DNA from: Ascoidea asiatica JCM 7603
Taxonomy: Eukaryota > Fungi > Ascomycota
DNA length: 64,000 nucleotides
NCBI GenBank assembly: GCA_001600695.1
Contig: BCKQ01000003.1
Location: forward strand, 1,556,526 to 1,620,525
Direction of reading: 5' to 3'
Positions within the stretch are counted from its first letter, which is position 1, and each line of letters starts with the position of its first letter. The notes under the pieces were generated by a model. It ran no database searches. It was not told the DNA's origin and was given only the letters and a program-made list of their open reading frames with translations. Shown one piece after another: positions 1 through 64,000 of the stretch. Made by a program: the position numbers and the translations under genes.

Positions 1-1
1 A

Positions 2-1519
2 ATTTGAAAGAGAATTACGAAGTGGATTAGTGGTAAACACTGGAGAAGAGGAAGATCTGAAAAATAGAGAATTTCGTTTCTTTGAAACATCTATTGTATT
101 TGATAAAGAATTGTTTAAATCAGATTCAGAAAAATGGTTTGGATTAATTATATCATCATTCAAAATATTGGATATATCATTACTATTTTTATGGGAATGA
201 CGTATTTCTGGATGAACATTTAAGTTTGCTTTACTGGAATTAGTATTATTATAACTTTTGAGAGAATATAATATTGAGTTTCTTTTTTTAGAAGCTGGAC
301 TATAAAGTGAAAAATGTGGATTATTTTTAGTATTTTTATTTTCATTATTGTTATCATAATCTTCATTATCATCGTCATCATCTGAATAATTTTCTTCTTC
401 TAAATAAATTGAATGTGAATTTTTTTGGGAATTTTTCTCAATTTTTTTTAACATTTTAATTTTTCTTTTATTTTCTATTCTTTTTTTAATTAAAATTGAA
501 TTATTATCTAAAATCTCCAACAAATCTAAGGATTTTTTTTTAATTAACTGATTGATTTTGAAATCATTATTTGTTATATTATTTTTGATTTTAAAATTTT
601 TTGAAATATCTAAGATCAAATTGTAAAAAATTAATTTAATATTTTTAATAATATCATTATTATTTGAATTTATTAAAATATGTTGTAAGATTATAATAAC
701 TTTCAAAATAGTTCTATAATTAAAATTGTAATTATTTAAAGTTAAATTATTTTTTTTAGTTGTTGAATTTATACCAGGAATAAATATTTTCAAAGAATTG
801 TGATTATTTTTATTATTATAATTAAGAATTTTATTAAAAGTATTGTTATTGTTAGCACCATTATTAAAAAATTTTGCAAAAATTGAATTTAAATCTTTAA
901 ATAAAATTTTTAAAATAAATATTCTATTATTAAATGATAAATTTGAAATTTGAGTTAATTCATTTAATTGATCTGCTGAAGGTCCCCAACTATCAATATT
1001 TGTCGAATTTCTAATTAATATTTGAATGTAAGAATTATTATATTTTGAGTTTACATGGGATATTGGATTTGGGAAATTATTGTGATTACTATTATTATTA
1101 TTGTTATTGTTATGAATATTATTGTTATTGTTATTATTATTGTTATTATTAATGATTTTGCTTTTCTTTTGTGATGATTTAACTTTCGATTTCACTTTTA
1201 CTCTATTATTATAGACATCATTGTAATTATCATCATCGTTATCATTATCACTATCACTATCACTATCATTATTATAATTTTGATGAGTTTCTATATTACT
1301 TTGTCTATGAGATCTAATTTTAATTTCTCTTTCATTGTTTGAATTTAAAGAAGAATGACTTTTTTTTTGAGAAAATTGATTGAACTGATTAAAATTATCT
1401 AATTCAGCTATATTATTTAAATTATTTTTTGAATCATTTATATCAAATGAAGGACCCTTTTTTAAATTAAAAGATAAAGATAATCTTCTCTTCAATTTTT
1501 CAGATTTTGAATTGAACAT
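2..1519 (-). CDS. ENTH-domain (epsin/Ent4-like) protein, 3' end truncated by the window edge
   Basis: Not in the ORF track. ATG at 1519 (MFNSKSEKLKRRLSLSF...) and the frame appears open to the window edge. IRNSTNIDSWGPSADQLNELTQIS, YRTILKVIIILQHILINS and QLIKKKSLDLLEILDNNSILIKKR match ENTH helices (VRxATxxDPWGP, WRxxxKxLxLLxYL, VRxKAKELxxLL). Confidence 0.65.
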   Translation of the reverse strand, partial: MFNSKSEKLKRRLSLSFNLKKGPSFDINDSKNNLNNIAELDNFNQFNQFSQKKSHSSLNSNNEREIKIRSHRQSNIETHQNYNNDSDSDSDNDNDDDNYNDVYNNRVKVKSKVKSSQKKSKIINNNNNNNNNNNIHNNNNNNNSNHNNFPNPISHVNSKYNNSYIQILIRNSTNIDSWGPSADQLNELTQISNLSFNNRIFILKILFKDLNSIFAKFFNNGANNNNTFNKILNYNNKNNHNSLKIFIPGINSTTKKNNLTLNNYNFNYRTILKVIIILQHILINSNNNDIIKNIKLIFYNLILDISKNFKIKNNITNNDFKINQLIKKKSLDLLEILDNNSILIKKRIENKRKIKMLKKIEKNSQKNSHSIYLEEENYSDDDDDNEDYDNNNENKNTKNNPHFSLYSPASKKRNSILYSLKSYNNTNSSKANLNVHPEIRHSHKNSNDISNILNDDIINPNHFSESDLNNSLSNTIDVSKKRNSLFFRSSSSPVFTTNPLRNSLSN

Positions 1520-2829
1520 TTATGATTATTAATTATTCCAATTTTAGAAAGTATATCAAGGAAGGATATTTTTGAATTATGTTATGAAAATGAATGAACT
1601 GAAATAATCAAATAATTAAAAAATCAAATAATGAAATTGAAATAAGAGAAATTTTGATTGAATATAAAATAAGAAGACAAAAAGACAAGAAGATAAAAAA
1701 AAGAGAAAGTGAAATTGATTAGAGTCTTAGAATTAAAATTAGTATTGTTTGATTTAATATATCCAATCTCAAACCAACCAGTACAAAGCAATGTACGATT
1801 ATCTGAAATTTGAAAGTAAAGAGCACAGGTTTAGCCTAAAGAGTGCAGAGATGAATTGATTGTATGCAATAGCACAATATTGGACTAAATTATCAAAAAC
1901 GTCAATTGCATAAACCTCTTTCTATGTTTCTCAGCTTCTTAAGTTATTTTTATTTTCCTTTGTTTCCTTCTTTTTTTTTCACAATTAAACTGCAGTTGCC
2001 TTGAATTCTTTAAAAAGGAAGTTACTTGAACTTGACTACTTTTTAGACAGCCTATTTATTTTTCTCGACAGTAAGGTTATCTCCTTCTTTTTCAATAGAT
2101 GAAGCAGAAATACTACACTACGTAACTTTACTCTAGAGTATTTCATTTGTGCTCCTACAGTACAATCGTACCAATACTTAAATATTTGTTTAAAATAGTC
2201 GATTTTGTCAGATTTGATTCAAATTGTTAACTTGAGAAGATTTTCCAGCCGCTAGCTTTCAGAATAGATTTATTCACGAAACTGAACTATTTCAGACCAT
2301 AATGCTGCTCATTTGGGCACGCAATTCTCCCAGTTTTGTGTGCAAGTGAGATCTCGGTGCGCAGCTGGAACTGCGGGCACAATAATAGCAACTTTAAAGG
2401 CAGTGTGCGCTTGGCTCAGGGTGCAAGAGGTTCCCGCTCCGTGGTGCTGTATTTAGAATTCTAAACAATGCGCGCGTATTGCGCTTAACGTTTCGCGTTG
2501 TAGATTAAACTTTCAACGGCGGGCACTCGCTGCAAAAAAGGGTAACCTTATTACGCCTGACTGCATGACACGCCGTAAAACACGCCTGAATACGGTGCCC
2601 AAAGTGAATACCGTTTCCCTGGATTCGCGAGCTTTGAATAACAATCCACGTGATTAAACCACGTGCGGTTAAAATATCTTTCCGCGGATATACTGTTGAA
2701 AAAAAATGAATTTTCAATGAGACTCGTTGATAACTGAAATTTAATTCAATCATTTTATCATCCATTTATTTACCCTTTACCATTTATTATTCTTTATTGT
2801 TTTGGTAGTGGATAAAAATAAGAAAAATA

Positions 2830-3813
2830 ATGGAACAAGGAGATAATGATTTATTAGAGATAGTAAATCAAGATACTAAAGAAAACTTATATGAAAATTT
2901 AAATTTCGAAATAAATCAGATTCAAGATTATAATGATATTTCTATAAGTGAAGTCAAAAAAAATTATTATAAATTAGCATTAATCTATCATCCTGATAAG
3001 GTTAAAAAGAGTGATAAAAATAAAGATAATACAATAGAGTTATTCAATAATATATTAAAGTCTTATAATCTACTAGCCCAATCTCCCGAAGATTCAATTC
3101 TAAAATATAATAATTATTTAAATAAATTGAAAGAAAAATTAATTCAAAAAAGATTAAATGATGAAAAGTTAAATCTTAAAAAATTACAATTAATTAATAA
3201 TGAAAATAAATTCAATAAAAGTGTAAAACAAAATTTGAATCAAAATTTGAATAATAATAAAATTGAATTAATCAAAAGAGATGGACACTTAAAAATACTA
3301 AAATTACAAGAATCTTTATTCAAAAAACAATTAAATACTAATAAAGAAAAATTTATGAAAAATAATGAAAATGAAAAAGATTACCTTAATAAACCAAATT
3401 TAGATTTTAGATCAATAAATTTAATTATTTCAATATCTAAGTCAGTAGTTGATAATAATATTGATATTTTACTTGATTTTTTCAGACAATTTGGTAAAAT
3501 TCAGTCAATAAATAAAAAAATTTATGGAAATGACAATAACAATAATGATAATCAGTTCATAATAACATTAATATATGAGAATATTCAAAATGCCTTTGTT
3601 GCTTTCAGTAATTGTAATTCATTCAATAATAACAATAAAGACAACAATAATAGTATAAAAATCATCTCAAGTAACTATAAACTTAATTCAATGAACTCAA
3701 TTCAAAAAATTTTATATTCAAATTCAGCTAAATCTAGTCTTTCTTTTTATGACTATAAAGAGCTAACTCTTTTGAATTTACATAATTATATCAACAAAAA
3801 TAGCCAAAGTTGA
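2830..3813 (+). CDS. CWC23: J-domain plus degenerate RRM protein, spliceosomal Cwc23/DNAJC17 type
   Basis: N-terminal J domain (VKKNYYKLALIYHPDK), a coiled coil, then an RRM-like segment (FFRQFGKIQSI). Confidence 0.7.
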   Translation: MEQGDNDLLEIVNQDTKENLYENLNFEINQIQDYNDISISEVKKNYYKLALIYHPDKVKKSDKNKDNTIELFNNILKSYNLLAQSPEDSILKYNNYLNKLKEKLIQKRLNDEKLNLKKLQLINNENKFNKSVKQNLNQNLNNNKIELIKRDGHLKILKLQESLFKKQLNTNKEKFMKNNENEKDYLNKPNLDFRSINLIISISKSVVDNNIDILLDFFRQFGKIQSINKKIYGNDNNNNDNQFIITLIYENIQNAFVAFSNCNSFNNNNKDNNNSIKIISSNYKLNSMNSIQKILYSNSAKSSLSFYDYKELTLLNLHNYINKNSQS

Positions 3814-4450
3814 AAAGAAACAATATTTTTTCATTAGTACACAGAGACCAGTTTTGTGGTAATTATTTTCTTGAGTGAGAAATCATCTGAAAATTTAATG
3901 TCATTTGAATGAATGATTCTCGGTCTTGGAGGAACTCGGTTAATTAACCTTGTTTGCTCTATCTTACTCCGCTTTTCACCATGTTACGTAATCACCATTT
4001 CAGCAATCAATTAATTAATTTCTAATTAATTGATCTTTAATTAATGTTTAATATTTAATTGTTCTTTTAATTGATATTCAATCAATTCCATCAATTAATC
4101 TTTTAATTAATCACTTTGTCAATCGATAATTTATTAATTAGTCTGTTTATTAGTTAATACACAAATAGAGTTATTAATCGCCTTGGTTACCTTAATTAAT
4201 TTATACAAACACAATTTCATCAAAAAACTTCACATGGGTTTTTAAGATCTTTGAAATCTTTTATTTTTGCATCATTTTCAATTAAAATCTACAATTTAAA
4301 CAGTATATATTAATCAGTTTATCCTCTCCAAAATATTCAACTTAGTTTCTTATTGTATTTTATTTATCAGCTCTTACTTACATTCAAATTATCCATTTCT
4401 ACCAGAAATTCATCTTACAATAATATATCATCAATTGTAACACTGGAAAA

Positions 4451-7375
4451 ATGTATTATGATATGAAAGATAAAATATCAAAGTTTATAACTATATTCAA
4501 CCTTTGTTATAAAAAGTATTCATTCAGAGATAAAAATTTGTTATTAAAATTCAAAAGAAATTTTATTTCTTCAAATCATATTATTTCAATATTCATAATT
4601 TCAATATTATCAACTTTTGGATTTTCTTCATATATAATAATTAAAAAACTTATCAATATAATTCAAGAAAAAAGACAATTTAGAAAATTAAATTTTTTAA
4701 ATCAACTTAATCATCAAAATCAATTATTTGAAAAAAATGAAACCAATGAAAGTTCAAATACAATCAATGATATTAGTTTGAATCATAAATATAATTTAAA
4801 TCATAGGTATAATTTAAATAATACTAAAAATAAAAATAAATTAAAAAATAGAAGTAGAAGTAAGTTTGATTTAAGATCTTACAGTTTCATTGGTTTCAAT
4901 TCAAGACCAGTAACCTCAAATAATACTAGAGAATTATTAATTACAAATGAAAAAAATCAAACAATTAAAAAAATTTTCATCAATTCTGTCTCGAAGGATA
5001 TTTTTGATAAAGATAGATTAGTTTTCAAGAATTTCAATCTAACTTATAACAATTATAATTTTAATAATTTTAATAATAAAAAAAGTTTAATTAATTTCAA
5101 ACTATTAAGTAAATTATATATATTATGGCAAATTTTAATACCAAAATTCTTAAATAAAAATTCTTACCTTTTGATTTTGAATATTTTATTCTTAATTTCA
5201 AGAACTTATCTTTCTTTATTAATAACTAAATTAGATGGTCAAATTGTTAAAGATATTATTGGCTCAAACTTGTCTAATTTTATAATTGACTTAATATATT
5301 GGTTTTTAATTTCTTTTCCAGCTTCTTATATCAATTCTTCTATCAAATATTTAACAAAAAGATTAGCTTTGAATTTCAGAACAAATTTAATCAGATATAT
5401 TCATGATATTTATTTGAATGATAAAATGGTTTTTTATAAAATTTTATTTTTAATTAAAATTCAAAATCAAAAAGATCAAAAAGATCATAAAGATCCTCCT
5501 ATTTCAAAAAAATTTATAAATAATAAGATTAAAGACTCAATTATAAATGATTCTCTTTCAAATTCAAATATTCAAAGTATAGATGATTTAACTCAATTTA
5601 TAACTAATGATGTAACTAAATTTTCTGATACAATTGCTTCTCTTTTTTCAAATTTAGGTAAACCGATTATGGACATTTTCTTTTTTGCAATATATCTAAG
5701 AGATAATTTAGGTACAATGGGTATAATTGGTTTATTTATAAACTATATCTTAACTGCATATATTTTAAAAAGAAATACTCCAAATTTTAGTAAATTAATC
5801 AATGAAAAACAAAATCTTGAAAGTAAATACTATAACTATCATTTAAATTTAATGAATAATTCCGAGGAAATTTCTCTTTATAATGGAATAAAAATCGAAT
5901 CTTTAAGAATAAATATTATCTTCAATAAATTAATCAATCATATTAGTAAATATAATACTTTAAAATTCTATTATAGTTTTTTGGAAAATTACATTTTAAA
6001 ATTCACTTGGTCTGCCTCGGGTTATTTATTTGCTTCAATTCCTTTGATAACTCAATATTTAATATCTTCTTCGATTTCAAAAGCTGGTGGTAAAAGTGAA
6101 ACTAAAATTATTGGAAAAACTGTTAAAAGCGAAAACAAAGTTTCAATGCAATCAAAAAATATGAGACAATTTATAATTAATAAAAGATTAATGTTGTCAG
6201 TTGCTGATGCTGGAAGTAGATTAATGTATAGTATCAAAGATATTTCTAAATTAATTGGATATACAAATAGAATATTCAATTTATTAGATTTACTTCACAA
6301 AGCTCATTCTTCAAATTTCAATTATGGTGATAAATATGGTAATGATATAAAGGGAACAGTTCAAAATGATTATCCAGGATTAAGATTAGAACAAGCGCCT
6401 GTAATTATTCCATCTCAATCGGGTTCTGATGGAGAGTGCTTAATTAAAAATTTATCTTTTCAAATAAAACCTTTTGAAAATTTATTAATTTTAGGTTTTA
6501 ATGGTTCTGGAAAGACTTCAATTCAAAGAATAGTTGCAGGATTATGGCCTTTATATAATGGATTATTATCAAAACCAAATGATAAAAATATTTTATATTT
6601 ACCTCAAAAGCCATATTTTACTGATGGTTCATTAAGAGATCAAATTATTTATCCTTTAAATGAATTTGAAATGATGGAACAAGGTTATTCTGATAATGAT
6701 TTAGTTGAAATTTTGAAAGAAGTTAAGCTAGATTATTTATTAAAACGTAACTTTGAATCAAATGATGTATCTTTAAAGATTAAAGATCCAAATGGAAAAA
6801 AAACATTAGATAATAAGATAGATAATGGTTTAAATAATTTTGACTATTATAATATGAATAATTTTAATTCTATTAAAGAATGGCAAGATTTATTAAGTGG
6901 TGGAGAAAAACAAAGAATTGGATTTGCAAGAATTTTATTTAAAAAACCAGCATTTGCAATTTTAGATGAATCAACAAATGCAATATCTAGAGATATTGAA
7001 GATAATTTATTTGAGCTTTTAAAAACTAAAAAAATAACTTTTATTACATTAAGTCATAGACCTTTGTTAATGAAATATCATGATCAAATTATAAAAATTT
7101 TAAAAGATGGAAAATGGACTATTGAATCTTCAAGTTCCGACAAAGCGATTCAATCAATTGAAAAAGAAATTCAAGAGATAGAATTAAAATTAAAACAGGT
7201 TGCAGAAATGGAAAAAAGGAAAAAAGAATTAGACTTTTTATTAAATGATGATCAAGATGATGAAAGCGATTACGATTATAATGAGACTGAAGAACAATCT
7301 AAATTTAATTTATTGGAATATGGGGATGATAGTAATGTTAGTGATTCTAGTAATTCTAGTAATATAGCTTTTTAA
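4451..7375 (+). CDS. PXA1: Peroxisomal long-chain fatty acyl-CoA ABC half-transporter (ABCD family)
   Basis: YLRDNLG, NNSEEI (EAA loop), KRLMLSVADAGSRLMYSIKDIS, Walker A GFNGSGKTS, signature LSGGEKQR and Walker B ILDEST, closely matching yeast Pxa1. Confidence 0.92.
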   Translation: MYYDMKDKISKFITIFNLCYKKYSFRDKNLLLKFKRNFISSNHIISIFIISILSTFGFSSYIIIKKLINIIQEKRQFRKLNFLNQLNHQNQLFEKNETNESSNTINDISLNHKYNLNHRYNLNNTKNKNKLKNRSRSKFDLRSYSFIGFNSRPVTSNNTRELLITNEKNQTIKKIFINSVSKDIFDKDRLVFKNFNLTYNNYNFNNFNNKKSLINFKLLSKLYILWQILIPKFLNKNSYLLILNILFLISRTYLSLLITKLDGQIVKDIIGSNLSNFIIDLIYWFLISFPASYINSSIKYLTKRLALNFRTNLIRYIHDIYLNDKMVFYKILFLIKIQNQKDQKDHKDPPISKKFINNKIKDSIINDSLSNSNIQSIDDLTQFITNDVTKFSDTIASLFSNLGKPIMDIFFFAIYLRDNLGTMGIIGLFINYILTAYILKRNTPNFSKLINEKQNLESKYYNYHLNLMNNSEEISLYNGIKIESLRINIIFNKLINHISKYNTLKFYYSFLENYILKFTWSASGYLFASIPLITQYLISSSISKAGGKSETKIIGKTVKSENKVSMQSKNMRQFIINKRLMLSVADAGSRLMYSIKDISKLIGYTNRIFNLLDLLHKAHSSNFNYGDKYGNDIKGTVQNDYPGLRLEQAPVIIPSQSGSDGECLIKNLSFQIKPFENLLILGFNGSGKTSIQRIVAGLWPLYNGLLSKPNDKNILYLPQKPYFTDGSLRDQIIYPLNEFEMMEQGYSDNDLVEILKEVKLDYLLKRNFESNDVSLKIKDPNGKKTLDNKIDNGLNNFDYYNMNNFNSIKEWQDLLSGGEKQRIGFARILFKKPAFAILDESTNAISRDIEDNLFELLKTKKITFITLSHRPLLMKYHDQIIKILKDGKWTIESSSSDKAIQSIEKEIQEIELKLKQVAEMEKRKKELDFLLNDDQDDESDYDYNETEEQSKFNLLEYGDDSNVSDSSNSSNIAF

Positions 7376-7589
7376 GTGTGGCTTTTCAGTCTACAAAATC
7401 GTGTAAAGTAATATATATATACTGTATATAGCATGAAAAGCCTAACAAACAATTATAAAACGGTTCTAACTTGTTCAATCAGATAAAAAAAAAAGATTAT
7501 GAGTAAATTTAAACAATCGGAGGATTTATATATTATATAAATTAATAGAAAAAATTCTTTAAAAAAAAAATGAAGTAGTAAAACATTTA

Positions 7590-8453
7590 TTATACCCATG
7601 GGACTCCAATAAAAAGATCATTTTCTGAAAACCTTTCTTTTGCAAGAGAGTAATTTAATAGGTTTTTCAATTTTGGATTCGTAAGGTAATAGGAAGGAAC
7701 ACAATTAAATGGATTTCTAGAAAATTTTTTAGCTAATAGTTTCCCTGAACAACCGAATGGATCCAATTCAAATAAATGAAGAGCATTTTTATATTCTGAG
7801 TTATCGAGATCTTTGAAGAATTTGTCATTCTTAGCTTTATCTTTGTAATTTGGAACCATATCAAAACCAATATACTCTACATCACTTATAGGATATTTCA
7901 ATGCTTTGATATGATGATTTAAAAATCTAAATTTCTTAAAATTATAGCCAACTATAATTATTTTCCTTGGATAAGTATTTGTAATCTCAAAAAATCTAGC
8001 AATCGAAAACAAGACATTTTCAAAAGAATCTCTAGCAAATTCTTCTAATATAATTTTATTAATCAAAGTTTCATCCAAACATTCATCAAATACATACTCT
8101 TTTTTATTTTGTAAGATAACATTCAAATAACTAAAAGCCTCAGAAATACAACCAGCTTTTAATTTTGTTTTTCCTCCGGATATTATTAATAAGTTTCTGG
8201 AATTGTGATTCAAAGCTTTCAAAGATTCCTTGATTTGTTTAAGCCAAATCAAATTATCATAACTTTCTTTTTGAAAATCTTCCATATACCAATCATTTAA
8301 TGATTCCCCTCGGCCTGAACCTTTATAAATCCCATGACAAGGAAGTATGATCAAAGTATCGATTTCCGAGTAATACTTTTCTGTATTTATTTTGTTCGAA
8401 ATCACTTCATTTGAAGGCAAGTGTAAATCCGAAATAGTTTTGCCAGGTCCCAT
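7590..8453 (-). CDS. Conserved fungal YOR238W-like (DUF218-like) protein
   Basis: LIILPCHGIY, LIISGGKTK, ISEAFSY, EEFARDSFENVLFSIARF, DPFG and RNPF motifs. The first ATG is at 8453; the track start at 8462 is TTG. Confidence 0.7.
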   Translation of the reverse strand: MGPGKTISDLHLPSNEVISNKINTEKYYSEIDTLIILPCHGIYKGSGRGESLNDWYMEDFQKESYDNLIWLKQIKESLKALNHNSRNLLIISGGKTKLKAGCISEAFSYLNVILQNKKEYVFDECLDETLINKIILEEFARDSFENVLFSIARFFEITNTYPRKIIIVGYNFKKFRFLNHHIKALKYPISDVEYIGFDMVPNYKDKAKNDKFFKDLDNSEYKNALHLFELDPFGCSGKLLAKKFSRNPFNCVPSYYLTNPKLKNLLNYSLAKERFSENDLFIGVPWV

Positions 8454-8636
8454 TAAAGTCAATCTAAAACAGCAAAGTAAAATATTCTATAAGCCTATAA
8501 AAAAAATATAAAATCAAATCAAGCAAGCAACAATGGATTGTCTGAAATAAAATATGAAATATAATCTTTACCTTACTCTATTTTGAAATATAACTGTTAT
8601 GAGCATCGTTAGCTCTACTGCTGCACTTGCCCCAGT

Positions 8637-8642
8637 ACGCGT
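8637..8642. promoter_or_regulatory. MCB (ACGCGT) in the GC-rich patch of the divergent YOR238W-like/PWWP promoter
   Basis: Exact ACGCGT. A Reb1-like TACCCGG lies at 8654-8660. Confidence 0.35.
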
Positions 8643-8966
8643 CCAATGGGGGATACCCGGCGTCATTCCCTGAGGGCAGTAATAAAATAGAAATAGAAGT
8701 AAAACAGAAATAAATAGATAAAAGAAAAGTAAAATGGAATATTTACTGACTAAAACTTATAAATAAGGGCATAAAGCACCCAGAATTACTCAAACGGGAC
8801 TTGAGAGAACAAAATATTGATGAACTGAAAAAAATAAATATCCTTAGATATATATTCTTTTTAAATAAAATTCATCAAGTAACAAAACTTCAATATTTTT
8901 TCTGGGTTATAGAGGTGTTTTACTTAGAGCTAAAAAGCTTTTATCTAATTTAATTTTTCGTTCAAA

Positions 8967-11395
8967 ATGGTTGAAAGCAATGACTTACCTATTGGGACTA
9001 GAATATATTTAAGTGTTCCAGGGTATCCCCCTTGGCCTGCTATGGTATGTTTTTTTCATAAACTTAAATGTAATCTTAACTATTATTTGGGATTCAACTT
9101 ACTAACAACTAAGCTAATTTTCAATATATTTAGGTTATTCCTGAAACGCTTGCTAGCAAAAGTGATAAGCTTTATAAGGGAGATAATCTTTACTTCTCCT
9201 GTTTTTATAATCACAATTCTGCTGGATGGGTTAACTCAAGTAACTATATAATTTTAGATGATGAGAGGATCAGGAAACTTATAAATAAACTAGAAGAACA
9301 ACCTTCAATAAAAAAATCAAGGAAAAAATTAGAAACTAAAAATATAATAAATGGGCTAAAAGATGCATTAAAATATAAAGAAATTGATAGTTTTTACAAA
9401 TATAAGAGATTTGATACATCGGAAGAAATTTCAAGTGAAAAAGAAAATGTACAAAATAGCTCTTTAGAACAAGAGTTGAATTCTAGTGATAAAGTTGACA
9501 ATCTTAAATCTGAGCCTAAAGTAACTGAATCTCAAAAAATAAAGAAAATAACAAAAAAAGGTCAAGAAATTGAAAGAAGAAAAACTGCTTCAGTTGAAGC
9601 AGAATCAAATGTTGATCTTCAAAATCATAGAAGACAGACTTTAAATAGAAGAAGAAGTTCAAGTAGAAAACTATTTTCAAGTAAAAAATTAAGTCCAAGT
9701 AAAAATGTTTCAGAAGAAAGAGAGATTTCTGCTACACCTTCTGACAAAACTCCTAAACTTATTTCTCCCAATAAGAAAAAAGAAGAAAGTAGTACTCTAG
9801 ATAAGAAAAATAATATACTGGATAAAAAAAGGAGAATAACACTTAAATTACATTCACCCGAAATTGGACCTTTTGAAAACTCAACTCCTTTCAAAGATTC
9901 AGATCATCTTAATAATTTTGTTATTTCAAAGGAAACAACAAAATCACCTTTAAAAGAGACATCAGATCTAAAAAATATACTGGAGGGCAATTCACCAACA
10001 TTTTCAAGTCCTAATTCAATGGTGTCTATAAAAATTAAATCAGAGAGTGAAAATCAATTACTATCAGAAATAGAGTCTAGGAATAAAAATAATGATGCTG
10101 AAACTATTCATAATCAATCCAGTGAAATTTTTAACGATGAAAAAGAATTACCTAAATTCAAAATTGAAGAAGATCGTGAAAATATAAAAAAAGCTAATGG
10201 TTTAATTTCACAGAACAACAATATTACTAGAAAGAGAAAATCTAGTGTGAAACCAAAAGAAGTTCCTACTAAAAAAGCTAAAAAAAATTCGAATGAACTT
10301 TCAACTCTAGATACAAGAGAAGAAAGTTTACCCAAAAGCAGAAAAAAAACTGCTCTATTAAAAGACCAAGTTATTCATAATAAAAACGAAAAAATATCTG
10401 GGGGACGGCATTTTAATTCTCATAATATTCATCTTAAAGATTCTTATCAAAAAGTAAATGCTTTAAGGGCTAATAGATTAAATCATACTAATATCAAAAA
10501 AGAATTTTCAGATAATGAATCCATATCATTACCTATTATATCAAAGATCAAATCACCACCTGATCACAAAACTATAAAAAAAGAATCAGATGAATATAGT
10601 CCAAAGAAAAGTAAAAATAGCAATTCATCCTCAAGGGCATCATCAACTGCTGGTTTAAAAAAATTTGATAATGCCGATAACAAAAGGAAGTCCATCAGTT
10701 CTATCGATAATAACAATTTGAAAAAAATCTCCAACAAATCTAATTTACATAAAAATTCTTTTAGAAGCCCTCTATCAAATCATAAAATGCCTTCTAAAAA
10801 AATTGAAAGTCCCCTTTTTGGTAAAGCAGTTAACAAGACTCTTACAACTAAAAAGAGTAATATTGTTAAACTTAAAAATGCTCTAAAGCTTAAAAAAAAT
10901 GGTTTTAAAGATTCGGAAAATATCAAACTTGAAAGATCACCTGAATTAAGAAAAAAAAATCAAATAAAATCAAGAACATCTGAGAAGTTAGATCAAATTA
11001 ATAATGTATCTAATCTAAATTCTCACCGATATAATTTACCCAATGAATTTAGACATATATGGTCAATAAGATACAAAATGCAAAAGATTATGGAAAGTAG
11101 CGATTTAATGGGTAATAACGGAAAAGCAATGTGTGAAGAATTAGATAAGTTAGAAAAGATTCAAATGGATTTTGAATTATTTTGTTATTCTGAAATTTAT
11201 AAAATTTTGGGTGAAATTTTAATTTATAAAGAAAAGTTCCAATTTGAATCTGCTAGTAATGAAAAAATTTCACAAAGATGTCAAAAGCTTATTCTTAAAT
11301 GGAAAAACTTTATCATTTCTTTAAAAAAGAAAGAATCAAGTAAATTCAAGGAAAAGGAAGGAGAGAATGGAGCTTTGAAGCGTAAACGAGTGTAA
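8967..11395 (+). CDS. Spliced PWWP-domain chromatin protein with a C-terminal TFIIS-N/IBD-like helical domain (Pdp3/Ioc4/LEDGF-like); join(8967..9044,9134..11395), 779 aa
   Basis: Splicing joins track ORFs 8967 and 9476 in frame and gives VPGYPPWPAM|VIPE...YFSCFYNHNSAGWVNSSNY, a complete PWWP fold. The C-terminal IRYKMQK...LDKLEKIQMDFELFCYSEIYKILGEIL...CQKLILKWK resembles the TFIIS-N-like tail of Pdp3-family proteins. Confidence 0.8.
9045..9133 (+). other. Spliceosomal intron, 89 nt, phase 0
   Basis: GTATGT donor at 9045, TACTAAC branch point at 9100-9106, TAG acceptor at 9131-9133. Removal restores the reading frame. Confidence 0.92.
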
Positions 11396-12190
11396 ATTTG
11401 TTATATTTTTAGAATACATTTTTTATTTCAATTGAGGATAAAAGATTATATATAAAGTAGTTAAGTAATGTAAATTGAATATCATTAACACAAAATATGT
11501 TATAGTTACGATGTTGATGCTAACAATGATATTATTCAGTCTGAATAAATAGATTTAGAGATAGTTTTAAGGATAATTCAGGAAAAGTTCAAAAGACAGT
11601 TTAAAGAAATTTTTTTCAAAAAATGTAATTTTATAGAATAAATGAACAATCAATTAATATACGAAATAATATATGAAGTGAGAAAAACGTAGGATATTAA
11701 AGTAAGCGAAACAAAACTATTCACACAGTAGATCTAAGAATTGAAATGATTAATTAAGACTACAAATATAAACTGAAGTAAACAAAATTGTAAAAAATAA
11801 TTTCAGATAAAATAAAAAAAATTGAAAATGAAAAAAAAATGAAAACAAAATCAAATAAAATAGAATAAATTCATAGAAATTTAGTGAAAAACAATTATTA
11901 TCAAAATTCAAAGGGAGGATTAATAAGTAAATAAATAGATACATGAGTAAGTGAATAATTGAAATCAAAAAAGATCAAAGAAAAATTAAAGAAAAATCAA
12001 AGAAAAATCAAAATAAAGTAAGATAAATGAAAATAAATTAAAAGCAAACTAAAGAATAAGAAAATATATAATAATAGATTAATTTCATCAATACTGTACA
12101 AGCATATAAATACTAAAAGTAAGAATAAAAAACGATTTGAAAAAGTGAGTTAAGTTAAATTTCAGATAAAAGAAAAAAGTAAAAGCAAAG

Positions 12191-13885
12191 CTAATCTTCA
12201 TCAGAAGAAATTACAGTAACATCAGCTTTACTTTCACTTTGAACTTTACTTTTTTCTTCATCATCAATTGTTAATTTTTTTTTATCTTTTTCATTGTTAT
12301 TACCATTACCATTGATTTGAATAATTGAATTTTTCATTGAAGTTGGAGTAATAATTGAGTCTTTTGAAAAAGAACTAGTAGTTATAGAAGATTTTGGAGT
12401 TTTTGATTGAGATTGTTTTGAAGGATTTGGGCTTGAAGAAGTTTTTGGAGTTCTAGGAGATTTTCGTATTGAAGAAAAAGTTTTATTTGAAGGTGAAGAA
12501 ATTTTTGGAGTTTTATCAACAGGAGTTTTAATTGGTTCAATATCTGAATCACTAAGCTGTATGAAATCATCATTATTTTCATTAGTAACATTTTTTTTTT
12601 CAGTTTTTTTAACCCTTTGTTTTGATTTAAAATCTTCTTTAGATTCTGTATTGCTATTACTATTACTATTATTACTGATTTCTTTTTCATCATCATCATC
12701 ATCTATATCAATTACTGAGAAATCATTAGTCGGTTCTAGATGTTCACGTATTCTTTTTCTATGTCTATTTAATCTTTCTTTAGAAGGTTGAATTTTAAAT
12801 AATTTTTCAAGTTTTTCATCAATAGGAGTTTTCATATTCTTAATAGCCAGAATTGATTCTAAAATCTCACTGTCTTTAGAAACAGAATTTAGAGAAGAGT
12901 TTAGAGAAGAATTTGAAGAAGAATTTGAAGAAGACTTGGAGGCTGTTTTACTTGTACTTTTAGGTTTTGGTTTAGTTGTAGCTTTAGGTTTTGGTTTAGA
13001 TTTAGATTTAGATTTAGATATAGATTTTGATTTAGGGTTAATTGAATCTTCACTTATATGATAATCTGAGTCATTATTTGTATCAGAAGAAGAATCTGAA
13101 ATTTCAAAAAAATCTTGGGTATCAGATATTTTTGATTTTGATTTATCTTTTGATTTTTTTTCTTTTAATTTCAATTTCGCTTTTTCTTTTTCTCTTTCTT
13201 GAGATTTTTCTTTTGCTTTTAATCTTAATCTTGATCTATTTGTTGAATTTCTTAAATTTGAAGAAATTTTACTATTAATATTTTTATCATTAATATTAAT
13301 ATCAATTAATTTTAAATCATCATTTGATTTTGAATTTTCACTTGATTTTAATTTTAATAATTTTTTTTTATTTAAAATATTTAATTTTTCTTCAAGAATA
13401 TCAGATCTTGATAATATTTTAGTTTCAGAACTAATGAATTTAAATTCATCATCATCATTATTATTATTATTCTCTTTTTCGTCTTCTTCTTTTTCATTAC
13501 TTTGAGTTAATAAATCAGGATCAAATTTTTTACAATAAGAATCAAAATCATTATATTTTAAAGCAATTTTATAGGAATCAATTAATCTATTTATTTGATT
13601 ATTTTGATTATTATTTTGTAAAATTTCATGTTTTTTTAAAAAACTATTTATACTTAATTTATCTAAAATTTTTAAATTTTTTAAATTAACCCATAAATAA
13701 GTTTCATCATTAATAAAAAAAATTGGAAAAATTTTTGTTGATGGATTTGCATATTTTTTCGGAATTGGTTTTTGATCAATAATATCATTAGTTAGTTTAT
13801 CTTCTGGAATAATATAAGCTGGCCAGGGAGAATAACCAATTACACTAGCTAAGACTAAATCTCCAGGTTTGAACTGTTTAGTCAT
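12191..13885 (-). CDS. PWWP-domain protein (Ioc4/Pdp3-like N-terminus) with a long disordered Ser/Lys/acidic tail
   Basis: MTKQFKPGDLVLASVIGYSPWPAYIIP...FFINDETYLWVNLKNLKIL is a PWWP domain. No folded C-terminal domain is apparent. Confidence 0.82.
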   Translation of the reverse strand: MTKQFKPGDLVLASVIGYSPWPAYIIPEDKLTNDIIDQKPIPKKYANPSTKIFPIFFINDETYLWVNLKNLKILDKLSINSFLKKHEILQNNNQNNQINRLIDSYKIALKYNDFDSYCKKFDPDLLTQSNEKEEDEKENNNNNDDDEFKFISSETKILSRSDILEEKLNILNKKKLLKLKSSENSKSNDDLKLIDININDKNINSKISSNLRNSTNRSRLRLKAKEKSQEREKEKAKLKLKEKKSKDKSKSKISDTQDFFEISDSSSDTNNDSDYHISEDSINPKSKSISKSKSKSKPKPKATTKPKPKSTSKTASKSSSNSSSNSSLNSSLNSVSKDSEILESILAIKNMKTPIDEKLEKLFKIQPSKERLNRHRKRIREHLEPTNDFSVIDIDDDDDEKEISNNSNSNSNTESKEDFKSKQRVKKTEKKNVTNENNDDFIQLSDSDIEPIKTPVDKTPKISSPSNKTFSSIRKSPRTPKTSSSPNPSKQSQSKTPKSSITTSSFSKDSIITPTSMKNSIIQINGNGNNNEKDKKKLTIDDEEKSKVQSESKADVTVISSDED

Positions 13886-14161
13886 TTTTTATATTGGCTA
13901 AGATTCAAGATTTTTGATTTATAATTGATAATAGATAGTTTATAATAGATGATTTATGAAGATGCTTAAAATGGATACTATATAAATGATTTAGTTAAAA
14001 GTTGATCAATGAAGTATCATTAAATAAATAATAAATAAAAATGGTGTTGTTTATTTTATTTGAAAATACTTTTTTCTTTAATTTTGTGCTTTGAAAGGAA
14101 GCGAAAATGGAAGTAGGTAGAATGGTGGGAGACCTCAAAAACAACAAAGCCAAAGAGCCTA

Positions 14162-14551
14162 CACGAAAATGACCCAAACAATAATAGAAAACAGCGGAAA
14201 TGGGAGGAAATGACAGGATTTAGAACCGGATCTGGATGGTGGAAGTAGAAGGGAATTGAATATAGCCCGAGATGGAAAAACGTAAACAAACAACCACCAA
14301 AACAACACGAAAATCATGGCAAAAAACATTAAATCCAGAGTTGTGGTTGTATAATTTGAAGTTGGTGCACAGGACAAAAATATATAGGGCAGGTAAGCCA
14401 TTAATTCTAAAGAAAGAAATAAGAAAGATGGTTGTGGCTGGACAGACCCCAGTTATTTTTTTGGGGGTTAATGGGGTTATATGTTATCACATGACACACG
14501 CGAAAATCAAATCAAATCTCCGCAAAATTATTCGATTATTTCAAAACGCGT
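14162..14551. promoter_or_regulatory. Cell-cycle promoter shared by MCM3 and the PWWP gene (SCB, MCB and forkhead sites)
   Basis: CACGAAA at 14162 and 14306, GTAAACA at 14282, CGCGAAA at 14499 and ACGCGT at 14546. Confidence 0.55.
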
Positions 14552-14874
14552 TTTGTAACAAATATTCCAATTTACACATTTGGAGCTTGAAATTTTACTA
14601 AGCTTTTGAACTGTACTTTTTTTACTTTAAATTTCAGCTTGGGTTTATAAACTTATTCTTATATCCTAAAACTTTTTTTTAGAACTAATTCATAACTTGT
14701 AATTGATTCTAGCTGTATTTTTATATCCTTCCTTTGTATTTCACTTTCTTTTTCATTTCAAAAGTACTATCCACATAGATATAGATATAGATATCAATAC
14801 AAATACAATTATAATAATACCCATATCCTAAACATTACTCTCATTATCAATATAGAAAATTAATATAACAAAAT

Positions 14875-17379
14875 ATGGATGAATTATCTCAAGATCAATT
14901 GCCAAATGATGCTATTCTTGGTGATAGAGTTAGAGTCTTTCAAGATTTTTTAAGTACGAAACCTGATTATTCTTCTTCAAATTTAAATCAATCTGATTAT
15001 ACTGAATTAATTGAAACAATGTTAAGAAAACATGAAACTAGATTAATTGTATCTTTAGATGATATTAGAGATTCAATACCAGATTTTTGGAAAGGTTTAT
15101 TGAATCATCCTTCGGAATTTTTACCTGCTGCTGAAAGAGCTTTAAAAGATACAATTGCTGCTTTACATAATGTTTCAATGTTTAATTTATCTGAAGAATC
15201 AACTTTTAATCTTGGTTTCAGAGGTTCTTTTGGTTCTCATCAAGTTTCTCCAAGAACTATAAGATCTAATTTATTATCTAAATTATTATCAATTGAAGGT
15301 ATTGTAACTAGAACTTCTTTAGTTAGACCTAAAATTATGAGATCTGTACATTACTGTGATAATACTGGAAAATTTTTTGCAAGAGAATATAGAGATCAAA
15401 CAAATTCTTTTGATCCAATCTCTGTACCTGCAATTTATCCAACCGAAGATCCTGATGGTAATAAATTATCAACTGAATATGGGTATTCAACTTATAAAGA
15501 TCATCAAACTATTACAATTCAAGAAATGCCTGAAAAAGCTCCACCTGGTCAATTGCCAAGAGCTTTAGAAATAATTTTAGATGATGATTTAGTCGATAAA
15601 TTAAAACCTGGTGATAGAGTTCAAATAGTTGGAATTTATAGAACTTTAGGTTCTGGTCAAAATAATGTTTCTTCTTTTAAAACTGTGATAATTGCAAATT
15701 CAATTTATCCAATTCATACAAGATCTTCTGGGGTTTCTGCGATTGAAAAAATTACTGATAATGATGTTAGAAATATTAATAAAATTTCAAAAAGAAAAAA
15801 TGTATTTGAATTAATTTCTCAATCTTTAGCACCTTCAATTTATGGTCATGATTATATTAAAAAAGCTGTATTATTATTATTATTAGGTGGTGTTGAAAAA
15901 AATCTTGATAATGGTTCTCATTTAAGAGGTGATATAAATATTTTAATGGTTGGTGATCCATCGACTGCAAAATCTCAAATTTTAAGATTTGTTTTAAATA
16001 CTGCTCCATTGGCAATTGCAACTACTGGTAAAGGTTCTTCTGGTGTTGGTTTAACTGCAGCTGTAACTACTGATAAAGAAACCGGTGAACGTAAATTAGA
16101 AGCTGGTGCTATGGTCTTAGCTGATCGTGGTATTGTTTGTATTGATGAATTTGATAAAATGAATGATATTGATCGTGTTGCAATTCATGAAATTATGGAA
16201 CAACAAACTGTTACAATTGCAAAAGCTGGTATTCATACTTCTTTAAATGCAAGATGTTCTGTAATTGCAGCTGCAAATCCTGTTTATGGTCAATATGATG
16301 TTCATAAAGATCCTCATAAAAATATTGCTTTACCTGATTCTTTATTATCTCGTTTTGATTTATTATTTATTGTTACTGATGATATTAATGATCAAAGAGA
16401 TCGTAAGATTGCAAATCATGTTCTTAAAATTCATCGTTATTTAAAAAATGGTTATGTTGAAGGTGAACCAATAAGAGAAATGGAAAATTTAACTTTATCT
16501 GTTGGTAATCAAAATACAAATAATCCTGATGATGCTTTAGAAGAAGATTCTCCCGATAAAGTTTTTGAAAAATTTGATCCTTTATTACATGGTGGTGCAG
16601 AAGAAAATTTTAAACAAAATAATCGTTCAAAAAGAAGAAAACAAGTTGAAATTCTAAAATTACAATTTATTAAAAAATATGTTCAATATGCTAAAACTCG
16701 TATATTTCCAAAATTAAGTAAAAATTCTTCCTCGTATTTAATTGAAGTTTATTCTTCTTTAAGAAATGATTCTTTAAAAAATAATTCAAGAAATACAGGT
16801 CCGATTACAGTTCGTACTCTTGAAACACTTATTAGATTGTCTACTGCTCATGCGAAAGTAAGATTATCTCAAAGAATTGAAATTAAAGATGCTAAAGTAG
16901 CTGAAGAAATTTTAAGATTTTCTTTATTTAAAGAAATTGCAGTTAAAAGAAGAAAAGCTAAAAAACAAAAGGTTGTAAGTGAAAGTGATGATAGTGAAGA
17001 AGAAAGTGACGAAGAAGATTTCGAAACCAATAAACCTCAGGTAGCTGCTGTACCTGTTGTCAGTACCCATTCTCAACGTTTACCAAGAAGAACACAACCA
17101 TTAAGAGATTCAGTGATTCAACCTCAGGCAGAAATTTTTGAGTCAACCTCAGAAATATCTCAATCAAGATATAGCACAATTAGTAGAGTTATTGCTCGTT
17201 TGGGTCAAACTCAGTTATTTGCAGATGAATCTGCACCAGCAGATGAATTATTTAATGCTGTTAATGCCGAACTTCCTGCTGAAGAAGTTTACAGTAGAAA
17301 TGAATACGATCAAGCCTTAAAGAAATTAGAAGATGAAAATAAAATCTTTATATCGGAAGGCAAAGTGTGGAGACTTTGA
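14875..17379 (+). CDS. MCM3: DNA replication licensing helicase subunit Mcm3
   Basis: Walker A GDPSTAKSQ, Walker B IDEFDKM, arginine finger SRFDL, degenerate zinc finger (VHYCDNTG) and QEMPEKAPPGQLPR. Confidence 0.96.
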   Translation: MDELSQDQLPNDAILGDRVRVFQDFLSTKPDYSSSNLNQSDYTELIETMLRKHETRLIVSLDDIRDSIPDFWKGLLNHPSEFLPAAERALKDTIAALHNVSMFNLSEESTFNLGFRGSFGSHQVSPRTIRSNLLSKLLSIEGIVTRTSLVRPKIMRSVHYCDNTGKFFAREYRDQTNSFDPISVPAIYPTEDPDGNKLSTEYGYSTYKDHQTITIQEMPEKAPPGQLPRALEIILDDDLVDKLKPGDRVQIVGIYRTLGSGQNNVSSFKTVIIANSIYPIHTRSSGVSAIEKITDNDVRNINKISKRKNVFELISQSLAPSIYGHDYIKKAVLLLLLGGVEKNLDNGSHLRGDINILMVGDPSTAKSQILRFVLNTAPLAIATTGKGSSGVGLTAAVTTDKETGERKLEAGAMVLADRGIVCIDEFDKMNDIDRVAIHEIMEQQTVTIAKAGIHTSLNARCSVIAAANPVYGQYDVHKDPHKNIALPDSLLSRFDLLFIVTDDINDQRDRKIANHVLKIHRYLKNGYVEGEPIREMENLTLSVGNQNTNNPDDALEEDSPDKVFEKFDPLLHGGAEENFKQNNRSKRRKQVEILKLQFIKKYVQYAKTRIFPKLSKNSSSYLIEVYSSLRNDSLKNNSRNTGPITVRTLETLIRLSTAHAKVRLSQRIEIKDAKVAEEILRFSLFKEIAVKRRKAKKQKVVSESDDSEEESDEEDFETNKPQVAAVPVVSTHSQRLPRRTQPLRDSVIQPQAEIFESTSEISQSRYSTISRVIARLGQTQLFADESAPADELFNAVNAELPAEEVYSRNEYDQALKKLEDENKIFISEGKVWRL

Positions 17380-17563
17380 AATCTTTCTTTTTTGTTATAT
17401 TTTTGTTTCTTTCTTACATTCTTCTTTTGTATTTTTATAAATTTTTAGTTCTTCAGTTTTCTTATACACAATATAATCTAAAGCTTTGTTTATTTACCCT
17501 TAAATATAATTTTATGAATTTCGCTAGTTCAAAATAAAATTCAATTTTAAAATTATTGACCCA

Positions 17564-18853
17564 TTATTTTTTGGATTTCTTGGACTTCGATGACACGCTT
17601 TTACCTTTCTTTGAAATTCTCTCTAATGCTTCCCAAACTTCTTCTTCATCACTCATATCTTCATCATCATCATTACTATTTTTTCTCTTCAAAGAGGTTG
17701 TACTTGATTTTTCTTCATCATCCATTTCCATATCATCTTTTTCATTAATTTCGTCTTCGGGATCGTCTTCTATCAATAAAATAGAACTTATTTCAGTAGC
17801 CAAATAAACTTTTGCTAACTGTGATCTTGTTTCAATATCAAACATTCTAAAATAAGTATCTAGACCACCGGTTAAAAGATATTTATCCTTTGCTACACTT
17901 ATACATTGACATAAACCGACATTTCCAGGATATTTACAAGTTAAAAGACCTCTTTTAAAATCAAATTTACTCACAGAAACATAATCATCAGAGCAAATTA
18001 TTTGAGAACTTGAAGCATCACCCACTTTTATAGCATTCACCAATCCTACAGTTTTATTGAAATTTTTTTGAGTAACTAAATGACTAAATCTTGGTTTTTT
18101 TCCAATACTAGAATCATAGAATCTTAGTTGACCATATTTGGTAGTTGTAAGAATCTGAAAGATTATTTTTTCATCATCAAAGTGAGAATCTAAAAAGATG
18201 ATATTAGTAATCCATACAGGAACTCGTAATTGTACTCGATCATGCTTAACATTTCTAGCTTCATATAAAACTTCTGGAGTAATTGAATCATTTGATTGAG
18301 TTTTGAATAAGGATTCCACCTTGTCAAAGATTTTTATCACTTTTAAATCATTTTCTTTTCCACCATAGGCAAATATTCCTGGGAAAGTTGGATCATGAAC
18401 AAAAGATGAAATTGGAGCCTTTATAGAAAATTGAGCAAGAGAGTTTTCATCATTAGCGAAAAGGGTTGTTAAATCAACCATACTAACTATACCACTTTCA
18501 GTGCAGGTATATATAAGATTAGAATCCTCTAAAAACCCCAAACTTATAAAATCTTGTGCTTCTTCAATTTTTGAAACAAGTTTTATTTCTTTTACTTTAT
18601 TATACTTTTCAGAATTTAAATCATAAAAACATAAAGCGCCACTTATTCTTATTGCTACCAATAAATCATATTTCTTTGTTTTATTATCAAATTTCACCCT
18701 GATGAACTTTTTAATTTTTTTGCTGGATGAAGATTTATGAAAAGTTTTTATAGTTGTAGGCTGAAGTGCATCTTTCTGAGAAGTGTCTGTACCTTTTGGA
18801 CAAATAATCTCCTTAAGAGAGCCAAAATTGTCTGCTGCCACAATAACTTTCAT
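17564..18853 (-). CDS. NSA1: 60S ribosome biogenesis WD40 protein Nsa1 (WDR74)
   Basis: GTDTS, FAYGGKENDLK, ARNVKHDRVQLRVPVWIT, TKYGQLRFYD, GGLDTYFRMFD and an acidic/basic tail. Confidence 0.9.
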   Translation of the reverse strand: MKVIVAADNFGSLKEIICPKGTDTSQKDALQPTTIKTFHKSSSSKKIKKFIRVKFDNKTKKYDLLVAIRISGALCFYDLNSEKYNKVKEIKLVSKIEEAQDFISLGFLEDSNLIYTCTESGIVSMVDLTTLFANDENSLAQFSIKAPISSFVHDPTFPGIFAYGGKENDLKVIKIFDKVESLFKTQSNDSITPEVLYEARNVKHDRVQLRVPVWITNIIFLDSHFDDEKIIFQILTTTKYGQLRFYDSSIGKKPRFSHLVTQKNFNKTVGLVNAIKVGDASSSQIICSDDYVSVSKFDFKRGLLTCKYPGNVGLCQCISVAKDKYLLTGGLDTYFRMFDIETRSQLAKVYLATEISSILLIEDDPEDEINEKDDMEMDDEEKSSTTSLKRKNSNDDDEDMSDEEEVWEALERISKKGKSVSSKSKKSKK

Positions 18854-19297
18854 ATTGAATTAATATTATTACCTGATGACAAGCTTGTAAATAAGAATAC
18901 TTGAAAGATTCTCAAATATTTTATATTGATTGTCGATTTTTGATTATTTACATTTTTTAAAGATGAAAAAAAAAAATTAATGTGGAAAATAAAAATATTA
19001 CTTAGATGCATACACATGCATAACTACGCATACATTAAATCCAGTTTTGTGGGTCTCAAAATATCCAAAAAAAAATATTAAATTATTAAACTTGAATAGA
19101 CAAGCATAGAAACTTATAAACTTATAAACTTATAATTAAGGAAAGGTATAAAAATATTAAAAATATTTGAAAAAAAGATGAGTGTTTTATAACCAATATG
19201 AAAAAGAATTAGAAGAAAAAAGATCTACTGTACATTTGAAAATCGTTACCTTTTCATAAAAATTAGTATTACGAGATGTTAAAGGAAATTAAAGAAC

Positions 19298-22219
19298 TTA
19301 GAAAATATTCAATTTCTTTGCAAAAGAGAAAGCTCCTTCATCTTCTTGTTCAGGGTTTTTTAATGTTCCAATCCGACCAGCAAGATATGTTTTTATAGAT
19401 CGATGTATGTGAGCTACATAATCTCCATAACTTTCAATCTCAAAAGTTTTGTCTTCAACAAAATAATTGTAAAACTCATATTCTTGATTTATATCAATTT
19501 CATCACGTATTAAATTTACCTCCAAGAATTGAAAATTGAACTTTTCTGTGAAATATTGAACAATTCTTCGCGTTTTGATATTAATTTCTGTATCTAAAAT
19601 CGGCAATTCAGTAAGCTGGATTGGATCCAAACTACTCAAAGTTTCATATTGTTTTCCAAATAAGTCTTGAATTAACAAAGGCACAACGTCTTTATGAATC
19701 CATAACAAAATCTTTTCACCATTGAATGTAATATAACAACCTCCAATTTCTATACTAGATCTTGAACAATTGATTGTTTTTGGTAAATAAAATTTTTCTT
19801 CAAAATCTTCAGGGTTAGAATTTGAATCATCCAAGGCTAATTTATGAATTGGAATAATTGCTGGATATAAATAGAAAAGTAATTTTTCTAGAGGAAAATT
19901 ATTTAAATTATAAAATTCATATACTTTAGAATCATTAGCTGTTAAAGTATTACTTATTAATAAATTTGATTTTTGAAAAGCTAGTAAATATAATGGAAGA
20001 AGTTTTAAACCAACAGGTACGACTAATTGTCCTGGTAAAGAAGATGCTCTAGATACCAATCCTCTATATTTTCCTAATATATCAACTAATTTTAAATTTA
20101 TTGTATCTTTAATAGATTTTAAGCTGTCACCAGGAATATGATCTAAACAATCTTTAATTATAATATCTAAAGAAACACTCAAATCAACAAATGAAAATAC
20201 ATCGCCTAATCTATCAGCAACTGCAACACATAAGTTCATAACTCTAACTTTTCTCTTTCCATCATTTGAAGTAAAAAGAATAGCAGCTTGAAAATGAGTA
20301 TCATATTTAGAAACAAGTTTACCATCATAATTAAAAAGAACATTAAAAACTTGATCTTTATTTAAAACTGAAATTAAAGGATCATAAGGAAATTCAGAAC
20401 TTTTATGAAAATTACCATAATATTTTGTAACTTGTAAACCACTAGAACAACGAAGTTTTAATTGTCCTTGATAACCAATTGAATTTATTATTGAATATTT
20501 TATATCATTTACTAATTGTTTTTGATTTTTATACATATTAAAATTAGAATAATATTTAAGTATACCACCAGTTTTAGAAGTTATTAAACCAACATTTGCT
20601 AAATCTACAGTACCATTTGAAGCTAAAAATAAATCTACACCAACATTCATTTTAACAAATTCTTTTAATAAATTATTATAATAAGAATTATCAGGTTTAA
20701 AAACTAGTTTTTCAGCTTCATGATCAGACATTGTTACAGAACCAATGGAGGACTTACCATATTTTTGAAATTTTTGAATAGATAAAATTCCAGGACCATA
20801 ACTTGGTATAGAACCTAAAATTACAGTAATTTTACCCCCATTTGAAAATAATGATAAGGCTTCTTGACAAATTTTTAATGATGCACCATAAGCGCATTCT
20901 GGAACACTTTGAGCTTCTGATAAAGTTTCAATTTGAGATAAAGTTTCATCAATAATTAAAGCAGAATCTAATGGATTTACAAATAAACCTTGATAAAATG
21001 GTAAAAATGGTTCATCTATATCTGACATTATTGATTTTTCAGGCTGTTCTAAATCTGAGGATAAATTATAAAAATGAATTGTCATATCAAAAGTAACAAT
21101 TGCAATTTTTGAATTTGTTTTTAACCAATAATTTTTATCATATAAAAGAGATCTAATTGCATCTGCAGCAACTTTATGTAAACCTTTTTTAATTGAGGAA
21201 TAACTAACATCAATTAAAAAAATATGATGTAAAGGTTTTAAATCTAAATCTGGATCTAAATAATAATCTTTTGGTAAAATAAAATCTACTACACCTTTAT
21301 ATAATTCAGGTCTTTCCATTTGATCAACTCTTTTTCTATTTGGACCTAAAGGAGCATAATAATCTACTGGAACATCACTTGGATATCTGCATAAATTACA
21401 AACAAATTTTCTTGCATCATTACTAAAAATCATTGCAGGATTCATATAAGCTCTACATCTACGACACCTTGGAGGACCACCAATGAAAGTTAAATCCACT
21501 TCCGGCACAATTTCATCACCATCTTCAAAAGAAGGGTAAAAAGGTCTTAAATAAAGACCAACGGGTAAACTTGTTGCACTTCTTAAATTATTTGTTGAAG
21601 GTATATTATACATCGAAGCTCTCATAAATTTCGGACCTGCTATACCTTGATCAATAACTTTATAATCTATTTCAGGACTTGGAGGACAAGCATTTTGGAA
21701 AGTTAAATAATTTTGAAATTTATATTCTAATTGAGAATATTCTCTTAAGATTGGTACAGATAATGAATCATCAGGTTGAAACAGCTGTAAAGAACCAAGT
21801 TCAGGTATTGTTGAACTTATTTGACGTAATCTTGGAGTAATATCTTGAATTTGAGAAGTTGGATGATTAATATTTGGATTTAAAATATTATTTTTATTAT
21901 TATTTGTTTTTTTTATTGTTCCAAAAGGTTGAAAATTAGATGATTGATGAAAAGTTGGTTCAGGAGATGAAACTCGTGTTGTTGGAGCTGTTAAATTTTG
22001 TTGATAAGGTCCACCAACAAAATCATATGAACCTCCAGCATTATTTGAATAAAACGAACTTTGAACGGGAGTTGAAGGTTTTGAATTACTAAAAGATGGA
22101 AGTAAACCTTGAGATAAATTCTTCTGATTATAAAATAATGGTTTCAAAAACTGATTTCCATTGATAGAAAATCTTGAAAGTTTTGATTCTATTTTTTCAA
22201 TTGGTGTTTCGTCATTCAT
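19298..22219 (-). CDS. SFB3: COPII Sec24 paralog Sfb3/Lst1 (SEC24C/D type)
   Basis: DQGIAGPKFMRASMYNIP, zinc finger RCRRCRAYMNP...CNLC, trunk domain FLIDVS, GYQGQLKLRCSSGL. The first ATG is at 22219; the track start is TTG. Confidence 0.88.
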   Translation of the reverse strand: MNDETPIEKIESKLSRFSINGNQFLKPLFYNQKNLSQGLLPSFSNSKPSTPVQSSFYSNNAGGSYDFVGGPYQQNLTAPTTRVSSPEPTFHQSSNFQPFGTIKKTNNNKNNILNPNINHPTSQIQDITPRLRQISSTIPELGSLQLFQPDDSLSVPILREYSQLEYKFQNYLTFQNACPPSPEIDYKVIDQGIAGPKFMRASMYNIPSTNNLRSATSLPVGLYLRPFYPSFEDGDEIVPEVDLTFIGGPPRCRRCRAYMNPAMIFSNDARKFVCNLCRYPSDVPVDYYAPLGPNRKRVDQMERPELYKGVVDFILPKDYYLDPDLDLKPLHHIFLIDVSYSSIKKGLHKVAADAIRSLLYDKNYWLKTNSKIAIVTFDMTIHFYNLSSDLEQPEKSIMSDIDEPFLPFYQGLFVNPLDSALIIDETLSQIETLSEAQSVPECAYGASLKICQEALSLFSNGGKITVILGSIPSYGPGILSIQKFQKYGKSSIGSVTMSDHEAEKLVFKPDNSYYNNLLKEFVKMNVGVDLFLASNGTVDLANVGLITSKTGGILKYYSNFNMYKNQKQLVNDIKYSIINSIGYQGQLKLRCSSGLQVTKYYGNFHKSSEFPYDPLISVLNKDQVFNVLFNYDGKLVSKYDTHFQAAILFTSNDGKRKVRVMNLCVAVADRLGDVFSFVDLSVSLDIIIKDCLDHIPGDSLKSIKDTINLKLVDILGKYRGLVSRASSLPGQLVVPVGLKLLPLYLLAFQKSNLLISNTLTANDSKVYEFYNLNNFPLEKLLFYLYPAIIPIHKLALDDSNSNPEDFEEKFYLPKTINCSRSSIEIGGCYITFNGEKILLWIHKDVVPLLIQDLFGKQYETLSSLDPIQLTELPILDTEINIKTRRIVQYFTEKFNFQFLEVNLIRDEIDINQEYEFYNYFVEDKTFEIESYGDYVAHIHRSIKTYLAGRIGTLKNPEQEDEGAFSFAKKLNIF

Positions 22220-22807
22220 GTCTATTAGCAATATTCTAAAAAAAAAAAATAAATGAAAATAAAATGAAAGCTCAAATTGAATAGGGATAGTAAATTTGCT
22301 GGAGCTAAAGACAACAATATTCTAAACTATGATTATAATTATTCTGATTTGAAAAATATATAAAAGTAATGTAATATCTTTAATTGTTAATATTCCTGTG
22401 ACTACCAAAGTATCAGACAACTGTTTTTTCAGTACAGTACCGTTGATTAAATATATTTATTGGTTCGTTAATAAAGTGCTATTGGTAACTGTTACGTACA
22501 TAGCTAAGGCTGTTGTTATATTTTATTATTGTATGGTCGCCAGCTTTAAAGCTATTGGTGTTGAACACTTCAATTCTTATTCTTAACTACTGGGAAACAC
22601 ACCGGGTAACACTGAATTTCTGTGTTGTATTCCGAGGCTAAGTTCCGGACATAGTACGGTTTACCGACTATAACACTTTCCTTATATGGATATTATATCC
22701 CGGTGTATAAAATATGTATAACCTTTCTATTTAATGAAATACTGTATATTGTATAGAAATGTATATAGAAATATTAGAGAATAAAGAAATTTATATACTG
22801 TATGAAA

Positions 22808-25800
22808 CTATGCTCTATTATATTCGATAGCCTTGGCTTTAACATAGTCTGCTGCTTTATCATCTCCTAGTTTTTCTTCAAAACTTAACCATTTAGTAAA
22901 AAAGAATTTAGCTTGTTTTTTACTCATTTTTTTCTGTATTAATCTTTCAAATATTGCTTCAACATTACTTTTCTCTTTCTTTTTTATTTCTTGATCAATA
23001 TAAACATTCCAAATATCTAATCTTTTTGGAACATCTGAAATTAATCCTTCAAATAATGTTCTTCCTTGTTCTGGGTCACCTATATTAAATTCAATTTGAG
23101 CAAATTTTTGAACAACACTAACATGATCTCTTTTTGGTAAAATAGTTAAAGCCTTTGATAAAATTTCATGTGCTTCATCATTTCTATTTTGAAATATTAA
23201 AAATTCTCCAAATCCAGACCAAATTAATGGATCTGAACTAAATTTTTTAATCATAACTTGATATAATTGTTTAACTTTATCAAATTTTTCTGAAGCTTTG
23301 AAAATATATATCATTTTTTTATGAATTGTTAAAGAATCCATATATTGACATGCTCTTTTAAATGTATCATCTAAAGTTTCTTCGGTACCAAATGAATTTT
23401 CAAGATTAAGTAATGCAATCCATACATTTAATTTCTCTTCTTCCTCTCTATAATTTATTGAATTTAAAGCTCTTTCTCCAATTTCACGAGCTTTTTCTGC
23501 TTCACTAAGTGATAATTGAAATCCCATATATCCAATCCATAAAGTTGATGAATTAGGTTCTCCAATTAATAATCTTTCAAAATCTGCAACGGACTGAGGT
23601 GCACGAGAGTTTAATTCTTCTGTTTTATCTTCAACTATCTTACGAGACTTCTTTTTCTTTTTTCTTTTATTTGTATTCATAAAATCTTCATTATCATTAC
23701 TTGATTCTTCTTCTTCTTCTTTTTCAACTTGATCTAAAACATCTGCTGTCCAATCAAATCCATTTGTACTTAAACTTAAAGCTTTTGGCTCTTTTTCAAT
23801 TGTAGACATACTTTCATTTTCTTTAGTATTTGTTTTATCTACTTTAGATTTTTCTTTACTATCTGAATCCGAATCTGAATCCGAATCTGAGTCTGAATTA
23901 GAATCTGAATCTGAATTAGCATTTGGATCTATCATATCAATATCATCATCTTCAGCATCATCGTTCTCCAAAGTTTTAGATTCAACTTCTTTTTTTTCAA
24001 CTTTATCATCATCATCATTATCAGAATCATCATCATCCTTAAAATAAGAAGCCTTCATTCCTAATGAGATATTTCTACTAACCTTGTTTAATCTTAGTAT
24101 TTTAACTTTAACTTTATCTCCTTTACCAAATAATTTTGTTGGATCAACTGATTTTCCATCTGAAATTTCACTTACATGACATAATCCACTAAGAGATTCA
24201 GTTTTATCTAAATTTATAAATACACCAAAATTTGTAACGTTTTTAACAGTTCCATCAAAAATATCTTCAGGTTTAAGATCATTAAAACTTTTTGGTATTT
24301 CTCCTTCAACAATTGATTTTTTAATTGCCATTGAAATTCTTGAATTATCAGTTGATGAAATTATTTTACCTTTAATTAAATCTCCAACTTTATATAAACT
24401 TTTCCAATTTTCAACATATGAATCTGAAATATCTGAAATTCTAACAAGTGCAGAAATATTTTCACTAAGATTAACAAATAAACCCAATTTTGTAATACTT
24501 TCTACATAACCTCTAACAATATCACCTTTTTTAATATCTTTATAAGAACTTATATATTTATCTTTACCACTCTTAGATAAATCACGTAAAATTACATGTA
24601 TTTTATTTCTAGTATGATCAATAGATTTAACTATACATGGTAAAATATCTTTGCTATGAAAAACCTCTTTGAAGTTTTGATCATAATTATCAAGAGCCTC
24701 GGTAATATAACAACTAACTTGGATATTATTCATCATCAAATTAACATATCTTTGTCGAAAAGACACCACTTTACAATTAATAATATCACCTTCTTTTAAA
24801 TCTTCAAAAGATTTATTAGACAATATCTTTGAATCTTCATCCACATTATCATCATCATTATTAGTTGATTTGGAATTTTGTTCTCCTATTTTAAATATTT
24901 TAGATATATTTTTTTTAGATTTTTTGGAAATATTTGGAGCTTTTAATGAAATAAAAAATCTTTTTTCATCTTCACTAATACTTGAAATATAGCATTCAAT
25001 TGATTGATGATTATAATAGATCTTATCCAAAGGTAAATGTTTATTAGAGCTATTCAATGCATCCTTTGCCAACATTAATCCACAAACTTTATCACCAAAT
25101 CCAATAAATAAACCTGTTGGAGTTATATTTCTAATATAACCATGAAGTTTAGTTCCATCCAACTTTAATTCAGAGAAAGATTTTGGAAGTGTTTCAGAAA
25201 TAGCATCATTTATGAGACTCTCTTTACAAGTGAAATTAAATGTTAAATGTCTAATTGATTCAAGACATAAACATTTAATCTTATCTCCAGGTTTTATTTT
25301 CTTTAATAAATTTCTATTTTTTTGTTGTTCATCATCAGAAAGATGATCAACATCAATTTCTCCAGAAATTCCATCTTTTGCAAAATCAAGAGAAACTCCA
25401 GATTTTGATTTTGTCCTTACAATTCCTTCAACAATAGTTCTTCCAGTAATAAATTTGGTTGTTTTGTCAAAAAAAATATTTTTAGTGGAAGTTTCTGATA
25501 TACATGTTAAAAATAATTTTTTTTCTTCAACATTTACTTTCGATATTGTTACTTTTAAAGATTGAAAAAGTTTTAAATGATCTTCAGGTTTATTAACAGT
25601 GGCTTCACTTATTTTAGAAGCTGGAAGATAACCAACTACACCACCAGCAAATGAAACTAAAGCATATTTATTTTGAAGTGAAAAAACAGTACCAACATAT
25701 TGATCACCTTTTTTAGCATCTTCATATTTACTTAAAAGTCCAGATTCAGAATTAACAATTAATTTTCTTAAAGTTACAATAGCAGTATTTTTTTTATTTA

Positions 25801-27577
25801 AGATTTGTAATACACGACCTTTAACAGTTGAACCAATTTTAAATTTTCTTTCTGGGTAAACTAATTTTATATCACTAATATGATTAGAAGGAACTAAACC
25901 TTGAAATTTATCAAAAATTTGAATAATCATATTTTTATCATTAGAATCTTTTTTTTTACTATCTTCAAATCCTAAAATTTTTCCAGTTACAACTTCACCT
26001 ATAGGAATTTGAGATAATTCTAAATATTTTAGATTAATTATTTTTTCTTTCAAAGTTAATAAATAATTATTATCAATTGGATCAAACTTTAAGATTCTTG
26101 CTTTATGTTTACTACCAATTTTTAAATCTGATAAAGTTGTATCAGAACTACTTATTTTAACTTTTCCTAAGATTGAAGAACCTAAATTAAGATAAATATA
26201 TTTTTGTTCAATAGCTTTAATTTCAGCTTCTTCAAATATATGACCAATTGGAAAAGATTCTAAAGGTTGAAATAATTCTTTTTCATTTTTTTCTTTTAGA
26301 CTAATTATTGTTGGTAAACAAGATAAATATAATTTTTTTGAACCATTTGTAATATAAGAAGCTAAAACTCTTGCTCTAATTTTAGAACCAATTTCAAAAT
26401 CATTTTTTAATTTTTCAGAATCAAAAATATTTAAATGAGTTAAATTTATTGAAGAATTAATTAAACCATATGCATTACCAATAATACCATTTAAAGTAGT
26501 TTTTGAAATAATTAATTCAATTAAATTACCAGGTACTACACTATCAATAGTTGAAATTTTTGTAAGTAAATCTTCATTTTTTTTTTTCATATTAAAAGCA
26601 AATTTTACAAAAATTGTTGGATTTTTAAAAAATTTTATATTTAATAAATATATTGAACCAATTTTTTGATTAAAATCAGATAAATTTAAAGAATCTGAAA
26701 TTTCAGATTTATTTAAAAAAGCATTAATACCATCAATACCAATATTAAATATTATACCATGATCTTCAATACTTTTAATATAACCTTGAATTACTTCATT
26801 TTTAATAAAATCATCTTCATTAAGAGATTTATTAACCATTGACGGTTCTATGGATAAATGAATCATTTTATGTTTTATTTCTTTAGTTTCTTTGATTTCT
26901 TTTTTTGTTGTTATTGTCTTTGTTGTTTCTGGTTTTAATACAATTGCTCTAAGCCATTGACCAATTTTAAAAAGTTTATTTAGATTTGGAAATTGAATTT
27001 TATTTTTTTTATCATTTTCAATATCTTCATCAAAATTATCAGATTCATCTTCATCTTCATCTTCACTATCTGAGTCATTGTTATTTTGATATTTATCAAT
27101 TTGATTTGTAATTATATCAGAAATATTTGCTATTGATACATAACCATTTAAACCATCAGGTAAAGAAAGAATTAAACTTAATTTATTAATTTTAGTAATT
27201 TGACCTAATACTAAAGAATCAGGAGATAATAATTTTATATTTAAATGATCAACAAATAATTTAGAAGTATTTCCTTTATTAGATGAATTATCTTCAGAAT
27301 TTTTATTGTTTTTTGAAATTTTTTTCTTTTTTTTTTTTGGTTCAGAAGTTGATTTAGAAGTTTCCTTTGATTTTGATTTTGATTTTGAATTTGAAGTTTC
27401 AAATAAAACATCTTTTACAGCTTCATTTGCAACTTCTTTAATTTCAAAAGGTGTTAAAAGTGAAGCACCACCTCTGGGAAATGAAACTTCTGCAGTTTTT
27501 GATAAAACTGAAGGTACCTTTGGTTTATCATCATGATGATCCTCAGATAATTTTCTTTTTCTTTTCACTTCAGACAT
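22808..27577 (-). CDS. RRP5: rRNA biogenesis protein Rrp5 (S1 repeats plus C-terminal TPR/HAT repeats)
   Basis: SFPRGGASLLTP, multiple S1 repeats, GFDWT, APQSVADFERLLIGEPNSSTLW and the HAT repeats ending YVKAKAIEY. Confidence 0.96.
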   Translation of the reverse strand: MSEVKRKRKLSEDHHDDKPKVPSVLSKTAEVSFPRGGASLLTPFEIKEVANEAVKDVLFETSNSKSKSKSKETSKSTSEPKKKKKKISKNNKNSEDNSSNKGNTSKLFVDHLNIKLLSPDSLVLGQITKINKLSLILSLPDGLNGYVSIANISDIITNQIDKYQNNNDSDSEDEDEDESDNFDEDIENDKKNKIQFPNLNKLFKIGQWLRAIVLKPETTKTITTKKEIKETKEIKHKMIHLSIEPSMVNKSLNEDDFIKNEVIQGYIKSIEDHGIIFNIGIDGINAFLNKSEISDSLNLSDFNQKIGSIYLLNIKFFKNPTIFVKFAFNMKKKNEDLLTKISTIDSVVPGNLIELIISKTTLNGIIGNAYGLINSSINLTHLNIFDSEKLKNDFEIGSKIRARVLASYITNGSKKLYLSCLPTIISLKEKNEKELFQPLESFPIGHIFEEAEIKAIEQKYIYLNLGSSILGKVKISSSDTTLSDLKIGSKHKARILKFDPIDNNYLLTLKEKIINLKYLELSQIPIGEVVTGKILGFEDSKKKDSNDKNMIIQIFDKFQGLVPSNHISDIKLVYPERKFKIGSTVKGRVLQILNKKNTAIVTLRKLIVNSESGLLSKYEDAKKGDQYVGTVFSLQNKYALVSFAGGVVGYLPASKISEATVNKPEDHLKLFQSLKVTISKVNVEEKKLFLTCISETSTKNIFFDKTTKFITGRTIVEGIVRTKSKSGVSLDFAKDGISGEIDVDHLSDDEQQKNRNLLKKIKPGDKIKCLCLESIRHLTFNFTCKESLINDAISETLPKSFSELKLDGTKLHGYIRNITPTGLFIGFGDKVCGLMLAKDALNSSNKHLPLDKIYYNHQSIECYISSISEDEKRFFISLKAPNISKKSKKNISKIFKIGEQNSKSTNNDDDNVDEDSKILSNKSFEDLKEGDIINCKVVSFRQRYVNLMMNNIQVSCYITEALDNYDQNFKEVFHSKDILPCIVKSIDHTRNKIHVILRDLSKSGKDKYISSYKDIKKGDIVRGYVESITKLGLFVNLSENISALVRISDISDSYVENWKSLYKVGDLIKGKIISSTDNSRISMAIKKSIVEGEIPKSFNDLKPEDIFDGTVKNVTNFGVFINLDKTESLSGLCHVSEISDGKSVDPTKLFGKGDKVKVKILRLNKVSRNISLGMKASYFKDDDDSDNDDDDKVEKKEVESKTLENDDAEDDDIDMIDPNANSDSDSNSDSDSDSDSDSDSKEKSKVDKTNTKENESMSTIEKEPKALSLSTNGFDWTADVLDQVEKEEEEESSNDNEDFMNTNKRKKKKKSRKIVEDKTEELNSRAPQSVADFERLLIGEPNSSTLWIGYMGFQLSLSEAEKAREIGERALNSINYREEEEKLNVWIALLNLENSFGTEETLDDTFKRACQYMDSLTIHKKMIYIFKASEKFDKVKQLYQVMIKKFSSDPLIWSGFGEFLIFQNRNDEAHEILSKALTILPKRDHVSVVQKFAQIEFNIGDPEQGRTLFEGLISDVPKRLDIWNVYIDQEIKKKEKSNVEAIFERLIQKKMSKKQAKFFFTKWLSFEEKLGDDKAADYVKAKAIEYNRA

Positions 27578-28435
27578 TATTTATAAGTTCAGTTCAAATT
27601 GTTTGGTATTAGGAGAAAAGATGCTTTAAAAAATCTCCTAGTTTTATATATTATAATTTGAAACTTTTTTGAATGAAATAAGATAAATTGGTCAAAGAGA
27701 TTCAAAAGATCCAAAGATCCAAAGGGTGTTGAAAAAAAAAAAATTATTCAAAAATTGAACTGAAAAAAAAAAAATTATCGGAAAAACATGGTTTTTAGAC
27801 CGGATCTGATTGAAACTACTTTCCATGTTCCGGCACCGCCTTTAAATCCATAAATCACCAGCCACAAGCAGTAGAGTGTAATATTATGTACTTTAAGGTA
27901 AATCATACTGCCACGTACATATATTTAATGATTTCAATATACACTCACATTATCTCACCTTTGACTACATGCACGTGTTTGTTTTTTATAAATTTTTATT
28001 TTTTTTGTTGCGGAGAGAAATCGCGCGGTTTTCACTTTGCGATTGGTGCTAAAGGAATAAAAAATAAACAGAAACGAATAAAAAGACTAAAAGTGACGAA
28101 AGAAAAGCAGAGGAAGCAGGATCTTTTTGCCTGGCTTTGCCAAACAGGTGAAAAAGTGAAAAAATAAAAAAAAGTGAAATTTGAGGAAGTGAAAAAAAAT
28201 AAATATTTAAAATGGTGAAAAGTTTTGTTTTGTTTTATTTCTGGTTCTGTTTCTCTTTCTGTTGTTCAGTGACAAATTTCATTAGTATTTATTATTAAGA
28301 AACAGATTGTGTTTTATTATCAGTTCAATAAAAGTAACAATCTTGGTGGTAGTGGCAATAGTATTTCAGTTTATTCAATGAATACCATAACACTCAAATT
28401 GCTTATTAATTTATCAGATAATTCAAGTTAGAAAC

Positions 28436-29986
28436 ATGTCCACTGTTGATTGTTCTTCACAATCATCATCATCTTCGTCGTCGTCGTCGTCTTCATCATC
28501 TTCTTCATCATCATCAGCATCTTCATCTTCTGATGATGATAGTGCGCCGCCGCCGTCGTGTCATCAACAATATCACCATCAATATTCGGATATAGCTTTA
28601 TCAACAGATTCATTAAATGAATCTTCAAATGAATCAATTACAACTATTTCTTCTTTTCATTCTCAAACTTCCTTATCAACATTTACTTCATTTGAATCAT
28701 TAAAAGAAAAACCAATAAATTTATTGTCATCAATTGATAATGATAATATAAATGATATAAATAATTGTGAGATTTTTAAAAAAAATGAATTTTTTAAAAT
28801 TATTGAAACTAAAAATTCAGGTAGAAGTTGTATTTCAAAAACTTTTATACCAAAAGATACAATAATTTTAATTTCAAATATTCCATTATCTTTTACAATT
28901 TTTTTAGATTTTAAAAAAGAAATTTGTAATAATTGTTTTAATTATAAACCAAATAAATTAAAAAATTTTAATAATTTTAAAAATGATTTATATTTTTGTA
29001 ATGAAATTTGTTATAATGATTTCATTAAAAATTATTTATTTAATGATTTGAATAATTTAAATTTATTTAATTTAATTTATTCAAATTATAAATTTATTAA
29101 TAATTCAAAAAATAATTCAAAATTAATTACTAATGAAGATAATTATAATGATATTATTAAAAAAATTTCAATTAAAAATCTAGATAATATGAATAATAAT
29201 AATAATATTAATAATAATAATGAAGAATTTTTAAAATTGATTGATTCAATTTGGTTAAATTTTTCAAATGATTTAGATAATTTTATAAATATTAAATCAA
29301 ATGAAAATAAATTATTTAATTTACCTTTAATTGATGAAATTGAATATTCTTCAATTAAATTTATCTTAATTTATTTAATTAACTATTATAATAATAAAGA
29401 AAATAATGAAATGAATGAAAATATTAAATTATTTAATATTTTACAAAATAATGAAATTGAAAAAATTAAATCAAATCCATTATTATTAATTTCACAATTA
29501 AAAATTTATAAATTTTTTAAAATTTTATCAATTACAAATAAAAAAAATAAATTTTTAAAATTTTTCTTTAATTACAATTATAATAGTAGTTTATTCATAA
29601 TTAAATTAATTAGAGATATTTTAGGTAAAGAATATGGAAATTCATTTGGAATTTGGGAATTACCAATTTCAGAATCTCCATTAAATTTTTCAATAAATTC
29701 AAATTTAAATTTTAATGAAATTTTTAATTATGATTCAAGAGAATTTTTTGGATTTTCTTTATATCCTGAATGTTCATTTTTTAATCATTCTTGTGATCCA
29801 AATTTATTTAGATTTAGAATTAAAAATAAATTATATATTAAAAGTTTAATTGATATAAATATAAATAATGAATTATTTATAAATTATGGTAGTTCAATTA
29901 ATGATAATTATAATGAAAGAAAAAAAATTTTATTAGATCAATGGTATTTTAATTGTCAATGTTCAAAATGTTTCTCAAAAATTTAA
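28436..29986 (+). CDS. SET6: SMYD-type SET-domain lysine methyltransferase
   Basis: Split SET domain: SGRSC, MYND-like CNNCF...FCNEIC, EYGNSFGIW, REFFGFSLYPECSFFNHSCDPN, ELFINY, post-SET FNCQCSKC. N-terminal poly-Ser. Confidence 0.85.
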   Translation: MSTVDCSSQSSSSSSSSSSSSSSSSSSASSSSDDDSAPPPSCHQQYHHQYSDIALSTDSLNESSNESITTISSFHSQTSLSTFTSFESLKEKPINLLSSIDNDNINDINNCEIFKKNEFFKIIETKNSGRSCISKTFIPKDTIILISNIPLSFTIFLDFKKEICNNCFNYKPNKLKNFNNFKNDLYFCNEICYNDFIKNYLFNDLNNLNLFNLIYSNYKFINNSKNNSKLITNEDNYNDIIKKISIKNLDNMNNNNNINNNNEEFLKLIDSIWLNFSNDLDNFINIKSNENKLFNLPLIDEIEYSSIKFILIYLINYYNNKENNEMNENIKLFNILQNNEIEKIKSNPLLLISQLKIYKFFKILSITNKKNKFLKFFFNYNYNSSLFIIKLIRDILGKEYGNSFGIWELPISESPLNFSINSNLNFNEIFNYDSREFFGFSLYPECSFFNHSCDPNLFRFRIKNKLYIKSLIDININNELFINYGSSINDNYNERKKILLDQWYFNCQCSKCFSKI

Positions 29987-30241
29987 TATCAGAAAGAAGA
30001 TTTAAATTTGGATATACAGTATATTTATTGGTATATAGGTATATAGATCAGGACACTATTTAGACAAATACAGGACATATATTATCAGGACAAGTATATA
30101 GGACAAGCTAAAGAATATCCACAAAACTGGCGATAAATTTGAGGAGAGATAATATCACGTGAGTGCATTCAAAAAAACCAAACACAAAACAAACAAAACA
30201 GAAAAAAAAGCTTTAAAACAAGATGAAAACAAGACACAAAA

Positions 30242-30288
30242 GAAATATTCAAACGAAATATTCAAACGAAATATTCAACCGAAACATT
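30242..30288. repeat. Tandem 13-mer (GAAATATTCAAAC) x3 plus a partial copy
   Basis: Direct reading of the sequence. Confidence 0.8.
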
Positions 30289-30791
30289 GTAAATAAGTGA
30301 CAATGATAGCAATAACAGTATCTCAGATGCAAGAAATGAGGGCTGGTAATCGAATGAACTTCAGAAAGTGGTTGAATGAATGAAAATCCAGCTTGGTATG
30401 GAGTTGTGGTGGTTCAATACAATTTAATTCAATTGGTGCTTTTTAACCCACTTCTCCTGATATCTCCCTATGGTCTCAGATTGACACTAAAGTTACTGCA
30501 AATTCAAATTTCAGGAAATTTTAGTATTATTTATCATTAAAGCAGCATAGGAGAAATGGATAACAACTTATACGTATACTCTAGTCACGACTACTTCATC
30601 TCTTTCACTTTTATTTTATTATTACCCAAAGTATTTCAAAGTATTTCATGGTGTCATTATACATTCGGAATTTTTAAAAAAAATGGAATAATATTTTCAT
30701 ATTTGTCTCTTCGGCTTTCAAATTTTAGTATCTTTTTACTGCTTTACTGGATTATTTCTGCCAGTAAATCCTATTTTGTCTTATCTTTGAT

Positions 30792-30808
30792 GTGGGGAAA
30801 ATCCGGGG
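30792..30808 (+). promoter_or_regulatory. Paired Mig1/CreA glucose-repression sites upstream of the sugar permease
   Basis: GTGGGG (30792) and AAAAT-CCGGGG (30803) match SYGGGG, about 600 bp upstream of the ATG. Confidence 0.55.
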
Positions 30809-31399
30809 TACTGAATAGTGAACACTTAATTATATTATAATATAAATAATATTATAACCTTTATTGGAATATTAACCTTAGATATCATTTACTTTAACCG
30901 ATATTACGAGGCCATATAATATAAAAAAAAGTATACTTCATTAGACTAAAATAATTTCTGGTTTTTCTTTAAATCGGGCTTATTCATAGTTCTTTTTTTC
31001 AAATTTATCAAAAGAAATGCAGATAACATAATCTTATAATTTTTCTCTATCAAATCCATTGGTCATTATTTATTTTAAATGTCTACAGATAAAAATCAAT
31101 ATCATACTTTTTTGTGAAAAAACTTTAAAATTTCTTCAATCTATGTTTTCCTTTCATTTCATTACTCCTCATTGTATTTTAATTATCTAGTTGAAAAAGA
31201 ATATTATCAGATATTCTTATAAAGATTTGAAAAACTATTTTTCTTAATAATAATTTCGTTATGTTATTCTTTATATTTTTCCTATATATAACATCCATTA
31301 AACCCTTTTTTTTGGTTTAATTTTTATTTTTTTTTCTTTTTCTATTTATTTCAAAATATATTTCAAATTGAATAAACAAATTAAAATATCATAAAAATA

Positions 31400-33133
31400 A
31401 TGTCATCAATAGAAAATAGAGAATCTTCATCTGAAAAAATCAAACCTTCAACTTCTTTTACAGAAAATTTAGAAACTAATCAAATTGATGATGAAGAAAA
31501 TGATTTATTAACTAAATTTCTTGGTTTAACAGAAGATGCTAAAAATTCTGATATTCAAGAAAAAGCAATGCCTTTAATTCAAGGTTTAAAAACTTATCCA
31601 AAAGCTGCTTTATGGTCTGTAGTTTTATCTTCTGCTTTAATTATGGAAGGTTATGATACTGCTTTATTAAGTTCTTTATATGCTTTACCTGCTTTTGCAA
31701 AAAAATATGGTGAATTGAATTTAAAAACTAATGAATATGAAGTTAGTGCTCCTTGGCAAACTGGTCTTTCAATGTGTACAAATGTTGGTGAAATCATTGG
31801 TTTACAATTTGCTGGAGTAATTGCTGATAAAATTGGTTATAGATTTACTTTAATTCATTCTTTATTTCTTGTAATTTGTTTTATTTTTATATTATTTTTT
31901 GCTCCAAATTGTGGTACTTTAGCTGCTGGTGAAGTTTTATTAGGTATACCTTGGGGTTGTTTTCAAACTTTAACAATTTCATATGCAACTGAAGTTTGTC
32001 CATTAGTTTTAAGATTTTATTTAACAACTTATGTTAATGTTTGTTGGGTTTTAGGTCAATTAATTGCTTCTGGGGTTTTAAAAGCTTATTCTGATAATAC
32101 TACTCAACAAGCTTATAGAGTTCCATTTGCAATTCAATGGATTTGGCCAGTACCAATAATTATTGGAATTTTTTTAGCTCCAGAATCTCCTTGGTGGTTA
32201 GTTAGAAAAGGTAAATTAGATTCTGCTAAAAAATCTTTAAAAAGATTAATGTCACCTCCAAAAGGTCAAATAATTAATGATTCTATTTTTTCTTCAATTG
32301 TTACTAAAATGCAAATTACTATTGAAGAAGAGAAAATTATTACTGAAAAAGCAACATATCTTGAATGTTTTAAAGGTATAGATGGTAGAAGAACAAGAAT
32401 TGCTTCTCTTGTTTGGGTTGCACAAAATGCTTGTGGTAATTCATTAATGGGTTATTCAACATATTTTTATGAAAAGGCTGGTTTAAGTGTTAGTTATGCA
32501 TTTGATTTTACAATTATTCAATATTGTTTAGGAATTATTGGTACATTATCATCTTGGATTTTATCAAAAAAATTAGGTAGATTTCAAATTTATTTTGGTG
32601 GAATTTTAATTCAAATAATTATATTATTAATTATTGGTGGATTAGGTTGTGCAAATTCATCAAGTGCATCATGGGCAATTGGTAGTTTACTTTTAGTTTT
32701 TGTTTTTGTTTATGATTTAGGTATTGGACCAGTTTGTTATTGTTTAGTATCAGAATTACCTTCAACAAAATTAAGAACAAAAACTATAGTTTTAGCAAGA
32801 AATTTTTATAATATTATGGGAATTGTAAATGCAGTTTGGACTCCATATATGTTAAATTCAACACAATGGAATTGGGGTGCAAAAACTGGATTTTTTTGGG
32901 CTGGAATTGCATTAATTTTTGCAATTTGGATGTGGTTTGATTTACCAGAAACTAAAGGTAAAACATTTGCAGAATTAGATGCATTATTTGAACAAGGTAC
33001 ACCTGCAAGAAAATTTTCAATTACTGAAGTTGATCCATTTAATGGAATTATTTTAGTACAAAAATTAAATGAAAAACAAATTCAAGGAATTGTTGAAAGT
33101 GAAAAACAATTTTCTTCAAAAAATGAAGTTTGA
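31400..33133 (+). CDS. MFS sugar porter of the maltose/alpha-glucoside:H+ symporter family (Mal31/Agt1-like)
   Basis: LKTYPKAALWS, IMEGYDT, GIPWGCFQTLTISYATEVCP, PESPWWLVRKG, WNWGAKTGFFW and DLPETKGKTFAELD. Confidence 0.9.
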   Translation: MSSIENRESSSEKIKPSTSFTENLETNQIDDEENDLLTKFLGLTEDAKNSDIQEKAMPLIQGLKTYPKAALWSVVLSSALIMEGYDTALLSSLYALPAFAKKYGELNLKTNEYEVSAPWQTGLSMCTNVGEIIGLQFAGVIADKIGYRFTLIHSLFLVICFIFILFFAPNCGTLAAGEVLLGIPWGCFQTLTISYATEVCPLVLRFYLTTYVNVCWVLGQLIASGVLKAYSDNTTQQAYRVPFAIQWIWPVPIIIGIFLAPESPWWLVRKGKLDSAKKSLKRLMSPPKGQIINDSIFSSIVTKMQITIEEEKIITEKATYLECFKGIDGRRTRIASLVWVAQNACGNSLMGYSTYFYEKAGLSVSYAFDFTIIQYCLGIIGTLSSWILSKKLGRFQIYFGGILIQIIILLIIGGLGCANSSSASWAIGSLLLVFVFVYDLGIGPVCYCLVSELPSTKLRTKTIVLARNFYNIMGIVNAVWTPYMLNSTQWNWGAKTGFFWAGIALIFAIWMWFDLPETKGKTFAELDALFEQGTPARKFSITEVDPFNGIILVQKLNEKQIQGIVESEKQFSSKNEV

Positions 33134-33233
33134 AAAAAAATTAAGTCTAGAATAGTTACAGTTTTATTTATTTTTTATTTTTATTTTTACTACTTTTACT
33201 TTTACTCCTATAGTTAGATAAATAAACTATTTA

Positions 33234-34337
33234 TTAACCACCATAAACCATTTGAAAAATTTCTTTAATTTTATTTAATTCATAATTTTCATGAAGACAT
33301 AATTGTAATAATATTCTTGATTTTTGAGGATTTAAAATTCCACTTGCAATTGCACCTTTATAAGAATAATCTTGTGGTAAACAATCTTTTGATACAATAC
33401 CATTTAAAGTTCTAGAACTATAAATTATTGGTAAATTATTATATTTTTCAGAAATTTCTTTTGCAATAATATTACCATTTGTTGTCCAAGAACCAGAACC
33501 AGTACCAGCTAAAATAATACCTTTTGCATTTAAAGTTTCTATTGAAAATTTCATTAATAATGGATTTAAATCTTGATAACCATATAAAATTATAACTTCA
33601 GGTAATAAAATATTTTGATCTAAGATTAAATTATTAAAATAACCAGATAAATTTGAAGATTTTGATTGAGTATTTTGAAACCAAACAATATTATTATTTA
33701 CAAACATACCTAAATTACCTTGTTCAGAAGATTGAAAAGTTTCTAAAGAATTTGCATTTGTTTTAATTGCATAAAAACCAGATATAATTCTATCATTTAA
33801 ATTAACTAAAATTCCTCTATTATGACTTTTTAAATGAGAAGCAATATAAACGGATTGATAAAGATTCATTATACCATCATTACTTAAAGCACTTGAAGGT
33901 CTCATTGAACCTGTAATAACTATAGGAATTGAAGTTTTTATTGTTAAATCAAGAAAAAATGAAGTTTCTTCTAAAGTATCAGTACCATGAGTTATAACCA
34001 TACCATTAATATTATTTTTACTACTATTTGAACTTAAATTCTTAATAATATAATTTCTTAATTGAATTAAATCTTTTGAAGAAATTTCATTTGAACCAAT
34101 ATTGAAAATTTGATATAATTTAAATTTTGCTAATTTTGAAATTTCAGGTATTTTATTAACTAAATTTTCTATAGTTAAAGCAATTTTATAATTGGCAGTT
34201 GCAGTTGCAGAATCACTAGCTGAAGCAATTGTACCACCAGTTGCAATAATTAAAATCGAAGGAATTTCAGAAGTATTATTGAATTTATCATTAGTAGCTT
34301 CACTCATTTCAGATAAATTTTCTACAGCTTCTACCAT
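33234..34337 (-). CDS. ASP3: Bacterial-type-II L-asparaginase, Asp3-like
   Basis: ATGGTIA and HGTDTLEET catalytic motifs, KTNANSLETF, GIILAGTGSGSW, LNPQKSRILLQLCL and the C-terminal VYGG, as recalled for S. cerevisiae Asp3. Confidence 0.82.
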   Translation of the reverse strand: MVEAVENLSEMSEATNDKFNNTSEIPSILIIATGGTIASASDSATATANYKIALTIENLVNKIPEISKLAKFKLYQIFNIGSNEISSKDLIQLRNYIIKNLSSNSSKNNINGMVITHGTDTLEETSFFLDLTIKTSIPIVITGSMRPSSALSNDGIMNLYQSVYIASHLKSHNRGILVNLNDRIISGFYAIKTNANSLETFQSSEQGNLGMFVNNNIVWFQNTQSKSSNLSGYFNNLILDQNILLPEVIILYGYQDLNPLLMKFSIETLNAKGIILAGTGSGSWTTNGNIIAKEISEKYNNLPIIYSSRTLNGIVSKDCLPQDYSYKGAIASGILNPQKSRILLQLCLHENYELNKIKEIFQMVYGG

Positions 34338-34538
34338 TTTTCTAAATAACTTCCTTTTTGTTTTTAAACTGAAAACAGAACAGTATCTTGAGATTCAATG
34401 CTTTATTCAGAAGAGAATACCTATATCATCACTATTCTTATTATCATCAGTCTCTTTTATTTATACAAAAGAGTTTCATCGCAATTATATTACATTTCAT
34501 TTTATTCTTTCTTTCTTTCATTCATTCATTAAGAGATT

Positions 34539-34545
34539 TGACTCA
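34539..34545. promoter_or_regulatory. Gcn4/AP-1 site (TGACTCA) upstream of the asparaginase
   Basis: TTGACTCAT about 200 bp upstream of the ATG. Confidence 0.45.
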
Positions 34546-35053
34546 TTTCTATTATTTTAGCTCAAAGAAGCTCAGATTTAATCGCAGTCCTGCAAAAGCA
34601 GCTCGACTTTGGTAAAATATCAGCCGAGCTCGATCTCAGGCGGGGCTCGAACCGCAGCTTCTTTATCGAAAGTGACCAGACACCGAGAATTAGAAACCTG
34701 TCAATTTCACATGACAAACGCGTGTTTTGGGTTTTTTTTGGTTTTTGCACACGCCACACAAAAATCATCAAAAAATCATCAAAATAAGTGCCACAAATAT
34801 GGAGTCAAATGTGCACGTGGGATATATTTTAGACTATTTGTAATGTCTTACGTAATTGAAGGCAATGAAACCAAAATATTTAGATATTTGAATATTTGAA
34901 TATTCATACGCAAATACAAACACTTTTGATATTAATATTATTGAAAATATGCTTAATTTTGAATGAATAACTAAGAAATATTTCAATTCAAATCAACTCT
35001 ATAAAGATTTATCAATCAGGGATTTAACTCTTCACAATTTATAAAATGGAGAA

Positions 35054-35659
35054 ATGACAATTAATTATATCCCAAACGATTATGTAACTCCAGGATTTCC
35101 TTCTTTATATTGGCCAATAAATAATGAAGACTTTGAAGATGCTTTCTTGTATCACACAATTGATATTCTAAAATACTCCATATTTTGGTCTTTAATAATA
35201 ACTGGTGGGGCTTTTATTTTAACTTCTATAGTAATTTTTTTGGCAAATGTTAATACAAATATATTTTCAAAAAATAAATTAAAGAAACTTCCTATAATCA
35301 AAAATCAAATTAATCAAGTTCATACTTCTCATACTCCAAATGAGCTTCAAAATGAATTCCAAAACAATGACATTCAAAATGGCAATTATAATAATAATAA
35401 TATTAATGATGATAGTGATGATGATTATAGTGATAAAACAAATTCAATAAATATAATACTTTTATTCATTTCTTTTTTTTATATCATTCTTGGTTTATTT
35501 CAAAGTGCTTTAAATGGTTTAATCATTGGTCTTTTATTAACTGGAGTTTATCAAACTGCAGGTATAAAATTAAGTACTTGGATTCCAATGATTTTTGGTC
35601 TTGTACAATTATTTTATTTCATCATTACTTCTCATCCATATATTTCCTCAATTCTATAA
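35054..35659 (+). CDS. MAY24: TMEM170-family ER membrane protein (YPR153W/May24-like)
   Basis: DYVTPGFPSLYWP...LYHTIDILKYSIFWSLI, three hydrophobic helices and LSTWIPMIFG. Confidence 0.72.
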   Translation: MTINYIPNDYVTPGFPSLYWPINNEDFEDAFLYHTIDILKYSIFWSLIITGGAFILTSIVIFLANVNTNIFSKNKLKKLPIIKNQINQVHTSHTPNELQNEFQNNDIQNGNYNNNNINDDSDDDYSDKTNSINIILLFISFFYIILGLFQSALNGLIIGLLLTGVYQTAGIKLSTWIPMIFGLVQLFYFIITSHPYISSIL

Positions 35660-35807
35660 CATTTTCATTTCCTATTTATTCATTCATTTAATCATTCAAT
35701 TAATCAGTTAATCAGTTAGTCAATTATTCAATTATTCAATTTCAATCTATACTATATCCAATTATCTTACGGTCAGTCAGTCTTAATCTTAATACCTTTT
35801 TTTTTTC

Positions 35808-35815
35808 TATTTACA
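35808..35815 (-). promoter_or_regulatory. Puf3 element (UGUAAAUA) in the CIA84-like 3' UTR
   Basis: Plus-strand TATTTACA about 55 nt past the stop codon. Confidence 0.5.
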
Positions 35816-35868
35816 TCAGCCTTTTATTAATAACTAATAATTAATAATTTATAACTTACATACAATGT

Positions 35869-38800
35869 CTATATATTTTCATCCTTATTTGGTGCAACTA
35901 AAAGTTTCTCTTCATTTTCTTCAAATTTATCAACTACTAATTCAACTTCATTAATCTCTTCATTATCTTCAATTAATTTATCTTTAGAAAATTTTAAAAC
36001 TTTATTCCATTCTTTATCAAATTCTTTAATTAAAAACTTATCAAAATTTTTTTTATTTTCTTTACCAGAAATTAAATTATAACAATAAATTAAATAATCT
36101 TCATCAATTTGTAATTCATTTTCTTTCATTTCTTTTAAAATTAAATTTAAATTCTCATATCTTAAATGATAACAATTTGATAAAATTAATTGTTTATAAT
36201 TTTCTTCATTTGGTAAATAATTTAAATCACTTAAATTATACCATAATTCATAAACATGTTTTAAAGATCCATATGTAAAACTTTTTATCATAATATTTAT
36301 TGTATTAGAATTTATACTATTTTTATTCTCTTTTGGTATAACAATTAATGTTTCAAATAAATCTCTTGTTTTTAAAAAATCTTGTAAATTAGCATATGCA
36401 TTAATCAATGAATTCATCACTTCAATATTATTATCAATAATTAAATCCATTTTTAACATTGCATGTAATTCTAAAACTCCTTGTTCATATAATAATTTAC
36501 TACAACTATTTAACATAAATATATAATGTTCGTATGATGGTCCTTTTAATCCAAATAATCTATTATATTTCTTCATTTGTTGAAATATCATCATTGATCC
36601 TTTTGGATTATTTAAATAAATAAATTTTTTCATCATTGTTAAATAATCAAAATAATTAAATTGAAAATATTTATGTAAAATTCCATATAATGCCCAACAA
36701 ACTTCAATTCCATCTTTTTCATCTTTATAATTAATTAAATATTCCATAATATTTTTATAAATTTCATAATTTTTAATTTCTTTTAAACTTAATCTATGAT
36801 AATAATTATCTTTTGAACTTTTAGGAATTTTAATTTCTCTATTCAATAATTCAATACCATCACCAACAAATTTAAATTCAAATAATTTTTTCAATATAAT
36901 ATTTATTGTTAATTTATCAATTTCTTTCAAATTTGTTTTAATTTTTTTAAAAAACTTAAAATTTAAAATTAAATCTTCTTTTGATAAATTCTCATTTGAA
37001 AATAATTTCATTAGAATTCTATCTAAAATTAAATTATTTTTAAAATTCAATTCATTTGACCATTCAATTCCATTATTTATGCTATCTTGATAAAGTTCTT
37101 TACAAAATTCTAAATCTTCATTATTTAAATAATATTCAAGTAAATAACAAAATGAATTAATATTCTTTGAAATATTTAATTCTTCTTCAAAATATTTTAT
37201 TAATGAATTAATAAAATTAATTGATTTATTTGATTTAATACTTGATTCTATTAATAAATTCATTGTTTCAACATCTAAATAATTTGAATTTTTTTCATTT
37301 ATTAAAGATTCATAATCAATTTCAATTGCATTTAATTCAATCTCTTTTTCAATCTCTTGTTTATTTTGTAATTCAGAAAGTTTCTTCAATGAATTTATTA
37401 AAAATGTACAATTATCAAAAGTTTCAAGTTTATCTAACTTAAATAAATTCCAAGCTAAAATAGAATCTGAATTTTGTTTTGAAATTGAATTTTTATGATT
37501 AAAAAAGTCATTATTATTACTATGATTGTTATTTTTTTTAAAAGTTTCATAAATTTTATCACCTATATTATATTTATCATTTGATTTGATTATACTTTTA
37601 ATAATTGTAGAAAAAAATAAGTTATTATTACTTAAAACATTTTTAAAATTATTTTCATTATTAATAAAATTTGGTATTATACAATTTTTTAAAATTGAAT
37701 TTGATTCATTTAATAAATTATTTTCATCACAAATATTTAATAAATTTAATAAAATATTAATATCATTAATATTTTTTTCATTTTCTATAAAATAATTTAT
37801 AAATATTGAAATTTGTTTTGAATAATTATTATTATTAGTTTCTTCTTCAATATTTTCATTAATTATATTTTCTTTTTCATATTTATTTAATTTTATATAT
37901 AAATTAAAATAATCGAATTTCAAAGGTAATAAAACTTGATTTGAATTATTTAAAGATTTTATTAAATTAAAAATTTCAAAGATTAAATTTGAATTTAAAT
38001 AAATTAAATCATCTGATGATAAAATGTTTGAGATGTTTGAATTATTTAAGTTTAAACTGTTAATTTTTTTAAAATTTATTAAATCATTTGTAAAATTTAA
38101 GAATAGATTTGTTTGAAAATCTAAATCATTATAATTTGATATATTTTCATTTTCAAGAATTAAATTTAATATATTTATTGCTTTTTCAGTATTATTTGGT
38201 ACGAATAAAATTTGTTTTAAGAAATTTAAAATATTATTCCATTTTTGATTATTATTTATTGAATTATTTTTTTTACTTATTAATAAATAAATTTGAGAAA
38301 TAATTTCAGTATGTTTTGAAAAATTTAATTGAAATTGTTTTGAAAGATTTAAAGTGAAGAAATTTGAGATTTGTAATAATTCATCTATTGTAAAAACTTC
38401 ATTTAAAAAAGAATATGAATTTGAATTTGAGTTAGAATCTGATTTTGCGATTTTATTATTATTTTTATTATTACTTTTATTATTACTTTTATTATTACTT
38501 TTATTATTACTTTTGTTATTTGATTTGAATTTTTGAATTTCAGTATTTTTTAAAATTTCAGTTTGAGAAATATATTCATTATTTAAAATTTTTATAAATT
38601 TACTTATATATATAATTATTGAAGGATTATTTATAATTGGGTTATTATTTAAAGAATATTCTATAAATTTCATTAATTCATTTTTTATAATTTGAAAATT
38701 TTTTAAAATATATTGTTTTGAAATTTGATTTGAAATTCTTTTAGATTCATTATTATTATCTAAGAATTGCCTTAATTGAGATTTTAAATTGATTAGTAAA

Positions 38801-39150
38801 TCCTGTTGATTATTATCAAGATTTGTATAATCCATTGTTGTATTATTGTTATTATTATTATTTTCTAAATCATCTGAGATTATTTCATTTGATTTTTTCG
38901 AGAATGAGAACCATGAATAAGATCTTTTTTGATTCAAGTATTTTGAAGATGATGAAGATATCAATTGTGGGATTATATAAGAATTATTAATCTTATTATG
39001 ATTCTTTATGGATATATTAGTATTTGTATTTATATTTCTGGATTGAATTAGATTTATAGAAGATATTAATCTCAAATCTTTTGAGGAATGGGCCATCGAT
39101 TGTAGCTTAGAAGCATTGAAGGACTTCTTCTTCAACGTCCTACCTATCAT
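35869..39150 (-). CDS. Mitochondrial PPR protein, complex I intermediate-associated protein 84 (CIA84)-like
   Basis: Basic N-terminal presequence. C-terminal PPR-like helices include WALYGILHKYF, MIFQQMK, ELHAMLKMDLII...VMNSLINAY, matching the recalled fungal CIA84 pattern (VHNMLKMD...YNALMIAY). Confidence 0.7.
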   Translation of the reverse strand: MIGRTLKKKSFNASKLQSMAHSSKDLRLISSINLIQSRNINTNTNISIKNHNKINNSYIIPQLISSSSSKYLNQKRSYSWFSFSKKSNEIISDDLENNNNNNNTTMDYTNLDNNQQDLLINLKSQLRQFLDNNNESKRISNQISKQYILKNFQIIKNELMKFIEYSLNNNPIINNPSIIIYISKFIKILNNEYISQTEILKNTEIQKFKSNNKSNNKSNNKSNNKSNNKNNNKIAKSDSNSNSNSYSFLNEVFTIDELLQISNFFTLNLSKQFQLNFSKHTEIISQIYLLISKKNNSINNNQKWNNILNFLKQILFVPNNTEKAINILNLILENENISNYNDLDFQTNLFLNFTNDLINFKKINSLNLNNSNISNILSSDDLIYLNSNLIFEIFNLIKSLNNSNQVLLPLKFDYFNLYIKLNKYEKENIINENIEEETNNNNYSKQISIFINYFIENEKNINDINILLNLLNICDENNLLNESNSILKNCIIPNFINNENNFKNVLSNNNLFFSTIIKSIIKSNDKYNIGDKIYETFKKNNNHSNNNDFFNHKNSISKQNSDSILAWNLFKLDKLETFDNCTFLINSLKKLSELQNKQEIEKEIELNAIEIDYESLINEKNSNYLDVETMNLLIESSIKSNKSINFINSLIKYFEEELNISKNINSFCYLLEYYLNNEDLEFCKELYQDSINNGIEWSNELNFKNNLILDRILMKLFSNENLSKEDLILNFKFFKKIKTNLKEIDKLTINIILKKLFEFKFVGDGIELLNREIKIPKSSKDNYYHRLSLKEIKNYEIYKNIMEYLINYKDEKDGIEVCWALYGILHKYFQFNYFDYLTMMKKFIYLNNPKGSMMIFQQMKKYNRLFGLKGPSYEHYIFMLNSCSKLLYEQGVLELHAMLKMDLIIDNNIEVMNSLINAYANLQDFLKTRDLFETLIVIPKENKNSINSNTINIMIKSFTYGSLKHVYELWYNLSDLNYLPNEENYKQLILSNCYHLRYENLNLILKEMKENELQIDEDYLIYCYNLISGKENKKNFDKFLIKEFDKEWNKVLKFSKDKLIEDNEEINEVELVVDKFEENEEKLLVAPNKDENI

Positions 39151-39753
39151 CTCTTAAATATGTATATGTATCACTAGTTCTTATTGATTCTCATCACCAA
39201 CTCTGTCTCATCAACGATTGATTCTTCTCTTGATTCACTTCAATTCAACTCACTTCACTTCACTTCAATTCAATTCAATTCAATTCAATTCTTGACCTTC
39301 TTTTGAATTGAACAAAACAAAATTAAAATCAAACCGGAATTCAACTTGAAAATTACCTAATAAAAATGTAAATTAGTCGGTTACTAAAATGGAAATACAA
39401 GGCAGTACAAACTAGCCACTTACGCCACATTTACTGATTACATAATTACTTAGTAATTTCAAAATAATCAAAAATAATTTAATTAAAATTACACAAACAA
39501 AACTATTTTTTTTAAGTGTGTTGAGTGAATTGAATATGTGAAATATTTCAACTCAATTCAGATTTGCTTACTCTTTCATCGTTATTCTTCAAGTCATGTC
39601 ATAGTCAATAATTTGTATATTCATAAGTTTGTCATAATTTGTTTTGGTTGGGGTTTAAAGTATAATAGGCTAAAAGAACTATGTATAGTAAGTAAATAAT
39701 AAAAAAGAAAAGAATTGAAGAAAAGAAAAATATTCATAACAGAGTAAATTGAA

Positions 39754-41835
39754 TTAAATTAATTTTTTCTCTTTAGCAATAATTTGAAGAGCAACTCTTT
39801 TTGAGTAATAACGAGCTAAAGCTAAATTACCTCCCATGAAATAAAAATTCTCTTGTCCAGATTCTCTCCAAATTGTTTTAAATTCACCTTCATCATCTAA
39901 TTGCCAAACAGGTTTTAAATTTTTTGAAATTTCTTCACCAAAAATACGTTTTGCAGTATCTTTCATATTTGAATATCCTGTAGCTAAAACAATTAAAGAA
40001 ACATCTTTAATTTCACTATCATCTGTAAATTTAACTCCATCTTTTGTGAATTCTTTAATTTCATTTCCTTGTTTAACTTTTATTTTACCATCACAAATTA
40101 ATTTACTACAACCAACATCAATATAATATCCTCCACCTCTTCTATAATATTTACCAAATAATCCTGTACCACCATATCCATAATCAAGTTTAAATCCTGC
40201 TTTTGTTAATTTTTTAATTTGTTCATTTTCAAGTTTTGAAATTTTTCTAGCTTGTTGTTGAAAAACTAAATTTAATAAATTTATTGGCATTGAATGTAAA
40301 ACCATATCTGCAGTTTCTGTTTTTGGTCCACTTTCATCATAATTACCATCTGTAGTAACTCTTAATCCAACTTCTGATTTTATTACACATGTTGAAGATC
40401 TTTGAATCATTGTAACTTTTGCTCCTTGTTCATATAAATCTTGAGCAATATCATGAGCTGAATTACAACATCCAACAACTAAAGCTTTTTGATTAATATA
40501 ACTTGCTCCAGTACCATATTCTGATGAATGTAAAATTTGTCCTTTGAAATTATTTTCATTTTTAAAAATTGGTTTATTTGGTTCTCCAGAATGTCCAGTT
40601 GCTTGAATTAAATATTTTGGTTTTAAATTAATAATTTCATTAGTTTTAAGATTTTTAATTTTAACATTCCAAATTTTTTCTTTTGAATTAAAATTTGTTG
40701 GTGAAATAATTGTTGAATTTGTCCAATAATTTAATTCCATTGATTTCACATAACTTTCAAACCAATCTGCTAATTTATCCTTTGGTGTAAAAATGGGCCA
40801 TGATTCTGGAAATGGTATATATGGTAAATGATCATACCAAACTGGATCATGTAAAACTAAAAATTTATATCTATTTCTCCAATTATCTCCAATATTTAAA
40901 TTTTTATCAATAATTAATGATTCAATTCCCATAACTTTTAATCTTGCTGCAATTGTTAAACCACCTTGACCACCTCCAACAATTAATACACTTGGTTGAT
41001 GGTTTTCATCATAATTTGTTGATTTTAAACGTTTATCTAACCATGATTCTCTTTTAATATTTTCACCATGATTAACACCATATGGTCTTAATTCTTTTAA
41101 TCTTTCTTCATAACCATTAATTTGATCTAAAGTTGTAAATAATGTAAAAGCTTTTAAATTACCAAAATTTTTATTTGATTTTTTACATGATAATAATCTA
41201 AATAATGCTTTTCCTTTACCAAAATTATTTTCAAAATTTAAATAAACTTGAATCCAAGAAATTGGAAATTTTGAAGATTCTTGAATTAATTGAACTCCAC
41301 AACCAGAAGGATATCTATAATCTGCAAAATTATCTAATTTAAAATTTTTTAAACCATTTTTATTACCAATTAAAATTGATTTAATTTTTTTTAAATTACT
41401 AAATTGATGAAAATCCCAAGTTAAAGATAAATGATCTTTCCAAGATGTTGAATCTAAAAATAAATCATCAAATAATTTATTAAGTTCATATTTATTATTT
41501 GATTTATTATTAATTAAATTTAATAAATTATTAAAAGAATTAACCCATTTTAAAGTTAAATCATTAATATCATTATTTTTTAAATTATCTAAATCAGGTT
41601 CATTAAAATTTCCATAAATTTTATTTAATGGAATATCTGAATCAATTGGATTATAAGTTAAAGGTGGATAAACCATATCAGAATGATCAAATTTTGCATT
41701 TTGAATTGGTTTTAAAGATAATGAACCAAATTTATCATTAATATCTTCTTTATCTTCAATATGAGATGAATTTGGTTTATTATTATTATCAATATTTGAT
41801 AAAAACTCTTTAGATTGTTTAATTAAAGGTTCCAT
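39754..41835 (-). CDS. Class B flavin monooxygenase, type II FMO with an N-terminal SnoaL-like extension
   Basis: FAD motif VGGGQGG, GDNWRNRYKFLVLHDP, FMO fingerprint FKGQILHSSEY, second Rossmann motif VVGCCNSAHD, RGGGYYIDVG and LATGY. Confidence 0.9.
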   Translation of the reverse strand: MEPLIKQSKEFLSNIDNNNKPNSSHIEDKEDINDKFGSLSLKPIQNAKFDHSDMVYPPLTYNPIDSDIPLNKIYGNFNEPDLDNLKNNDINDLTLKWVNSFNNLLNLINNKSNNKYELNKLFDDLFLDSTSWKDHLSLTWDFHQFSNLKKIKSILIGNKNGLKNFKLDNFADYRYPSGCGVQLIQESSKFPISWIQVYLNFENNFGKGKALFRLLSCKKSNKNFGNLKAFTLFTTLDQINGYEERLKELRPYGVNHGENIKRESWLDKRLKSTNYDENHQPSVLIVGGGQGGLTIAARLKVMGIESLIIDKNLNIGDNWRNRYKFLVLHDPVWYDHLPYIPFPESWPIFTPKDKLADWFESYVKSMELNYWTNSTIISPTNFNSKEKIWNVKIKNLKTNEIINLKPKYLIQATGHSGEPNKPIFKNENNFKGQILHSSEYGTGASYINQKALVVGCCNSAHDIAQDLYEQGAKVTMIQRSSTCVIKSEVGLRVTTDGNYDESGPKTETADMVLHSMPINLLNLVFQQQARKISKLENEQIKKLTKAGFKLDYGYGGTGLFGKYYRRGGGYYIDVGCSKLICDGKIKVKQGNEIKEFTKDGVKFTDDSEIKDVSLIVLATGYSNMKDTAKRIFGEEISKNLKPVWQLDDEGEFKTIWRESGQENFYFMGGNLALARYYSKRVALQIIAKEKKLI

Positions 41836-43860
41836 TTGAAATAAATTTATAAAATAAAAAAAATGTAATAATAAAAATTTAATAAAAGTAAAAGTATAGT
41901 AAAAGAAGCTAAAAATAATTACTTTAAGTTATAATGAAGAATATAAAAGGGTTGAGAAAAAAAAGATATTGAAAAGTAAGTCTTTTGAGATACTTTTGAG
42001 ATACTTTTATATGATTTTGAAGATTAATTGGCAATTTATAAAAGATATAGAAACCGATAATAGTATTTGCTAAGAAAAAAAAAAAGGATACTAATCAATC
42101 AAATGAAGAAAAAACTATTTTTTCTTCATTTTCTCCACAATAAAATAAAATCAATGATAGATTTTTTTTTAAAATGAAAATGGCATTCCGGTAATATTAA
42201 TTGAAATATACTAATAGTCAATAGCTAATAGTTCATATTGGATTTAAGATAATTAAATCCGAAATATATTTAAGGGGAAGATAAAATTGTTTTGAGATGG
42301 GGTAAATAAATCAAAGCTATTCGTAATTGATTTAACAGAGACAAAGATAATGTCGATAATGTCGAAAATGATAGTATTGTTATATTCTAGATTGAATACA
42401 TATACGAAGATTTGACTGATGGATAAAAATAGATTCGGATAAATGAAGTGAAATCTTCAATAAAACTTCAATAAAACACGAATATTTCTTGATTAGATGA
42501 TGAAAAAACAGCTTTGAATAAAAAATAATTCATGAATATTCCTAGGTTTGTTTCTAAGTTTTTTTCGGAGTTTCGAAAAGACATTGGTTTTGATAATAAA
42601 CTAGTTTCAAAATTGAGGGTGAGAAGAATCATAAAGTTAAACTTTGATAATTGATATTTTGAAGCAAAAACAAAAAAACATGAAAGAGATTGCTAATTTC
42701 ATTAGTATTAGTGTTTTTATGACAATTAAGACTAGTGGTGCTCTGTTAATAATATTTTGTATATTCTGAAAGAAATTCGAAAATTTCGATAAAACACTAA
42801 AAACAAACAACTGGGGCAAAGACTGAAAGTGATCGTCTAAGGAAATTGGGGGGAAGCAAATTTCCTTTTTCTTTTTAAATGTGCTTGCCCACGAAGCACC
42901 ATTTCTGTCACTGATTCTTCTTATCTGAGCATTGTCTTCGGGTGCCAGGGATTTTTCAAGAAGAGAAGTATCACGATTAGATTATTCATGACATTTATCT
43001 AGCTTACAATAATTTAGGTTGTTTGATGAAATAAATGAATATAATCAATCAATCATGAATAATTATCAATCTTCATAAACCCTGATCCTGGTCATCGACA
43101 CAAAACCCACTGGTCTTTGTTCACCTGAGGAACTGAGACGGTCAAGCAGAAAGATACTTCACAGGTGGTACAGAGCATAAATGGGGCTTTCCGTAACTGT
43201 TTACAACCACCGCTGAGGATCAAAATCTTCTCCCCCTGTCTTTTTAGGATCTGGTTTAGGTCACCAGACTCTGTTGTCAGGGTCTTGGAGCTTGTTCTAT
43301 ATTCAGTAGTCTACTGTCTTTAGATGCATTTCCAGGTGGTCTAGAACTTTGGTTCAACCTAAATGTTCAGCCGCACTTTTGGCTGAGGTATTTTGTTTAC
43401 GAAGCAGATCTTTGTTCACTTCTTCAAAGATTTTCTACATTTCTACTAAAATTTTGAATTCCTGTTCTCAGTTCTGAATTTATAATCTAGACCTGAAAAC
43501 TATTTTGTTTATGAAATGATACCAAAAAAAATTACAAAAACATGAATTCAAGCAGCATCTACTTTGCCCCTAAAAAGTTTTTGTCATCAACTAAACAAAT
43601 TAATAGTAAGAAAATAACAATAGAAATTATAATAATGAGATTGAATATTGTAAAAAAAGCATTCCTATCAAAACATATATATTAAAAGCAAATAACTGAA
43701 TATATTAATATCAATGTTCTATTAAACGTATTTTTATATTTCAAGCTTTTTTTTAAAACACTTTTGCTTTTAAACGGTTTAGAAAAAAACATTAATTTGG
43801 ATTAATTAAGTAATAGTATTTTATGCTATTATATGCATTTAAGTATTTGATTAATTAAAA

Positions 43861-45903
43861 ATGTCTAAAACTTCTATTCTTTTATACATCTTATATTCCT
43901 TTATATTTATTTTAAGTATATTTAATTTAAATTTTATACTCTTTGATAATATATTTATAAGAAACTTGAAATCAATTTCTTTATTATCGTCATCTTTATC
44001 ATCATCCTTAAAAGAGAATATTTCAAAAAGAGATTTATTTAATATTGGAGTTCTAAGTAAAAAAAATTTAAATAAAGATATAATTTCAACAAACATTACA
44101 AGTACAACTTCAACAACAACTTCAAAAAACTTTGTTCAATTTCCTTATTTTCAATATTTTAATGAATATTTAAATCCATTTTCAATAATTTCAATTGGTA
44201 CACCTCCTCAAAATATTTCAATTTCAATTGATTTTGATTCTTCAACTTTATGGTTATTATCTGATTCAAATCCAATTTGTCTAATAAATTCAACTTCTTG
44301 TAATATTAATAATAAAAATACTTTTTTAAAAGATTATGATTCAAAAACTTTTAAATTCATTGATCAAGTTTCAAATGGTCCAATTTGTACAATTAATATA
44401 ACTGATCAAAATAAAATTATTAATGCAACTGGTTTATGGGGTAATGATAAAATTTATTTAAATACTGACAATAATAATAATAATAGTATTGAATTTAGTA
44501 ATTATTCAGTTGGAATTGTATTTTTAACTTCAAATAATATAAATTATGGTACTTTAGGTGTAAATCCATTTTTATTAAAAGGTGAAACTAAATTTAATAG
44601 ATCTAATTTAATTAATAGATTCATTCAAGATAATTTAATTAAAAGAAGAATTATTCATGATTCTATTCAAACAAATAATTTAATATTTGGTGCATATATT
44701 CCAACAAATTCTTCAAATAATAATAAATTAATCTCATTACCAATGATTAATAGAAATGAAATCATTAAAAATCCAAGTTTAAGATATATTGATATAACTT
44801 TGAATTCATTTAAATTAAATTATAAATCAAATAATTCATCAGAAGAAATCTTATTATCAAATTCTAGTTTAAGATTTCCAATATCATTTTCTCATAGAAA
44901 TTTAAATAATTATTTTCCCCTTGAATTTATAAATAATTTTAAAAATTTAACTATATTTAATAATGATGATAATAAAATAAGTAATATGAGTAATGAAAAT
45001 ATTTATAATGAATTATTTAAAAATCAAGCTGTTTTTCAATTCAATTTATCTGGATATATAATTGAATTACCATTTTATGAAATAGTTATTGATAATTTAA
45101 ATTATTTAAAAACAACAAATGAAAAAATAAGTTTAAATTGTAGTTTATTTTTAGGTGAACCATTTCCAGTTAAAACAAATTCAAATTTAGTTTATTTAAG
45201 TAAAAATATTTTTAATTATATAAATTTCATTTATGATTTTGATTTTAAACAAGTTTTGATTAATAAAGTTGAAAATAATTATACATTATTTCCAAATGAA
45301 TATAAAACATTTTCAAATGATAAACTTGTTAGAAGTTTTAATAGTAATAGTACTAATGGTAGTAACAATACAAAAAATTCAGTTAATGAAAATGATATTA
45401 TTATAGTGACAGAGAATAATACAATTTCAAATATTGAAAAAGCACCATTATATAATATATCATATTTTAATTATATCACATCTTATTTTTCAATAATTAA
45501 GACAAATACAATAATTACAGAAACTTTAACAGATTTTACTCAATTTACAACAAGTCATTCAAAATTATTTATAACAAGTATACCAATTAATACATTTGAA
45601 AATTTCACAACAACTTCAACATTAAAAGCACCATGGACAAAAACTATAACTACAACAATAACAGATGGTATTAATGAAGTAAATAAATTCATGAATGAAT
45701 TAAATTCAAGTAATACTGATGGAAATATCATAACTAATATTGATTCAATTATTTCATTATCATCAGAATCAGCTGCTAATGCTTCAATTGGAATTCAAGT
45801 AGTTGGAGCTAATTATTCAATTTCTAATAATCAAATTAATTACTTAACATTGAAATTAATTTCTACTTTTTTAATCTGTACTATATTTTTAATTTACTTA
45901 TAA
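43861..45903 (+). CDS. Secreted/GPI-type pepsin-fold (yapsin-like) protein with degenerate active site
   Basis: Signal peptide, KR site, ISIGTPPQNISISIDFDSSTLW, ATGLWGNDKI, YGTLGV, LIFGA, FIYDFDFKQV, a Thr-rich stalk and a hydrophobic C-terminus. Confidence 0.75.
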   Translation: MSKTSILLYILYSFIFILSIFNLNFILFDNIFIRNLKSISLLSSSLSSSLKENISKRDLFNIGVLSKKNLNKDIISTNITSTTSTTTSKNFVQFPYFQYFNEYLNPFSIISIGTPPQNISISIDFDSSTLWLLSDSNPICLINSTSCNINNKNTFLKDYDSKTFKFIDQVSNGPICTINITDQNKIINATGLWGNDKIYLNTDNNNNNSIEFSNYSVGIVFLTSNNINYGTLGVNPFLLKGETKFNRSNLINRFIQDNLIKRRIIHDSIQTNNLIFGAYIPTNSSNNNKLISLPMINRNEIIKNPSLRYIDITLNSFKLNYKSNNSSEEILLSNSSLRFPISFSHRNLNNYFPLEFINNFKNLTIFNNDDNKISNMSNENIYNELFKNQAVFQFNLSGYIIELPFYEIVIDNLNYLKTTNEKISLNCSLFLGEPFPVKTNSNLVYLSKNIFNYINFIYDFDFKQVLINKVENNYTLFPNEYKTFSNDKLVRSFNSNSTNGSNNTKNSVNENDIIIVTENNTISNIEKAPLYNISYFNYITSYFSIIKTNTIITETLTDFTQFTTSHSKLFITSIPINTFENFTTTSTLKAPWTKTITTTITDGINEVNKFMNELNSSNTDGNIITNIDSIISLSSESAANASIGIQVVGANYSISNNQINYLTLKLISTFLICTIFLIYL

Positions 45904-46145
45904 AGGAAAACAACCCATTCTTCTCTTTTTCCTAAGCTCCTTTTCTTATTTGTTAATATAATTACTCATAATACAATAATAACATATGAATATTTAATCA
46001 TTTTATCACATTACTAATATTACTTAGTTCATTTGTATTTTTTTAGTATTGGTCTAAAGTATATATTAATTGCAGCAAGGAATTCTGCAATACTATTGGA
46101 TGAAAATAATTACCCTTTATGGAAACTCCCGCTTTTGTAACTCAG

Positions 46146-46522
46146 TGACTCAATGCCAACCCGAATTCAACATCGGGTCATACAGAAAAAACCCATGAAA
46201 ATTATGGAAAAAACATTATTTCAGGGGAAAGTGTGGCTGGAGACAGTTTATAAGGGCTTTAATATCAGGTTTTGCGTGTTGCGTTGAGTGCCAGTCTGAG
46301 TCACCAAAAAGTAAAAAAACTGACTCGGGACTTTCTATGCTAACAAGCTAAAAATATTTGACTCGGGCTGCAATGGCGGATAAAATTTCCGTTTAACTAT
46401 CCGCCTACACGACTTTCCGCTGCACTTTCCGCGACTGGGAGCGCCGTTTGGGGTGCAGCCGGTGAGGAATTGTTGGTCGGTGCCAAATTATGCAGTCAGC
46501 GGCAGCTGCTATTCAATGAGTC
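46146..46522. promoter_or_regulatory. Cluster of five TGACTC(A) sites (Gcn4/Bas1 type) upstream of TPN1
   Basis: TGACTCA at 46146, TGAGTCA at 46297, TGACTC at 46321 and 46359, TGAGTC at 46517. Confidence 0.6.
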
Positions 46523-47056
46523 TTTTTCTCAGTTCCTGATTAACTGAAAATTTAAGGAAGGTTTTTCATAGTTTGGCATCGGATAACTTTTAGGATTGTT
46601 TATTTCTTTATGACAGTTTTAACAATAACTTATTAGAACTTAACTTAATCTCAAATTCAAATTCAAATTCAAATTCAAGTTCAAGTTCAGGTTTTCTTTT
46701 AATTCGTAAAGCTAAGAAATAATCAGCCTTTTGATTTTGTTTTCCATTGAGTAATTTCTCTTCTTTGGGGTTCTATTCTTTTATAATGAGCTTTCTTTCA
46801 AAACTTCGTCTTAAACTTATTAACTAATTAATTATTCTTTAACTATTTATTATTTTGTCATTTCCTAAGAGGTCTAAAACTATTCAATTGATATAAATAT
46901 TTGACAATTCCACTCTTTTATATCCTACTCTTAATCTTAAATATCATCAATTCTTATATATTATTCATATACAGTATCCATTCATATTTTTATTTCTTTT
47001 TAGCTCATCTCATCTCATCTAATATTCATACTTGCTAGTATATATTTGCATCAAAA

Positions 47057-48853
47057 ATGGTTGGAATTCTGTCCAATAATAATAAAGATTCAAAACCATC
47101 AATTGATGTTGAAAAAGTTAGTGTGAATTTAAATAATGAATTAAAATCAAATAAAGAATATGAATCTAAATCTAAATCAAATACATTACCAGATGAAAAA
47201 ATAATTAAAAATTTTGAAGACTATGATTATGATAATAATAATACATTTTTTGGTAAAATTTCAAATCAATTTAAAAAAATTTCTTATAAATTAGATTCTT
47301 TTGGTGTTGAAGCAAGAGGTATTGAAAGAATTTTACCTTATGAAAGATCTTCAAATAAATCAAAAGTTATAATTCAAGTTATTGGTCTTTGGTTATCTGG
47401 TGCTGGAGGTTTATCTTCAACTTCTTCTTTATTATTAGGTTCTTTAGTTTTTGGTCTTGGTTTAAAAGATTCTTTTACTTCTGGAATGCTTGGTATGTTT
47501 CTTGGTTGTTTTATTGCTGCTTATTGTTCAATAATGGGTCCAAGATCTGGTTGTAGACAAATGGTTTCTGCAAGATTATTATTTGGTTGGTGGTTTGTAA
47601 AATTTGTTGCTTTAGCTTCAATTATTGGTGTAATGGGTTGGTCTGTTGTAAATTCAGTTGTTGGTGGTCAAATTTTAAAATCTGTTTCAAATGGTAAAGT
47701 TCCTTTAGAAGGTGGTATTGCAATTATTGCTTTTCTTTCTTTAATTGTTTCAATATATGGTATAAAACAATTATTAAAAGTTGAAACTTTATTAGCTGCT
47801 CCTGTTTTAATTTCATTTTTATTATTATATATTGTTACTGGTCCAAAAATGAAATATCTTTCAGAATCTGAATCTTTTGGTGATTCTTTAACTATTAAAG
47901 GTAATTGGTTATCTTTTTTTGCTTTATCTTATTCTTGTACCTCAACCTGGGGTTCAATTTCTTCTGATTATTATATTCTATTTCCTGAATCAATTAGTGA
48001 TATTGAAGTATTTTTAATTACTTTTTTTGGAATTTTAATTCCAACTTCTTTTGTATCTGTGATTGCTTTGATATTATCAAATATTGCAAATGCTTATAAA
48101 CCTTGGTATGATTCTTATGAAGATTTAGGTATGGGAGGTCTTTTAGCTGCTGCTTATTCTCCATGGGGTGCAGGTGGAAAATTCTTATTAATGCTCTTAT
48201 TTTTATCCTTAATTTCAAATAATATTATTAATACTTATTCTGCTGCTTTTGGTATTCAATTAGATGGAGTTTGGTTAGCTAAAATTCCAAGATTCATTTG
48301 GGCAACTTTAGTTACAATTGTTTATTTTATTGCTGCAATTATTGGTAAAGATCATTTTTCTACAATCTTGGGTAATTTCTTACCAATGATTGGTTATTGG
48401 ATTTCAATTTATTTCATATTATTACTTGAAGAAAATTTCATCTTTAGAACTGACAAATTTATTCATTTATTTACAAAAGAATTTGAAAACAATTTAGACT
48501 TAAATCAATCTTCTTCTTCTTCTCCTGAGAATAATAGCATCAATAATGTTGGTACAAGTGCAAATACTATTCATCAATCTATTCATAATGCAAAATTCAA
48601 TAGAAAACAACATTATAATTGGGAAATTTGGAATGATCCTAAAAAAATGACCAATGGATATGCTGCTATGGCTTCTTTTGCTTGTGGAGCTGTTGGAGCT
48701 GCAATGGGTATGGCTCAAGTTTATTATATTGGTCCAATTGCAAAATATTTTGGTGATTATGGAGGAGATTTAGGAATGTGGTTATCAATGGGCTTTTCTG
48801 GTGTTATTTATCCATTTCTCAGATATTTAGAATTGAAAAAATTTGGTCGATAA
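47057..48853 (+). CDS. TPN1: NCS1 purine-cytosine permease family, vitamin B6 transporter
   Basis: KLDSFGVEARGIERILPYER, MGPRSGCRQMVSARLLFGWWFVKFV, GNFLPMIGYW and the C-terminal RYLELKKFGR. Confidence 0.88.
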   Translation: MVGILSNNNKDSKPSIDVEKVSVNLNNELKSNKEYESKSKSNTLPDEKIIKNFEDYDYDNNNTFFGKISNQFKKISYKLDSFGVEARGIERILPYERSSNKSKVIIQVIGLWLSGAGGLSSTSSLLLGSLVFGLGLKDSFTSGMLGMFLGCFIAAYCSIMGPRSGCRQMVSARLLFGWWFVKFVALASIIGVMGWSVVNSVVGGQILKSVSNGKVPLEGGIAIIAFLSLIVSIYGIKQLLKVETLLAAPVLISFLLLYIVTGPKMKYLSESESFGDSLTIKGNWLSFFALSYSCTSTWGSISSDYYILFPESISDIEVFLITFFGILIPTSFVSVIALILSNIANAYKPWYDSYEDLGMGGLLAAAYSPWGAGGKFLLMLLFLSLISNNIINTYSAAFGIQLDGVWLAKIPRFIWATLVTIVYFIAAIIGKDHFSTILGNFLPMIGYWISIYFILLLEENFIFRTDKFIHLFTKEFENNLDLNQSSSSSPENNSINNVGTSANTIHQSIHNAKFNRKQHYNWEIWNDPKKMTNGYAAMASFACGAVGAAMGMAQVYYIGPIAKYFGDYGGDLGMWLSMGFSGVIYPFLRYLELKKFGR

Positions 48854-50152
48854 ATGGCTATTTTAATTGATAATTTAATCTTTTTTTTTATTTAATAAAT
48901 TCTTTTATTCTCTTCTTTTATTTCTTTTCCTCGTTTCCTTTTTTATCTTGTTTTTCAATAACTATAATAGATACACATTTAAATCATTATTAAAAACTAC
49001 ACTTTTTGTAATACAGCATTTTTTTGGAAAAAACATATCATTTTAGTTGGATTATATAAGAAATTCGGGACTAACTTAATGAATAAAATAAAATAAAATG
49101 AAACAAAATTGAATAAACTTAACTAACAATAGAAAATTTAATGGCAAAAAAAAGATAAATTAGAGAGTCAAAGAGATAAAAGAATTCTAGAAAGAGAAAA
49201 CAAAAAAAAAAGGATAATAAAACTAGATACAGTAAACTAAAATAAAATTGAAACAAATATGAATCACTAGTAAAATAAAATTAAATTTTTTTAGAGATTG
49301 TAAGAGTTAAATTAATTAAAATAACTAAAGAGTTATTATATGAATAAATAATGAATTCACTTTGAGTTTATAAACTAAAATAAAAGAGGAATGATTTGTC
49401 GAAAAATAAAAAAGAACTAATTGAAGAATGATTAAAATTAGTATTGAAACAAAAACAATTAATATCAGACAAGAGAAACAAAGAACAAATAATAAAAAAA
49501 AAATAAAAATATTGAAAAAAAAATTAAGTGTAATAGAATGATTTTGAATAACTTTTGAAATATGAAAAAGGAATGTGGGTTGGAAAATAACTAATTATGA
49601 TTGATTATGTTTTTATTTTGCTTGATATTGTTTAATTAAATTAACTTTTTGTTTAAGAAAAGATAAAAGATAAAAGATTATGATAAATTTGTTAGAGAAA
49701 AAAAAAAATTAAAAGTTGAAATAATTAATTCCTAAAATAAAAGACTGATTTTGGAAAATTAAAGTAAAATTGAATTTATCTTTCTTTCTGATCTTTTTCT
49801 TTTTTTTTTTCAAAATTGGGATATTGAAGTAAAATAAAATGAAATTAAAATTAATTAATTGAAAATAATTTGATTAAGGAAACTGAATTGGAAACTGAAT
49901 TGGAAATTAATCTCATATATATCTTTGAAAATAAACTATAAGCCTGATAAATTTGATAAAATAATATCAGTTGAAATAAATGAAAATTTTTTTTTTTTGA
50001 AAAATTAATTAAAAAAAGAGAGAGAGAGAAGGATAATAATTGCATTAATATTAATTTTGAATGAAATAAAAATTAATAAAATAATTAATAAAACATTTTT
50101 TTTAAAAGGAAAATGAAAATTGAAAATGATTTAAGATATAAAAATAAAATTT

Positions 50153-52921
50153 TTAATTTTTTTGAATAATTTCAGGAATTTGAATATTTGGTATATTTGA
50201 ACTTGAATTATCAGTTGGAGTTACAACATTTGAATTATGAGAAGACATTGGTTGAGAAATTGAATTATGTAAATTTGTTGAACTATTATTTGAACTTAAA
50301 CCAGTTGGAGATTGTAATCGAGAGTTACTGTTATTATTATTATTATTGCTATTATTGTTGTTATTATTATTATTGCTGTTATTAGATGATAAATTATTTG
50401 AGATATTATTTTGATTAACAACTTGAAATTGTCTTGGCATATTACCACAACGATCTTTACCATAATTAATTTTAAAAGATTTATAATCATCATTTGTTTT
50501 AATACCATCAATTGCTTTAATTGCATTAGCAATATTTGTAAAATTTACAAAAGCACATTTTTTTTCTGGTAAAAAATTAATTTGTTCAATTTCACCAAAT
50601 TTACTAAAATCTCTTCTTAATTTAATTTCAGTATAATTTATTTCCATATTTTTTTCAATATTACCAATATAAATATTTCTTGAAGCACCACTTGAAACAG
50701 CTAAAGCAATTGGATTTGGTAATGGACCAGAATGTTTACCCCAACCAACTTTAATTCTTCTATTATGAATTGTTAAACCATGTAAATGACACATTGCAAA
50801 AAATTGAGCAGCAGCAATTGGATCAATAAAAGTTATAAAACAAACATGACGTTCATTTAAATATCTAATATTTTGAAGTAAACCACCTCTAACAACATTA
50901 CAAATTTCTTCAATTGAAGAATCTGGATGTAAATTACCTAAATAAACAGTTCTATTACCTAAATTATTTGCACCACCAGCACTTGTTGCAATAGCAGCAG
51001 CAGCAGCGGATTGTTGAACTAAAGCATTTGAAATAAAATCTCTATCAGCAGCAGTAACTAAATGTTCCATACCTGGAGCTAAACCTAAAAATTGAGCAGC
51101 ATTATGTTGTTGAGTTTTAGTAATAAAAGCACAACGATCTTTACCATAAAAAATTTTTTTATTAACATATTTTTCTTCTAAAGGTAATTGTTGTACAACT
51201 CTAATTGCTGATAAAATTGATAAAAAATGAACAAAAGCAACACCTTTATCAGTTAAAATTTTAATTGTATCAATTTGACCAAATTTATTTAAATCATTTC
51301 TTAATTCAAATTCAGTTATATCATGAGGTAATAAACCAAGATAAACATTTCTTGTAGCACCATCTCTTTGAATTGCATTTAAAACTGCAGGAGTTATTGG
51401 AGTACTTTTACCCCAACCAATTCTTATATCATTATTTTTAATTGTTAATCTTTTTAAAATTGCATCAGAATGAAATAATAAAGCAGCACTATCATCAATA
51501 AAAGAAATAAAAGCACACATTTTTGAAGGTAAAATTCTTACATTTTCAATAATTCCGGATCTTACATGATCTAATAATTCTTCTGGAGTTATATCAGAAG
51601 GTACATTACCTAAATAAACAGTTCTTGAAGGAGCAGTTGTACCAATTAAATCAACATTTGAATTATTTTGTAATAATTGATTTGAATTTGAATTTTGAAT
51701 TTGATTTGAATTTTGAATTTGATTTTGATTTAAATTTTGATTTAAATTTAAGTTTTGATTTGAATTTGAATTAATATTACTAATATTATTAATATTATTA
51801 ATATTATTAATATTATTCATATTATTTTGTAATTGAATATCTTGTTGTTGTTGTTGTAATTGAGATTGAGGTTGTTGTAATTGAGATTGTAATTGAGGTA
51901 ATTGAGGTAATTGTGGTAATTGAGGTAATTGAATTTGTTGTTGAATAACATTTGATTGTAATTGATTTGGTAATTGAGATTGAGATTGAGATTGATTAAT
52001 TTGTTGTTGTTGATTTGAATTTAAATCTAAATTTAAACTACTATTTTGAGAAGATAAAGATTGATAATTATTGATATTATTTAAATGATTATTTAAAGAA
52101 TTAATATTATTATAATTCATATTAATATTTGAATTATATGGAGAATTTTGATTATTAATGTTATTATTATTATTATTATTATTTGTTGAGTTATTTGAGT
52201 TATTTGAATTATATGAATTTAAATTAAGATTATTCATATTATTATTTATATTATTCATATTCATATTATTCATATTCAAATTCATATTGTTCATATTATT
52301 CATATTATTCATGTTATTCATATTCATATTATTCATGTTATTATTAATATTATTATTATAATCATTAACTTGCATTGATAATGGAATTGGAATTGGAATT
52401 TGAGGATATTCTTGATAATCTAAATAAGGATTTTGTTGTTGAACGTTATTGTTGTTGTTGTTGTTATTATAATAATTGTTATCATTATTATCATTATTAT
52501 TATTATTATTGTTATCAGTATTGTTATTAATATTATCTGAATTTAAATTATCTATAGAATTAGAAGAATGAATTGAATGAATAGAATGAATTGAATGAAT
52601 AGAATGAATTGAATCAGATAAATCATTATTTAAATTTTCATTTGAATTAGAATTTGAATTTGAATTATTAATTTGTTTATCATTTAAATCATCATTTGAA
52701 TCATTAATTGTATCAGCGGTAGATACAGGAATTGGAATTGGAATTGGAATTGGATTTGAATTTGGATTTGAATTTGATATAGAAGAAGATATTGAAGATG
52801 AATTAGTTAATGAGTTATCAGCTTGTTTACTATTGTTATTATTATTATTATTATTTGAGCTTGAATTTATATTTGTATTTGAATTTGAATTTTGATAAAA
52901 TGATTGATGATTATAAGACAT
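50153..52921 (-). CDS. MRN1: Four-RRM mRNA-binding protein Mrn1 (Nrd1/Msa2-like) with a large Asn/Gln-rich N-terminus
   Basis: SRTVYLGNVP, ATRNVYLG, YGKDRCAFITKTQQHNAAQFLG, GNRTVYLGNL and GASRNIYIG. Confidence 0.92.
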   Translation of the reverse strand: MSYNHQSFYQNSNSNTNINSSSNNNNNNNNSKQADNSLTNSSSISSSISNSNPNSNPIPIPIPIPVSTADTINDSNDDLNDKQINNSNSNSNSNENLNNDLSDSIHSIHSIHSIHSIHSSNSIDNLNSDNINNNTDNNNNNNNDNNDNNYYNNNNNNNNVQQQNPYLDYQEYPQIPIPIPLSMQVNDYNNNINNNMNNMNMNNMNNMNNMNNMNLNMNNMNMNNINNNMNNLNLNSYNSNNSNNSTNNNNNNNNINNQNSPYNSNINMNYNNINSLNNHLNNINNYQSLSSQNSSLNLDLNSNQQQQINQSQSQSQLPNQLQSNVIQQQIQLPQLPQLPQLPQLQSQLQQPQSQLQQQQQDIQLQNNMNNINNINNINNISNINSNSNQNLNLNQNLNQNQIQNSNQIQNSNSNQLLQNNSNVDLIGTTAPSRTVYLGNVPSDITPEELLDHVRSGIIENVRILPSKMCAFISFIDDSAALLFHSDAILKRLTIKNNDIRIGWGKSTPITPAVLNAIQRDGATRNVYLGLLPHDITEFELRNDLNKFGQIDTIKILTDKGVAFVHFLSILSAIRVVQQLPLEEKYVNKKIFYGKDRCAFITKTQQHNAAQFLGLAPGMEHLVTAADRDFISNALVQQSAAAAAIATSAGGANNLGNRTVYLGNLHPDSSIEEICNVVRGGLLQNIRYLNERHVCFITFIDPIAAAQFFAMCHLHGLTIHNRRIKVGWGKHSGPLPNPIALAVSSGASRNIYIGNIEKNMEINYTEIKLRRDFSKFGEIEQINFLPEKKCAFVNFTNIANAIKAIDGIKTNDDYKSFKINYGKDRCGNMPRQFQVVNQNNISNNLSSNNSNNNNNNNNSNNNNNNSNSRLQSPTGLSSNNSSTNLHNSISQPMSSHNSNVVTPTDNSSSNIPNIQIPEIIQKN

Positions 52922-52956
52922 TTGATAAAGATTAAGATATAATTGAATATCTTCAG

Positions 52957-53009
52957 TTATATATATATTATATTATATTATATATTATATTATATATTAT
53001 ATTATATAT
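52957..53009. repeat. (TA)/(TATAT)n microsatellite just upstream of the MRN1 ATG
   Basis: Direct reading of the sequence. Confidence 0.75.
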
Positions 53010-53708
53010 GAGCTTTGATTTATTGAATAGAATATAAATGTGATAGATATTTAAAGAGAGAATAAGCAATATATTATTATGATATTATGTTATATTATTA
53101 TATTTAACACCTGGGCGGTTAATTATTGGAATAGAAGAAGAAAAGAAAAGAAAAGAAAGAAAGAGAGAGAGAAAAAGAAGAAGAAAAAGAATAAGAATAA
53201 GAAGAAGAATGAATAAAGAGATAAAATTGAATAATAAGGTGAATAAGCTAATATAAAGCTGTTCTTTTAGCAATTTGAATTGAATCTGAATTGAAATAAA
53301 GAAATAAAGATATATTATATTGGATGTATTTAATATAATAATAATATAATATGTAATATATAATATATTGAATATTGAATATTGAATAATTAATACAATA
53401 CAATAATAACTTGACAATACGTAGAGAATGAATGAAAGAGTAAAAGAGTGGGAATGAAAGACACTGATCTAAGGTTTTGTCTGTTACTAATCCAGAAGTG
53501 CCACTGTAACTCAGTTACCCTGCCGTTACCCTCTCTGATTGCACTGTGACATGAATCAATGAACTTTGGTAATGGACAACGCAGAACACAGCCACAAATA
53601 CTAGCCACAAATACTATCTACATTGATATTAATGTTACTTTTTGCATTACATAAGATATAGTATATATTACGTAATATATATATAGTATACATACTAGAA
53701 TATGTAGT

Positions 53709-54611
53709 TTATACAGTAGTTGAATTCCAAATATCTTGAATTGCAAAAATTGAAGTTAAACTACCAGCTAAACCAATTTTAGATTCATTATAATTTAAAT
53801 ACTTTAGATTATTTAAGACAATAAATAAATCAAGGAAATTCCAAATTAATTTTCTTTTATTTTTATAATTTTCCATTTCAATTTTCATTTTATCTGTATT
53901 ATATTCTTTGTTATTATTATTATCATTATAATAAGTTGATTTTTTAATATTAATAATAATTTTTTTAAAATTTAAAATAATTTCAAAAAAAATTGAAAAA
54001 AACCAAGAATAATTAATAAATTTTATTAAAATTTTTTTTTTATTTAAATTATTAAAATATTTTATTAAATTTAAATCATTTAACCAATTTAAAGATTCTA
54101 AAGATAAATAAGTAAAATTAAAAAAATTTTTTAAAATTAATAAAATTTTAAAATTTAAATCATTTTTAAAAATTAATTTATTTTTAAAAATTTTATAAAT
54201 TTCTAAAAAAATTTCAATTGATTTTAAAAATCTAATATATTTTCTAATAAATGACATTTTTTCTTTTAAATTCTTTAAAATTAATGCAAATGAAATTATT
54301 TCATCTCTATTGAACTTATTAAATTTATTAAATTTATTAAATTTATTAAATTTCAATGAGATTAAGTAAATTGAATATGATATAATTGATTTTCTTTTAA
54401 TATTTATATTATTTAAATTATTATTATTCCTCTGTTTTGTAAAATTAGTTGATGATGATATGAATAAATCTTGATGAGATACTAAATAATATGATAAGAA
54501 TCTTGAGAAATATTGTATAAATCTTGCAAATTTATCTCTACCATTTGAAGTATTTAATATTTTAACCAATTTCAATAAACTTGGATGATAAACAATTGAA
54601 TCCATATTCAT
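53709..54611 (-). CDS. PEX11: Peroxisomal membrane proliferation protein Pex11
   Basis: DSIVYHPSLLKLVKILNTSNGRDKFARFIQYFSRFL, IRKYIRFLKSIE, RKLIWNFLDLFIVLNNL and IGLAGSLTSIFAIQDIW. Contains a low-complexity insertion. Confidence 0.85.
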   Translation of the reverse strand: MNMDSIVYHPSLLKLVKILNTSNGRDKFARFIQYFSRFLSYYLVSHQDLFISSSTNFTKQRNNNNLNNINIKRKSIISYSIYLISLKFNKFNKFNKFNKFNRDEIISFALILKNLKEKMSFIRKYIRFLKSIEIFLEIYKIFKNKLIFKNDLNFKILLILKNFFNFTYLSLESLNWLNDLNLIKYFNNLNKKKILIKFINYSWFFSIFFEIILNFKKIIINIKKSTYYNDNNNNKEYNTDKMKIEMENYKNKRKLIWNFLDLFIVLNNLKYLNYNESKIGLAGSLTSIFAIQDIWNSTTV

Positions 54612-55454
54612 CTTTGATGTATTATATTTACTAGATAGTTATTTCAATTGACTGATTGATTGAATGAATAGAGTAGAGATATTCACTCGTTTATATATCT
54701 GGCATGGCATAATAATAAGGATATTAATATATCAGTAGTGTTAATATCAATAGTATGGGGTAAGGGATCTTTTATCTCCATAAGGCATACAATAATAATA
54801 ATAGTAGTAATAGTAGTAATAATAAGCAAGAGTAGAGCAATAACACTAATAACACTAATAACACTAATAGCACAAGTAAGAGTAAGAGTAATAAAAGTAA
54901 CGTTACGAGCAATGTGATATTCTTGTTCTTGTTCTTGTTTCTTTCTTCGGTGACATGTGACACTCCCCCGCAGCACGAGACCACTTCCGTGGTACTGCTC
55001 CTGTGGTACTTTTCTCTGCTGTGGCTCAGTCGTGTCCATTCCGCGGTGCAAGTTCATTGTTCACTGCTTGTTCACTGCTTGAGTGTTCTAGACCCTTTTC
55101 ATCTCATCGATAAAACAATAAAGATTCCAGATAGAGTATGACAACACTACAAAACCACTATTAATAACAATATTAACAATAATAACAATAACAACATACT
55201 CAACTCTAGTAAATATTTCATATAAATACCTTATATTCCTTATTTCTTATTTTCTTCTTCTTTTTATTCTTCTAATTTCTCTCTCTCTCTCTCAATTAAC
55301 TATTCATTCAATCAATCAATTCATCCCTCACTCACTCAATTCATCACACTCACTCAATTCATCAATCAATCATTCTTTAAGTTGATCAATCACTTATTCA
55401 ATCGCTCACTATTTCAATAATATCAATCATAATAATAATTTTATTTTTTTCAAA

Positions 55455-55769
55455 ATGTTAGCAGTTCCAACTAAAAAACATATAAAATCTCAATCAACTT
55501 TTCAATTTGAAAATACTGCAACTACAATTGCAACTTCTCAAATGAGAAATGCTTTAAATAAATTATCTGATACAATTCCATCAAATGATTTAAAAAATTT
55601 AGAATTAAAAAAAAATTTTGAAATTCAAATGGATAATTTTTTTAATTTATATAGAAAATATTTAATTGATAAAACTTCAAATAATATTATAGATTGGGAT
55701 AAAATTCAATCTCCAAATATTAATCAAGTTTTAAATTATAATGATTTAATTTCAAATATTAATAATAAC

Positions 55770-55803
<34 letters not shown>

Positions 55804-57023
55804 TAAATGATAAAGATAATTTAAATAAATTAGCTGTATTAAAATTAAATGGTGGTTTAGGTACTTCTATGGGTTGTATTGGTCCAAAATCTGTTATTGA
55901 AGTTAGAGATGGTAATACTTTTTTAGATTTATCTGTAAGACAAATTGAATATCTTAATAGAAAATTTGATTCTGATGTACCTTTAATTTTAATGAATTCA
56001 TTTAATACTGATATTGATACAAAACATTTAATTAAAAAATTTCAAGCTCATAGAATTAAAATTAAAACTTTTAATCAATCTAGATTTCCAAGAATTTTAA
56101 AAGATTCTTTATTACCTGTACCTTTAAATTATAATGATGATTTAAAATCTTGGTATCCACCTGGTCATGGTGATTTATTTGAAAGTTTAAATAATTCTGG
56201 TTTATTAGATGAATTAATTAATCAAGGTAAAGAAATTTTATTTATTTCAAATGGTGATAATTTAGGTGCAACTGTAGATTTAAAAATTTTAAATAATATT
56301 ATTCAAAATAATAATGAATTTATTATGGAATTAACAAATAAAACTAGAGCTGATGTTAAAGGTGGTACTTTAATTAATTATGAAGGTCAAATTAGATTAT
56401 TAGAAATTGCTCAAGTTCAAAAAGATCATATTGAAGAATTTAAATCAATTAAAAAATTTAAAAATTTTAATACAAATAATTTATGGATTAATTTAAAATC
56501 TATAAAAAGATTAGTTGAATCAAATAAATTAAATCTTGAAATTATACCAAATTTTAAAACAATTAATGATAAAAATAATAATGAAATTAATGTTTTACAA
56601 TTAGAAACTGCAATTGGTGCTTCAATTAAACATTTTAATAATTCAATTGGTATTGTTGTACCAAGATCAAGATTTTTACCTGTAAAAACAACTTCTGATT
56701 TAATGTTAGTTAAATCTGATTTATTTTTCTTACAACATGGTTCTTTAAAAATTGATCCAAGTAGATTTGATGGTACTCCATTAATTAAATTAGGTTCTCA
56801 TTTTAAAAAAGTTAAAGATTTTCAATTTAGAATTTCTTCAATACCAAAAATTTTAGAATTAGATCATTTAACAATTACTGGTAATGTAAAAATTGGTAAA
56901 AATGTTATTTTAAAAGGTACTGTCATCATTGTTTGTCAAGATGGTCAATCAATTGATATTCCAAATGGGGCAATTTTAGAAAATGTTGTAATTACTGGTA
57001 ATTTAAAAATCTTAGAACATTAA
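55455..57023 (+). CDS. UGP1: UTP-glucose-1-phosphate uridylyltransferase
   Basis: [34 protein letters not shown] and [10 protein letters not shown]. The N-terminal HIKSQST PAS-kinase-type site is retained. Confidence 0.97.
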
Positions 57024-57319
57024 AATAAAAAATACCATTAATAAATTAATATATATATACAGTATATACTCTTTATAAATTCATTCATTCATTCATTCAT
57101 TATATTTATCTTTTCTTTTTAATTTTTGTTTCCTCCCCTAAAATTTATTATATATCTCATTTCAAAAATCATTCAAAAAATCATTCAACTCTCATTTAAT
57201 TATCATTTTTTAATTCATTTCTCATCATTTTGCTAAAATACTATTTTCATTTATAATCATTCAATTTAATATATATACTGTATATATACCGTATATAGAA
57301 TTATATAATCTATTTAACC

Positions 57320-57327
57320 TATTTACA
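57320..57327 (-). promoter_or_regulatory. Puf3 element (UGUAAAUA) in the COX15 3' UTR
   Basis: Plus-strand TATTTACA about 26 nt past the stop codon. Confidence 0.55.
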
Positions 57328-57352
57328 AAATTATATTACTTTTTTTCAATTA

Positions 57353-58963
57353 TTACTTCTTTTCTGATTTCAAAAGATTCTTAATTACCATTTTTATTGG
57401 AAATCTTGGTTTTCTTAATCTTGCTGCAAATGCTAAACTAACTGTTAATAAAGCAACTGCACCTGCTTGATGTAAAGCTGCTAAAGGTATTGGAACTAAA
57501 TAAATTAATGTTGCAATTCCTAATGAAGCTTGAACTGTAACAACTCCCATCATTGCATGCATCATTGATAATGCTTTTTTTGGTATAATTAATTTATATT
57601 TATTAATATAAATATGAGATCCTAAAACTGATAAAAATGTTGAAATTGCCCAAATTCTATGATGTAATTGAACTGTAACTGGATTATCAAATAAATTTCT
57701 AAAAAATAAATCAGATTTATTATCATTTCTTGAAAATGATAAATCAAATAATTCTCTTGTTGGTGGTAACCAAGTTTCACCCATTTTTGGAAATGTATTA
57801 TAAATTAATCCTGCATCTAAACCTGCAACTAAACCACCAGTCATTGCAGTTATAAATGTTATACAAATTAAACCTATTGAAAGTTTTCTAATTGGATTTA
57901 ATAATGGACTTTCTAATTTTTGAAAAGTTTTAATTGCAATTTTTGGATTTTTTATCCAATTATTTTCTCTTAAAATTTCTAAACCTGTCCAAAACATTCC
58001 AATATATAATAAAAATGCAGCACCTAAATGAGTTGTTAATCTATATTGAGAAACTGTTGGTTTTGATTTTCTATCTTCTAATTGTTTTGGATCTAAACCT
58101 GAATAAACCATCCACCAACCAATGAAACCTTGTAATCCTAATAATGCAGTTAAAGTTATCATTCTTTTATTAATATGACTTGAAGTTTTTTTTCTTGAAA
58201 TAAAATAAATTGAAGGTACAATTAATATTAAACCAATTGCTCTACCCCATAATCTATGAAACCATTCCATAAAGAAAATAAATTTAAATTCATCAATTGT
58301 GATATGAGAATTTAATTGTTTAAACTCAGGTGATTGTTGATATTTTTGAAATTCTAATTCCCATTCAGTTTCATTTAATGGAGGTATTGAACCAGTTACT
58401 GGTTTCCATTCTGTTATTGATAAACCAGATTCTGTTAATCTTGTAAGACCACCTAATACGACAATACCAAATACTAAACCAGAAGTACCAATTAACCACC
58501 AACCAACTGAATTTGAAGAATTCACAGGATATCTTTTATTAGAAGATTTCAAAGAATTAGAACTTGAAGAAGAAGAAGAAGAAGAAGAGTTTTCATTATT
58601 AGGAATATCAGGAATATCAGATAGTGGAATTGTAGATTTATTATTAAGTAATGAAAAGTTTTTCTTTAAAAAATTTATATAATTAAATTTTTTAAAAGTA
58701 TTAAGTTTTGATGAAGAAGATGTAATAACAGAAGATGAAAAAGATGAAAAATTTCTTTTTGATGAAGATGAAAAATTTTTTTGATTTGGAAATTTTGAAG
58801 ATTTATTTTTAAATAAATGGGATCTCAGAGATATGTTTGTGAAGAAATTTATTTCATTTGCAGCTTTAAATAAATTATTTGTTGAAAAACAAGATTTAGT
58901 AATGTTTATTATTGAAGGATTTTTTAAAAAGAAAAATTGAGATCTAGCTAATGAAGAACTCAT
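57353..58963 (-). CDS. COX15: Heme A synthase
   Basis: GGLTRLTESGLSITEWKP, EWFHRLWGR, SQYRLTTHL, AGLDAGLIYNTFP and LHQAG, with a mitochondrial presequence. Confidence 0.96.
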   Translation of the reverse strand: MSSSLARSQFFFLKNPSIINITKSCFSTNNLFKAANEINFFTNISLRSHLFKNKSSKFPNQKNFSSSSKRNFSSFSSSVITSSSSKLNTFKKFNYINFLKKNFSLLNNKSTIPLSDIPDIPNNENSSSSSSSSSSNSLKSSNKRYPVNSSNSVGWWLIGTSGLVFGIVVLGGLTRLTESGLSITEWKPVTGSIPPLNETEWELEFQKYQQSPEFKQLNSHITIDEFKFIFFMEWFHRLWGRAIGLILIVPSIYFISRKKTSSHINKRMITLTALLGLQGFIGWWMVYSGLDPKQLEDRKSKPTVSQYRLTTHLGAAFLLYIGMFWTGLEILRENNWIKNPKIAIKTFQKLESPLLNPIRKLSIGLICITFITAMTGGLVAGLDAGLIYNTFPKMGETWLPPTRELFDLSFSRNDNKSDLFFRNLFDNPVTVQLHHRIWAISTFLSVLGSHIYINKYKLIIPKKALSMMHAMMGVVTVQASLGIATLIYLVPIPLAALHQAGAVALLTVSLAFAARLRKPRFPIKMVIKNLLKSEKK

Positions 58964-59479
58964 TTTCTTTGATGAGAGATTTTAAAGAAGTTTAAAAAAA
59001 ACCCTTTTTTTGTAAGTCTAGGAAAACTACAAAACAAAAAAAATCAAAGACAAGAACAATGAAGATAATAATAAAGAATTAAAGAAAAAAATAAATATTG
59101 ATGAAATAAAGATGAAATGGTATTTTATATATAAATTAAATTCCCTTTAAACTGATTAAATAATTAAGTGTCTTAATAAATGTGAAATATTCAAGGCAAG
59201 TTAAGCTTATATTCTCTAAAAGAATCAGGCTATCTCTGCTGACGTAAGCAGGACTATAAGCATTTTAAAAGGCTCAATTTATCTACAAAACTTATACAAG
59301 AGTAATAGAATAGTGAAACAAAGAAATAATGAAATATTTAATTTAATTTAATCTGATTTGATTTCTAGATGATATATAGACATATATTGAGCTTTGAATA
59401 TGAAAATATATGAAAATATATGAAAAAAGAGATAATTTAATATATTATGTAATTTTAGTAAGATTTATTAATCATTTAC

Positions 59480-59860
59480 TTATTTTGATATGACAATGTT
59501 ATCTAATTCATTTCTTTCAGCAGCTTCAGCTTCAGCTTCTAAAATATAAGGTAAAAGATAATTAGTATCATCTTCAGGTTTAACTTGTTCATTTAAAGGT
59601 AATAAATGATGAGATAAACCACATTGATGAGCAGTTAAAATACGGAAATTTCTAGCATAACTTTCTTGAGCAGGTAATCTTTTGATTGCAGTTTGCATAA
59701 TATCAGTTTCTTCTGAGATTAAATCATTGAATTTCAAACCCATTTGTCTGTAACCACCATAATGACAGAAGAGTTGAGCAGCTGGAACAAAGACTTTGGA
59801 TAAAGTTGGAGACTTTAATATCATGTCACCGAGCTTGACTACAGAAGTAAGAGAGGCCAT
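59480..59860 (-). CDS. QCR7: Cytochrome bc1 complex subunit 7
   Basis: [30 protein letters not shown] and [10 protein letters not shown]. Codon usage is more biased than neighbours. CCAAT boxes (ATTGG) at 59932 and 60133. Confidence 0.96.
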
Positions 59861-60359
59861 TTTGTATTATTGTGTAGTGATTGGGATTGTAATTATACTG
59901 TGTCTTTATTTCGATCTGATATAGATATATAATTGGTATAATGAATATAATCTTATCTATTCTTCCTTGTACAATAATTATATCTCTGTTGTTTTACCAC
60001 TGTTACTCTTTCAAGCTCTCTTTCACTCTCCCAGTCCACAAACACAAATTTAACGCCAAAGCAAACCGAAAAAAGCGCGCTGCTGACATAAGCATCCGCT
60101 GTTTTGTGTGCGTTTGCAATTCTCGGAATCTCATTGGCTGATGAGTGCATGTGCCTCTTTGTCGCCATTTGTGTGTAACCATATAGACTGGTTTTTGAAT
60201 CTTTTTAGCTCTTTCCCTTTTGGGAATGGAATTTGAATTGAAATAATAATGGTATAAATGATTAAATATTCACAAAATTTAGACATATATAATGTAATAT
60301 AAATAACTAGCAATCTAGAATACTAAATAATTGTATAAGTCTATAAAACAGATTTCCTT

Positions 60360-61267
60360 TTAAATGATTTCACCAATGATTTTACTTGCTTCTTTATAAG
60401 TATCCAAAAGTTTAACACATTTTTCCCTTTCTTGAGCTAAATTTTCATCTTCATATAATAATTCATCAAAGAAATTTTCATTATATAATTTACTTACCAA
60501 TCTATTTTGAACTGTATCTTTACAAAAATTAACTAATAAACACATTATTGCTTTTGGTACTTGATCTTCAATCATTTCTCTAACAATATTAAAATATGAA
60601 ATAATTAATCTTCTAATTAATTCACATTCCATTTGTTCTCTTTCTGATAAATCTTCTTCTGTTTGTTGATCTATTGATCCACTTAATTTTAATTCTTCTA
60701 AAGCTTGTGGTAACAGATCTGCATTATTTGATAAAATTGAATTTTGTTTAGAATTAAATTGATTTAATCTATTATATTGTGTTCTATTATGACTATAATC
60801 TCCATTAAATTTATTATTATTGTTATTACTATTGCTACTATTATTCATTTTATAACTACCTCTTATACGATCTCTAATAAAAGTTTCTGAATTATCTTTT
60901 TTAGGATCTTTTCCAAAAAAATAATTTAAAAATGAGTCTCTTGATTCATTATTAGAATTACTATTATTATTTCCATTTTCATTATTATTAAAATTACTAT
61001 TTCCATTAATTGAACTACTATCACTGAAATTTCTTTCCATTTGATTAGAATTATTAATTCTACTATTAATCATATTACTTTCTTTCAAACTTAATTTATT
61101 ATTATTATTACTACCACTACTACTGTTATTACTATTATTATTCACATTTCCATTTAACAGACTTGATGGACTTATTGGATTATTATTAATATTGTTATTA
61201 CCCTTAGGACTGTTAGATTTATTATTATTACCAATATTATTTTTAATGTTATTACTATTAATATTAC

Positions 61268-61298
<31 letters not shown>

Positions 61299-63122
61299 AT
61301 TATTTTCATTACCTAAAATTTCATCATTTTCTGATAATGAATGATTATTTAAATTTCTTAGTTTAAAATTTTCTGATTTTATTTTATTTTTTTCTTCTTT
61401 TCTTCTTTCTCTTTCTTCAACAACTTCAGACATTGCATCTGCAGCTCCAATAAAATTTGGATGATTTGTATTTATATATGCTCTATGAATTTCAATTAAA
61501 CTATCAACATATGATGATGTTGGTCCTAATCTTTCTCTTAATAAATCTGATACAACTTCAATTAATCTTGTTTGTAATTTTGGATATCTTGATAAATCTG
61601 GTAAACTTGATCCACAATTATGAACAATTTTCATTAATTCTTCATAAACTAATTCAACACATTTATTTGATGGTGGTTCTAATAATTTAATTTGTGGTTT
61701 AACTAATAAATCAAATGCTAATTCTGGTACAAATAATGATGGTCTTGGCCCTGTTGAATTTCTAATTGCAATTCTAATATCAATTGTCGATAAATTTGCT
61801 GTTGGATTAATACTTTTTAAAACTTTACCAAATACATCATTATAAATATAATAAATTCTAGCACCTCCACATAATTCTTTTGTTGAAATATCAAAAGAAT
61901 TATCTCCATTAATAGAAGAAATAAAACTTGTTGCAAATTTTGTCATTAATGATAAAATTAAATTTCCCCTATTTTCTTTTGAATAAAGATTTGAATCTCC
62001 ATAACTTAATAATTCTTGCTCTGTTTGTCCCATTAAAGTATTTAATTTTGCTTTAATATCTGGTAATCTATCTCTAATATGATTCATTAAAATATAATTT
62101 AAAGTTTTTGATAAAAATCTTGTACCACATTTTGTATGAATGTTTTTATAAACAGGATGTGAAGCAAAAAATTCATCTTCATCTCTTAAAGCATTTTCTA
62201 AAGATTTACTTGTCATAATATCTTGTTGAGATCTATTAACAACACCAATAAAACCTAATTTTAATGGATAAATTCTACCAGATAAAATATCTAAAGCATT
62301 TGTACCATGATCCATTAAATCTAATTTTGATAAAACTCCAATAGTTCTTTTACCTTGTGGATCAACTTGTCTTGCTAATTTTAAAGCTTCAGAATTAACT
62401 AAATCTACATTTGCAGGACTTACAGCTAAAATTAATGAATTTGGTGGAGAAATATATTCTAATAATAAAGTTCTAATTTGTTTTTCAATATCAGTTGGTT
62501 GATCACCAATTGGAACTTTTGTTATACCAGGTAAATCAACTAAAGTTAAATTTAAAACTTTTGGTGAATAAATTTTTAAATTAATTGGAATTCTATTAAT
62601 ACCTTTATTTTTACCAGCAATTCTTGCAGTTTCATTTTCAATTTCATTTTTAATATCTTGAAAATTATAAAATCTTTTTCCAGGTATATGTAAAAATTCA
62701 CCCCATTCATTTGGTATTCTATTTTTATTATTATTAATAATATTACTACTACTATTACTATTGATATTTTGAGAATTATTTCTTAAATGATCTTCTAAAG
62801 TCATTTCATATTGACTTTCACTATTATTAGATAAAGCAGCTAAAGAATTTTGAGAAATATCACCAACATTTTTGAAAATCAAAGGAGAATCTTCTGAAAT
62901 ATTAACTAGTTGTAAAATTAAAGGCCTTCTTGTAACTATTCCTGTACCTCTTGGTAAAAAATCTTTACCTACAACTTTTTCTAATACTGAAGATTTTCCA
63001 GAAGATTGAGAACCAATTACAGAAATCTGAGGTAAATCTAAAGAATCAATTCCAATTGTATTATAAACTAAATCTTGTAATTTATTAATTACATTTAATA
63101 TTTGAGAATCGAACCCAGACAT
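60360..63122 (-). CDS. DNM1: Dynamin-related GTPase for mitochondrial and peroxisomal fission
   Basis: GSQSSGKSS, LPRGTGIVTRRPL, DLPG, SKLDLMD, TKELCGGARIYY, SFLNYFFGKD, Asn-rich insert B and a GED (DQVPKAIMCLLVN). Confidence 0.95.
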
Positions 63123-64000
63123 TTTGAAAGAAAAGTGTGAATATGAATATAAATATAGGATAAGAATATAAGATAGTATAGGATAATAGATTATTATAGA
63201 TTATTTTTTAAAGGAATATTTAAATAAATAGACAAATATCGAAATCAGAAAACAAAAATTTATTTATAAAAATCAAAATAAAAGAGGATGAATAAATTAA
63301 AATTGATTTAAAGTTATAATGAAATATTTGAATAAAAGATAATTAATTATGAAATATTTTGATCTATTTCCATAAATTATGTTATAATTTTAATAATTAA
63401 TAATTATGTTTGATTTATGTATTATTATAACGTTGAATAAGAATTGTTTATAAAAATTGAACAAATCAAGTTTGAAAATTTATGAAGTATATCCAAATTA
63501 CTTAATCAGAAATTATGTTGCGATTATTGAATATTTTATTTTTTAACAATTCAATTCAATTTTATGACTTTATTTTTTCTTGTTTATTTTATTTTATTGT
63601 CAGATCCAGAAACTCAGAATTTTGTTACAAAATATTTTATTATGGACAGTCTCCCCCTTTAGCGAATATGGATAATGAGATTTTCAATTTCAAATTCGAT
63701 TTCAATCTAAGATGTTGAAAAAGATTATTTGAAATGACAAAGAGATTGCAATTGGGAATGAGAATTGAAAATAATCTTTGATTTTGTTATAAATTTAAGA
63801 ATTTAAAATAAAAATTGTCTTGTTTATTGGTTTTATTTATTTTTATTTACCTTTAATCACGTAGATTTATTTCGCTTTTTTATTTGTTTGACTTATTCAA
63901 ATTCGCTATTTTCAATTGAATTTAGTAAGAAATCTACAGATAAAAAGCAAAAACAACGGAAGCCACGGATTTCAGTCGGATTTCAACAGGATCCGAGCAG

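Follow-up and report, generated by a model that had tools for sequence, protein, structure and literature searches.

Two PWWP genes, here called A and B, lie tail to tail within the window, a stretch of 64,000 nucleotides from contig BCKQ01000003.1 of the yeast Ascoidea asiatica JCM 7603, whose genome is very AT-rich; the GC content at the locus is 15-29%. Gene A lies on the forward strand and opens with an exon of 26 codons (8967-9044) that ends in GYPPWPAM, where the domain has its first strand and its PWWP motif. This is followed by a predicted intron of 89 nt (9045-9133) with a GTATGT 5' site, a TACTAAC branch site and a TAG 3' site, which on our reading of the sequence interrupts the PWWP domain and leaves the reading frame continuous across the junction. 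Exon 2 (9134-11395, coding to 11392, with the stop codon at 11393-11395) encodes the remainder of the PWWP domain, which extends to about nt 9430, then a disordered middle region rich in K, S, N and E, and a C-terminal TND, so that the spliced protein would be 779 aa long. Gene B occupies 12191-13885 on the reverse strand and has no intron; its 564 codons run from 13885 to 12194 and its stop codon is at 12191-12193. A distance of 795 bp separates the two stop codons, and the AT-rich spacer between them (11396-12190), which should contain both 3' ends, yielded no tRNA when searched and no notable ORF. The preliminary description had reported convergent PWWP genes about 800 bp apart, a spliced A of 779 aa and a B of 564 aa, and these gene models held. 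Both genes are presumed to be expressed, A after splicing.

The PWWP domain of B (13562-13864, reverse strand; residues 8-108) scores 48.1 bits with PF00855 against a cut-off of 25.6 bits. Among structures in the PDB it matches S. pombe SPBC215.07c (PDB 1h3z; E = 6.6e-7), S. cerevisiae Ioc4, of Isw1b (PDB 7e29; E = 1e-4), and LEDGF (E = 0.007). The N-terminus of B, MTKQFKPGDLV, aligns with that of human LEDGF, and inspection of the sequence points to a candidate aromatic cage made up of Y18 and W21, at the positions of LEDGF Y18 and W21, with FF in the third strand. As had been claimed earlier, B has no TFIIS-N/IBD-like domain; a Pfam scan found no second domain beyond the PWWP. In A, where the domain is split by the intron, exon 1 alone reaches 18.2 bits with PF00855 (E = 0.0036), and the joined domain matches a PWWP gene on contig 6, C6_400, with 38% identity over 112 aa (E = 1e-19). 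A candidate aromatic cage can also be picked out by eye in A, formed by GYPPWP and then FSCFY.

At least seven intact PWWP genes are present in the genome. B matches C3_1157 (32% identity, E = 3.5e-14), and A and B themselves share 30% identity (E = 5e-9). In a tree of the PWWP domains A pairs with the contig-6 gene, while B groups with C3_1157, C10_603 and a protein of Candida oxycetoniae in an Ioc4-like clade with support of 85/91. Constraining A and B to form one clade costs 16 lnL units (p-AU = 0.036). The tree therefore disfavors the view that A and B are sister paralogues, and with it the earlier proposal that a duplicated PWWP reader had split to give this pair. Searches for orthologues of A and B retrieved none, and no sequence-level homologue of A was found in our searches. 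Within the Ioc4-like clade, the gene on contig 10 rather than B is the better candidate for the Ioc4 counterpart: it matches PDB 7e29 at E = 2e-8 in two stretches over a 111-residue domain, whereas the weaker match of B is a two-piece alignment that skips about 54 Ioc4 residues, B lacking the long insertion that interrupts this domain in Ioc4. Two ISWI ATPases are encoded in the genome.

The C-terminus of A is predicted to fold as a TFIIS N-terminal-type helical bundle (TND, LW or IBD-like; 11042-11377, forward strand, residues ~663-774). Its Pfam core (nt 11141-11314, residues 696-753) matches PF08711, the TFIIS helical bundle / Med26 family, at 24.1-24.7 bits against a cut-off of 20.6 bits. 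A single-sequence AF2 model of the region contains four confident helices, and the best whole-domain Foldseek matches of the modeled bundle are the human TFIIS TND (prob 0.84) and the LEDGF IBD (prob 0.69). VIA-align gave Z scores of 9.1-9.5 across whole LW/IBD/TND domains, values that are unspecific among helical bundles. Taken together, a single Pfam match just over the cut-off and a single-sequence model suggest that A is a TND protein, in agreement with the earlier statement that it ends in a TFIIS-N/IBD-like domain. Only three TND loci occur in the genome, A among them.

The layout of A is common to LEDGF/p75 (PSIP1), HRP2 (HDGFL2) and PWWP proteins of fungi, oomycetes and arthropods that carry a TFIIS-N domain (Med26/LEDGF Pfam families). 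With the LEDGF/HRP2 group it shares a PWWP domain at the N-terminus, an extended disordered linker and, at the C-terminus, a five-helix bundle of the TND type. Unlike LEDGF and HRP2, A is matched by the general PF08711 model only (the LEDGF-specific IBD model PF11467 gave no match in the exon-2 ORF in a Pfam scan with E up to 1), has no AT-hook, as judged by a search for GRP and RGR motifs, and at 779 aa is far longer. The nearest neighbours of exon 2 in ESM feature space are LEDGF/HRP2 clusters (PWWP + LEDGF) and fungal and oomycete PWWP + Med26 clusters, with scores of 0.75-0.83 that serve as a lead only. A would thus represent a LEDGF-like PWWP-TND layout in a budding-yeast-type genome; a review of TND proteins credits the budding and fission yeast proteomes with only four TND proteins each (PMC9987994). 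Another point of comparison for A is S. cerevisiae Pdp3, which belongs to NuA3b and is a relative of NDF/GLYR1. Each is a PWWP protein of the budding-yeast type that would be expected at gene bodies marked by H3K36me3, and A falls in the non-Ioc4 PWWP group of the tree. Pdp3 is a Pol II-binding protein that promotes elongation (PMC8973848).

Six psi-K-x-E motifs, all of them in the disordered region of A, span 9503-10933 on the forward strand, exactly where the preliminary description had placed them: LKSE at 9503 (residue 150), IKSE at 10034 (residue 327), FKIE at 10157 (residue 368), IKKE at 10493 (residue 480), IKKE at 10574 (residue 507) and IKLE at 10922 (residue 623). Four of the six are followed by at least two acidic residues within the next 10. 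Human LEDGF/p75 is SUMOylated at K75, K250, K254 and K364 (PMC11640333), so SUMO modification of a PWWP-TND protein would have a precedent. The case for A as a marked multi-SUMO acceptor did not hold up well. The count for the whole protein does exceed that in global or block shuffles (6 versus 2.5 +/- 1.5), but the excess is only about 2.4-fold and weak (P = 0.036-0.057), and 2 of 80 other ORFs in a genome sample have at least as high a density. Shuffling the disordered middle alone gave P ~0.005, for a region that was chosen post hoc. A decayed copy on contig 13 has lost two of the three psi-K-x-E motifs that it covers; since this copy is a pseudogene, the loss is uninformative about constraint.

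The tail of B (12194-13450, reverse strand) contains a series of short motifs in which a hydrophobic core adjoins an acidic or Ser-rich flank. In order along the protein these are DEFKFISSE (13424-13450), DDLKLIDIN (13295-13321), FFEISDSSSD (13082-13111, residue 259), FSVIDIDDDDDE (12686-12721, holding VIDIDDDDDE from residue 391, a textbook SIM-like sequence), FIQLSDSD (12542-12565, residue 441), LTIDDEE (12254-12274, residue 538) and VTVISSDED (12194-12220, residue 556). Five of them had been quoted before and were all located correctly, the last being the exact C-terminus of the protein. S/T-P sites lie between motifs at residues 454-513. The tail is predicted to be disordered, with pLDDT below 50 in a single-sequence AF2 model from residue 385 to the end, and it includes microsatellite-like coding repeats such as SKSK, poly-D and TPK-SS units. 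No significant similarity was detected between this tail and those of the contig-10 and Candida proteins.

At the level of sequence, this array of SIM-like motifs is statistically real and non-random. Hydrophobic cores with an adjoining acidic/Ser flank number 7 in B and 1.2-2.0 in shuffles (P <=0.002), so that the shuffle control called for earlier came out in favor of an excess (7 versus ~1.5). When cores are restricted to V, I and L the count is 4 against 0.75-1.4 (P = 0.004-0.03), and the enrichment holds when residues are shuffled only inside blocks of 12-40, a control that preserves local composition. The density of SIM-like motifs in B, 1.24 per 100 aa, is the highest among the sampled ORFs, for which the pooled value is 0.23. 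Canonical V/I/L cores with D/S/E flanks are found at residues 191 (LKLI), 391 (VIDI) and 556 (VTVI). Four of the seven cores begin with F, which is non-canonical for SIMs, and the pattern [DE]F..[IL][SD] occurs in 4 copies in B, where shuffles give 0.11 and a background of 52,371 residues holds 6.

The likeness to known SIMs lies in a four-residue hydrophobic core followed by runs of S, D and E that fit CK2 sites, as in the phospho-regulated SIMs of Daxx and PML and in the multi-SIM proteins RNF4 and Slx5. In B several copies lie within one disordered tail, one of them at the extreme C-terminus. B differs from these proteins in that a Pfam search reveals no RING or other effector domain and most of its cores are F-initial.

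We think it fairly probable that A and B are anciently diverged members of an expanded family of PWWP readers, A being LEDGF-like and B a member of the Ioc4 clade with docking motifs. The N-terminal PWWP domain of A would anchor the protein on H3K36-methylated nucleosomes, and the long disordered linker would join it to the C-terminal TND, which would in turn serve as a docking site for short acidic/hydrophobic motifs in chromatin factors or factors of transcription elongation. B would be an additional member of the Ioc4-like clade whose tail presents a four-copy motif (an acidic residue, F-x-x-[I/L], then an S/D cluster) along with two or three cores of canonical form (psi-x-psi-psi or psi-psi-x-psi), each leading into an acidic/Ser run that fits CK2 sites. 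Most probably these motifs provide multivalent docking, tunable by phosphorylation, for partners, among which SUMO is a good candidate and TND domains and histones are others.

Narrower assignments of the B motifs can be ranked by the evidence at hand. It is possible, though we hold the idea tentatively, that B by itself is a multi-SIM SUMO reader, tying SUMOylated chromatin proteins to H3K36-methylated nucleosomes with no special link to A. The enrichment of SIM-like motifs in a predicted disordered tail argues for this role, as do the S-D-S-D and S-S-D-E-D flanks, which fit CK2 sites in the way that the flanks of known phospho-SIMs do. Prediction of SIMs from sequence has a high false-positive rate, however, the commonest form in B (acidic-F-x-x-[IL]-S/D) differs from the classical V/I/L core, and a literature search connected no yeast PWWP protein with SIMs. 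Somewhat less likely is docking of another kind, in which the motifs would be TND-interacting (with the TND of A, TFIIS or Spn1), histone-binding acidic-aromatic anchors, or acidic and activation-domain-like, motif classes that resemble SIMs in sequence. The TND review defines a TND-interacting motif by a short hydrophobic helix (F/V/L/I) with an acidic, Ser/Thr-rich linker phosphorylated by CK2, which can occur in serial copies (PMC9987994), and the B motifs have this composition. One of the three TND proteins of the genome is encoded beside B, and B has three [DE][DE][FY] sites where 0.84 are expected. Against such docking, the B motifs are short, with coil rather than helix predicted for them, and B lacks the F-x-G-F element that, according to that review, is present in all known LEDGF/HRP2 TND partners (PMC9987994). 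We regard it as unlikely that the motifs are functionless by-products of an AT-biased coding sequence of low complexity with an abundance of I, F, D, S, N and K. The low GC content of the locus, the microsatellite-like repeats in the tail and the empty homologue searches in a fast-evolving lineage would all fit such an origin, but the persistence of the enrichment in block shuffles and the top rank of B in the genome ORF sample speak against it.

The preliminary description had gone further and proposed a SUMO-SIM module on H3K36-methylated chromatin, in which B would be a PWWP-anchored poly-SUMO reader using phospho-SIMs and A a multiply SUMOylated scaffold. In favor of such a module are the enriched motifs of B, the match of VIDI+DDDDDE and of the C-terminal VTVI+SSDED to a canonical core with an acidic or phospho-Ser flank, the location of the A motifs in disordered sequence with acidic residues after four of them, the adjoining genes, and the SUMOylation in human cells of LEDGF/p75, which has the layout of A (PMC11640333). 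The module is nonetheless highly improbable: the motif excess in A is marginal (P ~0.04), most B cores are F-initial, and the tree does not unite A with B as sister paralogues. Nor is complementarity of the kind proposed supported, for B carries four inverted E-x-K-psi motifs and is thus not free of acceptor-type sequences, the contig-10 Ioc4-like paralogue also has SIM-like motifs, and the Candida oxycetoniae relative in the clade of B exceeds A in psi-K-x-E density (0.89 versus 0.77 per 100 aa). The distribution of motifs in these two relatives argues that a division between acceptor and reader does not characterize the two lineages. The observations of the preliminary description are confirmed and its interpretation is partly supported.

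A further form of the idea, which we consider a long shot, is that B is a RING-less, PWWP-anchored poly-SUMO reader with CK2-tunable SIMs that ties SUMOylated factors, including A, to H3K36-methylated nucleosomes. We know of no dual reader of a histone mark and SUMO described in yeasts. If the B motifs do bind SUMO, the protein would be a simple natural case in which a histone mark and poly-SUMO are read by one protein, and would offer a handle on SUMO action at transcribed chromatin. The pair is of value as a lead rather than a result, both genes being predicted from sequence in a lineage that evolves fast and is poorly sampled. As for A in the role of SUMOylated client of B, what points to it is that the genes are neighbours, and nothing beyond that. 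By a rough estimate, ~0.01 adjacent pairs are expected for 8 PWWP genes among ~6,000-7,000 genes. Adjacency by chance is therefore unlikely, and the neighbourhood of A and B may go back to an ancient local duplication or reflect a functional link.

Genes A and B lie in convergent orientation, with their stop codons 795 bp apart, in a very AT-rich locus (15-29% GC) of a 20.3-Mb genome assembled in 71 contigs. The intron signals at the locus are of the budding-yeast type, and gene A (8967-11395, forward strand) is predicted to be spliced: exon 1 starts at 8967 and contributes 26 codons, the last of which encode GYPPWPAM; an 89-nt intron at 9045-9133 carries GTATGT, TACTAAC and TAG; and exon 2 opens at 9134 and stays in frame up to the stop codon at 11393-11395, giving the 779-aa product of the preliminary description. 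Gene B, on the reverse strand, reads from the sequence as an uninterrupted ORF of 564 codons (13885 to 12194, stop codon at 12191-12193). Expression of both genes is likewise a prediction from sequence. No tRNA and no notable ORF was found in the spacer between the two stop codons. The CTG codons (255 and 309 of A, 346 of B) fall outside every motif of the two proteins, so that a possible reassignment of CUG is immaterial. Database and folding searches with A used exon 1 or exon 2 as separate queries, and the joined 779-aa protein was used in the motif counts, in BLAST against sequences already retrieved and in the tree. Overall, the gene models, domains and motifs described earlier are all present.

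Protein A has the layout of LEDGF and HRP2, namely a PWWP domain, a linker and a C-terminal TND (the TFIIS N-terminal-type helical bundle), a conclusion drawn from domain, fold and neighbor evidence taken together. The PWWP domain is interrupted by the intron; exon 1 alone scores 18.2 bits in Pfam, and the joined domain matches the PWWP domain of a 400-aa protein from contig 6 with 38% identity over 112 residues (E 1e-19). The C-terminus had been called TFIIS-N/IBD-like, and rightly so, as it matches PF08711 (TFIIS helical bundle) at 24.1-24.7 bits, above a cut-off of 20.6, and is one of only three PF08711 loci in the genome. A single-sequence AlphaFold model of the last 160 residues contains four confident helices at about residues 663-774. 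The Foldseek matches of this model in the PDB were weak, and those with good probability were the human TFIIS TND (probability 0.84, TM by target 0.68) and the LEDGF integrase-binding domain (probability 0.69, TM 0.67). VIA-align returned Z scores of 9.1-9.5 across entire LW, IBD and TND domains, including 81 of 84 residues at 2.1 A for the yeast LW domain 7faw; unrelated helical bundles reach similar scores, and so the fold evidence serves only to support the Pfam call. The language-model neighbors of exon 2 fall in LEDGF/HRP2 clusters and in fungal or oomycete PWWP+Med26 clusters (scores 0.75-0.83), a kinship that we treat only as a lead. PDB sequence searches with the exon-2 part of the PWWP domain and with the TND gave no match, and searching the ESM Atlas for folds like that of the TND model gave nothing informative.

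The sole Pfam domain of B is its PWWP domain (48.1 bits), and at its N-terminus B aligns with human LEDGF position by position, Y18 and W21 included. The single-sequence model of B is poor even over the PWWP domain and served only as a weak indicator of disorder. TND-like helices seen by eye at the C-termini of a contig-10 protein and a Candida protein, and at residues 320-385 of B, found no support from Pfam or BLASTP and were set aside.

It had been proposed that a PWWP reader gene was duplicated and that the copies, A and B, diverged, one becoming a SUMO acceptor and the other a SUMO reader. The genome contains at least seven intact PWWP genes, namely A, B, a gene with two PWWP domains (814 aa), one with three (894 aa), and those for proteins of 603, 400 and 1157 aa. 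The nearest domain to A is that of the 400-aa protein, and the nearest to B that of the 1157-aa protein; the A and B domains are 30% identical (E 5e-9), and many other pairs are at least as close. A maximum-likelihood tree of 11 domains places B with the 1157-aa and 603-aa proteins and a protein of Candida oxycetoniae (support 85/91), and A pairs weakly with the 400-aa protein. Within this genome, only B and the 1157-aa and 603-aa proteins form a supported clade. Constraining A and B to one clade lowers the log-likelihood by 16 units (p-AU 0.036). The tree does not support the split-duplicate proposal, which rests on the marginal motif count of A (see below). On a rough estimate, only about 0.01 adjacent PWWP pairs would be expected by chance for about eight genes, and A and B may therefore go back to an old local duplication or be functionally linked, although the domain tree lends this no support. 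For a yeast-type genome, this is an expanded PWWP family (loci L003, L006, L007, L011 and L012 of the assembly of the same organism).

B also does not appear to be plain IOC4. The best Ioc4 candidate is the 603-aa protein of contig 10 (L003:178-1986, reverse strand), whose PWWP domain matches PDB 7e29 at E 2e-8 and carries a long insertion, whereas B matches at E 1e-4 and is without the insertion. B is placed as an extra member of the Ioc4-like clade. A is a further PWWP-TND protein. Two ISWI ATPases are present in the genome.

The label of SUMO acceptor for A depends on its psi-K-x-E motifs (the SUMO-acceptor consensus). In LEDGF/p75, SUMOylation of four lysines reduces activity on the HSP27 promoter (PMC11640333). 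All six motifs reported for A are present, but their excess is marginal: shuffles that preserve global or local composition give 2.5 +/- 1.5, with a whole-protein P of 0.036-0.057. The disordered middle alone gives P about 0.005 for a region picked post hoc, and no excess is left when psi-K-x-[ED] is counted (6 vs 3.8, P about 0.17). The density in A is 0.77 per 100 aa, compared to 0.195 pooled in 80 other ORFs of the same genome, each of at least 250 aa; two of these 80 are at least as dense as A, which scales to well over a hundred proteins of this kind for a proteome of several thousand genes. Forward motifs are absent from B (P about 0.25 with E, about 0.04 with E/D), which has four inverted E-x-K-psi motifs, with 1.3 expected. 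The Candida oxycetoniae protein, the only database relative in the clade of B, carries 0.89 psi-K-x-E per 100 aa, above A. Judging from the shuffles, the ORF background, the inverted motifs of B and the Candida density, the acceptor label of A is weak and the acceptor/reader contrast is not a property of the two lineages.

The motif array of B is non-random. SIM-like sites (SIM, SUMO-interacting motif) were counted, without overlap, as stretches of four residues that begin and end with a hydrophobic residue and contain at least three hydrophobic residues, flanked by at least three D, E or S within four adjoining residues. B has seven, as against 1.2-2.0 in shuffles made globally and inside blocks of 12-40 residues (P at most 0.002), and A has one. 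Four sites survive restriction to V, I and L (vs 0.75-1.4, P 0.004-0.03). B tops the ORF sample in density, with 1.24 per 100 aa, ahead of 0.78 for the next ORF, the pooled value being 0.23. Four sites, at residues 147, 258, 388 and 440, share [DE]-F-x-x-[IL]-[SD], which is found 0.11 times in shuffles and in six places among 52,371 residues of background; the pattern was set after inspection and its P-value is inflated, but the excess is still large. The motifs do not derive from recent DNA duplication, the repeats of the gene being microsatellite-like coding runs, and they sit between S/T-P sites in a tail of very low model confidence. At 12374-12515 on the reverse strand (about residues 457-504), a unit of 17-20 residues of the form K/R-T-P-K-x-S-S occurs in three copies, at intervals of 51 and 60 nt, and yields an S/T-P run between acidic motifs.

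The SIM reading of the array is plausible for VIDIDDDDDE and the C-terminal VTVISSDED and less plausible for the cores that begin with F. SIM-like motifs are also not special to B, since the 603-aa contig-10 protein has six (2.6 expected, P 0.025), among them DVILIDSEDE, GVVDIDIDDEE and KIIKLDESDNEDE, all with acidic flanks. The Rad60-SLD family search does not tell SUMO from ubiquitin. PWWP-TND readers such as LEDGF and HRP2 are well studied, and their TNDs dock acidic, CK2-phosphorylated motifs made of a short hydrophobic element and an acidic CK2-type linker (PMC9987994). The motifs of B have this same composition, which is that of TND-interacting motifs and also resembles histone-binding and activation motifs; however, the F-x-G-F seen in the partners known for the TNDs of LEDGF and HRP2 (PMC9987994) is absent from B. 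A literature search turned up no yeast PWWP protein described as carrying SIMs. The interpretation of A and B as a SUMO acceptor/reader pair is thus partly supported, in that the array of B and the TND of A hold and the split-duplicate core is not supported by the tree, and the unusual docking-motif array of B deserves a binding test.

Relatives of the two proteins are few. A word search with B gave one match, the non-syntenic Candida oxycetoniae PWWP protein, and homologue searches with the PWWP region of B alone and with exon 2 of A gave none. An exhaustive search with the last 200 residues of A returned one marginal low-complexity match only, and a metagenome scan and exact look-up with B returned no match.

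The only other copy of A lies on contig 13 (360520-363430; L037, L040 and L041), and the two sequencing data sets of the organism itself both show it at equal depth. Considered as a diverged allele, it proved to be a decayed partial segmental duplicate of 6063-10445, 79-87% identical, which spans the 3' part of a PXA1-like ABC gene and the 5' 60% of A. It keeps the start codon, the GY.PWP motif of exon 1 and the intron signals, suffers several frame-shifting deletions in exon 2 and stops near 10445. Two of the three lysine motifs that it covers are lost, a loss that is uninformative on constraint because the copy is a pseudogene. An ORF of 290 codons between PXA1 and A (7590-8462, reverse strand; about 7530-8426 in the comparison with the duplicate) is missing from the duplicate, and Pfam models gave it no hit up to E 0.01.

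No usable similarity to the window turned up in contigs of two other organisms from the same study. At 13125-13462 and 11773-11941, where the organism's own runs reach a contig depth 5-15x the local level, contigs of two other organisms do match; both stretches are of low complexity, K/E/S-coding and poly-A-like, and recur genome-wide rather than being extra gene copies.
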